A DNA stretch of 64,000 nucleotides from Candidatus Cloacimonadales bacterium. GTDB taxonomy: Bacteria; Cloacimonadota; Cloacimonadia; Cloacimonadales; JAFGVF01. The notes below the pieces were generated by a model. It had not been told where the DNA came from, did not search any database, and worked only from the letters and a program-made list of their open reading frames with translations. Location of the stretch: contig CAXXJV010000001.1 in the NCBI GenBank assembly GCA_963663475.2, positions 2,720,001 to 2,784,000 of the forward strand. The letters run 5' to 3'. Made by a program: the position numbers and the translations under genes. This document shows positions 1 to 64,000 of the stretch, one piece after another (position 1 is the stretch's first letter; every line of letters starts with the position of its first letter).

Positions 1-2
1 TT

Positions 3-212
3 AACGAAGTAAGTTTACCTGTAAAATCTAAGTTTGGTTACCACTTGATTCTAGTTACCGAAAGAAGTGAAAGTAATAAACTCAGTAACGATGAAAAGAA
101 AGATATGATGCTTAATTGTTTAATTGAAAATAAATCTGAGCTTTATCTACATTCCTATGTTGAAGAATTAAGAAAAGAAGCAGAAGAAAAGGGCAAGTTA
201 AACATTTTCTAA
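3..212 (+). CDS. 3' end of a parvulin/PpiC-type peptidyl-prolyl isomerase (partial, runs off the window start)
   Basis: Manual translation NEVSLPVKSKFGYHLILVTER...GKLNIF* contains the parvulin S.PVKS.FGYHLI motif; stop TAA at 210-212. Confidence 0.75.
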   Translation, partial: NEVSLPVKSKFGYHLILVTERSESNKLSNDEKKDMMLNCLIENKSELYLHSYVEELRKEAEEKGKLNIF

Positions 213-284
213 GTAGTTAACTAAAGATATTTAAATTGTATTGATAAATTTATAGACTCAACTTCAAGTCTGTGCTAAGTTATA

Positions 285-309
285 AAGTGGAAGCATATTG
301 CTTCCACTT
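285..309. terminator. Hairpin, likely terminator
   Basis: aagtggaagca-tat-tgcttccactt, 11-bp stem between convergent genes. Confidence 0.55.
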
Positions 310-494
310 AAAAGCAATATTACATCAGGACATATACAGTCTCCCTAATTTGAAACTAACCCATAATTAAACAACTTCTGATTCTCAAATTGTTTGGCAA
401 GAATCTAACAAGGGATTTACACATCTTGTTAATGTATATATCCAACTAAACTTTTGGCCAGATAAGTCTAAATTCTCAAATTAATATTTTTTAA

Positions 495-656
495 CCCGAA
501 TGGTGCAGTAGAACTTTGATGAAGAGTGCTAGATTCTTTTAGCAAAATAAGTTACAGAATTTGAAGGCATATAATATATATATTCCTGAAAATTATGTAG
601 CTTACTTTTGCAAAAGAAGATAGTGCTATTCGCAAAGGTCTACTGCATTATTTGGG
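495..656 (+). mobile_element. Foldback MITE copy 1 (162 bp)
   Basis: CCCGAATGGTGCAGTAG...CTACTGCATTATTTGGG, imperfect palindrome over its whole length; tttaa direct repeat at 490-494 and 657-661. Confidence 0.85.
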
Positions 657-657
657 T

Positions 658-1374
658 TTAACCTTTACTCATAAAATATTCAATTGTGTATTTAACATCA
701 GGATCTAAGTCAGTTAGCTTATTTAACATCCATTCTAAATAAGCTCTATCTGTCTTGATCACATCTGAAATCATTTGTCCCCTATACTTACCGAATCTGA
801 GTTTATTCATAAGATTAGGTTTTTGTGTCAGTTCCACAAGTTGTTGAGGACTTCTTCCATCAAGCAACCTCTTGAGTAGTAGAAACAATACAACAATATC
901 TCCCATAGCATCATGGGCTTTAATTTCAAGATTCAAGAGTTTTTCTATTTCCCCTTCCTCTTTATACAAGCCTCTATGATATCTTAAAAACTGCATAGCA
1001 TGTGACTCCAGATTAGGAGCTAAATGTTTTGTAACTTTTAGGGTATCAATTAATTTCATTTTATTAACGAATCCTTCCTTAGCTAACATAGCAAGGTCGA
1101 AAGGTGCATTGTGAATGACAAGATAATTATCTTCAGTATTCAGTTCTTCTAAGAATTTATATACTTCTGTATCAACTAACCTAGGTTTTCCTGCAATCAT
1201 TTCTGGTGTAATATGATGTACCGCCATAGCAGAAAAACTTATAGGCTGGTCACAAGAGCAAAATGTTTCAAATGGTTCTAGATTCATACCATCAAAAACA
1301 ATATAAGCTAATTGAATTATTCTATCTTGTTGTGCAAATCCAGTTGTTTCAGTATCTAGAATTATAAAACTCAT
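658..1374 (-). CDS. DEDDh 3'-5' exonuclease (DnaQ/ExoX-like) with C-terminal FGKY domain
   Basis: LDTETTG, HNAPFD and HDAMGD motifs; C-terminal LRFGKYRG...YLEWML. Confidence 0.85.
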   Translation of the reverse strand: MSFIILDTETTGFAQQDRIIQLAYIVFDGMNLEPFETFCSCDQPISFSAMAVHHITPEMIAGKPRLVDTEVYKFLEELNTEDNYLVIHNAPFDLAMLAKEGFVNKMKLIDTLKVTKHLAPNLESHAMQFLRYHRGLYKEEGEIEKLLNLEIKAHDAMGDIVVLFLLLKRLLDGRSPQQLVELTQKPNLMNKLRFGKYRGQMISDVIKTDRAYLEWMLNKLTDLDPDVKYTIEYFMSKG

Positions 1375-1411
1375 TTTTCCAACTCCATTTTTTCTTCTTT
1401 ACCCAAGATAA

Positions 1412-1438
1412 AAAGCTTGTCAAATTTTGACAAGCTTT
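1412..1438. promoter_or_regulatory. Perfect 13-bp-arm palindrome carrying TTGACA on both strands
   Basis: aaagcttgtcaaa-t-tttgacaagcttt, ~40 bp upstream of the exonuclease start. Confidence 0.55.
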
Positions 1439-1443
1439 ATTAT

Positions 1444-1604
1444 CCCAAATAATGAAGTAGACCTTTGTGATTAGCAGAATATTATTCTGCAAAAGTAAGA
1501 TCCATAATTTCTCAGTATATATATATTATATACGTTTAAATTCTGTAAGCTATTATGCTAGAATAATCTGCAATCTTAAATAAAGTTCTACTACACTATC
1601 TGGG
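1444..1604 (-). mobile_element. Foldback MITE copy 2 (opposite orientation)
   Basis: Reverse complement aligns to copy 1; CCC/GGG ends; attat duplication at 1439-1443 and 1605-1609. Confidence 0.85.
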
Positions 1605-1624
1605 ATTATTTATAAAAGTTTAAT

Positions 1625-2317
1625 CTAGTTTAGTTTTTGGTAATTATCTCTAGTCATGATTTGAGTAATATACATCTTCTTAAAGACTAAACTAATAATT
1701 ATATTTGTCTCTACTTTATCTGTTTGAAGAAAACCAGAAGGAGAGAGTGAGTAGTAAGTATCAATTTTGAGTTCTTTAACCACCATTTGGTCTGGATCAA
1801 CTTCTAAAGACATTTTTAAAGGTAAGCCTGTTTCTTTATCAAGCCAAACATAACCTTCACTCTCAATTGTTTTGTTGTCTTTCTGACTTGTCTCTCTTAC
1901 TTCATATTTAGCATAAGTCGTACCAGATATTGACTCATCAGCCAGTCTCTTTAGTTGAAATTCTTCTGAAGTCTCAGTCCTAAAGAAACCTAAATCATCG
2001 GAGATAACTTCCATACTTAGATATCTTTTTACAGAGTCATCATCCTCAGATAAGTCTCCCTCACTATTGAAAGCTTTAACAAGAGAGTTGATAATCTCTC
2101 CCTCTTTATTGCTATGAGATAGAATAATCGTTTCTTCCTGATCAATATTTCCTTTCTTATCTTTTGTCTGAGAAATATAAGTTGTCTGACTTGGGTATGT
2201 ATTAAGTGCAGCTCTTTTTAGTTCTACAGCTTTTAACCACAAGGGATCTTTTATTTCAGTTGACCAGATAAGCAGACCACTTACCAGTATTATTCCAATA
2301 AGTATTATTTTTTTCAT
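1625..2317 (-). CDS. Exported hypothetical protein, possibly LolA-like fold
   Basis: N-terminal hydrophobic signal; YVWLDKETGLPLKM segment; overlaps upstream gene by 4 bp. Confidence 0.55.
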   Translation of the reverse strand: MKKIILIGIILVSGLLIWSTEIKDPLWLKAVELKRAALNTYPSQTTYISQTKDKKGNIDQEETIILSHSNKEGEIINSLVKAFNSEGDLSEDDDSVKRYLSMEVISDDLGFFRTETSEEFQLKRLADESISGTTYAKYEVRETSQKDNKTIESEGYVWLDKETGLPLKMSLEVDPDQMVVKELKIDTYYSLSPSGFLQTDKVETNIIISLVFKKMYITQIMTRDNYQKLN

Positions 2318-5300
2318 ATATTTTCCTTTATACTTTTAACTGCTTTTACATTATCAAAGACATTTTTATCTAGTAATTTATAGAGAGGGTCAACACCTGC
2401 TTCCACTGGTTCTGTCTCTGTATAGAATGTTATATTATTCTTACCACTTTTGAGTTTGAACCATCTGTTATCAGGATTAGCAACTAGCTTTGTAGCTTTT
2501 CCATCCACATATTCTCTACTAAAAGCTAAGACTTCTATCCAATCATCAAGTGGAATCTCTTCTTCATTTCCTATTGAATCTGCCTTAATCTTATAACACT
2601 CTAACTCCATATCAACCCTATAAAGATCATTTTCTTTGGTAACTTCAACAGAATTTACATTATTACTATACAATATAATATCTTCAAACATCTCTTTTGC
2701 AAGATATTTTAATGAATCAGGCACTACTTGATAAATCTCAGTTAAAAATTCCTCAGAATTAATATAGGGAGGATTTTGGTAGCCATACTTATCAACAACA
2801 GACTTTAGAGCGGTATTAACAGCCTCTTCTCCGATATATTTCTTAAGCCCATACATTACTACTGAACCTTTATTATAGTGAATATATTGCTGATTTTCAA
2901 CTTGTGATAAAGGCATTTCTTTGGAGCTCTCAGAAGATCTTCCAGTTACATAAGAATGTAGTTCATGCTTTAAGAATTCTCCCATCTTAACTTCCCCATA
3001 TTCTTCTTCCATAACAGAAAGAGCTGAGTATTGAGCAAGAGCTTCACTCATCAGAACTGCTCCTTTAACATCAGCTCCAATTACTACATGAGCCCACCAT
3101 TGATGAGCTAATTCATGGGCAGTAACAAAGAAAGGATAATCTTGATTTTCTTTGCCATCTAATCTAGCAATAAAACCTATCCCTTCAGAATAAGGTACAG
3201 TATTAGGGAAAGATTGAGCAAAAGTAGCATAGCGAGGAAACTCCAAGATTCTCATTTGCTTATGAGGATATTCCATGAAGTTATCTGAATAATAAGTTAA
3301 TCCCATTTTAAGAGCTTTCATCATTGACTTGAGATTATAATCATGTCCTGGATGATAATATATTTCTAAGTTTACCTCTTTTCCTGAATTAGATACCCAC
3401 TTATCTTTGGCTATTTCATAGCGAGCAGAAGAAAACGAGAAGAACTTCAATATTGGATGATCCATTTCATAGCGATAGTTTTTTCTACCATTCTCTTCCC
3501 ATGAATCAACTAAATAACCAGGTGCAACAGCTATTTGGTCTGCTGAAGTACCGATAGTAGCTGAGAAATTTACCCAATCTGAATCTTTAGAAATATAGGT
3601 ATTGCCTCTGGCCTCTAAATCATTACTTTCTGCCATTCTTTCTTTAGGGGGAAGTTGGTATTTTTTCCTTATCTCATTTGAACTAAGTTCATAATAATCA
3701 GCATAAGCAAAGACAGGCATAAAGATAGAGCTATTGAAGAAACTACCATTCTCACAAATATTAGTATCAACTTCATAGCCTTTATGTTCATAATAATCTT
3801 GGAAGCTAAACTTAAAAGTCTCTTGAGGCTTTAAGGGATCTTTCAATCTCAGCAAGTATAGATTATAGTCTTCATCATATTTAAGTAGGTCAAATTCTCT
3901 ATCTAGCTGATAAGAGAAGTTATCTTCACTTTGATTAGTAAAAAAGAGAATAGAGTCAATTGGTGAATCACTTTTATTCATCAAGATTAAGTCTCCCCCA
4001 ACTTTTAAGTCTAGCAGATCAGGATAGATTTGCACATCCAAATCAACATCAGTAACTCTTGCTCCTGGTAATTTTTCTAAATATTTATATTCTCTTTCGA
4101 ATTTTACACTTGCTTGTCTTCTTTCTTCTTGGCTATAGTAGCTGTTTAGAATATTTGTATTATGGAAAATATAAGAACCTGCTCCAATAAAGATAAAGGC
4201 TAGTATTACTAAGGAAATTACTTGGCTAAGAGTCCATGCTTGATAGATTTTTTTCCACCTATGTTTAAGTCCTAAATCATTTCCTCTTCTGTAAAGTCTA
4301 ATTCCTAAGATTAATAGAATCAAGGAGAAACTAAGCCAATAAGTAACATGTGTGAAATATTTAGCTAGGAAAGAACCAAAGCCATTCATATCAGAGTAGG
4401 TTACACTTGGTATATTAAACATCTGCCAGAGAGGATGTTCTAAGCCAAGATAAGGCAGATATTCAATAAGGGTAAAGAAACCAAAGAAGAAGAAAATACC
4501 AGCCATTCTATTAGGCATAAGGTTTTGAATTAAGACAGCAACTGCTGAGTACATAATAACAGGCAATAAGAGAAGTCCACCATAGATTAGATAGAGAGAG
4601 AAATCTATCTGATAAAAGTGGAAAAATAGCTGATAACCAATACCAATAAGTGAGCCTATTCCCCACATTATAGCAATTGATAAGGTTAATGTTGTTACAT
4701 GTGATATTGCTTTTATGTTATCTGACATAGGAGCACAATCTTCAAAGTAATAGGAGTTTGAGCTTCGTGATTTCCAGACTAATTCACTTGAAAATATGGC
4801 AATATAAAGTACTGCAAAAGCTAAAACTATGCCTTTTAAGTTCTCGGTAATTATATAAGTTACAGGATGGACTGCTGTGTCGTAAATTACACTATAATTT
4901 GATAAAGAACTAAATACAAATAAGATAAATACTACTGAAAAAACTCTGAATATTATTGAGCGAGTAAGTATCTTAAACTCAATTTTAAAGTAATGATGGA
5001 ATTGTTTAAGATAGGTTAAGAAATTCCAATTCTGAGAAATTAAACCATAGTGAATATACTTAGGACTATCCACCTCAGCCTTACTAGTATTATCTTTGCT
5101 TTTCTTCCTATTCAAAGGATAATTAAACTTGTATAGCTTAAAAGAGATTAAGTAGATAAAGAGTCCTACTCCTAACCATAATAAACGGTTATACAGGAAG
5201 TATGAAGAGAAGGATAGAAGTTCTGTATTTCTTTGAGCAATAGTCCAGTTCTCTGTCATTATTCCTAATGTAGATAAGCCAAACATATCAAATAATGCTG

Positions 5301-5937
5301 AAATTTCCTTTAGCTCTAATTTACTATTAAAGGCCATAATCCCAGTATAGACTAGATACATAAGAACAGCAGACATATTAACATAAAGTTTCTTTTTACT
5401 AAGCACTGCTACCAGAGTATAGAAAGATGAAGCAATAATAACGTTTGTTATAGATACTTTTAAGAAAGGATTCAAATATAATAAAATATTAAAGGGTTGA
5501 AACTGCTTTGCATTTAACCAAGGTGAGAACTGAGCTAGCATAAGCCCCAACTGTAAAAAGAAGAAGATTCCTATTACTGTAGTGATTCCCACAAAGAGTC
5601 TAGCTAAAAGCAACTTAACCTTGGAAATTTGCTTGGTATAAACTAGTTGAAAAGAGTTATGACTAAAATCTTTTAGCAATATATCACTCAGATAACCACC
5701 AATAAAGAGGATTAGAAGGAGATTTAGACCTGAGGATATCATCATGATATTGATTGAACTATTAGTAAAACTTTGTTCTGCTCCAGAGTTCATTGTCTGA
5801 ACTCTTATCCCAGTAAATGCCCCTGCAAAAGCATTCATGAGCAAGAATCCTAAGCTAAAAAATACCAAGGCATAAATATAAGTAGAAAGTCTTTTTAGAA
5901 GATATTTATATTCATATGAGAGGAGACTAAGAAACAT
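2314..5937 (-). CDS. ABC-2-type permease fused to an M1-family aminopeptidase
   Basis: Multiple TM segments in the N-terminal half; C-terminal HELAHQWW (HExxH), downstream E in SEALAQY, and YNKG motif. Confidence 0.88.
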   Translation of the reverse strand: MFLSLLSYEYKYLLKRLSTYIYALVFFSLGFLLMNAFAGAFTGIRVQTMNSGAEQSFTNSSINIMMISSGLNLLLILFIGGYLSDILLKDFSHNSFQLVYTKQISKVKLLLARLFVGITTVIGIFFFLQLGLMLAQFSPWLNAKQFQPFNILLYLNPFLKVSITNVIIASSFYTLVAVLSKKKLYVNMSAVLMYLVYTGIMAFNSKLELKEISALFDMFGLSTLGIMTENWTIAQRNTELLSFSSYFLYNRLLWLGVGLFIYLISFKLYKFNYPLNRKKSKDNTSKAEVDSPKYIHYGLISQNWNFLTYLKQFHHYFKIEFKILTRSIIFRVFSVVFILFVFSSLSNYSVIYDTAVHPVTYIITENLKGIVLAFAVLYIAIFSSELVWKSRSSNSYYFEDCAPMSDNIKAISHVTTLTLSIAIMWGIGSLIGIGYQLFFHFYQIDFSLYLIYGGLLLLPVIMYSAVAVLIQNLMPNRMAGIFFFFGFFTLIEYLPYLGLEHPLWQMFNIPSVTYSDMNGFGSFLAKYFTHVTYWLSFSLILLILGIRLYRRGNDLGLKHRWKKIYQAWTLSQVISLVILAFIFIGAGSYIFHNTNILNSYYSQEERRQASVKFEREYKYLEKLPGARVTDVDLDVQIYPDLLDLKVGGDLILMNKSDSPIDSILFFTNQSEDNFSYQLDREFDLLKYDEDYNLYLLRLKDPLKPQETFKFSFQDYYEHKGYEVDTNICENGSFFNSSIFMPVFAYADYYELSSNEIRKKYQLPPKERMAESNDLEARGNTYISKDSDWVNFSATIGTSADQIAVAPGYLVDSWEENGRKNYRYEMDHPILKFFSFSSARYEIAKDKWVSNSGKEVNLEIYYHPGHDYNLKSMMKALKMGLTYYSDNFMEYPHKQMRILEFPRYATFAQSFPNTVPYSEGIGFIARLDGKENQDYPFFVTAHELAHQWWAHVVIGADVKGAVLMSEALAQYSALSVMEEEYGEVKMGEFLKHELHSYVTGRSSESSKEMPLSQVENQQYIHYNKGSVVMYGLKKYIGEEAVNTALKSVVDKYGYQNPPYINSEEFLTEIYQVVPDSLKYLAKEMFEDIILYSNNVNSVEVTKENDLYRVDMELECYKIKADSIGNEEEIPLDDWIEVLAFSREYVDGKATKLVANPDNRWFKLKSGKNNITFYTETEPVEAGVDPLYKLLDKNVFDNVKAVKSIKENI

Positions 5938-6827
5938 TATTCACCTCCGTGATTTTCACCTTGGTGAGGAATAGTTTTAAAATATACATCTTCTAAGTCA
6001 GGTTCTTTTAATTCAAAACCTGAGAGAGGAGAATCAGAGTAAACAATAATCCTAATATCACCCATGTAAAGATGGGAAGATATTACTTCAAACTCACTAG
6101 AATACCAATCTAATTCATCCTTTTTAATTAATTTTCTCCAAATTTTACCTTTCAGTTTTTCAGTTTCTTCTAGAGGTGAGCCTTTTAAGATTACTTGTCC
6201 GAAATTAATGATAGCCATATCAGTACATAGGTCACTAACATCATCAACAATATGGGTAGAGAGAATAACTATTTTATCTTCGCCAATTTCTGACAAAATA
6301 TTATGAAAATGGTTTCTTTCTTTAGGGTCAAGACCAGCAGTAGGCTCATCTACTATTACCAGTTCGGGGTTGGCTATTAGAGCTTGGGCAATTCCTAACC
6401 TTTGTTTCATACCACCAGAAAAGCCACCAACTCTCTTTTTTCTTTGATCGTAAAGATTAACTTTAGTTAGCCATTCAGTAACTAAATTTTTTCTTTCTTT
6501 ATTATTAGTGATACCTTTAAGGACTGCATAATAATTGAGTGTATCCCAAGCAGAAAGATTAGGATAAAAGTCAAAGTTTTGAGGTAAGAAACCTAGTTTC
6601 TTTTTCAGTTCGCTCTGCTTTTTACTTATATCAATTGTATCAAAAGTAATTAATCCAGTATCACTTGTTTGTAGAGTAGCAATTGTCCGCATTAATGTAG
6701 ATTTTCCTGCTCCATTAGGACCTAAAAGACCGAACATACCTTGATTGATTTCTAGGTTAACTCCTTTTAGAGCATGAGTCCCATTTGAGTAGGTTTTACT
6801 CAAGTCAGTAATTGTTAGTTTCTTCAT
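5937..6827 (-). CDS. ABC transporter ATP-binding protein
   Basis: Walker A GPNGAGKST, signature FSGGMKQR, Walker B VIVDEP, H-loop STH. Confidence 0.95.
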   Translation of the reverse strand: MKKLTITDLSKTYSNGTHALKGVNLEINQGMFGLLGPNGAGKSTLMRTIATLQTSDTGLITFDTIDISKKQSELKKKLGFLPQNFDFYPNLSAWDTLNYYAVLKGITNNKERKNLVTEWLTKVNLYDQRKKRVGGFSGGMKQRLGIAQALIANPELVIVDEPTAGLDPKERNHFHNILSEIGEDKIVILSTHIVDDVSDLCTDMAIINFGQVILKGSPLEETEKLKGKIWRKLIKKDELDWYSSEFEVISSHLYMGDIRIIVYSDSPLSGFELKEPDLEDVYFKTIPHQGENHGGE

Positions 6828-6948
6828 TTGAACTCCTATTTATAATTATTTTTTATTATTAAAATAGAAGTCGTATTAGTATTGTATATATCTTCCCTTT
6901 ATAAAATTACATTATTAAAATATAGAAATTTAGTCAAGCAATTTTTTA

Positions 6949-7110
6949 CCCGAATAGTGCATTTGAACTTTGATGAAGAGTGCTAGATTCTTTTAGCAAA
7001 ATAGCTTACAGAATTTAGACGCATATATTTTATATATTCGGAGAAATTATGGAAGTGACTTTTGCAAAAGAATATTCTGCTATTCACAGAGGTCTAATGC
7101 ATTATTTGGG
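6949..7110 (+). mobile_element. Foldback MITE copy 3
   Basis: Aligns to copy 1; tttta duplication at 6944-6948 and 7111-7115. Confidence 0.85.
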
Positions 7111-7124
7111 TTTTACTAAACAAA

Positions 7125-7202
7125 TGGTCGGGATGACTGGATTTGAACCAGCGACCACCTGAACCCCATTCAGGTACGCTATCCTGACTGCGCTACATCC
7201 CG
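7125..7202 (-). tRNA. tRNA-Pro (anticodon GGG), CCA encoded
   Basis: Reverse complement CGGGATGTAGCGCAG...CCTGA-ATGGGGT-TCAGG...GGTTCAAATCC...CATCCCGACCA folds as a cloverleaf. Confidence 0.95.
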
Positions 7203-7247
7203 ACTGAATCCTAAATAATTTCCTCTATTTTTCTGACAAGTTTTTTT

Positions 7248-9590
7248 TTACGATACTTTATTGGGCAGAGTGATAGTTATAATAGTACCTATATTTAGCT
7301 CACTATTAACTTCAATATCTCCCTTATGATAATCAACCAGTTCTTTACAGAGTATTAAACCAAGGCCTGTTCCTTTTTCCTTATCTGTTCCTAGCTGACT
7401 GCTAATTAAATCAAAATTGAATAGATTAGTAATTTGTTCTTGATCCATTCCAATTCCATCATCATCAATACTAATAATTGTATTTGAGGCATTTTGTTTT
7501 ACTTTAAAGGAAATTTCTCCATTTCTATTAGTATATTTTATAGCATTAGATAAAAGATTTCTTAGGATTGTAGAGAACATTCTAGAATCGGCAAAGACAA
7601 AATAATCATCAGAGCAATCAACAAAGATGCTAATATTTTTTAGTTTAATTTGTGCGCTAAGCAGAGAAATTGCCTCACTTATGGCATCATAAACTTTTAC
7701 CTTTACTGGCTCAAAAGAGAGGTTTTCAGTCTGTATTCTAGCCCAATCAAGCAGGTTTTCTAAGAGTGTATGAGCTGAGATTGAAGATTCATTAATCATC
7801 GCAATCATTTCGTCCACTTCATTTGCATCAATTTCTCTCCAAGAATCTTTCATCAGATTGGTAAAACCAATGATAGCATTGAAAGGATTTTTTAAATCAT
7901 GAGCAATGATAGAGAATAACCTATCTTTAGTTGAATTAAGAACTCTAAGTTTTTCTTTAGCTTGATTGATAGATTTAACGATATCATTAAACTGGGTTGT
8001 ATCTTGAATAACAGCTACTCTGACTTCTTTACTCCTATAGATATAAGGACGAGAGCTTATTTTAACATCAATAACATCTTTCTTTGAGTTAATTAAATGA
8101 GTTTCTAGAATAGATTTTTCGTTAGCTAAGAGTAAAACTTGAACCTTTTCTCTTTCTTCTTGTGGGGCTAAGTCCATGATATTAGTTGGTCTGTTTTTTG
8201 AATCTGCATTAAAGAACATTCTTTTAAACTGATTATTAGAATCAATTATACTTCCTCTATCATGAACTACAATACCTTCAGAAGAGGCATTAGCAAGCTT
8301 TCTGATTTTATCTAAGTTCTTTTTATCTTTAATATAAATTAAGGCAATAAGAATAATAATAACTAACAAAGAGATTGTACTAATAATAAGTAATCTACTA
8401 GTATATAAATCCTTTTCTTTTAATTGAATATTTTCTACTTCTTTAAGATGATTTTGAACAACAGAGTGGAGTTTTACAAGATTTTCTGAAGACCTATTAG
8501 TTAATATAGAATCCGTAAGAGCAGTATAAATATTAAAATACTTTTGAGCTTCTTCCAAGTTATTTTGTCTATAATTAAGCCTTACTAGCCAGTTAGAATA
8601 AAAATGAGCATTATCGATAAAGCCATGTTCTAGAGCATAGTTAAAGATCTCTTCAAATATCTCTAAGGCTTCAGCTTCTTTGTTATTAAAGACATAGTAC
8701 TGGGCTTTTTGAGCCAGAGCTGATCCTAAAGAAAAGTAATCACCAACTTCTTCAATAAGCTTAATACTTTCATCAAGATAATTTTCAGCAGCTACTTTAT
8801 CACCTTTAGCATTTTTCACCCCAAAAAGTCCTAAGCCAGCCGAAGACCTTAATATTTTAGCTTCATCAGGATATAGGTCATCTGATTTGTAATTATCCCA
8901 GATATCCTTAAGGTAACTTTCAGCTTTCTCATAGTCTTGAAAAAGAAAGTAATTTTTACCAATTAAAAACTTAGAATGATAAATAGCATAGATATTAGCA
9001 ACATCTTGCCTAAGTTTAAGTCCTATTTCCAAATGTTTAAAGGAATCTTCAATATCTCCATTAGATGCTTTGCACAAAGCTATATTATTATGCATAACTG
9101 ATTGCCCATATTTATCATCCAGCTTTATCATAAGTTTAAGTCCAGATTCATAATATGGTTTAGCAATATCATATTGAGCTAGAGCATAGTAGGCATTACC
9201 AATATCAGAATAAAGCCAAGCTAATGGACCCTCTTCATCAATCTTGAGAAAATAACCTGAAGCCTCAAATAGGTATTCTAAGGCAAAGTTATACATACCT
9301 AGTTGTTGATATAGCTGGCCAATACGTACATATCTATGGTATTTTTTATTTAGTTCCCCTTCTTTATCTCTTATTGAGGCTATATTCTTTAAGTACATTA
9401 TTGCCTTAACTGGATCACTTACTTTATAATTATTATAACCTTCTTCATAAAGATTAATAAGAGTTGAATCTATTTTTCCTTCCAACAAATATTCAGCAAT
9501 TCTATCTTCTAAATTGTTGTTAATCTTTTGACCAAACAAATTAAAGACTGAGAACACTATAAATAAAGCAAATAAGAGAGTTTTATTCAT
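7248..9590 (-). CDS. Sensor histidine kinase with periplasmic TPR region, TM, PAS-like, HisKA and HATPase domains
   Basis: TPR-like repeats, TM near aa 400-420, IAHDLKNP H-box, NLLSNAIKYT, DDGIG, GTGLGL. Confidence 0.9.
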   Translation of the reverse strand: MNKTLLFALFIVFSVFNLFGQKINNNLEDRIAEYLLEGKIDSTLINLYEEGYNNYKVSDPVKAIMYLKNIASIRDKEGELNKKYHRYVRIGQLYQQLGMYNFALEYLFEASGYFLKIDEEGPLAWLYSDIGNAYYALAQYDIAKPYYESGLKLMIKLDDKYGQSVMHNNIALCKASNGDIEDSFKHLEIGLKLRQDVANIYAIYHSKFLIGKNYFLFQDYEKAESYLKDIWDNYKSDDLYPDEAKILRSSAGLGLFGVKNAKGDKVAAENYLDESIKLIEEVGDYFSLGSALAQKAQYYVFNNKEAEALEIFEEIFNYALEHGFIDNAHFYSNWLVRLNYRQNNLEEAQKYFNIYTALTDSILTNRSSENLVKLHSVVQNHLKEVENIQLKEKDLYTSRLLIISTISLLVIIILIALIYIKDKKNLDKIRKLANASSEGIVVHDRGSIIDSNNQFKRMFFNADSKNRPTNIMDLAPQEEREKVQVLLLANEKSILETHLINSKKDVIDVKISSRPYIYRSKEVRVAVIQDTTQFNDIVKSINQAKEKLRVLNSTKDRLFSIIAHDLKNPFNAIIGFTNLMKDSWREIDANEVDEMIAMINESSISAHTLLENLLDWARIQTENLSFEPVKVKVYDAISEAISLLSAQIKLKNISIFVDCSDDYFVFADSRMFSTILRNLLSNAIKYTNRNGEISFKVKQNASNTIISIDDDGIGMDQEQITNLFNFDLISSQLGTDKEKGTGLGLILCKELVDYHKGDIEVNSELNIGTIITITLPNKVS

Positions 9591-9617
9591 TTTTCACCTA
9601 TTATCAATATACAAGAT

Positions 9618-11231
9618 TTAGTTTTCTTTCTTAAGAGTTTTGGAAACTGCATTTAGCAAATCTTCTGATGAGAATGGTTTTCGTAAAAAGAGAATACCTT
9701 GAGAAATTAATTTCTTTAGTTCATCTTTTTCTTTTGAGTAACCACTTGTGATAATGAAAGGTACCTGGCTATGGATACTTTTGAGTGATTCATATAGACT
9801 ATAGCCATCTCCATCAGGCAGGATTAAATCAGAAATAATTAAATCAATATTATTAAATTGCTCTTTAATAATTTCAGATGCAGAAGCAATGTCTCTACAA
9901 GCAACAACAGTAAAGTTATTCTTTCTGAGTATTTTGAGAACAACATTACAAATCAAATCATCATCTTCAATCAAGAGGACCTTTTCTTTTTTCCCTATAA
10001 TTCGAGTTTTACTCTTTGCGAGTTGGGCAATAGAATTAATAACATTTGCTTGATGAATAGGTAAGTAAATTTTAAAGACTGTTCCAAAGCCAATATTACT
10101 CTCAATATCAATAAAACCATTGTATTGTTTAACAATGCCTTGCACATTTGACAAGCCTAGACCTGTACCTTTACCTTCAGCTTTAGTAGTAAAGAAGGGT
10201 TCAAAAATCTTTTCAATATGTTCTTGAGAAATACCTACACCTGTATCTGCTACAGATAGTTTCAAGTATTTACCAGGTCTTCTGTCAAAATTATCTTTAA
10301 AATCATCAGCTTTGATTTCGATTTCTTCAGTTGATATTTTTATAGTTCCACCATTTTCCATAGCATCACGAGCATTTAAGCAGAGATTAAGGATAATTTG
10401 TTCAAATTGAATTTCATCAGCTTTAATTTTTATAGGATTACTAGAAAGTTTAAGGTCAATATTTATGTTTTCACCTATCAAACGAGATATCATTTTTCTC
10501 ATATAAGAAAGGGATTCATTTACATTTAAATCAACGAATTCAACTTCTTGCTTTCTAGTAAAGATTAAAAGCTGTTTTGTAAGAGAGGAAGCTTTATTGG
10601 CAGCTTGGATTATAGTTTCAATATTTTCAACATATACTTCATTACTCTCACCATAATCTAAACAGAGTTCAGCATTGCCGATAATTACTTGCAAAATATT
10701 ATTAAAATCATGAGCCATACCCATCGATAGGTGACCAATTGTTTCTAACTTAGAACGTTGTTCTTTACTTTTCCTAAGTTCTTCGAGCTCAGATATATCT
10801 GTAAATATCTCATAAAAGCCATCTATATTGCTGTGATGATAAATGGGAATAACCTTCATTTCATATTGTCTTGAAGCTAATAGCAACTTTTTTGTTATAA
10901 CTTTTCTTTTTATAAATGCTTCTTTAAAGGGAAGTTGAGGTTCATAAGAAGAAATTATCAAATCAGGTTCAGAAGTTTTACCAATTTCAATGTTAGGTAT
11001 TAAATCCCTTGCCATATAATTATACTCTTCAATCAAACCATCAAGATTTATCCTAATAGCAGGCAAATGCAGTCTGAAAAGGAGGTTATTATCAGTTTCT
11101 GTTTTTAAGAGATTGTTTTGCTTATTTTGGTCATTAGTAGGAGGTGTAGCTACCTGCTTATTTTTACTAACAAGCAGGTAAACTACCAAAGTAATTAAGA
11201 TAGTATTAATTACAATTAAGTAAATATCCAT
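9618..11231 (-). CDS. Hybrid sensor histidine kinase/receiver (CckA-like)
   Basis: [34 protein letters not shown]-terminal receiver (IEDD...SDLILP...KPF). Confidence 0.9.
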
Positions 11232-11240
11232 ATCTCTATC

Positions 11241-12701
11241 TTAGAACTTAAATTCTACAGTAAAAGAAAAGGTTTTTGCAATTTCATCTTCACCTTTTAT
11301 CTTACCATCATTATTCATATCAGAGTAACGTTCTTGATAATTACCTACTAAGTAAGAGTTGCCACCTAACTCGTAAGAAATTTTTCCAGTAACCGTTGCA
11401 TTCTCATTTCTAAAATGTTTGAAGTTAATATATTCTTTATTTCTTTGGGCATATTCAATTGAAGCTTGATTAATCTTAGGAATCATAGAAGTATCAGCTC
11501 TTAATCCAGCCCAGATAGATTTACCAGTTACAACATCTTCACCATACATATCTTGATAAGCTAAGTCAAAGAAGAATAATTGTCCAATATTAGCTGTAAT
11601 AGAACCATACCAACCAGTAGAAGCTTTTATACCATCAAGAATAGATGTTTTTGTATAGATTTCCTGACCTCTAACAAAAGCTCTTTGATCATCGTATAAA
11701 TAATCAAAGAAACCAGGGATAAATTCATCCTCAAATCTTCTTCCTTCTAATTTCATATCAAAAATAGCAAATTTAGCACCAAAACCAGGGAAGATGAATC
11801 CTTGACCATAATCTATTATTTTTGCATATTCAGCATAATGGTATAATTTAAAGTAATCATAATCTACTAATGGTAAAGTATAGTCTGTACCAACTATTGT
11901 TACATCTTCTTCTTTATCGTAGATTGGTTTATCATCTAATTGAATATCATCATCAAGAGGATCATAGATATTATCACCATCGGCATCAATATCAATTTCA
12001 TCAGGGAATCCATCTCCATCAGTATCAACCGCATAGTTGTTATCATCTGGGAAAGAATCAAAGATGTCAGGTACATTATCGCCATCTTCATCTTCAAAAC
12101 GCTTGTATTGATCAAGATCATGAGCAAAAGAAACTCCTACATCAAGCTGACTTAACAATGGGAAGTTGGAAAGCTCTAGAGGCTTAAAATGAGCTCGGGA
12201 AGCAAAGATATCCATTTTACTGAAATCTGCTGCAAACATTTCCATTCCAAAACCACTAATCTCAGTATTAAAACCAAAATAGCCACCAATCTTCTTACTA
12301 TCAGGATAATTCAACATGTTTGTATAACCATTAACTATTAGACCATTGGCTAAAGTGTAGGAAGGAAAAGATCCTACTAGAGCATAGAAAGGATCTCCCC
12401 TGTGGGCATAGCGTAAATAGAGTATTTTGTTAACATAGTCTTGCCATTCATCCCAATCTTCTTCCCTAATATCGCCTTCTCCAGTGATTAGAAAATCAAT
12501 ATCAAGTCCTAGACCAAATTTCCAGAATACAAGCTCAGGATTTAATCTAATTCTTGTGTATGTCTCACCATTAATAGTAGTAGCTCCAACAGAGCCTCCC
12601 ATTTGAAAACCTTCATCTTGAGAAACATCCATTCCACCTTCTTGACCTATAAGAAGAAGTGGGAAGATCATTAAAAAAAGTAGTATTATCTTTTTCATCA
12701 T
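11241..12701 (-). CDS. Exported, probably outer-membrane beta-barrel protein with Asp-rich Ca-binding (thrombospondin type-3-like) repeats
   Basis: Signal peptide; DEDGDNVPD...DTDGDGFPD...DADGDNIYD; ends FSFTVEFKF (terminal Phe). Confidence 0.6.
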   Translation of the reverse strand: MMKKIILLFLMIFPLLLIGQEGGMDVSQDEGFQMGGSVGATTINGETYTRIRLNPELVFWKFGLGLDIDFLITGEGDIREEDWDEWQDYVNKILYLRYAHRGDPFYALVGSFPSYTLANGLIVNGYTNMLNYPDSKKIGGYFGFNTEISGFGMEMFAADFSKMDIFASRAHFKPLELSNFPLLSQLDVGVSFAHDLDQYKRFEDEDGDNVPDIFDSFPDDNNYAVDTDGDGFPDEIDIDADGDNIYDPLDDDIQLDDKPIYDKEEDVTIVGTDYTLPLVDYDYFKLYHYAEYAKIIDYGQGFIFPGFGAKFAIFDMKLEGRRFEDEFIPGFFDYLYDDQRAFVRGQEIYTKTSILDGIKASTGWYGSITANIGQLFFFDLAYQDMYGEDVVTGKSIWAGLRADTSMIPKINQASIEYAQRNKEYINFKHFRNENATVTGKISYELGGNSYLVGNYQERYSDMNNDGKIKGEDEIAKTFSFTVEFKF

Positions 12702-12773
12702 TACCCCTTAAATTTTATTATTATTAAACTATTTTTTACAAATTATTATTATTAAGTCAAGAAAAAACTCTAC

Positions 12774-13865
12774 TTAATCTAATATTTGCATTTCAATTCC
12801 TAGCTCTTTTTGCATAACTTTAAGATTTTCTAGTAAAGCTGGCGTAATTGGAACACCCTTGTCTCTGATTTCTTTCTCTTTATAATACTCTTTCTCTCCA
12901 GCTATCCATATTTTATCTTTATTAGGAGCAACTTGAGACTTCTTTAAGGTGGTCATTATATCACCTGTAATTTTCTTAAAGTCTGCAATCTCAGTAAAAA
13001 AGTCAATATTAATAGCTAGGAAGAAATGACCCAGTTTATAAGGAATCCTATTTCCATCTTTGTCAAAGCCATGTAAGCCTTGCAAGTAAGCTCCATTTTG
13101 TAAAGCAGCACAAAGGATTTCTACCATAACACCTAGACTATAGCCTTTATGAGAACCTGTTTCTTCATCAGCACCTCCAATTGGCAACATAGCAGCTTGT
13201 TTAGAAATAAGATCTTTTAGTAATTGCTTAGTATCAGTGAAAGGCTTACCTTGTCTATCTATAGCCCAGCCAAGCGGTGTTTCTTTTCCTTCTCTATCTA
13301 AGACCTCTATTTTCCCTCTTTGGGAAATGGAAGTAGCACCATCAAAGAGGAAAGGGTATTCTAAGTTAGAAGGAGCTCCAAAGCAGATTGGATTTGTTCC
13401 TAACATTGGGTCAACCCCATTAGTTGGTGCTATAGAAGGTCTAGCATTAGTAAATGTTATCCCTATCATATCTTCTTGCGTAGCCATAGAAGCGTAATAA
13501 CCAGCTATTCCATAATGAGTTGAGTTTCTGACTACTACACAACCTATGCCATATTTTTTAGCTTTATCTATAGCTGTTTGCATAGCACGATGTGAGATTA
13601 CATGTCCCATACCATGATTTCCATCCCATACAGCAGTTGCATACTTATCCCTAATTATATCAATTTTTGTTTCAGGAAACTGAATCCCTGCTTTGATTCT
13701 ATCATAATACATCTTGCAACGTCCTATACCATGAGATTCTATACCTCTTAAGTCTGATTCAATTAAGACGTCAGCACATATTTTGGCTTCCTCTGCAGGT
13801 ACTTGCAACCTAGTAAATACTTCCACCATAAACTTATGAAGTTTTTCAACTGGTATTCTTAACAT
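12774..13865 (-). CDS. Ldh_2-family (malate/L-lactate/sulfolactate) dehydrogenase
   Basis: ESDLRGIESHG, NSTHYG, GTNPI and HKGY motifs. Start moved to ATG 13865 because it has an AGGGGG RBS and the track's TTG falls inside the promoter. Confidence 0.85.
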   Translation of the reverse strand: MLRIPVEKLHKFMVEVFTRLQVPAEEAKICADVLIESDLRGIESHGIGRCKMYYDRIKAGIQFPETKIDIIRDKYATAVWDGNHGMGHVISHRAMQTAIDKAKKYGIGCVVVRNSTHYGIAGYYASMATQEDMIGITFTNARPSIAPTNGVDPMLGTNPICFGAPSNLEYPFLFDGATSISQRGKIEVLDREGKETPLGWAIDRQGKPFTDTKQLLKDLISKQAAMLPIGGADEETGSHKGYSLGVMVEILCAALQNGAYLQGLHGFDKDGNRIPYKLGHFFLAINIDFFTEIADFKKITGDIMTTLKKSQVAPNKDKIWIAGEKEYYKEKEIRDKGVPITPALLENLKVMQKELGIEMQILD

Positions 13866-13950
13866 TTTTCCCCCTAATAATCTATTTATATTTTGCAATA
13901 AAGCTGATTAAATCTATCGATGTCAAGTTTTTTATAGCTTAATTTTTTAA

Positions 13951-14111
13951 CCCAGATAGTGTAATAGAGCTTTAGTGAAGAGTGCAGATTATTCTAGCAA
14001 AATAGCTTACAGAATTTTGACGCATATATTTTATATATTCGGAGAAATTATGGAAGCTACTTTTGCAGAAGAATATAGTGCTATTCACAAAGGTCTACTG
14101 CATTATTTGGG
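13951..14111 (+). mobile_element. Foldback MITE copy 4
   Basis: Aligns to copies 1-3; tttaa duplication at 13946-13950 and 14112-14116. Confidence 0.85.
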
Positions 14112-14214
14112 TTTAACTATTAACTTGCAAGATTCTTAATGATAAAAGCCCTCAGCAACTTAGCATAAAGATACATTTATAAGTAACTTTCTGTTTAGTA
14201 CTCTCAACTAAAAC

Positions 14215-16209
14215 TTATTTTTTTAGTTCATGTAAGTGATAAATATCAACTCCCTTATTTTTACCTTTTACGTATTCATTGCAGATAAATTCAACTTTTG
14301 CTTTATCTTTTAGTAAGTTTAAGGTAAATTCTGATATAATAATTTTATTTTTACTAGGATACTTTTTATTAGAAGCTTCTAAACGAGCTCCTAGGTTAAT
14401 CACATCACCAATGGCAGTATAATCAAAAACCTGCTCTGAACCTAAGTTTCCCACAACTGCTACACCAGAATTAACACCAATTCCGATTTCAATTATATCC
14501 TTACCTTCCTTGGCCCATTTTGCTTGAAGCTGAGTCAACCTTTCCCTCATAACCAGAGCAGTTTTACAGGCATTATAAGCATGGTTATCATCTTGTAAAG
14601 GAGTACCATAAAGAGCCATAATTTCATCACCAACAAATTTATCAATAATCCCCTTATTTTCGATAACTATTTTAGTCATTTCAGTAAGATATTCTCGTAA
14701 CATGGCTACAGTATCTTCCATGGGGTGGGATTCTGTATAAGTAGTAAAAGAGCGGATATCAGAGAAAAGAACAGAGATTTCCTTATTGGCTCCTCCATAT
14801 TGGAGTTGTTTAGGATCTGAGATAAGCTGATTAACTAATTCAGGTGCCATGTAGTGCTGGAAGGCTGATTTAATTTCTCTTTTTGCTTTAGCTTCTTGGA
14901 TATATTTTTCTATCAAGTTATATAGATAGATAATAAAGAGAGGCATAACAAATTCTAGTTTAGGGAGTATTAAGTTTGAGTATTTTAAAAGGGAAAGAGT
15001 AAGTAGGTAATGGATAAAAAGAATGATAATTAAAATAATTAGAGATTTATAAGCATTATATTTATGGAACAAGTAACTGGTAAAAATTAGAAAAATTAAG
15101 AGTGAAATGTAAAAAAAATAATGGTTAAGATAAAATATTAAATCATCAGCTAAGAGAGAGTCTAAGAAATTGGCATGTACTTCTACTCCAGGCATTATCC
15201 CGAAAGGAGTATGGAAGTTATCGTGGTGTTCTTTCAAGGTAGAACCGATTAAGACAATCTTATTGTGGAAGGCTTGTTTTTCTATAAGTTTTTCTAGGTT
15301 ACTTTTAGTTACTTCTTCAGTATCAATCCCCATATCAGTGAGTTTTTGACTTAGTTCATCATCAAGCTCGAAATCAGAAAAGAAGTCTAATTCTTCAGAT
15401 GTTAAGCTAGAGGAAAGATCTATCAAATCGATGAAAGAGTAGTAAGTTGAAGCAGGATTGATAGTATTATCCCCAGAAAAAGTTCCTGCTCTCCCCCTGT
15501 AGTTTATAGGAGTAATATAGTTTAAATAGTATGGTAGAACTTGCTCTCCACAAGTTATATTTTTTTTCTTTTTATTTACTTGTATCTGATTATTAGTATA
15601 GAGGGAAAAAGCCTTGAGAGCCAGAGAATAGATTTCTTGGTCATTTAAGGTATCCATTACTTGATATTTTCTGAGGAAGTTATCAATATCAGTGAAATTA
15701 GATACAAGCCCCAGTTTAGGCTTGGATTGCATGATACGCTTATTTGGTAGTAGTAAAAAGTGATTTTTTCCTTCTCTTTCAATCTTACAGGCGTGAATGA
15801 CATTACTGTTTGCCGATATAGCTCCTAAATCAAAATCATCTCTTTCAAGTTCTTGATTTACTAATGAGACCAAGTCTTGATTTTCCTGACCTAGTAGAGA
15901 GATTTGAGCTGTTTCAGGGAATTGGACATCAAACACAATAACCTGTCCCCCAGCTCTTTGGATATTTTCGATTAATTGAATATAAAGGGATCTAGGAAGA
16001 GGCCATTGCATATTTAGAGTACGCATTGTTTCTTCATCAATAGCAACAATTGCTACTTTCTCACTAGTAGAAATATGACCTCTTTGTTGCATAAAGAGGT
16101 CATATAATTTCGCTTCTAGTTGGAGAAATATATTAGTAAAAGAGCTTAGAAAGGTAAATAAAAATACAATTAAGGCTACAATTACAAATTTATATCTCTT
16201 TAAAAACAT
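14215..16209 (-). CDS. CHASE2-domain class III adenylate cyclase
   Basis: IVAIDEET...WPLPR (CHASE2), PGVEVHAN, three TMs, FSDIRSFT, DKFVGD, YTAIGDVINLGARLE (Lys/Thr indicate adenine specificity). Confidence 0.92.
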   Translation of the reverse strand: MFLKRYKFVIVALIVFLFTFLSSFTNIFLQLEAKLYDLFMQQRGHISTSEKVAIVAIDEETMRTLNMQWPLPRSLYIQLIENIQRAGGQVIVFDVQFPETAQISLLGQENQDLVSLVNQELERDDFDLGAISANSNVIHACKIEREGKNHFLLLPNKRIMQSKPKLGLVSNFTDIDNFLRKYQVMDTLNDQEIYSLALKAFSLYTNNQIQVNKKKKNITCGEQVLPYYLNYITPINYRGRAGTFSGDNTINPASTYYSFIDLIDLSSSLTSEELDFFSDFELDDELSQKLTDMGIDTEEVTKSNLEKLIEKQAFHNKIVLIGSTLKEHHDNFHTPFGIMPGVEVHANFLDSLLADDLIFYLNHYFFYISLLIFLIFTSYLFHKYNAYKSLIILIIILFIHYLLTLSLLKYSNLILPKLEFVMPLFIIYLYNLIEKYIQEAKAKREIKSAFQHYMAPELVNQLISDPKQLQYGGANKEISVLFSDIRSFTTYTESHPMEDTVAMLREYLTEMTKIVIENKGIIDKFVGDEIMALYGTPLQDDNHAYNACKTALVMRERLTQLQAKWAKEGKDIIEIGIGVNSGVAVVGNLGSEQVFDYTAIGDVINLGARLEASNKKYPSKNKIIISEFTLNLLKDKAKVEFICNEYVKGKNKGVDIYHLHELKK

Positions 16210-16211
16210 AT

Positions 16212-18644
16212 TTAGAATTTCTGTACTATATTAAAATACCAGTTAACAGAAGAATAATCAGATTGATTAGCTTGATAGTCTCTATCTTTCAAGCTTATGC
16301 TAGAAGTTAAAGAAGTAAGCCTGAATGGATAATAGCTAAGTCCAAAGGATGTAGCTTGGTAAGAATTATCGGCATCACTATCCTTAATGTTTTCATTATT
16401 GCTAAATCTAAAATCAAAAAATGGGACAAGTTTTAGATAATCAATATCATATTCAAGTTTTAACCGCATTGAAGACCTATTCCATTCTTCTTCTTGATAG
16501 TAGAATTGATCTTCTTTAGCACTAGTAACACCAGCAACATGACCTGTAGATTTAGTAAAGCTATAGGAGATTTGGGTTTTAAGAGGAATAGCTGTCATTT
16601 TGGAAATATACCTTAAGTAGTAGCTATCATTCTCAAACTCATACATGTCTCTTAAATCATCTTCATCTACACTGTTTTGATAATCAAAGTCAAGACTAAA
16701 GGGTAGATATGGAACTTTATCAAATGTATAACCAATACCTGCACCATAGGCAAAACTTCTATATTCTTGGGCTTCATCAATCACAGCTAATGGATCATCT
16801 TCATTAATATCAAAAACATCATTGTTTTCGATACTTGTTCTTCCCTTAGTAAAGTTTGCTCTTAAGACTGGTAATTTCTCTTTTCTGAAAACTGAATTAA
16901 CTTGATAATTACTATGAACATTTGTTGTTGCTAGATTTTCAGAAATATTATCACTTACTCTATTATATGAGAAGTCAACAAATACTGTATTATGGAAGTT
17001 TATATTATCTGCAAAAGTAAGTTCATGGGTATCTGTATTAACATTCTTAGCAGACAATGAATTAAAAGAAGAGCCTACTCGTGAGTAGTTAATGGAAAAT
17101 AAATTTCCTGCAATGTATAAACTAGAATATACCTTATAAGCCATGTTTGAAGAAGTCAAACTAAGTGGTTCAGTATTCTTGTTGATAATAAAAAATCCAT
17201 CAATAGATTGGGGGTCAAAGGGTAAGTCTCCTCCCACATCATTTTCCAGTTCATCTTCAGAGATAGCACCATCAATAATATTTGAATTATAGGCACTAAT
17301 AGCAAATTCAGCCCCAAAATTAAATAACTTGCGAGGTGATGATAATTTAACATCAGAAGAAAAAACTAGATTATCAACTGGATTTATTATTTGCTTATCT
17401 TGCTGGTCCTCTTTAGTATCAGTCTGCGCTATATAATAGTCTGAATAATCTAATGACGCTATTTTATCCTTATTCTTGGCTAGATTTAAGCCAAATTGAA
17501 AAGCATTTTGATTACCTAGAGCTAGTCTTACAGCCCCTGATTCCCTTTTGAATGTTCCAGGTATATACTGTCCACTGTCTTCTTTAGTAGAAATTGAACG
17601 GGCACTAGTTCCCCAATAACTTTCTAGTAAGAAATATTTGAAATGTAACTTACTACCAAAACCTCTGATATTGGCAGAATTTAAAGTAAATTCAGAGATA
17701 TAAGGACTCTTATCCCCCAGATAAATATCGAAATGTGGTACTTGAACATCAAAAGAGTATCTGTTAACAGATTGCCTATCAGAATTCTCTAAAGAAGATA
17801 AATAGATTCTGGAATTAACTCTACTATAAGAGTTATTTCCACTTACAGTAAATATTGCTGAATGGTTATTAGATGATGATTCAGAAGACCTGTCATTAGA
17901 ATCTTCATAGGAGAAGCTATTAGTATTTCCTTTATAATTAATATTTCCCCGTAGATTATAAGGGAGCTCATAAGTAAACATCTTCTGTTTAACCGAAACT
18001 TTCAATAGGCCTGAATCAAGATTTTGACCTGATAATTTCTTGCCAGTAATACGGAAATTAAAAGATTCCTTGATGTCTTCCACCTTATAAACTAGTAAAG
18101 TAGGAGTAACAATAAGATTATTGGTTTGGTCTTTCCCATTAATATACAAGTTTATCGAGTCATAATCAATCTCATCTTTTAAGCTAAAAAGAGAAACTGA
18201 AAGTGAGAAATCACTATCTTGTTCAACATCTTCTAAATCATTGAGAACAACAAAATCACTAACAATTTCTTCCCTAATAACCTGAACCAATATTGGACTC
18301 AGAGTTGCCTGTTGACTAGGATAAGTCACAACTTGATTATCAATTGTTTTAACTTCTATATAGTATTCTAAACCTCTAGCATATTGAGATATTGAGATTG
18401 GAACTTGATAATCACCATTCCGACCAGATTGAGGATCTACAGTAACAATTTCATAAGCTACTTCTCCTCTTTCCCGATAATAAACAAGAAAGTCTGTAAC
18501 TTCCTGCCAATTACCATCTAAAAAAATATCTAGCGTTAAAATAGAATCTTTATAAGCAACATAAGGCTGATTATGTTCAATAATTATCTCAGAATATAAC
18601 GTTATACTTAATACATATAATAAGAAAAATATAATTTTTTTCAT
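16212..18644 (-). CDS. Large exported protein with N-terminal Ig-like region and probable C-terminal beta-barrel
   Basis: Signal peptide; alternating amphipathic strands; ends WYFNIVQKF. Confidence 0.55.
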   Translation of the reverse strand: MKKIIFFLLYVLSITLYSEIIIEHNQPYVAYKDSILTLDIFLDGNWQEVTDFLVYYRERGEVAYEIVTVDPQSGRNGDYQVPISISQYARGLEYYIEVKTIDNQVVTYPSQQATLSPILVQVIREEIVSDFVVLNDLEDVEQDSDFSLSVSLFSLKDEIDYDSINLYINGKDQTNNLIVTPTLLVYKVEDIKESFNFRITGKKLSGQNLDSGLLKVSVKQKMFTYELPYNLRGNINYKGNTNSFSYEDSNDRSSESSSNNHSAIFTVSGNNSYSRVNSRIYLSSLENSDRQSVNRYSFDVQVPHFDIYLGDKSPYISEFTLNSANIRGFGSKLHFKYFLLESYWGTSARSISTKEDSGQYIPGTFKRESGAVRLALGNQNAFQFGLNLAKNKDKIASLDYSDYYIAQTDTKEDQQDKQIINPVDNLVFSSDVKLSSPRKLFNFGAEFAISAYNSNIIDGAISEDELENDVGGDLPFDPQSIDGFFIINKNTEPLSLTSSNMAYKVYSSLYIAGNLFSINYSRVGSSFNSLSAKNVNTDTHELTFADNINFHNTVFVDFSYNRVSDNISENLATTNVHSNYQVNSVFRKEKLPVLRANFTKGRTSIENNDVFDINEDDPLAVIDEAQEYRSFAYGAGIGYTFDKVPYLPFSLDFDYQNSVDEDDLRDMYEFENDSYYLRYISKMTAIPLKTQISYSFTKSTGHVAGVTSAKEDQFYYQEEEWNRSSMRLKLEYDIDYLKLVPFFDFRFSNNENIKDSDADNSYQATSFGLSYYPFRLTSLTSSISLKDRDYQANQSDYSSVNWYFNIVQKF

Positions 18645-18654
18645 TTTCTACCTC

Positions 18655-20079
18655 CTAATACTCTAAGATTATTGTCTTTATTGAACCATCATCATTCTCA
18701 AAGTAGATTTTCATTGTATTATCATACTCGGTAGATTCTAACTCTTCTTCAACCTCAGTTGGAACTTCTTCAGTCTCATATCTTTCCACTTGACCATCTT
18801 CAGTCGAGCTTACAGTATTTCCCTTAGTAACAAGACTTTTCTCTTTAGATTTCTTGTTTTCTACTTCTACCTTACCAGAAAATCCGATAACTTTAGTAAT
18901 ACCATCTTTTAATTCAACTAAGAATTCAGTACCTCTGACTGATGCTATTGTTGAAGTTGTTGAAACAGAGTATTTACCAGCTATTTTATTGTTCACTGTT
19001 GATAGAATTGAGCCACCTTTTAACTCTAATTCTTTGTTCAAAAGCTCATTATCTTCTTCTGCACTAATCAAAACTTCACTATTGGAAAAGACTCTTATTT
19101 TACTTGAGTTATCTACCATTTTAATCAAGGCTAAAGACTTATCATTAGTACGAATTCTATCTCTATTTTGTAAAAGCGTACCAACAGAACATTCAAGGGT
19201 TTCCTGACCTCTGACCAAAGTTAAATTTCCTTTGATTTTTAAAACCACAGCAATAGGAGTGTCGTCATTGGGAGCTGGTCCTCTTAAGCTTTTAGGACTA
19301 AGATCAGCAGCTTCTTTCTTTTCAACTTCAACAAGTGGTTTTTCAGGACTACTTTCTTTGTCTTTAGAATATGGGGTAGCAAAAGAAGAATAACTTTGTT
19401 CCATATGACTAGATACTATAGGACTTAATACATGTTTTAACTTTTCTATATCTTCTTTAGACTGAACCTTTAAATCTGAAATAGGTCCAATAACAATACT
19501 ACGACCACCACTTTCCTGCCTACCTTGCTCCTGTTTTTTTTCTGGAAATGCTTTTTCAATAATCTGGCCATCATCTGAAGATATCAATGATTGATTAGCT
19601 GATAAACTATGAGTCTTTCCAGATATCTTATTCAACACATCTACATTACCTTCAATTACACTTACTTGGGTTCCTTCTCCAGTAACAGCTACTTCGAAAT
19701 TAGTACCTCTTACCGACGCCACAGTAGAATTAGTCTCTACTATATATGAACCACTTATTTTATCCTTTAAATCATTAAGAATCTTTCCAGCCTTTAAGCT
19801 TACTGTCGTATTCAAACTATCTACTGATTTTATAGTAATGGATGAATTAGGAAAAACTCTTAAAGAAGCATTTGTATATTTATAAAATATTAAGGCATAT
19901 GAATCGTTCCCAGAATTAATACTGCTATTATTTTCTAGTGAATCACCTGCCTTGTAACTCACTTCTACAGAATCAACAAGTGAATATATGTTTCCTTGAA
20001 TCTTTGTAAAGACAGCTATTTCCTCTGCCATTGCGAAACTAGTTACTAGGATTAGTAATAAAATTAGAGCTCTTTTCAT
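18655..20079 (-). CDS. Exported protein with two tandem FecR domains
   Basis: Two internal repeats each with ASVRGT.F.V (STVASVRGTNFEV; STIASVRGTEFLV); cleavable-looking signal ending SFAMA. Confidence 0.85.
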   Translation of the reverse strand: MKRALILLLILVTSFAMAEEIAVFTKIQGNIYSLVDSVEVSYKAGDSLENNSSINSGNDSYALIFYKYTNASLRVFPNSSITIKSVDSLNTTVSLKAGKILNDLKDKISGSYIVETNSTVASVRGTNFEVAVTGEGTQVSVIEGNVDVLNKISGKTHSLSANQSLISSDDGQIIEKAFPEKKQEQGRQESGGRSIVIGPISDLKVQSKEDIEKLKHVLSPIVSSHMEQSYSSFATPYSKDKESSPEKPLVEVEKKEAADLSPKSLRGPAPNDDTPIAVVLKIKGNLTLVRGQETLECSVGTLLQNRDRIRTNDKSLALIKMVDNSSKIRVFSNSEVLISAEEDNELLNKELELKGGSILSTVNNKIAGKYSVSTTSTIASVRGTEFLVELKDGITKVIGFSGKVEVENKKSKEKSLVTKGNTVSSTEDGQVERYETEEVPTEVEEELESTEYDNTMKIYFENDDGSIKTIILEY

Positions 20080-20089
20080 TATCTCCTCC

Positions 20090-21211
20090 TTACTCTACAC
20101 TTACTTCGATTTCATAGGTTGAGAAAAGCTCTCTTATTCTATCAACAGCCTCTTTACCATAGACAGTCTTACCATTAATCTGAATCCCATCTTTAGGAAG
20201 ATAACCAGCATTTAATAGTACGTTTATTTCAGCAATATTCAAGTTGAGTAAGTTGCTCTCCAATTGTTCTTGGAAAGCATTAGGAACCTTTTCTGAAGGA
20301 GCACAAGTAAATTGGAAAACATTATAAGAACTTGCTATGTATTGGTCATGACCTGCTTGGTTTAGACTTTCCTCTCCTATATATTTTACCTTCACACGCC
20401 ATGCATAAAATTTGTTTTCTTGAAAATTATATGTTGGATTATATACAGACATATTATTTACCCATTCTTCTTCTACAAGTCTTCCATTATACTCTATATT
20501 TGAAGGATCAAGTTCATATTCTTGATCAAATTCTTTTATCTCAACTACATAAGAATTATTAAATCCTGAAGTATTCCAATTAAAGATAATGGGTTTGGAA
20601 ATTAATGGAATATTAGTAGCACCTACTACATGTCCAGGAGATATTAGCCTAACTGATTGAATTCCTCTAACAGCAAAAGAAACTACTGTAGATGCCCCTT
20701 GATATAGTGAATTGTCTGGTACAATCTCAATTTCTATCCTATATTGTCCATCAGGAAAACGACCTGTTTCTAAAAGGAAATCTTCAAACTGAGAATTATT
20801 TTCCATAACATCATCAAAAGAGAAATCACTTTCTGCTTCAAAAAATCTGTTGCTTTCAGATGTGATAAGATCCCTGTTAGTAACATTGAAACTTGAGTTA
20901 AACTGGTTAGCAGGACTAAAGCCATCTATAGGTCTAAGACTAGTACCAGTTAATAGATTACCATTCCAAAAGAGATCAATGTTTACATCATATTCAGCCT
21001 GATCACTAGCATCATTGTCTGCCTGGGGTGGAATGGAAATATTAAGATTGAATAAAATTGGTTGCGAATAAGGTTGAGAAGGATCAAAGTAAGATACCTT
21101 CAGTATATTAAGAGTTGACTGACTTGTTGATCCAGATACCATATAGGTATTATTAGCAAATATACTTGCTGTTACAAGTAAAAATAAGAGAAAAACTATT
21201 GTTTTCTTCAT
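20090..21211 (-). CDS. Exported hypothetical protein, possible Fn3-like region
   Basis: Signal peptide; FNWN...YVVEI...YAWRVKV pattern; overlaps the ddl stop. Confidence 0.55.
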   Translation of the reverse strand: MKKTIVFLLFLLVTASIFANNTYMVSGSTSQSTLNILKVSYFDPSQPYSQPILFNLNISIPPQADNDASDQAEYDVNIDLFWNGNLLTGTSLRPIDGFSPANQFNSSFNVTNRDLITSESNRFFEAESDFSFDDVMENNSQFEDFLLETGRFPDGQYRIEIEIVPDNSLYQGASTVVSFAVRGIQSVRLISPGHVVGATNIPLISKPIIFNWNTSGFNNSYVVEIKEFDQEYELDPSNIEYNGRLVEEEWVNNMSVYNPTYNFQENKFYAWRVKVKYIGEESLNQAGHDQYIASSYNVFQFTCAPSEKVPNAFQEQLESNLLNLNIAEINVLLNAGYLPKDGIQINGKTVYGKEAVDRIRELFSTYEIEVSVE

Positions 21212-22131
21212 AACTCCTCCTTAGAAAGAGATAAATCAATTATGTTAAGTAAAAGTGTTTCAAAATTAATTCCTTTAGCTTTAACAGCCATAGGGGTAAG
21301 ACTTAACGAAGTCATTCCAGGAAGAGTATTAATCTCAAGAAAATAAAAATCTTTTCCATCATATCTAAAATCTACTCGTCCATATACTTTGCCAGAAATT
21401 CTCTTAAAGAGATTATAAGCCATTAATTGAACTTTGCTAGATTTATCTTGAGGAATCTCTGCTGGACATATATATTCTGTGGAACCTTTAGTATATTTAT
21501 TTTGGTAATCATACCAACCTTTTTTAGGTCTTACTTCAATAACGGGATAAGTTTTATCACCTAGGATAGTCACAGTTAATTCTTTACCTGGGATAAACTC
21601 TTCAATCAAGACTTTATCATCATGTTTAAAAGCATCTTTTAGAGCTGAGGGTAAGTCTTTTGCATCTTCAACTTTGGAAATACCTAAAGAAGAGCCTCCA
21701 TTATTAGGTTTAACAATATAAGGAGGGGGAAAATCAAGATTTATATTAGTAAGAGAGCTTGCTTTCTCAACAATAATAGCTTTAGGAGTTTTGATTCCAA
21801 TATCCTTAGCAATCAGTTTGTTAAGATATTTATCCATAGCTATTTTACACGCTAATGAACCTGAGCCAGTAAAGGGTAGCTTAGCGAGTTCGAAGAGAGC
21901 TTGCATATTACCGTTTTCACCATCTCCCCCATGAAGTCCATTAAAAACAATATCAGCATTATACTGACGGATTGCTTGTAAGAAATCTTCTACAGTTGGA
22001 AAATTACAAGGGTCAATTTTTATACATTCACAATTGGCATTTTGTAAGGCCTTGTAAATTTCATTAGCACTATTTAGAGATACCTCTCTCTCATTAGAGA
22101 ATCCACCTTCAATAATTACGATTCTTTTCAT
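21208..22131 (-). CDS. ddl: D-alanine--D-alanine ligase
   Basis: GGFSNEREVSL, LHGGDGENG, KPNNGGSSLG, YDYQNKY, LEINTLPGMT. Confidence 0.95.
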   Translation of the reverse strand: MKRIVIIEGGFSNEREVSLNSANEIYKALQNANCECIKIDPCNFPTVEDFLQAIRQYNADIVFNGLHGGDGENGNMQALFELAKLPFTGSGSLACKIAMDKYLNKLIAKDIGIKTPKAIIVEKASSLTNINLDFPPPYIVKPNNGGSSLGISKVEDAKDLPSALKDAFKHDDKVLIEEFIPGKELTVTILGDKTYPVIEVRPKKGWYDYQNKYTKGSTEYICPAEIPQDKSSKVQLMAYNLFKRISGKVYGRVDFRYDGKDFYFLEINTLPGMTSLSLTPMAVKAKGINFETLLLNIIDLSLSKEEL

Positions 22132-22199
22132 ATATCCTCTTCTCTCATTATACTTTTCTATTAAACAAATTATAGAGAGATTATAAAAATAGTCAATAT

Positions 22200-23135
22200 T
22201 TAAAGTTCAATTCTATAAAATACTTTTAGGTCAGCTCCTAATGAGGCTTTGAATCTTGCTATACTATCTGTATTTGCACCACATAAATCGAAGATTTTGA
22301 AGTCACTTTTCAGATAAAGACAAATTTGGTGGATAATGAGAGTTGATAGACCATTAGATAGTTCCTTTAGGTCAGTAGAAGCTAACCAAGCATAGGCAAT
22401 TTTATTCTTGTAATCAAGAATGCAGAACATAGTTGAGACTATTCTTTGCTGACTATCTAATATATTAAATTGTTTAACATACATTAAATCTGTTAATTTT
22501 GTTAAGAAGTCATGTAAGACTTTTTCATCTATATCAAAGTTCCAGTCTTGTCTCTGTTTTGTTCCTTGAAGCAGTTTTAAGTAGCTAGGAATATCAGTAT
22601 GTTGGGAGAAAGTATAAGGAAGTCTTTCAGCTTTTCTGAGAGAAGCTCTTTGTCGTTTAAAATAATTATCAATAGAGTAATTTTCAAGGTCAAAAGTATA
22701 AGTATAGAGTGTTTTAGAGCTTAATCCAGACCAGAGAAAGCCTCTAATATCAGAGGTTAAAGGAGAGAGATTTTTACTTATTTTGAAATAATATTTGTGG
22801 TAGTATTCTGATATTTTCTGATAAATTTCCAGTTTTTGGAGCTGGTTCTCATTTGGATACTTTCTTTGAGGAAGAAAAGTTTCAATAGGCTGATAATAGA
22901 CTATTCTAGGATTAATAATTGAAGGTATTCCTAGTATTTTTTTTTCAAAAGAACCTGTTATTGCTAGGAGTTGATTATTAGTTAGATTTCTAACAGTCAA
23001 GTACTTAGCTTCTAGTTTAAAATACTCATTTAGTAATGATAAAAAATCAGGATAGAGATAAACATTAGTAATCAGCTGTGAATCTGCTAACTCTGAGATT
23101 TTGCAAGACTTTACTATTAGCTCCATCTTATCCAA
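22200..23135 (-). CDS. GNAT/FemAB-like acyltransferase
   Basis: RASLRKAE and FDLCGANTDSIARFKASLG motifs. Confidence 0.7.
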   Translation of the reverse strand: MDKMELIVKSCKISELADSQLITNVYLYPDFLSLLNEYFKLEAKYLTVRNLTNNQLLAITGSFEKKILGIPSIINPRIVYYQPIETFLPQRKYPNENQLQKLEIYQKISEYYHKYYFKISKNLSPLTSDIRGFLWSGLSSKTLYTYTFDLENYSIDNYFKRQRASLRKAERLPYTFSQHTDIPSYLKLLQGTKQRQDWNFDIDEKVLHDFLTKLTDLMYVKQFNILDSQQRIVSTMFCILDYKNKIAYAWLASTDLKELSNGLSTLIIHQICLYLKSDFKIFDLCGANTDSIARFKASLGADLKVFYRIEL

Positions 23136-23487
23136 TTAATTTGCGAGCAACCTCTAACAACTCTTTCATTCTAAATGGTTTTATAATATATTCAAATACA
23201 CCATCTACCATGGCTTTATAAGCGCTATCAACAGTAGGGTATCCTGTCATAATGACTATTTTAAGATTTGGATCTTTAGAAAGGAGTGATTCCATTAATT
23301 CAATTCCTCCAATATCAGGCATAACAAGGTCAATAATAGCTAAGGAATATTGGCCAGGTTTAAAACTTTCAATTGTCTCGAGGGCGGAATTAGGTATTTC
23401 AACGTCAAAGCCATTTTTGGTTAAATATTGGCCTACAACATCACGCAACAATTGATCATCATCAACTATTAATATTTTTTTACTCAT
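23128..23487 (-). CDS. Single-domain response regulator (receiver only)
   Basis: ILIVDDD, IIDLVMP, MTG, KPF. Confidence 0.92.
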   Translation of the reverse strand: MSKKILIVDDDQLLRDVVGQYLTKNGFDVEIPNSALETIESFKPGQYSLAIIDLVMPDIGGIELMESLLSKDPNLKIVIMTGYPTVDSAYKAMVDGVFEYIIKPFRMKELLEVARKLIG

Positions 23488-23566
23488 ATTCTCTCCAATT
23501 ATATGAACTTAATCTAGGTATAAATTAATTCTCTTAGCACGATTTGTCAAGATTTTATATTTTTAC

Positions 23567-24485
23567 TTATTCAAAATCTAGCTTTAGAATAAGAGGTCTA
23601 TGGTCTGAAATTGTAGTAAAATAATTACTTATCAGCTTATCATACTTGATAGTATAACAGGTTGAAAGTGGCTTACCAAAGCTGGGAAAAAGATTTTGAT
23701 TAATGATAATATGATCTAGATGAGATGGCCAGTTAGGATAAGAAAAATCACTTGTATTCAGAGACATATCATAATCTGCAAAGATGAAGTTATCATCATC
23801 AAGAAAAGATGTGAAGACGTTTGTTGAAACATCTTCATGGAACTGGTCATTAAAATCACCAACTAAGATAACATTTTCATCATTAAAATTTTCAAGAATA
23901 TAGTTATGTAGTTGATTCAAAGCTTCCAACCTTCTAACCTCTTCATCCCAGTCATCCCAGTAGTCAATTTCATTATCTCCACCAGCTTTAAGATGGTTAT
24001 TAATAACAATAAAATCTATATTTTTCCAAGTTATATCTAGTATATAAGGTTCTCGAGGAAAGAGTCTGCTATCTTGTCTAAAAATTTCATAAGCATTATT
24101 GATAGTAAGTCTATCCTTGTGGTAGATATAGCCAAGAATTGGATTATAGTAAGAATCTTCATCATTAGGATCATAGATGTAATTTTCAGAAGCTATAACA
24201 TCATAATCATTGAGCATAAGTCCTAATTGTTGAAAGTCATTAGTATTAGTAATTTCCTGGACTGCAATTAAATCAGCATTTAGGAGGGGAATTTGGTACT
24301 GAAGTTCATTAATAGTGTTGAGATCATCAAGAGGGAATTCTTTCAGGTTCCAGGTTACGAAGGAAACAACGTTTTCATTATATTCACTAACAATTGTATT
24401 ATTAGTAATGGCATTATCAGTACCACAGCTAAGGATGACTAAAGTTGCCATTATAAAAATGACAACTTTAATCAACAAGATATTC

Positions 24486-24499
<14 letters not shown>
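23567..24499 (-). CDS. Endonuclease/exonuclease/phosphatase (DNase I-like) lipoprotein
   Basis: ILSC lipobox; TWNL, VQEI, NHLK, GDFND, LDHI, SDHRP. Confidence 0.88.
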
Positions 24500-26378
<1,879 letters not shown>

Positions 26379-26450
26379 AAAGTTCTCCTACTTTATAATA
26401 TTTTTTTATAATCCAATTTGTTTTCAACCACTTACTTGTCAATACTAAAT

Positions 26451-26491
26451 CTTAGCTCCCCAGCAAATATTTAGATTGCTAAGGAGCTAAG
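26451..26491 (-). terminator. Hairpin downstream of the 896-aa gene
   Basis: cttagctcc..agcaa / ttgct..ggagctaag inverted repeat. Confidence 0.5.
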
Positions 26492-26506
26492 TTTGAAATA
26501 GTGTTT

Positions 26507-29197
26507 TTATTTGATACTTATAAATTTCAAAACTTGACTTTCATCATCAGCATCAAGTTTAATCAAGTAAACTCCAGAAGCATGTTGCGAGATACTATCC
26601 CACTTAAAGTTGTGATTTCCTGCTTTAAGACTCAAGTGGTTAGCCAGTTGAACAACCTTTTGTCCCTTAAGATTATAGATTGATAAGGAAACTTGAGCTG
26701 GAGAAGTAAGATCAAAACTAATAGAACTTGCTCCCCTGTGCAGTGAAGATTTGTGAGGATTAGGATAAATAACAACATTATCCATAACATTAGTTTTAGC
26801 TATTGCATCATTAGCATTTGAGGTATTAATTGCAAGATTCACTTCTGTTACTGAGTTAGCTTGAACTTGGGTTTGGACATAAACAATTTTCTTATTATCT
26901 AAGGTAACTACTTGCTTGATAAGTCCATTTTCTACTTCAAGACTACCATCAATATCTTGCATCTCAAACTTTAACAAAAGATCAGAGAAGGCAATATTAT
27001 GAAAATTCACTACTTCTGCCCTATTGCTACTTGCAGATCCATTATTAGGAAAATCATAATTAACTTGGAAATTCTCTCCAGAAGAACCAGCTGTTACAGA
27101 AGCCTGAGGTTGTAAAACGCCATTACTAACCTTAATAATGCGATATTTTCTATTTCCATCACAAACAGCCCCAGTGGCTAAATCATAGGGAGCTTGACTA
27201 ATAGAGCCCTCATCATAATGAATATGACCACTTAAAGCCATCTGAGCATTCTGAGAGTATAGATTTATTTGGTCAGAAAAATCATAGTGATAAAAAAGAA
27301 CTTTAGTAGCTTCTGCTGAAGCTAATTCAGAATTAAGCCAAGTCATCTGGTTGTAAGTAAAACTTTCATCGCCAAAAACACTTGGGAGATAATCATCATA
27401 ATTAATATAGCTTTCGAGTCCGATAAACCTTATTCCATCATAAGTAAATGAATAGTTTTGAGTTCTGTAAGGATAAGAACCATTTGGATTTTCTAAAATA
27501 TCCCAACCGAAGAAGTTGTGCCAATTTGTACGAGAAGAGCCATCAGGCATTGGAGTATCTTGCCAGCCACCAATATCGTGATTACCAGAGACCAAGTAAA
27601 CTGGTGCTTCTAGTAAGCCTAACATATTCTTAGCTATAGAATAATATCGGGCATCTAAATATTCTTCGAGTTCCCCTTCATTAACAATATCACCAGTAAA
27701 GAGAACAAATTTTGGGTTAAGTAGGTTAATATCTTCAATAACTGTTAAAAAATCTTCCATTTCAGTCATATCATTATAGTAGTTGCTATCATGAGAGAAA
27801 AGGTGAGTAGGAAGATGAGTATCTGTTATATGAATAAAATACCAATCATCTTCAGGTATCTCTTCTATTTTTACAGCATTTTTGACATGATCTACGTCTA
27901 ATCCAGGAGCAGTAACTATTAAATCAAAGAGCTCATAGAAAGCTGGTTGAGGAGTCTCAACTGTTAAAATATGCCAGTCACTAACTGAATCATAATAGCT
28001 AGATACAATATCTAGTTCCAGACTATAATCTTCATATTGTAAAGAAGCCTGCCAGCCACTAGTAGTTACAGGAGCAGAGGCCCAGATTTCGAAACTTTCA
28101 CCAGGATGACTTATCTGAGGTACAGATAAGATAGGTCTCTGCACAGTAGTTAGAATATCACCCTCTTCTGATGAACTTATGGAAATGTTTAGATTACCAA
28201 AATTGAAAGAATCTATATCTTCTCCATTTAGAGAACACTCGAAAGCATAAAAGGTAGTATTCCCCATACCTATGGGATTAAAACTAAGGTTTAACAGGGT
28301 AGAACCACTAGTAGATGTTGCGTTCCCAGTATAATCAATTTCGATTGTATTAGAAGTACTAGAGTATTGACTATTAGAGAAAACTGCAGAAGTATAATTA
28401 AGGCCTGTAAATTCAAGCATATTATTATTATAAGACAGTTCAATGTGAAATGAGTTTATTTGAAGATCATCCTGATGAAAAATCTGTAAAGGAACATAAA
28501 ATTCTTCATCTTGATTTACAAAAATATCATCTGTTGAAATTGTTATTGGCATATCACCTAAAATAAGATCATCTGTAGATCTAGGATTTAAGTAATAATC
28601 TCCATATGAATAACTTATAACGCCAGTTAAGGAGGCAATCACACTGCCTACTATAGCATCAAAACCAGTATTCATTAAAGAAATTGCACCTGTACCTACT
28701 CTGCCTGTACCTGTGCCATCATTTATTTTCAGGTTACCATATTGATCATAAGATTCAATGATTTGAGCTTGCTGAACTCTTACCAAGACACCTTCATAAG
28801 CTTCGTTACTATTAAGCTGACCTGTGGTAATTATTGTTGGTTGAACTGTATTACCAGTGGATAAAAGTGATAGGTTTGAAATATCAGTTATTTCTGTAAA
28901 GCCCCAATATTCAGTAACTTCTCCAGTTAATGAGACTTCATCACCCACATTAAGATTTGAGTTATTATAAACATATATTCCCTTCCAAGCTCCCCCTTCT
29001 GGCATTGAAAGAAAGAAACGGCTATTACTATAATTATCAGCAGTTACAATACCAGTTACAGTAACGGTCTGTCCCTCATAGGGAGAAGGATAAGTCCCAT
29101 CAGAGCCAGGGTCTGTCGTATATTGCAAGTCATATATTGTTAGTCCATAAACATTAGAAACTATCAGCAGTAAGGTTATTAAAATTAATTTATACAT
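26507..29197 (-). CDS. Secreted multidomain metallophosphoesterase with OB-fold-like N-terminus, cohesin-like domain and FlgD/T9SS-type C-terminal domain
   Basis: SPYEGQTVTVTGIVTA; ITDTH, TGD, GNHD, GHIH; YPNP...SIYNLKGQKV...WD...SGVYLIKL. Confidence 0.8.
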   Translation of the reverse strand: MYKLILITLLLIVSNVYGLTIYDLQYTTDPGSDGTYPSPYEGQTVTVTGIVTADNYSNSRFFLSMPEGGAWKGIYVYNNSNLNVGDEVSLTGEVTEYWGFTEITDISNLSLLSTGNTVQPTIITTGQLNSNEAYEGVLVRVQQAQIIESYDQYGNLKINDGTGTGRVGTGAISLMNTGFDAIVGSVIASLTGVISYSYGDYYLNPRSTDDLILGDMPITISTDDIFVNQDEEFYVPLQIFHQDDLQINSFHIELSYNNNMLEFTGLNYTSAVFSNSQYSSTSNTIEIDYTGNATSTSGSTLLNLSFNPIGMGNTTFYAFECSLNGEDIDSFNFGNLNISISSSEEGDILTTVQRPILSVPQISHPGESFEIWASAPVTTSGWQASLQYEDYSLELDIVSSYYDSVSDWHILTVETPQPAFYELFDLIVTAPGLDVDHVKNAVKIEEIPEDDWYFIHITDTHLPTHLFSHDSNYYNDMTEMEDFLTVIEDINLLNPKFVLFTGDIVNEGELEEYLDARYYSIAKNMLGLLEAPVYLVSGNHDIGGWQDTPMPDGSSRTNWHNFFGWDILENPNGSYPYRTQNYSFTYDGIRFIGLESYINYDDYLPSVFGDESFTYNQMTWLNSELASAEATKVLFYHYDFSDQINLYSQNAQMALSGHIHYDEGSISQAPYDLATGAVCDGNRKYRIIKVSNGVLQPQASVTAGSSGENFQVNYDFPNNGSASSNRAEVVNFHNIAFSDLLLKFEMQDIDGSLEVENGLIKQVVTLDNKKIVYVQTQVQANSVTEVNLAINTSNANDAIAKTNVMDNVVIYPNPHKSSLHRGASSISFDLTSPAQVSLSIYNLKGQKVVQLANHLSLKAGNHNFKWDSISQHASGVYLIKLDADDESQVLKFISIK

Positions 29198-29253
29198 AAG
29201 ATCTCCAATTTTTTTTACAAGCTTATATTAGCTGATATTTAGTCAATAATTCT

Positions 29254-30150
29254 TTAAAATTTCTTTTGATAAGAATGGCAATAAGGCAGACTTCCCTTCA
29301 TATCATAATAGTCTTGATGATAATTCTCAGCCTGATAAAACTCTTGAGCAGGTTGGACCTTAGTAACTACATCATAACCCTTGCCTTTTAGTATATCAAT
29401 CAGCTTGCTAGCAATATCTTTTTCTGCTTGAGAAGAATAGAATATAACAGATCTATACTGTTGTCCAATATCTGGTCCTTGACGATCAAGTTGAGTTGGA
29501 TCATGAATTTCAAAGAAGTATTTTGCTAGTTCTTCATAAGTTATTTTATTAGGATCATAAACCACTTCTGTTGTCTCAATATGACCTGTTCCTCCCTTAA
29601 CCACTTCATAATAACCTGGATTAGCAACATGGCCACCCATAAAGCCAACTGAAGAGGAGATAACCCCTTCTAATTGTTGAAGATAATATTCCACACCCCA
29701 GAAGCAACCACCAGCAAAATATGCTTTAGCTGGACTTACTTTTTCTTGGAAAGTTAAAGAAACAGAATTGACACAATGTCTAATATTCTTATCAGTAAAA
29801 CCCTCGCCAACAAAGACATGACCTAAATGACCACCACAGTTAGCACAGACAATTTCAGTTCTAATACCATCTTTATCAGGAACTTCCTTAACTCTTCCAG
29901 GGATAGCATCATCAAAACTTGGCCAGCCACAATTAGAATGAAACTTTGCTGAAGACTCAAATAGCTCACTTCCGCATTTTTTACAGTGGTAAGAGCCATC
30001 TTCAAAATGATCAACATATTCACCAGTGAAAGGGGCTTCAGTACCTTTATTCTCTATCACATATTTCTCAAGATCAGTTAGTTTATTATCTTTACTATAC
30101 ATAATTATTGCTCCTATTATCATGAGTAATATCAAAATTATTTTTTTCAT
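29254..30150 (-). CDS. msrAB: Bifunctional peptide methionine sulfoxide reductase MsrB-MsrA with N-terminal export signal
   Basis: GTEAPF, CGWPSF, GHLGHVF, RHCVNS (MsrB); FAGGCFWG, AENYHQDY (MsrA). Confidence 0.93.
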   Translation of the reverse strand: MKKIILILLMIIGAIIMYSKDNKLTDLEKYVIENKGTEAPFTGEYVDHFEDGSYHCKKCGSELFESSAKFHSNCGWPSFDDAIPGRVKEVPDKDGIRTEIVCANCGGHLGHVFVGEGFTDKNIRHCVNSVSLTFQEKVSPAKAYFAGGCFWGVEYYLQQLEGVISSSVGFMGGHVANPGYYEVVKGGTGHIETTEVVYDPNKITYEELAKYFFEIHDPTQLDRQGPDIGQQYRSVIFYSSQAEKDIASKLIDILKGKGYDVVTKVQPAQEFYQAENYHQDYYDMKGSLPYCHSYQKKF

Positions 30151-30176
30151 ATTTCCCTCACTTTTTATTCTATAAT

Positions 30177-30320
30177 CCCAAAAAGTTTTTCAGAATTTTA
30201 AGGTTGAATACCCATTCTTATAACAAATCTCTTACAGAATTTAATCATTAATTTTCAAGAAAATCATGTAGCTTGCTTTTGCAGAAAAATATTAAGATTT
30301 TCTCTTAATTCTACAGGACT
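30177..30320 (+). mobile_element. Decayed foldback MITE copy
   Basis: Begins ccc after ataat; internal cttacagaattt and gaaaatcatgtagcttgcttttgcagaa match intact copies; right end degenerate. Confidence 0.55.
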
Positions 30321-30551
30321 ATAATCAATAATATATTGTAATTATTATAAAATGCAATAAGATTTCTTGGCTTACTACAAGATAAATTAAACTTTATTTA
30401 TAACCCTTCATAATATTTAAGAGGTCATTTTTATGAATTTGGTCCATTATTTCGAAAAAAAATGGCTCTTGTTCAAGTCTGCTGGTAAATAGGAGACTTT
30501 CATTATAGCATATTGCTTGAATAATAGAAAGTTACAAGTAAGATTATATGA

Positions 30552-30595
30552 AGAGTGACGGGAGTTGCTCACGGAGTAGCGACTTCCGACACTCT
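30552..30595 (+). repeat. GC-rich imperfect hairpin
   Basis: agagtg-a-cgggagttgct-(8 nt loop)-agcgacttccg-a-cactct with two G.T pairs. Confidence 0.55.
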
Positions 30596-30683
30596 GGATT
30601 TTTGATGAATCAATATAGTAATGAAATATTTTCATTTTCCGATATTATCCCACCAGACTTGTACTTGAGTCTTTTTTTTCCGT

Positions 30684-30833
30684 TTGGATATTTGACAGAA
30701 AGGAAGATGCCAGCAAGGATGCTGGCGTTCCCAGTATTAGGAAGATGCCAGCAAGCAAGGATGCTGGCGTTCCCAGTGTTAGGAAAATACTGGCAAGGAT
30801 GCTGGCGCTCTTAGTTTTGGTAGGCAGACAAGG
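30684..30833. repeat. Left part of a REP-like tandem repeat, interrupted by IS21
   Basis: Three sub-units related to aggaagatgccagcaaggatgctggcgttcccag; continues after the IS at 33200. Confidence 0.85.
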
Positions 30834-30903
30834 TGTCAATGGAAGTTTAAACTGGTACACTTTTGGAAGTCATAACTGGTACACTGTTGTAAACATTTTT
30901 TTT

Positions 30904-31632
30904 CTACATTTTTCCTTTCATTCGATAGCTATTTCCATCGATCAGGATAGTTTCAGCATGATGGACTAATCTGTCGACTATTGCTGTAGTGATAACATTA
31001 TCTCCAAAAGATTCTCCCCATTCTTGAAAAAGTCTGTTTGAGGTTATTATGACTGATCTGAATTCATAAAGTTCATTAACAAGCTTAAAGAATAAACTTG
31101 CATTAACTGCCTTAATAGGTAAATATCCTATTTCATCAATAATGATTAAATCATTTTTTACTAATTTAGATATCCACTTTTTAAAATCATTTTCATTATT
31201 GGCTATAATCATTTCATCGATTAATTCATTCATATTGTAAAATATTACCTTGTATCCTTTCAAAATAGCTTCATATCCCAAGGCAATAGATATATGCGTC
31301 TTACCAACCCCTGGAGGTCCCATTAATATTTTGTTTTCTCTGTTATCGATCCAATTAAACTCCTTCCACTCTGTTATCATTCTTTTAGTTACTGAATGCT
31401 GATATTTAAAATCGAACTCATCAAAATTCTTTAATATTGGGAAATTTGCCCTTCTTAATTGCAAAGATATCAATGTCTGATTTCTGCTATTGCATTCATT
31501 TTCAATAACATAAGATAAAAAACTAAGATATGATAATTCTTTATCTTGTGCATATTTTAAATATGATTCTAAATTATTAATTGTATGTCTGCATCTAATT
31601 CTTAATAAATTTTTCCTTAAATTTTCTATCAT
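30904..31632 (-). CDS. istB: IS21 helper ATPase IstB
   Basis: GPPGVGKT, DLIIIDEIGY, ITSN, DRLVHH; overlaps istA by 4 bp. Confidence 0.95.
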   Translation of the reverse strand: MIENLRKNLLRIRCRHTINNLESYLKYAQDKELSYLSFLSYVIENECNSRNQTLISLQLRRANFPILKNFDEFDFKYQHSVTKRMITEWKEFNWIDNRENKILMGPPGVGKTHISIALGYEAILKGYKVIFYNMNELIDEMIIANNENDFKKWISKLVKNDLIIIDEIGYLPIKAVNASLFFKLVNELYEFRSVIITSNRLFQEWGESFGDNVITTAIVDRLVHHAETILIDGNSYRMKGKM

Positions 31633-33110
31633 TTTATTATCCTATCATATATTGATAAATCTCTTTGAATTAAAGATTTTTTAGTGTTTTCTTGATTGTA
31701 TGAATTAGCCTTTTTGATGTTTAGCAATTTGTATTTTTTGTTTTCTTCATTAACTATACTTTCAATTTTAGTTGCTCTTATATCTTCTAATTTAAGAACT
31801 TTGGAAATTATTATTGACCAATTAAGATGTTTATTATTATTAATAAATTTAAGTAATGCTAAAAGTTGCTCTCTTGGATTTTTGCTGTTGTTTGAAATAA
31901 GAGAATCTAGCAAAATGGAGATATTAATCTTATTGGGGAATAATGCCTTAATTTCTTCTTTTAATTTCTCAATTGTTTGAGAATAATCGATATAATGACA
32001 TTGAGATATAATAGGTCTTCTTTTTTCTTGTGATAATCTGTGAGAAGCAACTTTTTTTCTACTCTTAGTATCTAATATTTCCAAAGAAGTTCCATTCTCT
32101 CTTACATATACACTCTTTTGCTGATAGAGATAAGGTACAGAATATTTATTTCTTTTCCAGGATATTAATCCTGTTTTATCTACTTTTCTAAGTTCTTCGA
32201 TATATAAATTATAGGATCTAAGGATCTTCTCTTCTTCTTTAAACATATTGCGTGGAGTTTCATTTAAGGAACTGTGAATTCGATTATTAACCTCTTCAAA
32301 CCAATCTTTTGCTCTAACTCTTACTTCTGACAAACCACTAAAAACTTCACCATAAAGAAAATCTTCTTTTACTTCTCTAACTGCTCTTTCAACTAATCCC
32401 TTACTCTCAGGATCATAACCCTCACAAGAATATGGATTTATTGATAGATTGTTCATAAATTGGAAAAACTTACTATTATAAGTAACCTCTCTATATATTT
32501 CTTTGATTACTACTAGTTTTGTTTGATCATAAATCATTGTCTCTGGTATATATCCGTAATATTCAAAACATTCTTTATGAGCACTAATAAAATCATCTGT
32601 ATTATATGGCTTAAACTGGAAATGCACAAAAGTCATTCTTGAATAGCAATATTTAAACACGCAAAAATATATCTTTTTCCGCTCTTTATTTGATAGTTTA
32701 ATATAACATTCTCCAGGATCTACTTGCATCTGAATCCCTGGCTTATAACTTACGACTTTGTAATATCTTTTTGTTGGTAGTTCTAAGCTCTCTTTAATTC
32801 TTTTAGAAAAATTAAAAAAACCTCTTTGACTTATCTGTAAATCTTCATAATCTCTCTTAAATATTTTGTATAATTTGCTTAGTCTCATCTTTGGATTTGA
32901 TGATATTTTCTGAGTTATTGCTTCTCTGTGAACTTCTAAAACACTCGGTCTTCTAACTTTTGTTAAAAGCTCTTCTACTTCATTATCAGGTACATTTAAA
33001 TAGCGTAAAACAGTTGTTTTAGATACTTTTAACTGCTTGGCTATATCTCTTACACTATTACCTGCTTTGCTTAACGACTTGATTGCATGATACACTTTGG
33101 CTCCTTTCAT
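31629..33110 (-). CDS. istA: IS21 DDE transposase IstA
   Basis: N-terminal HTH; PGIQMQVD, YDQTK, SKGLVE, NNRIH, YSVP. Confidence 0.93.
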   Translation of the reverse strand: MKGAKVYHAIKSLSKAGNSVRDIAKQLKVSKTTVLRYLNVPDNEVEELLTKVRRPSVLEVHREAITQKISSNPKMRLSKLYKIFKRDYEDLQISQRGFFNFSKRIKESLELPTKRYYKVVSYKPGIQMQVDPGECYIKLSNKERKKIYFCVFKYCYSRMTFVHFQFKPYNTDDFISAHKECFEYYGYIPETMIYDQTKLVVIKEIYREVTYNSKFFQFMNNLSINPYSCEGYDPESKGLVERAVREVKEDFLYGEVFSGLSEVRVRAKDWFEEVNNRIHSSLNETPRNMFKEEEKILRSYNLYIEELRKVDKTGLISWKRNKYSVPYLYQQKSVYVRENGTSLEILDTKSRKKVASHRLSQEKRRPIISQCHYIDYSQTIEKLKEEIKALFPNKINISILLDSLISNNSKNPREQLLALLKFINNNKHLNWSIIISKVLKLEDIRATKIESIVNEENKKYKLLNIKKANSYNQENTKKSLIQRDLSIYDRIIK

Positions 33111-33199
33111 ATTGTCTCCAGGAATTTTTACTTTTTTACTCCTGAAAACTGTACCAGATTAAACTGCCATTTGTGTACCAGTTTAAACTTCCATCTACA

Positions 33200-33515
33200 C
33201 AAGGATCCGTAATCACTTGCCACCAGCGTAAACGCGGGCTGGAATCCCGCGACCCAAAAGCGGGTAGGGCTTTAGTCAAGTAGGGATTTGTAGTTTGGAT
33301 GTCTGGCAGAAGAGGAAGATGCCAGCAAGCAAGGATGCTGGCGTTCCCAGTGTTAGGAAAATACTGGCAGGGATGCTGGCGCTCTTAGTTTTGGTAGGCA
33401 GACTAGGATCCGTAATCACTTGCCACCAGCGTAAACGCGAGCTGGAATCCTGCTACCCAAAGGCGGGTAGGGCTTTAGTCAAGTAAGGATTTGTAGTTTG
33501 GGTGCCTAGCAGAAG
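33200..33515. repeat. Right part of the tandem repeat; uninterrupted 203-bp unit at 33295-33497
   Basis: ggatccgtaatcacttgccaccagcgtaaacgcg...gcgggtagggctttagtcaagta occurs twice, 203 bp apart. Confidence 0.9.
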
Positions 33516-33517
33516 AA

Positions 33518-33600
33518 AAAATATATTTGAAAAAAAAATGATCTTGCTTTTGTTGAAGAATTTTCTGTTATTCACAAAATCCTACTGCATTGTTTTAGAT
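33518..33600 (+). mobile_element. Right-arm remnant of the foldback MITE
   Basis: cttgcttttgttgaagaattttctgttattcacaaaatcctactgcattgtttt aligns to the right arm of intact copies. Confidence 0.6.
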
Positions 33601-33623
33601 TATTTCCTTATTCCTTGCTTGTT

Positions 33624-33682
33624 CCTTCCTTTACGGTCTTTCGATGAAAGTCCCAGTTTCATCGAAAGACCGTAAAGGAAGG
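33624..33682. repeat. Perfect 26-bp-stem hairpin (family copy 1)
   Basis: ccttcctttacggtctttcgatgaaa-gtcccag-tttcatcgaaagaccgtaaaggaagg. Confidence 0.9.
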
Positions 33683-33738
33683 GTAAATGATGCTACAAGG
33701 GTTTGGAGTAGGATTTCACCCAGAATTTATCTTAAATT

Positions 33739-34650
33739 TTATTTTTCCAGATTAAGTTTTTCAACACTTTTCCATCTTTTATGAACCCAAAACCAAAGAT
33801 AAGGATATTGGTTAATTATGGAAGCAAGAGATTGATTTAAGGCGGACATAACATCAAAATCAGTCATATTTTCTGCCTGTGGATAGAAGATTTTTTCAAA
33901 CCTAAAAATATGTTTACCCTCTTTAGTTCTGATATGATAAGCAGGCATAATGGGTAAGTTAGCCTTTAAGGCAATTCTAGCAATTCCCATGAAAACAGAA
34001 GCATCATGGTTCATAAAAGGCATTATTTCACCAGATTTTCTAGCATCTTGATCATGAATAAAGAAAATCATCCTATCATCTTTAATAGCTTTTAAGATTC
34101 CCCTAAGAGCTCTTTTTTGGTAAATTACATCTAGACCGTACTTAGCTCGAAATTGGACAAAATATTCATCAAAAAAAGGATTTCTCTGTTTCTTGGCAAT
34201 AGCTGAAAGCTTGATATTTCTTTGTAAAAGATAATAACCAAGTATTTCCCAATTACCAAAATGTCCAGTAGCTATTAAAACACTCTTACCCATCTTTATC
34301 GCTTCTTCTAGATTTTCTAATCCTTGGAATTCAGCTTCTTTAACAATTTTATCTTTATCAGCCTTAAAAATTTCATAGACCATCAAGCCATAATGCTTAT
34401 ACATTGCTTTAGTATGCTTGAGAATATCTGTAGAAGATAAATGAGGAAGTGATCTTTTCATTTGCCTAATAACTAAGTCTTTTCTAATCCCAATCCTATA
34501 ACCTATGTTCACTGCAATAAAGTCCATTAATCTTCTAACACCTTTATCACTAAGAATATTAAAGAGCCAAAGGAATAATGATAGACCTAGTTTTTCTACA
34601 AAATTCTTTCTAGCTTTAGTCGTCTTTTTCAAGATTACATACCTCTTCAA
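33739..34650 (-). CDS. Lipid A/lysophospholipid acyltransferase (LpxL/HtrB family)
   Basis: GHFGNWE, DQD and WFWVHKRWK motifs. Confidence 0.88.
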   Translation of the reverse strand: MKRYVILKKTTKARKNFVEKLGLSLFLWLFNILSDKGVRRLMDFIAVNIGYRIGIRKDLVIRQMKRSLPHLSSTDILKHTKAMYKHYGLMVYEIFKADKDKIVKEAEFQGLENLEEAIKMGKSVLIATGHFGNWEILGYYLLQRNIKLSAIAKKQRNPFFDEYFVQFRAKYGLDVIYQKRALRGILKAIKDDRMIFFIHDQDARKSGEIMPFMNHDASVFMGIARIALKANLPIMPAYHIRTKEGKHIFRFEKIFYPQAENMTDFDVMSALNQSLASIINQYPYLWFWVHKRWKSVEKLNLEK

Positions 34651-35560
34651 TTGAAATAGCGTTGCCTTTTGTGTCTTTCCTGGTTTGATTTACTATTAAT
34701 TCCCCTAAAAGACCTATTGAGAAAAATTGGATACCAGCTAAAATTAAGAGAATTGAAAGAAAAAGTGCAGGTCTATTAGAAAGTGGCATTCCCATAGCAT
34801 ACTTCATAATTGTTAGATATAGGCCTAATATAGTCCCGATTATTGTTAAGATTGATCCAATCCCACCAAATAAATAAAGGGGTGACCGATTAAATCTTGT
34901 GATGAGTTTGACAGTAAGTAGGTCAAGGAAACCTCTGAGGTATCTTTCAAAGCCATATTTAGATTTACCAAATTCTCTAGCTCTATGATGTACTGGAATT
35001 TGGCCAACCTTAAATCCTTTAGCATCTGCTAAAGCAGGTACATACCTATGCATTTCACCATAAATATCTAACTCCTTAACTAAGTTTTTACTGTATGCTT
35101 TAAAGCCACAATTATAGTCATTTAACTTTAGTTTGAAAGTACGGGAAGTAACCCAATTAAAGAGTTTTGAGGGCAGTCTTTTACTTATTGGATCTCTTCT
35201 TTTTACCTTCCAACCAGTTACTAAATCATAACCTTCTTTCATTTTTTCCAGAAAGTTTTTGATTTCTATGGGGTTATCTTGTAAATCTGCATCCATAGTA
35301 AAGATTACATCTCCAGTAACCTGAGAAAAACCAACATCAAGAGCATAAGCCTTACCAAAGTTCTTTCTAAATTTGATAACTTTTACACATTTATCCTCTA
35401 ATGCTAGATTCTTCATAACTTGGTAAGTTTGGTCACTTGAACCATCATCAATAAAAATTATCTCGTATTCATGGTCTTGGCAATTATCAATAATCTCAGT
35501 ATAAAGTTGCTTTAAAGACTCTTCTTCGTTTAAGGCAGGTATTACAAAAGATAATTTCAT
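34616..35560 (-). CDS. GT2 polyprenol-phosphate glycosyltransferase (ArnC/DPM-like)
   Basis: IPALNEE, DDGSSD, RKNFGK, MDADLQD, DYNCGFK, two C-terminal TMs. Confidence 0.9.
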   Translation of the reverse strand: MKLSFVIPALNEEESLKQLYTEIIDNCQDHEYEIIFIDDGSSDQTYQVMKNLALEDKCVKVIKFRKNFGKAYALDVGFSQVTGDVIFTMDADLQDNPIEIKNFLEKMKEGYDLVTGWKVKRRDPISKRLPSKLFNWVTSRTFKLKLNDYNCGFKAYSKNLVKELDIYGEMHRYVPALADAKGFKVGQIPVHHRAREFGKSKYGFERYLRGFLDLLTVKLITRFNRSPLYLFGGIGSILTIIGTILGLYLTIMKYAMGMPLSNRPALFLSILLILAGIQFFSIGLLGELIVNQTRKDTKGNAISIEEVCNLEKDD

Positions 35561-35568
35561 TTTATCTC

Positions 35569-36756
35569 CTATTTTAGAAAATCAAAAAAAACTTTTGTAG
35601 AAACTTTAGCAAAAAGCTTTGGATTCTTCACAATTAAAGTTTTAAAGATATTTAAGACATTAAGTTCTTCTAAAGATATATCCCTGATTATATCAAAATA
35701 TCTATCAAGTTTTGGATTGCTAGCTGCAACAATTTTGTCTTTAATAATCTGTTCTATCTTCTCTTTATTTTTATGTTTAGCATGCCACTTATTCTGATAA
35801 GCTAATAGTTTCTTATCATCAATTCCTTTTTGTGTAACAGCTTTAGCAATAGTTTGACCACATAGAATTCCAGCAGATATTGCTGTATCAATTCCACCCC
35901 CACTTATAGCATTAGTTTGATAAGCAGAATCTCCCACTAACATAACCCTATTCTTAACTAAAATTGGATTAGTCTGTCTAACTGGAACACCTCCACAAGT
36001 TAACCTAAGAGAGTTAGAATGAGGATAATAGTCTTTTAAAAAATTATCTAAGTAATCCTGTGCAGGTTTTTCAGCTCTTTGAGGATTAACACCTAGTCCT
36101 ATATTTGCTGTATTAGCTCCCTTAGTAAAAATCCAAACATAGCCTCCAGGAGCATAATTATTATCAAAAATAAAACTACACTGACCATCAATAATAGTCT
36201 TATCATATACTAGATATTGAGCACAAGAATCAATATCTGCAAGCGATAACTGTTGAGACATTCCAAACCACCGCCCGACTTGAGAATCGATACCATCTGC
36301 TGCAACTAGTATTCTGGACTGATAAACTTGCTCTTGCTTCCTTATTGAAATATTAAATAATTGTTTTGATTCATCATAAGTGGCAGATTTAACATCATGT
36401 TTCAAAAGTATTTTAGTTCCATACATGAGAGCTTTCTTAGCAAGGAACTTATCAAAAAGTTCTCGATGAAGAATTACTCCCTTACTAGGACTATGCACAG
36501 TTATTGGAATTTTATTGGGAGGGATAATATTGATTTGCTTGATTTGACTAGCAATGACACTTTCTGGGATTTCCCCTAGTTCATCTAAAGCCTTGTTCAT
36601 TATCCCTTCAGCACAACGTACTGGTACACCAATCTCTCTATCACGTTCGAGAACAAGAGTACTTAATCCATTTTTTGAACACTGATAAGCAGTTACTAAT
36701 CCTCCAGGCCCTCCACCAATGACCACTACATCATAGATATGATTATTCTGTGACAT
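35569..36756 (-). CDS. Geranylgeranyl reductase-family FAD oxidoreductase (DGGGPL reductase-like)
   Basis: GGGPGG, VRCAEG, RELFDKFLA, ADG, PGGYVWIF, ANIGLG, LVGDSA...ISGGGI. Confidence 0.85.
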   Translation of the reverse strand: MSQNNHIYDVVVIGGGPGGLVTAYQCSKNGLSTLVLERDREIGVPVRCAEGIMNKALDELGEIPESVIASQIKQINIIPPNKIPITVHSPSKGVILHRELFDKFLAKKALMYGTKILLKHDVKSATYDESKQLFNISIRKQEQVYQSRILVAADGIDSQVGRWFGMSQQLSLADIDSCAQYLVYDKTIIDGQCSFIFDNNYAPGGYVWIFTKGANTANIGLGVNPQRAEKPAQDYLDNFLKDYYPHSNSLRLTCGGVPVRQTNPILVKNRVMLVGDSAYQTNAISGGGIDTAISAGILCGQTIAKAVTQKGIDDKKLLAYQNKWHAKHKNKEKIEQIIKDKIVAASNPKLDRYFDIIRDISLEELNVLNIFKTLIVKNPKLFAKVSTKVFFDFLK

Positions 36757-36922
36757 TTGAGATGGCTCCTAATGGACAGGTATTTATACATTTCTGGCAA
36801 CTAATGCATTTGTTTGAGTTTATATAGACTGCTTGTTCACTAATTTCTATGGCTAATTGTGGGCAAATAGCAACACAACAACCACATTTATCACATATAG
36901 TAAAATTAATTTCGATCTTCAT
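36743..36922 (-). CDS. 2[4Fe-4S] ferredoxin (59 aa, absent from the ORF track)
   Basis: Manual translation MKIEINFTICDKCGCCVAICPQLAIEISEQAVYINSNKCISCQKCINTCPLGAISNVTE*; two CxxCxxCxxxCP motifs; overlaps both neighbours. Confidence 0.92.
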   Translation of the reverse strand: MKIEINFTICDKCGCCVAICPQLAIEISEQAVYINSNKCISCQKCINTCPLGAISNVTE

Positions 36923-38474
36923 TTACTTCTCTATAATCAATAACTTTCGCCTGACCACTGTTAGAAATCTGCACTACAAGTTGGTATATTTTATTATCTT
37001 GTAGTTTATTCTTAAGCCCATTATCAAAATTAAGTTTATGGTGATTACCACTTAAATCATAATTATTCACTAAAAACATTGGTTCTGAATTATCATGACC
37101 AAAAGGCAACATGAAGTCTAATTGTTCAATAGCATTATTATCTAGTTCGCTAACATCAATTACAGCATCAATATTAATTGTCTTATTAGCTTCTATAGTT
37201 TCAAGCTGTGTCTGGAAATATTCCTTATAGAGTTTTAGAAATTTATCTAAGTTGTCTATCTTCATGGTAAATCCCCCTGCTCTGACATGGCCACCATACT
37301 GAATTAATGCATCCTCACAGTATTTAAAAGCATCAAGCACACTAAAACCTTCACTACATCTCCCTTCACAAATAATAACGCCATCACGTTCTTTGAGCAT
37401 AAGAACTGGCTCATATAAGGTGTTAACTAAGAAGGTAGCACAAGTGCCAAGTAGAGGGTTAGGTATTCTATCATCTTTGTCTATATAGACAAGTCCATCT
37501 CCACTATATTCAGAAAGGAGCTCGGAAATAATAGTATTTAACGCAAATAAATTGTGTTCATTAGCTTTCTTTTCATTCTGTATTAAAGCAAACTCATCAT
37601 ATTTCTCTCTATCCTTGGCTAACATGAATCTTAAACCATGGTGTTGGCCATCAACCTCTCTACCATTAGCTATCATTCGATAAGAATAAGTTAAAAAACT
37701 AAGTTTATCATAATATGTATGAATTGGATTACAGATTGATTTTAGCATATCAATGGTATTACCTTTAATTTTATCCCACTTATCCAAGACATGGCGAACA
37801 ATTATCCAGTTCACATCTGCCATTGGTACTCGGTCAGCTAAAGAACCTACAGCAGTCCAAAAGTAATAAGCAGGTTTAATTTCTTTCTCAAGTCGCTTTG
37901 CTAAACCTCTAACTAACATGAGAGAGACACCTACTCCAGCAATCATATCATAAGGATAAGAACAGTCAGAACGTTTAGGATTGACTACTGCAGTGGCTAA
38001 AGGAATATTTTCTTGATCAAAGAGATGATGATCAGTTATTATAACATCTATTCCCATGGCCTTAATCTCCTCAACTTTATCTTTTGAGGAAATACCATTA
38101 TCTACTGTAATAAGTAAATCAGCCTTCTTTTCAGCTAAAAATGATAAACAGGAATCCTGAATACCATGGTGATCTACAAGTCTATTGGGAATATAGTAAT
38201 AGTGATTTTGAAAGCCACATGTTTCAAAAAAATCATAAAGCAAATATGTTGCAGTTACTCCATCTGGGTCATCATGACCAAATATTACTATTCTTTCATT
38301 ACTATAGAGAGCATTTAATATACGCTCAACTGCCACATCTAGATCTTTTAACAAGAAATCATCAGGCAAATCATCTATTGTCTTTTGATATTCATCTTTG
38401 CTCTTATTTCTATTATCTAATATCTGCTTTATAAAATTATCTTCACTATCACGATATAACCATTTTAATTTCAT
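36906..38474 (-). CDS. recJ: RecJ-like DHH single-stranded DNA exonuclease
   Basis: GHDDPDG, YIPNR, ITVDNG, ITDHH, VNPK, ADRVP, YGGH. Confidence 0.85.
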   Translation of the reverse strand: MKLKWLYRDSEDNFIKQILDNRNKSKDEYQKTIDDLPDDFLLKDLDVAVERILNALYSNERIVIFGHDDPDGVTATYLLYDFFETCGFQNHYYYIPNRLVDHHGIQDSCLSFLAEKKADLLITVDNGISSKDKVEEIKAMGIDVIITDHHLFDQENIPLATAVVNPKRSDCSYPYDMIAGVGVSLMLVRGLAKRLEKEIKPAYYFWTAVGSLADRVPMADVNWIIVRHVLDKWDKIKGNTIDMLKSICNPIHTYYDKLSFLTYSYRMIANGREVDGQHHGLRFMLAKDREKYDEFALIQNEKKANEHNLFALNTIISELLSEYSGDGLVYIDKDDRIPNPLLGTCATFLVNTLYEPVLMLKERDGVIICEGRCSEGFSVLDAFKYCEDALIQYGGHVRAGGFTMKIDNLDKFLKLYKEYFQTQLETIEANKTINIDAVIDVSELDNNAIEQLDFMLPFGHDNSEPMFLVNNYDLSGNHHKLNFDNGLKNKLQDNKIYQLVVQISNSGQAKVIDYREVNEDRN

Positions 38475-38487
38475 TAAATTTTCCTTG

Positions 38488-39720
38488 TTAGTTTAAGTCT
38501 TCCTTAATAGGTATATCTCGCGGTTCTTTTCTTGTATAAACTTTTCTAAATATATCAAAACCAGAAACACCTATCATGAACATGCTAGATCTATCTTCTA
38601 TGCCATGAGTATCAAGATCACCTCTAATCATATACTCAAAAGCGAAATCTAATTTATCTATTCTTGATTTAAGAGGTAGAGAAAAACCTATTGTAGCAGT
38701 TTTCTCATAAATCTTTTCATTATTATAGTCAAAAGGAAGCTCTCTTAAGGAGAAACCACTTCTAATAGGTATAGCTTCATAAAATTCTTTTCGGCCAAGC
38801 TTAGGTTCATAAGCAAATCCTATACCAGCTTTCCAAGAATTATGATAATCTTCTCCCATAAACCTATCCCAAATTTCATAATTAAAATCTCCAGCTACCT
38901 TAAAGATACCAGCCCATTTTTTAGCTAAACCAAAAGCAATCTTATGAGGAAGATTAAAATCAACATCAGTTAATTCTTGGCTAGAATGAATTGTAAAAAA
39001 CTCTTTCTCAGCATTAATCTTGCGTCCATACTCATAGTTAGCACCTAGAGACCATGTTGCTCCCTGTTTAAGTATTCCACTGCTAAAACCAATATCAGTG
39101 AAAGATATCTTATACTTGTTTCGAGTATTGAATACACCACTATCTGAATCTTGAATTAACTCCTGTTCTCTATGTCCTATAAAAATATTTGGTCCAAAAG
39201 CTAGACTCCAGCCAGAAGCCATTCTATATCCATAATAAGCATCTAGCTTATAAATATAGGAGCTGAATAAGTTCTTTTCAATTAGAGTATTCTCTTGACC
39301 ATCTATCTCGTAGGTAACTTCAACTTCATTTTCAAAGTTTCCTGATTTCCAAGAGTTGAATTGAAAAGCAAATTTATGTTCATTATAAGGAACCACTATA
39401 CTAAAGAAAGGGAAATCTACAGCATCATCAGTGAAGCTTGAATTAGAATCAGTTTTATACTTAATATATCCTAATTTTACACCTGTATAGAAATTAACAG
39501 TATTTGCTGTATTTATTAAGGCTGGGTTACCAAATCCGTGAGCTAGTCTTAAGCCATCACCTATTCCTACATCTCCCATTCCCTGACTATAGATATCATT
39601 ACCTGAATATTGATAAGGTAATCCTGTAATTGAAAAAATTGAGTTACCTGCTAGTAAAACACCAACTTGCAACCATATCATTACTATCAATAAGGTATAA
39701 TACCACTTCTTTTTGTTCAT
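38488..39720 (-). CDS. Outer-membrane beta-barrel protein (FadL/PorV-like)
   Basis: Signal peptide; GMGDVGIG...NPA N-terminal motif; amphipathic strands. Confidence 0.65.
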   Translation of the reverse strand: MNKKKWYYTLLIVMIWLQVGVLLAGNSIFSITGLPYQYSGNDIYSQGMGDVGIGDGLRLAHGFGNPALINTANTVNFYTGVKLGYIKYKTDSNSSFTDDAVDFPFFSIVVPYNEHKFAFQFNSWKSGNFENEVEVTYEIDGQENTLIEKNLFSSYIYKLDAYYGYRMASGWSLAFGPNIFIGHREQELIQDSDSGVFNTRNKYKISFTDIGFSSGILKQGATWSLGANYEYGRKINAEKEFFTIHSSQELTDVDFNLPHKIAFGLAKKWAGIFKVAGDFNYEIWDRFMGEDYHNSWKAGIGFAYEPKLGRKEFYEAIPIRSGFSLRELPFDYNNEKIYEKTATIGFSLPLKSRIDKLDFAFEYMIRGDLDTHGIEDRSSMFMIGVSGFDIFRKVYTRKEPRDIPIKEDLN

Positions 39721-39844
39721 TTATTACTCCATTTCAAATTATTCCATTAATTAAATTAAAATCCTGTCCATTTGTCAATAATCTTTTTTTTATAAATTAT
39801 TATAATAATGGGAAAAAATTGATCTTCACTAAAAATATTTAGCT

Positions 39845-40870
39845 TTATTGAGCAAGAGAATCGAAGTACTTTTCTATTCTTACCCCTAGCTTTTTCTTTA
39901 AAGAATTAACTATTGCAGACTTTGATTTGGCAATAGCTTCTTCTTTATTAATGCCTCCAGAACGGCTCTTTTCGTTTAAGGAAACTACTATTTTATTATT
40001 ATTGTCTCTTATACTTAAATCATATTCATATTTTACAAAATCTTCCTTTCTTCCCAGGTCAACATCCTGATAGTGATAAGAACTGACAACTTTAAGCATG
40101 GCTTGATTATCAACAATACTAAAATTCATTTCATTAATAATTTCTTTGATTGTGTTAGCAAGAATTCCTTTTTCGTCGTTTTCTACCTGAATAGAAAAAC
40201 TAATCTGAGAAGCAATTTCTCGCATAAGAGAATTGATTTTAGGATATCTGTTTTCTACACCAACTATTTCATAATCCATAGGAGATATAATAGCTAACTG
40301 ATCAAGCAAAATTTGATTTTGATAAGCGAAAATTGATGCTAAACCTAGGTAAGCATACCTTCTAACAAGGTCAGAAGTCTCTTCATACTTAGTCATATAA
40401 AAATCAGTCATTTCCTTAGTTTGCACTATTTTTTCATCATAGATATCAGCAGTTCTACTTCTATGAATATAAGCTAAGGCGTATACTTTACCTAAATCAT
40501 CTGTGTAAGTCTCACCAATCTCAATATTTATAAGGTCCTGTTCTGCACTAATGAAGATATCTTTTGTATTTTCGGCAAATAAAGAAACTTCATCTTCAGC
40601 TTTACTAGATTCTAGTTCAGACCATCTTTCTGAAAAATGGGTATTAGCCCTAACATCAGTTTTAAAGATTCTTGCAACACTACCCATAGCATCTGCTTCG
40701 GCTGATCTTCTTGTTGAACCATAACCAACTGCAGCTAAATACATACCTTGAGGATATTTAACCTTAGGATTATCTATCCATTCTGGTTTCCCTCCTGAAC
40801 CTGATTGTTTATTAGCTGAACAAGCCATCATAAGAATTAATACTATTATAAGAATAAAAAATTTTCGCAT
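39845..40870 (-). CDS. LPP20-like lipoprotein
   Basis: MMAC lipobox; KPEWI...YLAAVGYG...A.A.A..A..F pattern. Confidence 0.65.
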   Translation of the reverse strand: MRKFFILIIVLILMMACSANKQSGSGGKPEWIDNPKVKYPQGMYLAAVGYGSTRRSAEADAMGSVARIFKTDVRANTHFSERWSELESSKAEDEVSLFAENTKDIFISAEQDLINIEIGETYTDDLGKVYALAYIHRSRTADIYDEKIVQTKEMTDFYMTKYEETSDLVRRYAYLGLASIFAYQNQILLDQLAIISPMDYEIVGVENRYPKINSLMREIASQISFSIQVENDEKGILANTIKEIINEMNFSIVDNQAMLKVVSSYHYQDVDLGRKEDFVKYEYDLSIRDNNNKIVVSLNEKSRSGGINKEEAIAKSKSAIVNSLKKKLGVRIEKYFDSLAQ

Positions 40871-40879
40871 ATTAAACCT

Positions 40880-42256
40880 CTACTTTAAATAATATGACTC
40901 AAGTAAGTTGAGTCCATACTCTTTCACTTCATAATTTTTAAAAACATCATAATATTCAACTGAACCATAATTATTATGGTAATTAACTTTAATATCATAA
41001 AAACCTGGAGCAATATCAAAATCTCCTACATAGGCATAGCCCGGGAAAATAAGGCAAGATCTTAAATCAGCAGCCTCACTTGCTTCAGTTAGTGCAGCTG
41101 TGCCCAACTTTGCTAAGAAACCACCCAACTCACCTGTTTCTTTTTCTATCTTCTTCTGGGTTGCTATTGAAGCAATTCCCTTTAAAACTGTTCTAGTAAT
41201 AGCTCTGATATAAGCCATACGGGCTTTGACTGAAAAAGTCTCTTTTGCTATTCTATTAACTGATTCTATTTTTTCTAATTCACCTACCACTTTTCCATTC
41301 ACTTCAATAGATATTTTTTTAATATTACTGTCTTTTTCTCGCATTCTAGGAAGAGAAAACTTAAAATAATAACCAGCTTCTACACCAGGAAAAATAAACT
41401 GTTCTCCTTGACTCTCCTTACCATCATCTACAAAGACAGTTACTAAATTCTCTAAAGTAGCAACTCGGTAGGTTACAGGATATTTTTCAGGAGCTAAGCC
41501 AGTAAAAGAAACAAAACTTATTTTAGTCTTATCTGCCTTTATACTACTAAAACCAGCTAAATTTGGTTTGGAAAAATTATAGATATGACCTTGTAATTTA
41601 AAAGCTTCGTCAATATACCGATTATCGATTCGAACATCGTCAAATCTGTTTTCAGCTCGATATAATAACATACTCAAGAATCTTGCTAAGGCCGAATTAT
41701 TGAATTGAATACTTTTAACTTGGATATCAATTTTACTATTTTCAGATTCGTTTAATTTTTCAACATATTCTTTATATTTGTCTTCTAGAAGGTTAAGTTT
41801 GTCATTAACCCTTCTAATTTCCACAAAAGCTGATTCTTGCTTATTTAAATTAAGATAGTTTAAAGCCTTAAATATATTAATGTAAATATCTTCATAATCT
41901 TCACCTGCATAAGCCAAAGTATTATCATTGAGCAACATTGAAGAAGCAGCTCTACTTACAGATTTTGTATATAATTCACTAATAGCATCTTCAGCTTTAG
42001 TTAAATGAAAATTACTCTTAATATAATCTTTGTTATAGTGTAAAATCATGCCCATATAGAGATGATAAAGAACTCTATCTTTATCTGGAAAGCACTTTTC
42101 TTTGTTTGTTTCAATAACCTGTAATGAAGCTTCAAAGTTTCTATTCTGAATATTAGTTAATAAGGACTCTTTATACATATCTCTGGTTCTAAGATTAGAA
42201 CATCCAATAATTGACATAAATACTAAAATGATTATAAGATATTTACTCTTGTTCAT
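40880..42256 (-). CDS. COG3014-like TPR lipoprotein
   Basis: IIGC lipobox; YAGEDYE...ALNYL...AFVEIRR; ADLRS motif. Confidence 0.7.
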   Translation of the reverse strand: MNKSKYLIIILVFMSIIGCSNLRTRDMYKESLLTNIQNRNFEASLQVIETNKEKCFPDKDRVLYHLYMGMILHYNKDYIKSNFHLTKAEDAISELYTKSVSRAASSMLLNDNTLAYAGEDYEDIYINIFKALNYLNLNKQESAFVEIRRVNDKLNLLEDKYKEYVEKLNESENSKIDIQVKSIQFNNSALARFLSMLLYRAENRFDDVRIDNRYIDEAFKLQGHIYNFSKPNLAGFSSIKADKTKISFVSFTGLAPEKYPVTYRVATLENLVTVFVDDGKESQGEQFIFPGVEAGYYFKFSLPRMREKDSNIKKISIEVNGKVVGELEKIESVNRIAKETFSVKARMAYIRAITRTVLKGIASIATQKKIEKETGELGGFLAKLGTAALTEASEAADLRSCLIFPGYAYVGDFDIAPGFYDIKVNYHNNYGSVEYYDVFKNYEVKEYGLNLLESYYLK

Positions 42257-42292
42257 AAAACTCCCTAGGGACAGATATTAAGCTGAAAAAAG

Positions 42293-42320
42293 ATAGGTAA
42301 CTTGTACACAAGCTACCTAT
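42293..42320 (-). terminator. Intrinsic terminator within the lipoprotein cluster
   Basis: ataggtagcttgt-gt-acaagttacctat followed by a T-tract on the minus strand. Confidence 0.65.
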
Positions 42321-42329
42321 AAAAGATTA

Positions 42330-42932
42330 TTATAATTTAAACTTACCTTGAGAAACAACTTTCTTTAATTTTTTCTCTCCTATCCATACAGTTTCATTTG
42401 ATTCAGTATTAACTAGCTGAAGGTTAACTTGATAATAAACAACCCTTTGGCCTTCAACTGCATCAATAATTGATTTTATTGAACCTTGAAGTACGAAATC
42501 TGCACCTAGCTCTTCAGCTAGTCTTTTAGCTGTTTCTTCTGAAGCATAAGATTGCTGTTGTAGTCTCTCTTCTCTGATTTCTGCTCGTTCGTCTTTACCT
42601 GCAACGAATCTTACCTTACCAGAGTTTATTAGTTCTCTTTGCATATCTTTGATAAAAGTAGAAGTCTCAATATGCTCACTTGTAAGATTACGCACAGTTC
42701 CTACTGTCACGACAGGTTTTTCAGAGTTTTCAGCAACAAAATTCATTAACCAGTTTTGTGATACTACATCCTTAACCATCTCTTCTGATACTTGCTGAGA
42801 ATCAATATCATTCCACCTACCACTTAAGTCAATTTTTTCATCAACTCCTCTTCTACTAACCTCTCTTGAAGAAGAACATCCTGCAAGGACTAAAAGGATT
42901 AATAGGGCTAAGATCATATAAGTTTTCTTCAT
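42330..42932 (-). CDS. LpoB-like (penicillin-binding protein activator family) lipoprotein
   Basis: LAGC lipobox; NLTSEHI, LINSGKVRFV, GADFVLQGSI, YYQVNLQLVN...VW. Confidence 0.75.
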   Translation of the reverse strand: MKKTYMILALLILLVLAGCSSSREVSRRGVDEKIDLSGRWNDIDSQQVSEEMVKDVVSQNWLMNFVAENSEKPVVTVGTVRNLTSEHIETSTFIKDMQRELINSGKVRFVAGKDERAEIREERLQQQSYASEETAKRLAEELGADFVLQGSIKSIIDAVEGQRVVYYQVNLQLVNTESNETVWIGEKKLKKVVSQGKFKL

Positions 42933-42953
42933 TATTTCCTCCGCTTTATGTTT

Positions 42954-43910
42954 TTATTTACTAGCTAAGAAGACCTTAACTTTCTCGTCAATATCTTTTT
43001 TATTTTTATTCTTAATAAACTGTTGTTGATAGAAATTATATTGAGACTCAATAATTCTTCTATGGACATAAATCACTATTGGAGAGAATATAAAAGAGCT
43101 AAGCATAAAGAGTAAAATCATTGAGGGAATTGAACTTATAATATCAATCCTGTTTACAAGTAAAGGAAAATTTACCTGGAGAATATCTGGAAATAAGGAC
43201 TTTAGATAAATAAAAATATTAACCAATGCATGTTTATAAATTAGTAGAGATAGGGTAATAAATAACAAGTTAACTAACCATGCTTTGAGATAATAGCTTT
43301 TCATTTGAGAAATAGACTTAAAGATTTTATTCAGGGTTCTGACTTCATTTCCACCAGTATAGAAGAGTAAAATTTGAGTTCTCAGCATCATAGTAATACT
43401 TGCTGTTGTTAAGACAAGAATGATATAAAGAGGTTCTTGAAATCTGTTTAGACCAGCTATATCATAAAATAGATTAGTTAAAAAATTCAAATCCCAAAGT
43501 GGAAGAAAATAGATGATAGCAAAGCAAATCATCCAGAGAAAGAGACTAATCAGGGTAATAAAGACATTAATATTATCCTTATCTTTGTAAGGTATTATAT
43601 CAATTTCATCCCTTTTTTTAAAAGAATTAATAATTTTTTGATCAATTGAAATTGAGATATAGTTCCAGATAACAAGTATAGCAAAAAGAATGGAGCAGAT
43701 TAATGGTATATTTTGCCAAGAGTAAGACATGGTAAAAAAATAGTTATCCAACCATCTTCTCTCAGAAACAAAAACTGATAGATCTTGGGGCTGTAAAAAT
43801 ATTTGGAGTCCATTCCAACCTCCAAAAAATAACAGCTGGCTCCATAAAATTATCTTAGAGAACAGAAATTTATCATTTTTAACTATTGAATCTTCATTAC
43901 TGTAAAGCAA
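42954..43910 (-). CDS. Polytopic membrane protein, unknown function
   Basis: About six hydrophobic segments; TTG start with upstream AGGAG. Confidence 0.55.
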   Translation of the reverse strand: MLYSNEDSIVKNDKFLFSKIILWSQLLFFGGWNGLQIFLQPQDLSVFVSERRWLDNYFFTMSYSWQNIPLICSILFAILVIWNYISISIDQKIINSFKKRDEIDIIPYKDKDNINVFITLISLFLWMICFAIIYFLPLWDLNFLTNLFYDIAGLNRFQEPLYIILVLTTASITMMLRTQILLFYTGGNEVRTLNKIFKSISQMKSYYLKAWLVNLLFITLSLLIYKHALVNIFIYLKSLFPDILQVNFPLLVNRIDIISSIPSMILLFMLSSFIFSPIVIYVHRRIIESQYNFYQQQFIKNKNKKDIDEKVKVFLASK

Positions 43911-43959
43911 GTATTTTCTCCTTCTTAACTTTAAACTAAGATAACTGAGGGTCTATGTT

Positions 43960-43994
43960 TGTCAATTTATTAATGATTTTTTTTATTATTGACA
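43960..43994. promoter_or_regulatory. Divergent sigma70-type -35 boxes
   Basis: tgtcaa at 43960-43965 (minus) and TTGACA at 43989-43994 (plus) between divergent genes. Confidence 0.6.
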
Positions 43995-44044
43995 GTATAT
44001 TTCAAATAATATTAATATCATTTTACTAACAAAAAGGAGATTTT

Positions 44045-44890
44045 ATGGAAAGAACAGGATTCCAAAAAGTAGGCATCTATGTTGATGTAGCTAACATAGC
44101 CCAGAATGGTGGTTATGGAATAGCTTACGATGTGTTGCGTGAATTTGCTTGCCGTAATCATGGTACAGCAGTAAGATTGAATGCTTACTTAGCCTATGAT
44201 GAAGAAAGAGCTAAGAGTGATGCTGAGTATCGACGCCATTCTCTAAATTTTCATGCTAACTTACGTGACTATGGTTATAAAGTCATAGTGAAGTCTGTTA
44301 GATTTTTCTTTGATGAGCTAGGTCATCGTTATGCAAAAGCAAATGCTGATCTTGATTTAGCCGTAGATGCTTTATTACAATCAAATCATTTAGATTATGT
44401 TTTATTAGTGACAGGAGATGGAGATTTTCTTCAGGTCATCAGAGCCTTGCAAAATAAGGGTTGCAGAGTCGATGTATTAGGTTTTAAGAATGTATCATAT
44501 TTATTAAAAAACGAAGCCGATATATTTGTTTCAGGATTTTTAGTTCCTGATTTATTACCAGTCCAAGACGAATATGGAGTTCCTCTCAATAAAGAACATT
44601 GGGGTGAGATTGGTTCTTATGTTCGTGGAGTATGCTATACTTATAATAAAGAGAAGAACTTTGGTTTCTTTAGAGTATTAAATTCAATCAATGAGGGCTT
44701 ATGGATTACAGATTCTCGTAAGGAACATTCTCCCTATAAGTCAATCTTCTTTCACAGCTCCAATTTACCTGAAGGTATAGATATTGAACTTCCTAACCGT
44801 AATCAAATATTTGAATTTAAATTAGCCCAAGGTGAAAAGGGCTTTCAAGCTGTTGATATCCGAGTTGGTTATAAATACAGTTTTAAGTAG
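44045..44890 (+). CDS. NYN (LabA/DUF88, PIN-like) nuclease-domain protein with C-terminal cold-shock/OB-fold domain
   Basis: YVDVANI, KANADLDLAVD, TGDGDF; C-terminal KNFGFF...IFFHSS...FEFKLAQGEKGFQAVDI. Confidence 0.82.
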   Translation: MERTGFQKVGIYVDVANIAQNGGYGIAYDVLREFACRNHGTAVRLNAYLAYDEERAKSDAEYRRHSLNFHANLRDYGYKVIVKSVRFFFDELGHRYAKANADLDLAVDALLQSNHLDYVLLVTGDGDFLQVIRALQNKGCRVDVLGFKNVSYLLKNEADIFVSGFLVPDLLPVQDEYGVPLNKEHWGEIGSYVRGVCYTYNKEKNFGFFRVLNSINEGLWITDSRKEHSPYKSIFFHSSNLPEGIDIELPNRNQIFEFKLAQGEKGFQAVDIRVGYKYSFK

Positions 44891-44952
44891 ATTATTAAAA
44901 AAGAAAAATTATTATAAGTTGAAAATAAAGTAATTTTAAAACTTTGAATATT

Positions 44953-44983
44953 AAGTGAGTTAGAAGATAACTCACTTTTTTTT
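44953..44983 (+). terminator. Intrinsic terminator
   Basis: aagtgagtta-gaaga-taactcactt followed by a T-run. Confidence 0.75.
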
Positions 44984-45058
44984 AAAATAAAATGCAGGAT
45001 TTTCTAAATGGTCAAGTCTTAAGGGGTGAAGACATAAAAGAAACCAAAAAAGGAGTAT

Positions 45059-45577
45059 ATGATGTTTAAAAAAACTGTATTAGTTGTTGCCTTAATGGCA
45101 GTGTTGTTAGGAAGTCTTTTAGCTCAACCAATGAGATACCAGGCTAAAAGAGAATTAGGTGATGAAAGAGGCATTCATTCTCAATATAAGAATTATCCTG
45201 GAAGAATGGGTATGGAAATGGGTATGCATAATCGTAATGGTGGAAAGAGAATGCATAAGATGCTACCAGGAAGAATGGTTTTAGCCATGGCCGACCAAAT
45301 AGATTTATCTCAAGCTCAGATTGATAAAATTAAAGATATTCAAACAGATTTTGGTAAAATGAATAATTCAAAGACAGCTGAGATTGAGAATTTATTAATA
45401 GACAAAAGAGCTGCTATGCGTGCTCAGAATTTTAAGGAAGCTAGAAAAGTTACTACTGATATCTATGAACTTCGTCAAGATTTAGCAGTAGCAAAAATTA
45501 CTGCTATGGAAGATATCTATAAAGAATTAAGTACAGAGCAAATTGAAAAGCTAAAAAATGAATGTTTAATGGACTAA
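45059..45577 (+). CDS. Spy/CpxP-like periplasmic protein
   Basis: Signal peptide, Met/Gly-rich stretch, DLSQAQ and LSTEQ (LTxxQ-like) motifs. Confidence 0.7.
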   Translation: MMFKKTVLVVALMAVLLGSLLAQPMRYQAKRELGDERGIHSQYKNYPGRMGMEMGMHNRNGGKRMHKMLPGRMVLAMADQIDLSQAQIDKIKDIQTDFGKMNNSKTAEIENLLIDKRAAMRAQNFKEARKVTTDIYELRQDLAVAKITAMEDIYKELSTEQIEKLKNECLMD

Positions 45578-45602
45578 AATAAAAAACACTCTCTCTCAAA
45601 TC

Positions 45603-45632
45603 TAAAGAGGAATGCCTAGGCATTCCTCTTTA
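45603..45632. terminator. Perfect palindrome, bidirectional terminator between convergent genes
   Basis: taaagaggaatgcctaggcattcctcttta. Confidence 0.75.
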
Positions 45633-45693
45633 TTTGAAAAAGACAAAAGAAGATACTTCTTCTCAAGTATTGTTTCAATGTTTGAATTTTGTT

Positions 45694-48600
45694 TTAGGGA
45701 ATACTTCTAACAAGTCTGAAGCCTATATTCCAAGCTCTAGTTGCATAGTTCATAGAAGCTCTTGCAATGTTTGTGCAGGCATAAGAACTTTCCGCAAAAC
45801 TACCTCCTCTAATCATACGTTGATCCCCTGCTACTGGACCTGTCGGATTTACTTGAGGAGTACTAGGGTAAGTAGCATAATAATCCCAACACCATTCCCA
45901 GACATTTCCTGACATATCATAAATACCTAGTTCATTAGCTTGTTTAAGTCCAACACTGCAATGAGAAGTTGCATTATCATTATACCAGCCAACCTCATCT
46001 AAATTGTTAGAACCACAATATGTGTAATTTTCAGATTGATTACCTCCTTTAGCAGCAAACATCCATTCCATTTCTGTTGGTAATCTATAACCATTTGCAT
46101 TAAAATTACAAGTGATATATTCTTCATTAAAAGTATAATTTTGAATAAAAGGAGCCCAATCGTCAGGATTACTTCCATAATTTTGGTATGTGTAACAGGG
46201 AGTCAAACCCTCAGAAATAGATCTGCGATTGCAGTAAGATATGGCATCAACCAAATTGACGCTATCTACTGGCCGATTAGGTTTTGAATAATAGTTTGGA
46301 TAATGAGAAGGATTGGTTCCCATAATATTCTGATAATTAATTTGTGTCATCTCATATTTATCCATATAGAAAGAAGATATGGTTACTTGGGAAGATCCGT
46401 TATTGAAGGTGCCTCCTTCAACATATTTAAAATCAGGAGGAAAAATCCAATATTCAAAAACTCCAGTTTCAGAATCAAAAAGACCTGGTTTAAATGCCTT
46501 AGCTTTCAATATTGTATGATTACTAGTTACAAATATTCCTGAAGTATAAAGTGTTGAGTTTGAGTTAGGTTCACTTCCATCGGTAGTATATCTAATCACA
46601 GACCCAAAAGTTTCACATTCAATTCTAACATTAAATGTATCATAACCGTGTCCTCCAGGATGACTAAAGCTAGGAGTAGATACTTGTTCTTGGTGAATAC
46701 CACGGACACACCTAAAACCATTCCCCCAATGCAAAGTAGTATTTGCAATAAATCCTCGATGATTTATTAAACAATTGTCATTACCATATTGCCAGCCTCC
46801 TCCTTTAATTACCTTAGAAGGATTTGTTTGATCTGTAGTGGGATTAATCTGGTTTGTGTTAGATAGACTTCCTTCATGATCCCAACACCATTCCCAAACA
46901 TTTCCACTCATATCATAAATACCTAGTTCATTACCATCTTTTGTTCCTACTTCATGAGTTCCATAATCAGGATTTGAAGTTCCACCTGATATTTGCGAAG
47001 CATTACCTGAAAACCAAGCAACATCCCACACATTATTACTACCACTATATGTATAGCCTAAAGATTGATTTCCCCCTTTGGCTGCAAACATCCACTCCAT
47101 TTCGGTTGGTAACCGATAACCATTTACACTCCAATCGCAAGAAATATTAAGAGTATTGTTTGAGTCACTATTCCAGTCGGAAGGCCAGTTATCAGGATTA
47201 CTCCCATAAATACCATAACTGTAACAAGGAAGTTGATTCTCTTGAATACTTCTTCTATTACAATATTCTATTGCATCAAACCAGCTAACATTTTCCACAG
47301 GCTTATTTCCATTATCTGCGAAATAGGAGGGGTTATTTCCCATAACTGCTTGATACCCTACCTGAGTTATTTCATATTTATCAATTAAGAAGGGAGATAG
47401 TGTAACATTAGCAAATCCATTGTTAAATGTTCCTCCTTCAACTTGAATAAAGTTATCTGGTACTATGAAGTATTCAGCTTCTGAAATAAGTGATGGATAT
47501 AAATCATCTTTGTAGGCTCTTGCTCTTAGGATAGTAGAATAATTTATTTCTATAGGTGATGAGTAAAGTAAAGAAGATTGGCTTGGTTCACTTCCGTCAG
47601 TAGTATATCTTATTTCAGACCCAAAGCTTGAAGAGGTAATACTTATGGACTGTGGGCTAAGATAAGTTCCTGATGATAGATTGAAGATTGGGGCTTGAAC
47701 TTGTCGGTCTAAAGAATTTCTTGCACATCTAAAACCAATGTGCTGAAAAAGATTAGTAATTGTAGATTCTGTTCTATAATCAATACGACAAAGATTCTCT
47801 GAACAATTCCAACAACCACCACGCATCACACGTGCATCTCCTGTAGAAGCACCAGTTGGATTAGTTTGCTGAACTTCAGAATATTCTCCCAGAATATCCC
47901 AACACATTTCAAAAACGTTTCCACTCATGTCATAGAAACCTAATTCATTAGCTTGTTTTGTTCCTACGCTATGTGTTCCGTAATCAGGATTATCACTTTC
48001 TCCAGTAATAAATAATGCATTAGCATTAAACCAAGCAACATCCCAAATATTGTTACTACCACTATAAATATACCCAGAACTTTGATTACCACCCATAGCA
48101 GCAAACATCCACTCCATCTCAGTTGGTAAACGATAACCATTAGCATAATTATTTAAGTAAACATAATGTTGCTTTGAATCATGATTATCCCAGTCATTAG
48201 GCCAGTTGTCAGGATTAACTCCGTAAGAATCATAACGATAATATGGATTTAGGTTTTCTTGAATACTTCTCCGGTTACAGTATTCTATTGCATCAAACCA
48301 AGTTACCTGTTCAACAGGTCGATTTAAGTTACCTGTAAAGTAAGATGGGTTAGTTCCCATAATCTCTAAGTAACTAGACTGAGTAACTTCATACTTATCT
48401 AGGTAAAATGAGCTTAAAGTTACATCTGCTGTACCATTATTAAAAGTAGCTCCTTCTACAAGAATAAAACTCTCAGGTTGGATATGAAATTCAGCTTGGC
48501 CAACTATTGAAGGAATCATATCATTCTTATAGGCTTTTGCTTTGATTTTTAAAGATGAATAGACATCAATTGGACCATAATAAATTGCAGAACTTTCATT

Positions 48601-49830
48601 TGGCTCAGTGTCATCAAGTGTATAACGTATTGTAGCGCCAGGTGTAGTAGTTGAGATTATTACACTTTGAAAGTCGTTATAGACTCCAGCAGGAGGACTA
48701 AAAGTTGGCATAGAAACTTGTTCTTCTAAGGTTGATCTTACTAAACGTAAACCAACAATCGCATTTCTTGATGTTGGTGTTAAGATACTCCTATGGAATA
48801 CTCTTGAATTTAAGAAAGGATTACTCCAACTACCTCCACGAATGCATCTATGTGAGCCACTACTAGGTCCATGAGGATTAGTTTGATCATTTGTGGGATA
48901 TTCACCATATAGATCCCAACATAGCTCAAAAACATTACCACTCATGTCATATAAGCCTAACTCATTAGGGGCTAGTAATCCAACTTCATGTGAGCTACTA
49001 GCGGAATTTTCATTATACCAAGCTACAGCGTTTATGTTTTCACTTCCACTATAAGTATAGTTATTTGAGAGATTACCTCCCTTAGCAGCGAACATCCATT
49101 CCATTTCTGTTGGTAATCTATAACCATTATTTTGAAAATCACAGGCAAAATTCACCTGATAAAGAGCTGTAGAATTCCAACCTTCTGGCCAAGCAGCAGG
49201 ATCATAACCATATTCTGCATATGAATAACAGGGTGTTAAATTCTCTTCCACACTTCTTAAATTACAATAAACTAGAGCATCATACCAAGAAATCTTTTCT
49301 ATTGGATGATTAGGATTATTACCATTATCATAATTATTGGAAGGGTTTTCTCCTATCACTGCTTCATATTCAGCTTGTTTTAATTCATAATTAGAGATGT
49401 AAAAAGAGGAAAGTGTGATGTTAGATGTTCCATTATTAAATGTTCCCCCTTCAACTAAGATAAAATTTGTTTGGTTGTCATTAGCTACTGCTGCAACATA
49501 ATAAAACCTTCTTTCATTGCTTAGAGGACCAGTCCAACTATTACCTGAAAAGACGCCTGATAGGTCTTCTTCGAACTCACTTTGAGGCTTAGTAGATGAA
49601 TAAACCTTATAAGAATCTATACCAGTAACTTGTTCCCAAGTAAGACTTAAAGTATTGTTATCCTGGTTAATACTAATAGAGATTCCTTCTACAAGACGAT
49701 TAGAATCTTCTGTGGGAAAGGAAATTGCTACGTTGGCTTGTGGTAACCTATTTGCTTGAATAGTTAAAGGACATATTAATATAATAAATACCATAAAAAA
49801 ATAATAACAAGAAACACGAGAAATTTTCAT
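45694..49830 (-). CDS. Exported protein with four SUMF1/FGE-sulfatase (C-type lectin fold) domains separated by three chitobiase/Fn3-associated domains
   Basis: 4x VEG(G/A)TFNNG...GYRLPTEMEWMFAA.GG...NELG.YDMSGNV.E.CWD...GFR/GLR; 3x IRYT.D..EP linkers. Start moved to ATG 49830 (GGAGGA RBS). Confidence 0.88.
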   Translation of the reverse strand: MKISRVSCYYFFMVFIILICPLTIQANRLPQANVAISFPTEDSNRLVEGISISINQDNNTLSLTWEQVTGIDSYKVYSSTKPQSEFEEDLSGVFSGNSWTGPLSNERRFYYVAAVANDNQTNFILVEGGTFNNGTSNITLSSFYISNYELKQAEYEAVIGENPSNNYDNGNNPNHPIEKISWYDALVYCNLRSVEENLTPCYSYAEYGYDPAAWPEGWNSTALYQVNFACDFQNNGYRLPTEMEWMFAAKGGNLSNNYTYSGSENINAVAWYNENSASSSHEVGLLAPNELGLYDMSGNVFELCWDLYGEYPTNDQTNPHGPSSGSHRCIRGGSWSNPFLNSRVFHRSILTPTSRNAIVGLRLVRSTLEEQVSMPTFSPPAGVYNDFQSVIISTTTPGATIRYTLDDTEPNESSAIYYGPIDVYSSLKIKAKAYKNDMIPSIVGQAEFHIQPESFILVEGATFNNGTADVTLSSFYLDKYEVTQSSYLEIMGTNPSYFTGNLNRPVEQVTWFDAIEYCNRRSIQENLNPYYRYDSYGVNPDNWPNDWDNHDSKQHYVYLNNYANGYRLPTEMEWMFAAMGGNQSSGYIYSGSNNIWDVAWFNANALFITGESDNPDYGTHSVGTKQANELGFYDMSGNVFEMCWDILGEYSEVQQTNPTGASTGDARVMRGGCWNCSENLCRIDYRTESTITNLFQHIGFRCARNSLDRQVQAPIFNLSSGTYLSPQSISITSSSFGSEIRYTTDGSEPSQSSLLYSSPIEINYSTILRARAYKDDLYPSLISEAEYFIVPDNFIQVEGGTFNNGFANVTLSPFLIDKYEITQVGYQAVMGNNPSYFADNGNKPVENVSWFDAIEYCNRRSIQENQLPCYSYGIYGSNPDNWPSDWNSDSNNTLNISCDWSVNGYRLPTEMEWMFAAKGGNQSLGYTYSGSNNVWDVAWFSGNASQISGGTSNPDYGTHEVGTKDGNELGIYDMSGNVWEWCWDHEGSLSNTNQINPTTDQTNPSKVIKGGGWQYGNDNCLINHRGFIANTTLHWGNGFRCVRGIHQEQVSTPSFSHPGGHGYDTFNVRIECETFGSVIRYTTDGSEPNSNSTLYTSGIFVTSNHTILKAKAFKPGLFDSETGVFEYWIFPPDFKYVEGGTFNNGSSQVTISSFYMDKYEMTQINYQNIMGTNPSHYPNYYSKPNRPVDSVNLVDAISYCNRRSISEGLTPCYTYQNYGSNPDDWAPFIQNYTFNEEYITCNFNANGYRLPTEMEWMFAAKGGNQSENYTYCGSNNLDEVGWYNDNATSHCSVGLKQANELGIYDMSGNVWEWCWDYYATYPSTPQVNPTGPVAGDQRMIRGGSFAESSYACTNIARASMNYATRAWNIGFRLVRSIP

Positions 49831-50093
49831 ATATTCCTCCAAGATTGTGGGTTCCTTTTCAAATATGCTTAATAATAATTATAATGCATTAGTGTCTCAT
49901 AATAAATTTATTTATGCTAATACATTATTAATTGTCAAGTTTAAAATTGAAAGAGAAATAGATATTTATCTCTTAATGAAGACTACACTAAGAGAATAAA
50001 CCTTTTATAATGAACTTTCCTATTCTTATAATTAATATTTTAAGTTAAGTTTTTATTATTGATTTTAGGTCTAGTTTTCTGAGTAAAAACTTG

Positions 50094-51014
50094 TTAATTT
50101 TGACTAAAATCAGCAATTATATCATCAATTACCTCTAGCAAATCTTTCTCTTGTTGTAGTTTTTTTTCCACATTTCCGATTAGCTGCAAAGGATTAATTA
50201 AATCTCTTAACCTCCCAAGTAAATACCAATTATCAGGTAGCTTTGTCTCAGCATAAGTATTATAAGCCTTAGCAAAAAGAATTTTATCTTGTTTGCTAAA
50301 ACAGTCTCTGTAGCGGAAGAACTGTCCCACATCAGCTAAAGAATGTCCATTAGTAGAGTATTCCCAATCAACTATATAAATATCGTCGCTGGAAGCTAGA
50401 ATCATGTTAGCTGGACGAAAATCTGAGTGAATAAAACTCTTATAGATCTCAATTTCATTGAGAAGATTTTGATTATTAGCAATAAAATCTTCTATCATTT
50501 TTATTCTCTTTTCCCCTATAAGTCTCTGAGTTTTTTTATTGCTTAGAAAGAGCTTAAACCAACTTGAAAAAGGAGGTAAATCAAATTCTTGTATCTTTAA
50601 TCTTGTTTGGAAAGAGTGTATTTTTGCTAGGGATTCTCCAACTTGAATTATATGTTCTTCTCTAATTTCCTCCTGGCAAAGAAAGTGAGAAAAATTAACA
50701 CCTTTTATAAATTCATAGAGAATAAAATATCGCTTATTCTTAAGTGAATAATCTAGCAATTTAGGTATTTTAATGATTTTAGCAAGTTCTTGGTTTAAAG
50801 CTAGTTCATTAACAATCATAGCAGAGTCTTGACTAGTTACCCTGAGTAAAAATGTAGCAGTCTTTGTTCTTAGGATAAAATTACTATTTCTACAACCAAT
50901 TTCAATTAGTTTTACGTCAAATATTTCTTTGTGCTTAAAAACAGTAAAGATATCTTTAAGTTGCTTACTATCAAGTTTGTAGTAAGGATATGAACGTTCC
51001 CAATGAATATCCAT
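50094..51014 (-). CDS. Aminoglycoside phosphotransferase/choline kinase-family protein
   Basis: LAKIH, HSDFRPANMI, IVDWE. Confidence 0.8.
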   Translation of the reverse strand: MDIHWERSYPYYKLDSKQLKDIFTVFKHKEIFDVKLIEIGCRNSNFILRTKTATFLLRVTSQDSAMIVNELALNQELAKIIKIPKLLDYSLKNKRYFILYEFIKGVNFSHFLCQEEIREEHIIQVGESLAKIHSFQTRLKIQEFDLPPFSSWFKLFLSNKKTQRLIGEKRIKMIEDFIANNQNLLNEIEIYKSFIHSDFRPANMILASSDDIYIVDWEYSTNGHSLADVGQFFRYRDCFSKQDKILFAKAYNTYAETKLPDNWYLLGRLRDLINPLQLIGNVEKKLQQEKDLLEVIDDIIADFSQN

Positions 51015-51059
51015 AAGAAGAGGTAAGGCTGAGTTTCCCCAGCCTTTTCCAAATAGTTT

Positions 51060-52790
51060 TTATAAATGAACTTTAAGTGACTTTAACAAGTCTGCTAATA
51101 GTTCTGGTTTAGTATTAACATCAGATTGTCTGATGAAGTCAATTCTCTGTCTGAATCTATCAGCAACAATAGCTTTATATTCTTCAATATTTTCTCTCTT
51201 TGTAGGATCATAACGATCATAATATCCAGGAAGTATTTTTTCAATGGATTCTCTAGTAGGTATTTGAGCACCATTAAGAAGTGGCCAATCTTCCCATTCT
51301 ATCTTATCCATGAGGATACCTGATTGGAGAGTTAATGAAGTTGCAAGAGGTATCTTTTCTAAATCATCGTCTGAAGATTTCCAGTAACCTATTGAATTAA
51401 AGCAGTAAACATCTGCCCCACCTTCAATAACATTGATGAAGGCTTTTACATCTTTCCATAGTTCATAGACACGGAAAGGGTTAGCAAATGGTTCGAAGAC
51501 TAGTTTGTTAAGTTCTTCTTCAGTAACGTTTTCAGCTCTATTTCTTTTAGTCATAAGAGCAGTACCCATTGATACAGCTAGATGCTTATTAGTAAATCTG
51601 ATTACAGGAGGGAGAATTGTATCTTTCATCAACCAAGCAAGTGCTTTAGGGAAGCTACATTTATTAACCCAATCTCCTAATAAATCTCTATCAAATAAGG
51701 CTCTACCATTAGAGTTTCTTAAATCTAAACCAACTGGTGTTTTTACTCCATCAATATCAATAATTGCATGGTTCATAAGTGATAGGCAGTATTTCCAATC
51801 TTTATGATCTGGTTTTCTACTATCAGTTTTATCAAACAAGCTTGGTTCCCAGACTCTACATAATTGTTCTTCAACATCAATTTGGAAAGCATCGTCATGA
51901 AGAACAACTTTTTTGAAACCTTCAGGAAGTGTTTCACAGTTATTTTCACTGTTAGTATGGGAAGATTTTCCTGTACCTGATAGACCATAGAAAGCTATTG
52001 ATCTTTTACCAAGTTCATGATATTTTTCTTCATCACAAGTAGTGAAGTCAATCTCTTTAATACCACCATGACAGGCAGCCATTCCTAACCTCATTCCAGA
52101 AGTCCATGCTAAGGTTAAAGTACCTTTTTTTCTTTCTCCAAAGTATTTCATTCCAAAGTTGAAAATAACATTTTCTTTTTCATCAACAAGGGCTAATTGA
52201 GGAGCACCAACATTATGGTAGTAAGGGTCATTACTTTGCCAATCGTTATAAGCAATAATAATAATATCTTGAATTGGCAGTTCTTTGCTTTTTTTATATT
52301 GATCTTCAAGGCATTCATATGGAATAAAATTAGTTAACCAATTAAACATATTAGCAGCATCTGATTCAGTAGTTACATAAGTAGCTTTAATCATTAAATC
52401 AGAATCTAAACCGATAATAGCTTCACCTTTGATTAGTTCTTGTTTTTGCATATCAAAGATAGCTTCTCTTAGGTCACCTTCAACCTTGTTTTTTTTGGAG
52501 ATATCTAATCTATGATAGAATTTCCTTGCTTTAGCAGTTCTACCGATGATTTTTCCATGACAGTCATCAATAATTTTAGCACCTTCAGGTAAGCCTACTT
52601 TCTTAGCATATTCTGGATATATTAAAAAATCAGTTTCTGATACACCAGCTTGCTTTTTAGCCATTTCATAAGCTTGAGCAACTGTAACTTTTCTTACACG
52701 TGAATTATTAACAACTGTTTCTGCAAGAGCTCTTATTTTAGACATATCTTGCAGATTATTATAATACTTAGCACTAGGTTTACTAGCCAT
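51060..52790 (-). CDS. Phosphoenolpyruvate carboxykinase (ATP-type fold, divergent)
   Basis: YFGERKKG, CHGG, GLSGTGKSS, HDD, NPF. Confidence 0.82.
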   Translation of the reverse strand: MASKPSAKYYNNLQDMSKIRALAETVVNNSRVRKVTVAQAYEMAKKQAGVSETDFLIYPEYAKKVGLPEGAKIIDDCHGKIIGRTAKARKFYHRLDISKKNKVEGDLREAIFDMQKQELIKGEAIIGLDSDLMIKATYVTTESDAANMFNWLTNFIPYECLEDQYKKSKELPIQDIIIIAYNDWQSNDPYYHNVGAPQLALVDEKENVIFNFGMKYFGERKKGTLTLAWTSGMRLGMAACHGGIKEIDFTTCDEEKYHELGKRSIAFYGLSGTGKSSHTNSENNCETLPEGFKKVVLHDDAFQIDVEEQLCRVWEPSLFDKTDSRKPDHKDWKYCLSLMNHAIIDIDGVKTPVGLDLRNSNGRALFDRDLLGDWVNKCSFPKALAWLMKDTILPPVIRFTNKHLAVSMGTALMTKRNRAENVTEEELNKLVFEPFANPFRVYELWKDVKAFINVIEGGADVYCFNSIGYWKSSDDDLEKIPLATSLTLQSGILMDKIEWEDWPLLNGAQIPTRESIEKILPGYYDRYDPTKRENIEEYKAIVADRFRQRIDFIRQSDVNTKPELLADLLKSLKVHL

Positions 52791-53007
52791 GGTTCCTCCC
52801 GAACTCTATTTATTTTATTTTATTTTTTTTTGTTTGAAATAATCACACGGGGCATTAAATAGATTCACAAATGACTTGTCAAGCATACAAAAAATAAAAG
52901 CTGATAAATATGGTCTAAACTATTATTTAACAGCATATTAACCATTTCTTAACAAAAAGCTGTTTTTTTCAAAAACTCAATAATGGCTAATTTTTGACCA
53001 AAAAATA

Positions 53008-53037
53008 AGAGGCCATAACTTATAAAGTTTGGCCTCT
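53008..53037 (-). terminator. Terminator after rpmA
   Basis: agaggcca...tggcctct stem with a T-rich tail on the minus strand. Confidence 0.65.
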
Positions 53038-53059
53038 AAATTTTAATTTAATACTATAT

Positions 53060-53314
53060 TTAGGCAGGAACTATATTAATATATTTTCTACCGTTCTTTT
53101 TAGTAACAAATTGAACTTTTCCTTCTGATACAGCAAAGATAGTATGATCTTTACCAATACCTGTTCCAATACCAGGATGGAATTTAGTTCCTCTTTGTCT
53201 GACAATGATATTGCCAGAAATCACGTATTCATTTCCGTATTTTTTGACACCGAGATATTGAGGATTACTATCTCTTCCATTCCTACTCGAGCCAACACCT
53301 TTCTTATGAGCCAT
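53060..53314 (-). CDS. rpmA: 50S ribosomal protein L27
   Basis: [16 protein letters not shown]...RQRGT. Confidence 0.98.
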
Positions 53315-53323
53315 TAGTTCCTC

Positions 53324-53638
53324 CTATCTTTTTATCTCTGTAATTTTGATTTCAGTGAAATTCTGTCTGTGGCCATTTTTCTTCTTATAACCTTGTCTTC
53401 TTTTCTTTTTGAAAACAATGATTTTCTTATCTTTTTTATGGCCAATAACTTCTGCTGTTACAAGAGCTCCAGCAACATTTGGAGTACCAAATGTTATATC
53501 CTTCTCATCCCTAAGGACAAGTACGTCGTTTATGCTAACTTTATCGCCAGCATTTTGATCAGCAAGGTAAGGTACTTTTACTATAGCATCTTTTTCAACC
53601 TTAAACTGATATCCTTTAAAATGAACTATTGCGTACAT
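53324..53638 (-). CDS. rplU: 50S ribosomal protein L21
   Basis: MYAIV...QFKV...FKKKRRQGY...GHRQ. Confidence 0.97.
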   Translation of the reverse strand: MYAIVHFKGYQFKVEKDAIVKVPYLADQNAGDKVSINDVLVLRDEKDITFGTPNVAGALVTAEVIGHKKDKKIIVFKKKRRQGYKKKNGHRQNFTEIKITEIKR

Positions 53639-53702
53639 TTTTTCTCCTTTATTTATATATAAAATAAGTTCTTAAACTATAAATTTAAGACTTGATAATT
53701 TG

Positions 53703-55208
53703 TCAAGTACTATATTGATCTGTTATATCTTCGTGGTCTTTTCCTTGATAAACTCTAAAGTCGTGCCTATGAAGTTTCTCATTACTTACAAATTCAACTT
53801 TAAACTTGTAGTTGGAATAAATATAATCAGGATGATCTAATATAAAAGCTCTAATAGCAGGATTTACTTCTACTCTTAGCTGGTCTTCTTTAATGAAATA
53901 TTCAGCTCTATTTAGCCATCTACTAATGTTAACTAAGACAGCATCGCAGGAAAGAATTCTTCCTGTACCGAAGCAATAAGGGCATGATTCTGAATAGGAA
54001 GAGATTATTGATGGGCGAATTCTTTTCCGGGTAATTTGAACTAGTCCTAAGGGGCCAAAAGGATAGGCTTTGTTTCTTGCTCTATCTTTCTTAAGCTCTC
54101 GTTTTAAAACATCCAAAACTTCTTCTCTAGATTTATCTTCTCCCATATCAATAAAGTCAATAATAATTATACCAGATAAATCTCGAAGTCTTATCTGTCT
54201 TGCGACTTCCTTAGCTGCTTCCTTATTAGTCTTAGTGATTGTATCTTCATACTTTGATTTACCAGTAAAAGAGCCAGTATTGACATCAATAGCGACTAAA
54301 GCTTCAGTTTGATCTATCTGAATATTTCCTCCGCTAGGAAGGTATGATTTAGAATTAAAGATAGATTTTATCTTCTTTTCAATACCAAAGGCATCAAAAA
54401 CAGGAGTATCTTCATTATACCATTCAATCCTATCAAGCAAGTCAGGTGCAATATCGGAAATCTCACTTTTTATTTCTTTGAGAAAGTCTATATCATCGAT
54501 AACAACCCGGCTAACATCATCTCTAAAGAGGTCTCTTATTAGAGTGTTTTGGATTTTATTCTCATCAAAGATACAGATTGGTGGTTTAGCATATTTAATT
54601 TGCTTTTCAATGACTCTCCAACTCTTGGTTAAAGCACGATATTCAGCTGTTAATTCTTCATCTGTACAGCCTTCAGCTTCTGTTCTTACTATTAGACCAT
54701 GGTCTTTTTCTTTAAGATTATAAAGGAAGCTTTTAAGTCTTTTTTTCTCTTTAAAAGACTGTATTTTGCGGGAAACAGATATCTTAGTCTTGTTAGGAAA
54801 GAAGACTAAAAACTTACCAGGAATAGAGATTTGGCCAGTTAATCTAGCACCTTTTTTATTGATAGGTCCCTTCTGTACTTGGACAATTATTTCCTGTCCA
54901 GGATGGAGATATTTACCTATTTTAGATGAATCATTTGATTTACTAGTTACCTTCCCATCACCTTCAACTTCATCAAGGTAATCAACCATAATGTCTGTAT
55001 AGTGCAGGAAGGCGGTTCTTTCTAGACCTAAATCTATGAAGGCTGCTCCCATACCAGGTAAGACATCTTTCACAAGTCCCTTATAAATATTTCCAACAAT
55101 GTTAGAATTGTTTGGTTTTTCAACGATAAACTCAAGAAGTTTACCATTTTCTAAAACTGCAATCCTTTTTTCTAAGGGCGTAACATTTACTACTATTTCT
55201 AAATTCAT
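53703..55208 (-). CDS. rng: Ribonuclease G/E family
   Basis: GNIYKG, AAFIDLG, IDVNTG, RQIRLRDLSGIIIIDFIDM, CPYC.GTG. Confidence 0.92.
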   Translation of the reverse strand: MNLEIVVNVTPLEKRIAVLENGKLLEFIVEKPNNSNIVGNIYKGLVKDVLPGMGAAFIDLGLERTAFLHYTDIMVDYLDEVEGDGKVTSKSNDSSKIGKYLHPGQEIIVQVQKGPINKKGARLTGQISIPGKFLVFFPNKTKISVSRKIQSFKEKKRLKSFLYNLKEKDHGLIVRTEAEGCTDEELTAEYRALTKSWRVIEKQIKYAKPPICIFDENKIQNTLIRDLFRDDVSRVVIDDIDFLKEIKSEISDIAPDLLDRIEWYNEDTPVFDAFGIEKKIKSIFNSKSYLPSGGNIQIDQTEALVAIDVNTGSFTGKSKYEDTITKTNKEAAKEVARQIRLRDLSGIIIIDFIDMGEDKSREEVLDVLKRELKKDRARNKAYPFGPLGLVQITRKRIRPSIISSYSESCPYCFGTGRILSCDAVLVNISRWLNRAEYFIKEDQLRVEVNPAIRAFILDHPDYIYSNYKFKVEFVSNEKLHRHDFRVYQGKDHEDITDQYST

Positions 55209-55237
55209 TGTAATCCTTTTACAGAATTACATCTCGA

Positions 55238-56971
55238 CTAATTTCCGAAACTCACAGGAAGAAGTGTTTGAGTAGGATGTTGTTTAAAACTTTCAAATAA
55301 AGCCTTTTGTTGATAAAGAGTTTCAGAAGTATTTTTTAGTAATAAATTTTTTACTTGAGTAACACCTAATCTTTCAGAAAGCATATACTTAAAAAGATCC
55401 TGTCTTTTGGGAAAGTTTTCTTTAACATACTCTTGAACATTTGCTAATTTTGATGCTTCAATAATTGCATCTTGTAAAGAACCAATTTCATCAATCAAAC
55501 CATTCTCTTTAGCTGATAGAGCGTCCCAGATTTGTCCCTGAGCTACTTTTTCGACATCAGCTAGACTAGCAAATTTGTCTGAGCGTCCTTCTTTTACAAT
55601 CTTTTTAAAAGAATTATAAACAGCGTCTGCTGAACCTTTTAAAGCGACAAGTTGTTGATCTGAAACACCATTCAAAGTATTAAGCCAAGTGCTTTTCTTG
55701 CCATATTCCAACTTATCATGGGTAATTCCGATCTTATCTTGAAGATTCTTAGCATCTGGGACCATTTGAACTACTCCAATGGAACCTGTTATAGAGTAGG
55801 GGTCTGCAAAAATTTTGTTACTGGCCATGCTTATCATATAGCCACCTGAGGCTGCTACATCACCCATAGAGACAACTACAGGCATTTTCTTGTTAAGTCG
55901 TTTTAAAGTTTGTAAAATTTCTTCAGATTCTAAAGCAGAGCCACCAGGACTATTTACTCTAATAACACAGGCTTTGATTGTTTTGTCTTTCATCATATCA
56001 TCCACTTCATCTTCTATCCATTTAGAAGTGAGTACTGAAAAATTGCCTTCTAATGGCATAATTGAGCCATTGAGATATAAAACTGCTATTTTATCATATA
56101 ATTTTTTATCAATTTTTGATCTATAACCTAATAAGTACTTATTATAGTCGATTAATTTACCAGATTTCTTTTCTTCTTCTCTAAGGTAATCAGTTTCAAA
56201 AGCTTTTTCTTGAATCAGACCTGTCATTATGGTTTCATCAGGCTCAAGGAACATATATTTTTCATTGTTTATAATACTTTCAATAACGATTGAAGACACA
56301 TTTAACTGTTGAGAAATTTGATCAATGAAAAGTTCATATCTGGCTTTCAAAACTCTATTAAGGTTTTCTTTTGTTTCATCAGACATTGCTTCTTTTGAAT
56401 ATTGAGTACCGTAATCTTTGTATTTGCCTGCACTTATAATGTGCATTTTGACTCCTACATTATCAAATAGATTCTTGTAAAAGGCCATATCAACTCCAAA
56501 GCCTTTTAGGAAAACACCTGCAGAAGATGAAGCTGAAATTGTTGTTTTGTCGGCTATTGAAGCTAATAACATATCAGTATTAGAGGCCATTGTTAGGAAG
56601 GCAAGTACTGGTTTGCCAGAAGTTTTAAAATCTTCTAGGGCTGAAATGATTTCATTCAGTGATGCATAACCCATAACAGCTAATTCTGGTCTGATAAGAA
56701 TTCCATTGATTCTTGGGTCATTTTTCGCCTTCTTAATTGCATCTACAATATCAAAGACAGTTGGCTGATTATCGAAGAAGGTAGAATTGGAGAAACGTGA
56801 ATATTCGGCAATAGGTCCTTGCATTTTTATAGAGAGTAATGAGTTTTCTTTGATATTAACAATATCTTTTGATGAAACTTTAGTCAATCCATAAATTAAC
56901 AGACCGAAAAATCCTATAAAAATCAAAATGGATGTTAAGCATCCAAAACCGAAATATGCACCTTTTTTCAT
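55238..56971 (-). CDS. sppA: Signal peptide peptidase SppA (long form)
   Basis: RVNSPGGS, SMGDVAASGGY, TGSIGV. Confidence 0.92.
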   Translation of the reverse strand: MKKGAYFGFGCLTSILIFIGFFGLLIYGLTKVSSKDIVNIKENSLLSIKMQGPIAEYSRFSNSTFFDNQPTVFDIVDAIKKAKNDPRINGILIRPELAVMGYASLNEIISALEDFKTSGKPVLAFLTMASNTDMLLASIADKTTISASSSAGVFLKGFGVDMAFYKNLFDNVGVKMHIISAGKYKDYGTQYSKEAMSDETKENLNRVLKARYELFIDQISQQLNVSSIVIESIINNEKYMFLEPDETIMTGLIQEKAFETDYLREEEKKSGKLIDYNKYLLGYRSKIDKKLYDKIAVLYLNGSIMPLEGNFSVLTSKWIEDEVDDMMKDKTIKACVIRVNSPGGSALESEEILQTLKRLNKKMPVVVSMGDVAASGGYMISMASNKIFADPYSITGSIGVVQMVPDAKNLQDKIGITHDKLEYGKKSTWLNTLNGVSDQQLVALKGSADAVYNSFKKIVKEGRSDKFASLADVEKVAQGQIWDALSAKENGLIDEIGSLQDAIIEASKLANVQEYVKENFPKRQDLFKYMLSERLGVTQVKNLLLKNTSETLYQQKALFESFKQHPTQTLLPVSFGN

Positions 56972-57117
56972 CTATTTTCTCCTAAATACTTAATGTATTA
57001 TAAAATATTTTTTAATAATTCTATTATTATATTTTACATTAGTATGTCAAGAAAAATAATTATTTGAGTTAAGGATAATGAGATTTACTAAGAGGTCCGA
57101 ACATCTAGTCTAATAAT

Positions 57118-57280
57118 CCCGAATGGTGCAGTAGAACTTTGATGAAGAGTGCTAGATTCTTTTAGCAAAATAAATTACAGAATTTGAAGGCATACAATAT
57201 ATATATTCATGAAAATTATATAGCTTACTTTTTGCAAAAGAAGATTCTGCTATTCGCAAAGGTCTACTGCATTATTTGGG
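57118..57280 (+). mobile_element. Foldback MITE copy 5
   Basis: Very similar to copy 1; ataat duplication at 57113-57117 and 57281-57285. Confidence 0.87.
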
Positions 57281-57303
57281 ATAATATACCCCTTAAGGAT
57301 CCC

Positions 57304-57370
57304 TAATCCTTCCTTTACAGTCTTTCGATGAAAGTCCAGGTTTCATCGAAAGACTGTAAAGGAAGGATTA
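57304..57370. repeat. Perfect 30-bp-stem hairpin (family copy 2)
   Basis: taatccttcctttacagtctttcgatgaaa-gtccagg-tttcatcgaaagactgtaaaggaaggatta. Confidence 0.9.
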
Positions 57371-57565
57371 AGGATGGTATAGTGATTGAAGAATATATTT
57401 ATAGGTAAAATTGACTTATTATCTAGTCCATTTTGAGGACAATAATTTAGGAAAGATTTAGCTCAGAAAGTGTAGTAGCACTATAGTGAATTTAGCTGAT
57501 TTTGAGTTTACGGAAGCTAGTAATTGATAAAGGAATGCATGCACTTTCTAAGAACATGCTAGCAA

Positions 57566-57589
57566 AAAACCCCTCACATGAGGGGTTTT
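57566..57589 (-). terminator. Intrinsic terminator of the TPR gene
   Basis: aaaacccctca-ca-tgaggggtttt with a T-tract on the minus strand. Confidence 0.7.
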
Positions 57590-57616
57590 GCATAATATTA
57601 AATTATTTTATTTCAA

Positions 57617-59281
57617 TTAGAAGCTTGTTTCTAATCTTTCATTTAATTCTCTAAGACGAGCTAAACGAGATTCTACGATATTAAGAACTTTAGGAACTGT
57701 AGTAACTTTAGTAGCTTGTTTTAAGTTTTCTTCAGCTTCTCTATAGTATTGACTAGCTTGTTCTTTAGCTTGATCTCTTTGGTCAGCTAAAGTTTGAGCT
57801 TTAGAGCCAGTAGCTTTAGGAATTTCACTGTTAAGTTTAGCAGCAGCTTGGAACTTATCAATTCCTAGAGTTTGTTTAATTTGTGCTGATAAAAGATATG
57901 GAGCGTAGTTGTTAGGAGTAAAGACCATAGCTTTTTCAACATTTTGGATTGCTTTAGTATAGTTTTCATCTTCAAGATAAAGGTTAGCTAAACGAGTATA
58001 AACAACACCGTTAGTATCATCAATTTTTACAACATCGTTATAAGCTTTAGTAGCTTTTTGTTTGTAATTTTTGGCAGTTTTAGTTTGGCCTGCTTTTTCA
58101 GCATCTTTGGCAGCTGAAAGATACATATTAGCTAGGTTAAGACGGGCAGTGATATTCTTGCTATCTTTTTTAACGATTTCTTCGTAGTTTTTAATAGCTT
58201 GATCAATTTGACCAGTTTGTTGGTAAGCTGAAACTAAGTTTGATACAATAATATCATCTTCAGGGAAGAGTTGCACAGCTTGTTCTAAGTAAGGGATAGC
58301 TTCTTGATAGTTTTGCATATCGTAAAGAACGTTAGCATAACGGTAGATAGCATCTTGGTCTTCAGGGTCAATTTCAATAGCTCTAGCTACTGCATCTCTC
58401 ATATTATTAAGGTCATTAGCTCTAGCATATAAGTCAGCTAGTAATAACCAATCGTCTTTAGTATTTCTAATTTCAACAATTTTTCTGGTAGGTACAGCAG
58501 CTTCTCTATACTTACCTTGTTGAAGGTAAACTTGAGTTTGGGCATCAAGATAAGAAATATTTTGGGTAGTATCTTGCTCTACTAAGTAGTCAAAGTAGCC
58601 AAGAGCATCATCATATTTTTCTTCTTTAAGATTGATTAATCCAAGATAGTAGTATGGTTCTTCAAGTGAAGGGTCAATTTGAGAAATATTTTCAAATGAT
58701 TCTCTAGCAACATCATAACGTCTTGTATTGTAAGCTTGCTTAGCGATATCAATAAGTTTTAACATTTCAGTAGTTACGAAATCATCAATTTTACCCATGA
58801 ATTTTTCATCTAGAGTAGTTAGGCGTTGTTCTTTATCTTTAAGGACATTAGCTCTACCAGCAGCAACATCACCAGTTCTAGTTGAATAGAGGGTATAAAC
58901 TACTTTGTATTGGGGATTTCTAACTTCTTCAACAGTCATTGTAATAACTAAATCAGCAGCTAACTCACGACCAATGTCAAGAATTTCTTCTTTATCTAAT
59001 TCATCAACAGCGATATCACCATAATCGAAAAAGACAGCATCAATTTTTTCTTGGTCTACTAGAATAAAGTTTTCAGTATAATCAAAAAGCAACTGAATAT
59101 CTCTTCTTTCTAAGAATTTTTTAATATATCCACTTCTGTTATCTAATTTTTCTATTGGTAGTACAGCAACTTTCAAAGCTCCATCAACCTTTTCAGGCTT
59201 TTCACGATCTTCGAATGAACTTACATTCATACTACAAGCAAATAGAAATGCACTCAATATTACTACTATGAGTTTTCTCAT
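57617..59281 (-). CDS. TPR-repeat lipoprotein with N-terminal CsgG/TolB-N-like domain
   Basis: LFAC lipobox; VAVLP...IGRELAADLVI; multiple TPR helices. Confidence 0.75.
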   Translation of the reverse strand: MRKLIVVILSAFLFACSMNVSSFEDREKPEKVDGALKVAVLPIEKLDNRSGYIKKFLERRDIQLLFDYTENFILVDQEKIDAVFFDYGDIAVDELDKEEILDIGRELAADLVITMTVEEVRNPQYKVVYTLYSTRTGDVAAGRANVLKDKEQRLTTLDEKFMGKIDDFVTTEMLKLIDIAKQAYNTRRYDVARESFENISQIDPSLEEPYYYLGLINLKEEKYDDALGYFDYLVEQDTTQNISYLDAQTQVYLQQGKYREAAVPTRKIVEIRNTKDDWLLLADLYARANDLNNMRDAVARAIEIDPEDQDAIYRYANVLYDMQNYQEAIPYLEQAVQLFPEDDIIVSNLVSAYQQTGQIDQAIKNYEEIVKKDSKNITARLNLANMYLSAAKDAEKAGQTKTAKNYKQKATKAYNDVVKIDDTNGVVYTRLANLYLEDENYTKAIQNVEKAMVFTPNNYAPYLLSAQIKQTLGIDKFQAAAKLNSEIPKATGSKAQTLADQRDQAKEQASQYYREAEENLKQATKVTTVPKVLNIVESRLARLRELNERLETSF

Positions 59282-59360
59282 ATATCCTCCACGATAATAT
59301 TCTTTTATTAAAAAAAATTATAATTCTATTATAAGTCAATACTTTTCTTTATTTTTTTTA

Positions 59361-60110
59361 TTATTTATCAATTTCAACAATGGTTCCGTGATAGAAAGGT
59401 TGAATTAAATTTTCATCTAACTCTAAGATTAAAGCCCCTTTCTTGTTAGTTTTAAGTACTCTTCCACGAAAGAGTTGAAACTCTGTATCAAGCGAGATAA
59501 ATTTATCTTTAAGGTAATCACTTCTGTTATAATAATCTTGATATTCGACAAATCCATGTTCAATAAAATAAGGAAGTTGCTGGTAAAGTTTGTCTAGAAA
59601 AACTTTTAGAAGATAGTAATTACTCACCTCAATATTTAGATAATCTCTGAGAGAAACAGCAATATTGGAAAGTTCTAGAGGCATTTCAGGAATATTTGAA
59701 TCTATCCCGATACCACAAACTAGGTATTTAGCCCAAGAGTAGTAAGAAGTCAAAATACCGCAGAGCTTTCTATCTTCAAGCATTATATCATTAGGCCATT
59801 TAATCTTAAGTTTATCTTTTAAAGATGGGTAAATTTCTGTTATTGTTTGATGAATAAGCACAGCCATGAAGAGGGTTATAGAACTATCTTGTCCGAGATT
59901 ATAAAGTCCTAGACTGAACCAAAGTCCTCCCTGAGGGGAATACCAGATATTCTTTCTTCTTCCACTTCCAGAAGATTGTTCATCAGCAATTACCAGGAAG
60001 TTTCCTTTTGCTAGGTTATCTTTAATCATCGATAGAGCAAAAGTAGAGGTAGAATTTAATTTATTCTTATGAATAATTTCATCGAAAAGAGGATGTTCAT
60101 CTAAAATCAC
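59361..60110 (-). CDS. birA: Biotin--protein ligase (no N-terminal HTH)
   Basis: STS, EQSSGSGRR, IKWPND, KLCGIL. Confidence 0.9.
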   Translation of the reverse strand: MILDEHPLFDEIIHKNKLNSTSTFALSMIKDNLAKGNFLVIADEQSSGSGRRKNIWYSPQGGLWFSLGLYNLGQDSSITLFMAVLIHQTITEIYPSLKDKLKIKWPNDIMLEDRKLCGILTSYYSWAKYLVCGIGIDSNIPEMPLELSNIAVSLRDYLNIEVSNYYLLKVFLDKLYQQLPYFIEHGFVEYQDYYNRSDYLKDKFISLDTEFQLFRGRVLKTNKKGALILELDENLIQPFYHGTIVEIDK

Positions 60111-60120
60111 AATATTCTCC

Positions 60121-61161
60121 TTAGACTATTAACATAGCATCGCCATAACTAAAGAAACGATACTTAGCTTCAACAGCCATTTTGTAAGCATTCATTACAT
60201 TTTCATAGCCAGCAAAGGCTGAAATCATCATAATTAGAGTTGATTCAGGCATATGAAAGTTAGTAATCATACCATCAATAATATTAAACTTTTTCCCAGG
60301 GTAGATGAAAATACTTGTCCATTTATCCCCGTAGCCTAATTGCTTGCCTTCTGCGAAACTTTCAAGAGTACGTGTAGAAGTTGTTCCTACAGCAAGCACT
60401 CTTCTTCCTTGAGCTTTAGCATTATTAATTTTTTGGGCAACGTCCTGACTAATGCTACAATACTCTGAATGCATGTTGTGGTCTTCTATATTATCACTTT
60501 TAACAGGTCTGAAAGTACCCAAACCAACATGCAAGAGAACTTCTACTATTTCCACACCCTTCTTCTTTAGAGCTTGGAAAATATCCTCTGTAAAATGTAA
60601 GCCAGCAGTTGGAGCAGCAACAGAGCCCTTGATTTTAGCATAGATTGTTTGATAGGTAGAAGAATCTGATTTTTCAGCATCTCTTTTGATATAAGGAGGT
60701 AGAGGGATGTTGCCTGCCATACTTAAGGCAGACCAAAATTCTCCTTCATAGTCAAACTTGATTAGTCTGGAACCTTCAGAAGCTAAGTCCATAACTGTTG
60801 CCGAGAAGTTATCACTAACAGTTATTTTTGTACCAACAGGACACTTTCGCCCTGGCTTAACTAAGCATCTCCAAGTATCATTTACAACATGATTTAATAG
60901 AAATATTTCTATCTTAGCACCAGTATCTTTAGTGCCAATCAATCTAGCAGGAATCACTTTAGTAGAATTGACTACTAAAATATCTCCTTTTTGGAAATGA
61001 TCAACAATATCTGTAAAAGACTCATGTTGAACCTGACCTGTCTCTTTGTTTAAGACAAGTAATCTAGAAGCAGATCTTTCTGCAAGAGGATACTGAGCAA
61101 TCAATTCTTCTGGTAATTCATAATGATATGAACTTTTTTGTAGTAAATCTTTATCTTTCAT
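60121..61161 (-). CDS. queA: SAM:tRNA ribosyltransferase-isomerase
   Basis: LIAQYP, PLPPYI, AAPTAGLHF, LHVGLGTF, TNFH, YRFFSYGDAM. Confidence 0.97.
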   Translation of the reverse strand: MKDKDLLQKSSYHYELPEELIAQYPLAERSASRLLVLNKETGQVQHESFTDIVDHFQKGDILVVNSTKVIPARLIGTKDTGAKIEIFLLNHVVNDTWRCLVKPGRKCPVGTKITVSDNFSATVMDLASEGSRLIKFDYEGEFWSALSMAGNIPLPPYIKRDAEKSDSSTYQTIYAKIKGSVAAPTAGLHFTEDIFQALKKKGVEIVEVLLHVGLGTFRPVKSDNIEDHNMHSEYCSISQDVAQKINNAKAQGRRVLAVGTTSTRTLESFAEGKQLGYGDKWTSIFIYPGKKFNIIDGMITNFHMPESTLIMMISAFAGYENVMNAYKMAVEAKYRFFSYGDAMLIV

Positions 61162-61164
61162 AAG

Positions 61165-61917
61165 TTATAATTTTCCACCTGTTATAAAAATTTCTTCACC
61201 TGTGATAAGTCTATTCTTGGCTGATAAGAGAAAGTCACAAGTTTCCAAGATATCTTGAGCTTTAACTAGTTTCTTGAGAGGAGTATTCTCTAGTTCTTTA
61301 GCAAAATAACTTTCTCTAAATTTCTGATATTCTTCTGAGAAATGTGACTGATCAGCATCAACTGGACCTGGAGAGATAATATTAATCATAATATTATATT
61401 TTCCATACTCTAAGGCAATAGTTCGAGCTAAATTGCCTAAAGCCCCCTTGGAAACTGCATAAGCAGAGCCAAATTTTAAGCCAGTACGACTTATATTAGA
61501 GCCAATCAAAACAATTCTTCCTTCTTCCTTCTCTTGGTAATAAGGGAGCAAGTTCCTTAGCAAATTATATGTAGAGAACAAGTTATTGTTAACTACAGAA
61601 TACCATTTCCTAGGATCAGTTTCAGCTAGAGGTAAAAAATCACTAGATCTTACAGCTGAAGTATGAATAACTTTGCTGGGAAGTCCTTTTTCACTTTCTC
61701 TTAATTTCTTAACAAGGGAAGCAAGTTGCTGAAAATCTGTAAGATCACATTTTTCAATAAGCAAATTATCAGGATAGTCTTGCAGAAGTTGTGTTAATCT
61801 ACTGATATTTCGGTGTACCAAAGCAATTACATGATAGCTTTTCTTAAGATATTCAGCTGTTAGAACTGAACCTATAGCTCCATTAGCCCCTGTTATTATA
61901 ATTGCTTTATTTCCCAT
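61165..61917 (-). CDS. Short-chain dehydrogenase/reductase
   Basis: TGANGAIG, YAVSK, ISPG. Confidence 0.88.
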   Translation of the reverse strand: MGNKAIIITGANGAIGSVLTAEYLKKSYHVIALVHRNISRLTQLLQDYPDNLLIEKCDLTDFQQLASLVKKLRESEKGLPSKVIHTSAVRSSDFLPLAETDPRKWYSVVNNNLFSTYNLLRNLLPYYQEKEEGRIVLIGSNISRTGLKFGSAYAVSKGALGNLARTIALEYGKYNIMINIISPGPVDADQSHFSEEYQKFRESYFAKELENTPLKKLVKAQDILETCDFLLSAKNRLITGEEIFITGGKL

Positions 61918-61951
61918 AGTTAAACCCTTTTTTAAAACTCAAATTTATTAA

Positions 61952-63136
61952 TTAATTTTCTTTAACACTATTTTTTAAATCTTCTATTGTGTCAATAATC
62001 TTGTGAGCTAAGTCAAATTTTGTACCTTTAAATTCTGTTACCGAGCTGGAACTAATTAGGTAAGCAAGGGTATTATCACTCTGAGATACAGAGATGTCAT
62101 TAGCTATTATTAGGTCTAGATTTTTCTTGTGTAATTTTACTTTTGCATTTTCAATAATATTTTCTGATTCTGCAGCAAAGCCAACTAAAATTTGTCCCTC
62201 TCGTTTATTTTCTCCTAAGTAATGTAAAATGTCTTGTGTTCTCTTAAGCTGTAAAGTAAGGTCTCCTGCTTTCTTAATCTTATGATTTTCTTTGTTTACT
62301 GGACTATAATCAGCAACAGCTGCAGACATAATAATAACATCATGTTTATCGGCCTGAGTTTTAACCTTTAAAAACATTTCTTGAGCTGAAAGACTTTCAT
62401 GGGATTGTTCAAGATAATAAGGTACTTCTTGACTAATACGACCATGAATAATTGAGACATTTGCTCCTCTAAGATGAATTGCCCTAGCGAGAGCTATTCC
62501 CATTTTACCAGAAGAGTGGTTACTAATAAAACGCATGGGATCAATTGCTTCTTGACTAGCTCCCAAAGTGACTAAATAATTTCCTCTAAGATTTGCTTTA
62601 TGCTGTAAGTAAGTAATTATAGCTGGAATAATCTCTTCATTGGGTGGATACTTTCCCCTACCTTCATAACCACAAGCAAGCATACCTTTTTCAGGAATCA
62701 AGACATGAATTCCTCTTTCCTGTATTACTTGCAGATTATGCTGAACAGCAAGATTATGATACATATTAACGTTCATAGCTGGAACTACTAAAATAGCTTT
62801 ATGGAAGGCTAACATTGTTGAGCTTGCTAAATCATCAGCAATCCCATTAGCCATCTTTCCAATTATATTAGCAGTTGCAGGAGCTATTACCATTATATCA
62901 GCCCAATCGGCTAAAGTAATATGGGCTATAGGTTCATTTAAATCAAACTGATCTGTGTAAGTTGCTTGACCTGTAATGGCTCTGAAATTTATCTCACTAA
63001 TGAATTCTGTAGCACTTTTTGTTAGAATAGTTCTGACTTGAGCTCCTAATTTCTTTAATCTGCTAGCTAAATCTATAGCCTTATAAGCAGCTATACCACC
63101 AGTAACTATCAAGAGAATTCTTTTATCTTTTAACAT
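61952..63136 (-). CDS. coaBC: Bifunctional phosphopantothenoylcysteine decarboxylase/synthetase
   Basis: TGGIAAYK, APATAN, PAMN, IDPMRFISNHSSGKMG, AAVADY, VGFAAE. Confidence 0.95.
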   Translation of the reverse strand: MLKDKRILLIVTGGIAAYKAIDLASRLKKLGAQVRTILTKSATEFISEINFRAITGQATYTDQFDLNEPIAHITLADWADIMVIAPATANIIGKMANGIADDLASSTMLAFHKAILVVPAMNVNMYHNLAVQHNLQVIQERGIHVLIPEKGMLACGYEGRGKYPPNEEIIPAIITYLQHKANLRGNYLVTLGASQEAIDPMRFISNHSSGKMGIALARAIHLRGANVSIIHGRISQEVPYYLEQSHESLSAQEMFLKVKTQADKHDVIIMSAAVADYSPVNKENHKIKKAGDLTLQLKRTQDILHYLGENKREGQILVGFAAESENIIENAKVKLHKKNLDLIIANDISVSQSDNTLAYLISSSSVTEFKGTKFDLAHKIIDTIEDLKNSVKEN

Positions 63137-63188
63137 TTTACTTTCCTTTGAAAATTAAGTTTTAATAAGATAAAATTACATTGAGGAA

Positions 63189-63263
63189 TGTCAAGAAGAA
63201 ATTCTGAATCTTTCCTTTCAAACTCTAGGTCTCCTGAAGCCTCAGCAAACATAAGTATTGACA
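63189..63263. promoter_or_regulatory. Divergent sigma70-type -35 boxes for coaBC and ligA
   Basis: tgtcaa at 63189-63194 (minus) and TTGACA at 63258-63263 (plus). Confidence 0.6.
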
Positions 63264-63313
63264 AATAATCTAAAAGATGAGAAAATGCAAAAAAATATAA
63301 GGTTAAGTAGATA

Positions 63314-64000
63314 ATGGCAAATAACAAAAAGATAGAAAAAGAGATAAAGAATCTTAAAAATGAGATAGAATACCATAATAATCTCTACTATCATGATAAT
63401 GATCCAGAGATTAGTGACTTTGAATATGATAGTTTAGTGATTCGCTTTAAAGAGCTTCTTCAAGAGTATCCACAATTTGCTGAACTAGGAAAAGTTCTTG
63501 ATAAAGTGGGAAATGACCTAGTCCAAGACGGTGAAACTATAAGTCATAAAGAAAGAATGTATAGTTTAGCTAATGCCTACTCATTAGAAGAGGTAGCTTC
63601 TTTTTTTAAGAAAATCTATGCTAGTTATCCTAGTTATGACTTTGATCTTGTTTTAGAACAGAAGATTGATGGATTTTCAATAAATCTTTTCTATGATAAG
63701 GGCAAGCTTCAATATGCCACTACTAGAGGAGATGGTTTTAAGGGAGAAGTTATCACTTCCAATGCTTTAACAATAGCAGATATCCCACAAGAAATACCTT
63801 ATAAAGGGAAAATTGAAGTTAGAGGTGAAGTCTATCTTTCTCTTTCCGACTTCCTAAGAATTAATCAGGAACGACAAGAAAATGGACAGAAAGTCTTTGC
63901 CAACCCTCGTAATGCTGCAGCAGGGACTATCAAACTTAAAGATAGTTTAGAAGTTAAAAGAAGAAAATTGGCTTCCTTTATCTATTCTTTAGGACAACAT
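63314..64000 (+). CDS. ligA: NAD-dependent DNA ligase (5' part, runs off the window end)
   Basis: Manual translation MANNKK...HNNLYY...ISDFEYD...MYSL.N...EQKIDG...TRGDG...EVRGEV...FANPRNAAAG. Confidence 0.95.
   Translation, partial: MANNKKIEKEIKNLKNEIEYHNNLYYHDNDPEISDFEYDSLVIRFKELLQEYPQFAELGKVLDKVGNDLVQDGETISHKERMYSLANAYSLEEVASFFKKIYASYPSYDFDLVLEQKIDGFSINLFYDKGKLQYATTRGDGFKGEVITSNALTIADIPQEIPYKGKIEVRGEVYLSLSDFLRINQERQENGQKVFANPRNAAAGTIKLKDSLEVKRRKLASFIYSLGQH

Follow-up and report, generated by a model that had tools for sequence, protein, structure and literature searches.

A putative trans-envelope cAMP signalling cassette combining a FecR protein, an unannotated outer-membrane barrel and a CHASE2 cyclase in Cloacimonadota

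The window analysed here, a 64,000-nucleotide stretch of the genome of a Candidatus Cloacimonadales bacterium, contains a cassette of four genes. Their products are, in this order, a secreted protein with Ig- and FN3-like domains (Ig/FN3 protein), a FecR protein, an outer-membrane protein with a predicted barrel and an adenylate cyclase with a CHASE2 domain. On the basis of sequence comparisons, this cassette most likely serves trans-envelope cAMP signalling in the manner of NsrA-CyaK, with its components encoded by separate genes. The comparative evidence from the locus narrows the coupling between FecR and CHASE2 to a short segment of the former. The cassette is widespread in uncultured, little-studied phyla, and it represents the sole CHASE2 system of this genome. 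In addition, its 810-residue protein adds a large, unannotated barrel family.

Organization and conservation of the cassette

All open reading frames (ORFs) of the cassette and the adjacent ddl gene are on the minus strand. The gene of the secreted 373-residue protein (20090-21211) overlaps by 4 bp with ddl (21208-22131), which codes for a D-Ala-D-Ala ligase identified by Pfam. It is followed by the genes for a secreted double-FecR protein of 474 residues with two Pfam FecR matches (18655-20079), a predicted outer-membrane barrel protein of 810 residues (16212-18644) and a class III adenylate cyclase of 664 residues (14215-16209), with Pfam CHASE2 and Guanylate_cyc matches at residues 14-358 and 476-660, respectively. 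The gaps between the four genes are 10, 10 and 2 bp, and these ORF coordinates reproduce the spacing and the ddl overlap given in the initial annotation. A promoter-like site, TTGACT-16-TATAAT (22169-22196, minus strand), lies within the 68-bp gap before ddl and might be the start of an operon running from ddl to the cyclase. It scores 11/12 and is among the two best of 73 such sites, but as 61 are expected by chance, we regard it only as a hint. No Rfam match was found between positions 10000 and 27000. Contigs with pieces of the cassette were found in three metatranscriptome runs, all from a single study of marine sediment; they do not prove transcription or co-transcription.

We determined the occurrence of the components among 201 genomes of the phylum. 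CHASE2 is present in 171 of them, the barrel in 168 and a Pfam FecR domain in 168. To analyse gene order, we used 60 phylum loci around barrel matches, picked for family spread and contig extent, which come from 59 genomes of 12 families. The genes of the secreted protein and of FecR precede the barrel gene in 60/60 of these loci, and the full four-gene order with the cyclase last is found in 54/60. The ddl gene is adjacent in 48/60, and it still adjoins cassette genes after rearrangements. A further scan, for which remote relatives of the secreted protein served as queries, retrieved 39 loci from other phyla; KSB1, Kryptonia, Bacteroidetes and Balneolaceae are among the names in the titles of these records. 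Twenty-seven of them have all four genes in order, seven are cut by the end of the contig or locus, two have a distant relative only and three have none; the order is kept in 27/27 of those long enough to include a cyclase. ddl is adjacent in 0/39, and it thus appears as a habitual neighbour within the phylum, outside the core of the cassette. The synteny claimed in the initial annotation therefore holds, in 54/60 phylum loci and 27/39 loci of other phyla. The possibility that these genes are chance neighbours has practically no weight left: in a few families the cyclase gene is not linked to the others, and in three cases (G055, G069 and G141) it lies elsewhere in the genome, but the recurrence of the same order over 12 phylum families and in KSB1, Kryptonia and Bacteroidetes-labelled records refutes this reading.

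The 474-residue FecR protein contains two FecR domains, D1 (about 19-175) and D2 (about 272-440), separated by a linker of about 97 residues, and a hairpin-like motif at its C-terminus. The Gly-Thr motif of classical FecR proteins is present in both domains, at G125-T126 and G383-T384, and cleavage may occur at these positions. Our search for a solved FecR-domain relative by sequence found none. The only hydrophobic segment is a signal-like N-terminal stretch (5-23), and the protein has no lipobox Cys, no internal membrane segment and no room for a cytoplasmic anti-sigma part. These features agree with the description of two FecR repeats behind a signal peptide and no anti-sigma segment in the initial annotation.

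This anatomy contradicts the hypothesis that the protein works in a classical FecA-FecR-FecI pathway, in trans with an unlinked ECF sigma factor. In keeping with that hypothesis, the protein matches the Pfam FecR family and, weakly, the E. coli FecR model PRK09774 (30.7 bits versus a cut-off of 385), and genes with sigma70 region-2 matches are present elsewhere in the genome. However, none of the 15 such matches of the genome is in the window, which bears out the reported absence of a nearby ECF sigma factor. Furthermore, Pfam gave no TonB-receptor match for the barrel, and the 26 strands predicted for it exceed the 22 of TonB-receptor barrels. We thus consider the classical pathway very improbable.

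FecR as the probable partner of the CHASE2 cyclase

The sole FecR gene and the sole CHASE2 gene of this 99% complete genome are both in the cassette. Across the 201 genomes, the presence or absence of FecR and CHASE2 agrees in 190, whereas for the barrel and CHASE2 the agreement is 178. In seven genomes, CHASE2 was detected in the absence of a Pfam FecR match; 73-88% completeness applies to five of those, and one of the matches is weak. Natural experiments of loss and exchange likewise suggest, from comparative sequence data, that FecR is the partner of the cyclase.

The Gly-Thr of the TVASV(K/R)GT segment ('TVASVRGT') is kept in 125/131 aligned FecR domains. The six domains without it form one clade, which comprises five genomes of genus g8 and the cyclase-less second cassette of genome G186; the cyclase-less cassette of G157, also devoid of Gly-Thr, was found later as a seventh case. 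The five g8 genomes are 90-99% complete and retain the three upstream genes intact, and no cyclase was found in them by family search or by protein search, the latter run without a positive control. In this cyclase-less clade, 9/26 conserved FecR columns are lost, six of which are within one stretch of 10 columns that corresponds to the TVASV(K/R)GT segment, while the N-terminal half and the C-terminal hairpin of FecR are retained. The losses amount to 1/17 conserved columns in the secreted protein and 7/57 in the barrel. Similarly, the distance to the outgroup is increased by 83% for FecR, 38% for the barrel, 16% for ddl and 13% for the secreted protein. Judging from this co-loss, the ten-residue segment is probably the part of FecR that contacts CHASE2. 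The decay of the segment is one evolutionary event in one clade, in which the evolution of the barrel is accelerated as well. The persistence of the three upstream genes without a cyclase in g8 implies that they have an additional role. Four fragmented genomes have an intact Gly-Thr and no detected CHASE2 (G072, G087, G097 and G093); for G072, G087 and G097 the contig ends inside the barrel gene, and the cyclase gene may thus be missing from the assembly.

Other genomes have kept the cyclase and apparently changed the outer-membrane partner. In G031, ddl and the genes of the secreted protein, FecR and the cyclase are present, and the barrel was not found. In five additional cyclase-containing genomes (G054, G146, G030, G163 and G135), neither the barrel nor the secreted protein was found, the search for the latter having been run without a positive control. 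In 5/5 of them, the sole FecR match is fused to a second, unrelated barrel-like protein, and in the first three ddl abuts the cyclase gene. This second protein, whose barrel fold is predicted from its sequence, is present in 185/201 phylum genomes. In the window, it is encoded at 11241-12701 on the minus strand, has no FecR domain and is probably not part of this operon; in other families, it is fused behind a FecR domain (L116 and 19 fetched loci). The fusions sit in at least two separate places on the FecR tree. FecR thus appears to stay with the cyclase while its outer-membrane partner is swapped.

The duplication of the FecR domain provides another type of co-variation. The FecR proteins have a single domain of about 225 residues in 55/60 fetched phylum loci. 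Double FecR proteins were found in eight cassettes, all of them in genera g1 and g3 of the family to which the window belongs; those of g2 and of the other families are single. Thus, the two repeats noted in the initial annotation are real here, but they result from a recent duplication and do not reflect a family-wide arrangement of one domain per partner. Sequence comparisons identify this duplication as a lineage-specific tandem event, with D1 the derived copy and D2 the ancestral-type copy. D1 keeps ASVRGT and has lost the equivalents of D307 (8/8) and of D323 and K349 (7/8). In a tree of 47 of the 131 FecR domains, D1 and D2 are sister groups with a support of 87/89, which is not firm. 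An origin of D1 from a FecR-second-barrel fusion was rejected (p-AU 0.02 when D1 was held with eight fusion domains).

In CHASE2 of all eight double-FecR cassettes there are three inserts, none of which falls within the range seen in 47 single-FecR cassettes. In the 664-residue cyclase they are located within 97-125, 236-264 and 264-322, and the corresponding segments have 29, 29 and 58-60 residues versus 10-11, 19 and 32-37 in the single-FecR cassettes of the phylum. No comparable inserts were found in the secreted protein, the barrel or ddl of double-FecR cassettes, with a test that is less sensitive there (23 anchors for the secreted protein and 62 for the barrel, compared with 156 for the cyclase). 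The doubling of FecR and the CHASE2 inserts are one evolutionary event in one clade. Because this also applies to the loss of Gly-Thr, the genomes are not independent cases. The co-change nevertheless suggests, at the level of sequence, that FecR is the cyclase partner. Altogether, the presence/absence agreement, the co-loss of Gly-Thr and the co-change of the CHASE2 inserts support an evolutionary coupling of FecR with CHASE2 instead of a sigma factor, as had been proposed.

Outer-membrane components and possible signalling route

The AF2 model of the 810-residue protein (mean pLDDT 88.7, alignment of 82 sequences) predicts N-terminal beta-sandwiches at about 21-123 and 130-218, followed by a barrel (230-810) with 26 strands, as counted from the DSSP list of the model. 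No plug domain is apparent in the model, and the C-terminal residue is Phe. Pfam and NCBIfam searches assigned it to no family and gave no TPR, FecR or TonB-receptor match. Its top structural match is the porin MtrB (6r2q_B; Z 19.3, rmsd 5.3, 470 aligned residues, 11% identity), and other barrels, including ushers, follow as a continuum from Z 18.2. The match to MtrB, only about 1 Z above those to other large barrels, thus reflects size and fold rather than family. The predicted fold and these matches are consistent with the membrane barrel announced in the initial annotation.

The 373-residue protein is predicted to contain an Ig-like sandwich (21-183), an FN3-like sandwich (184-304) and a small C-terminal alpha/beta domain (mean pLDDT 91.8, alignment of 119 sequences). 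Its structural matches are to generic FN3/Ig proteins only (best Z 8.8), and Pfam and NCBIfam, DUF928 included, gave no match. DUF928 is weakly matched by 9/119 of its relatives (best E 4e-4), with one longer relative exceeding the cut-off. An atlas search retrieved only unnamed clusters for both the 373- and 810-residue proteins. As a side result, homology was not demonstrated for the Chitinophagaceae barrel encoded next to a remote relative of the secreted protein (L098 and L099; probability 9%).

In the 664-residue cyclase, a single membrane segment is predicted near the N-terminus and three towards the C-terminus, the third of them weak. Among PDB entries, P. aeruginosa CyaB and further adenylate cyclases align with this protein. 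Six residues that we take to be the catalytic or adenine-specifying residues of class III cyclases (D484, K524, D528, T598, N605 and R609) are retained in 81-82 of 82 aligned cyclases and are thus intact, as previously claimed. The two cNMP-binding matches of the genome are small, stand-alone proteins of 163 and 178 residues, and no Clr-like, CRP-type regulator was found among them; the output is therefore probably not classical CRP. As cNMP-binding genes are present in 195/201 genomes, including those devoid of cyclase, they do not point to a specific effector.

We consider it fairly probable that the barrel, the secreted protein and the FecR protein form an outer-membrane complex, and that the FecR head contacts CHASE2 and sets the activity of the cyclase. 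The invariant gene order suggests that these three proteins are joined in a complex anchored in the outer membrane. FecR would be attached there through the hairpin at its C-terminus and through its N-terminal half, both of which survive cyclase loss, and its TVASV(K/R)GT strand-loop would dock onto the periplasmic CHASE2 domain, as suggested by the co-loss. A change at the barrel, for instance a ligand or cargo in or on its unplugged lumen, would then alter the FecR-CHASE2 contact and switch the cyclase. Self-cleavage at Gly-Thr may contribute, by analogy with classical FecR. In this lineage, tandem duplication added a second FecR head as three inserts appeared in CHASE2; speculatively, a dimer of the cyclase or a remodelled sensor may thus be contacted by both heads.

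The same components might instead compose a machine for outer-membrane transport or assembly, made of an open barrel with the Ig/FN3 protein as a plug, chaperone or cargo; the cyclase would be an add-on that monitors its state or the integrity of the envelope. The three upstream genes are ordered in all 60 barrel-centred loci and survive cyclase loss, the nearest fold is that of MtrB, which sheathes a partner protein, and ushers match as well. The link to ddl, maintained after rearrangements, would also fit envelope monitoring. However, that link is not seen in the 39 loci of other phyla, FecR decays specifically upon cyclase loss, and in several genomes with a cyclase the triple was not detected. 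We hence regard a transport machine as unlikely. A related proposal, the 810-residue barrel as a stand-in for the type IX translocon, is disfavoured because the genome encodes its own SprA.

Alternatively, the FecR protein could be a diffusible periplasmic ligand, a fragment of which would be freed by Gly-Thr self-cleavage and bind CHASE2. This would fit with the lack of a membrane anchor, the decay of the Gly-Thr motif along with the cyclase, and the cleavage reported for E. coli FecR (PMC12036975) and proposed for Leptospira (PMC13719327). Nevertheless, the E. coli fragments stay together until signalling according to the former report, a covalent linkage of FecR domains with barrels is seen in NsrA as well as in at least two separate groups of Cloacimonadota fusions, and the C-terminal hairpin is retained without the cyclase. 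Release of a free ligand thus appears improbable.

Starting again from the favoured complex, a bolder and more tentative generalization can be made. The FecR domain might be a general plug-in ligand of CHASE2, with the self-cleaving Gly-Thr segment as a docking switch and, here, a double head that cross-links the cyclase dimer. Attachment of this domain would then suffice to connect one cyclase with different outer-membrane inputs, such as the 26-strand barrel with an Ig/FN3 protein passing through its lumen, NsrA, or the second barrel as a fusion partner. What is sensed by CHASE2 domains was stated as unknown in 2016 (PMC5192318). If this generalization is correct, their long-sought ligand is a protein, and the system represents a sigma-independent branch of cell-surface signalling.

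Comparison with known systems

MtrB is the best fold match of the 810-residue barrel, without a sequence family match, and the multiheme cytochrome partner of MtrB/PioB porins is absent from the cassette, whose secreted and FecR proteins have one Cys each. The FN3-like sandwich of the 373-residue protein is weakly similar to DUF928 proteins, and the shared FN3 fold may explain this resemblance. A DUF928 protein beside a CHASE2 gene was found in one case, the Acidobacteriota locus L101, retrieved with the secreted protein as a query.

In E. coli FecA-FecR-FecI, a periplasmic FecR domain with the Gly-Thr motif is likewise found downstream of an outer-membrane protein. In contrast with that system, the cassette lacks a membrane anchor, an anti-sigma domain and a sigma factor, and its output is a cyclase. 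The E. coli protein is reported to self-cleave at G181-T182 (PMC12036975). The family match and the proposal made for Leptospira proteins in PMC13719327 suggest that the Gly-Thr motifs of the cassette are equivalent to this site.

FecR proteins next to CHASE2 sensors have been described in several groups. According to PMC5192318, a Burkholderia/Pseudomonas operon codes for a LysM-FecR protein and a CHASE2 histidine kinase. It shares with the cassette a secreted FecR-domain protein next to a CHASE2 sensor without a sigma factor, but it differs by its kinase output, its LysM input domain and the absence of a barrel. In Campylobacterota, a CHASE2 cyclase clusters with a FecR-domain outer-membrane protein, and a single pathway was proposed (PMC9239204); that cluster includes a phosphodiesterase and a TPR protein, neither of which is present here. 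For further groups, clusters of FecR genes with those of CHASE2 sensors or cyclases are mentioned in PMC9599517.

The closest relative is the NsrA-CyaK system of Sinorhizobium meliloti, in which the outer-membrane receptor gene nsrA is directly upstream of the CHASE2 cyclase gene cyaK, the same placement as here. Signal perception requires NsrA and the CHASE2 cyclases (PMC7529298 and PMC13001267), and the accessible text of the NsrA literature cited gives no account of the route from NsrA to CyaK. The N-terminal FecR domain of NsrA aligns to that of the cassette, Gly-Thr included (hhalign 98.7%, E 2e-16), and CyaK is a full-length homologue of the 664-residue cyclase (28% identity over 574 columns). 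In contrast, no homology was detected between the two barrels (probability 0.4%, from a profile against one sequence). NsrA is one FecR-TPR-barrel chain, while the cassette has separate ORFs, a secreted FecR protein and no TPR found, and the rhizobial system has no Ig/FN3 protein. NsrA-CyaK, like CyaD1/D2, works with Clr of the CRP family, of which no counterpart was found in this genome. The cassette is therefore NsrA-CyaK-like but outside the NsrA family.

Our literature search, whose coverage did not extend to subscription papers and supplements, found no description of this cassette. The 'undescribed system' of the initial annotation does not stand as such, given the available accounts of NsrA-CyaK in S. 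meliloti (PMC7529298) and of FecR-CHASE2 pairs in Campylobacterota (PMC9239204) and Burkholderia (PMC5192318). What is new here is the unannotated barrel with its Ig/FN3 helper, the split-gene form and the doubled FecR, whereas the wiring is known from rhizobia.

Complete cassettes in genus g8 and additional cyclases

Genus g8 includes genomes in which the three upstream cassette genes are found without a cyclase gene, yet some of its members carry a complete cassette (L020, L056, L141 and L142). The FecR proteins of these complete cassettes cluster with those of genus g6, and the link to ddl is missing at L020 and L056, which suggests that the cassette was reacquired once the native cyclase had been lost.

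The genome under study codes for two additional class III cyclase-domain proteins of 1250 residues each (G000:C1:503923-507702 and G000:C1:2305272-2309027); therefore, cAMP may have sources other than the cassette cyclase. Family f3 harbours a second CHASE2 cyclase locus (L118:8284-15743; L119:8160-15620), in which the cyclase gene is preceded by genes for a 1530-residue TPR/NHL protein and a 223-residue secreted protein. On visual inspection, the N-terminus of the latter looks similar to the initial half of a FecR fold, but the protein has no Pfam FecR match.

Genes and repeats around the cassette

A 170-bp element lies between the cyclase and dehydrogenase genes (window 13946-14117). It folds into a single long hairpin with inverted ends and has no Rfam match. 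A genome-wide blastn search returned 268 matches, the best 25 of which share 93-100% identity, and we describe the element as MITE-like. Beyond it, the minus strand codes for an unannotated protein (11241-12701) that appears barrel-like from its sequence and has acidic repeats, thrombospondin-like according to a weak NCBIfam match. It is present in 185 of the 201 phylum genomes, including cassette-less ones, and FecR fusions of this type of protein occur in parts of three families.

On the other side, ddl is preceded by genes for a 311-residue protein devoid of Pfam matches and a stand-alone receiver protein (22200-23487), an arrangement found in 18/61 loci. The end of the protein encoded at 26507-29197 resembles, by eye, a type IX sorting domain. 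Elsewhere in the genome, an SprA-like type IX translocon gene scores over the family cut-off (G000:C1:1089911-1094245).

Chitinophagaceae-type loci

Two Chitinophagaceae-type loci (L098:7105-20269; L099:7318-20419) are devoid of FecR and cyclase genes. They code for a distant relative of the cassette's secreted protein, a different barrel-like protein of 780-800 residues and proteins of 160 and 2200 residues, most of these genes having no Pfam annotation. They possibly represent an unrelated export system that reuses the same sandwich protein as the cassette.
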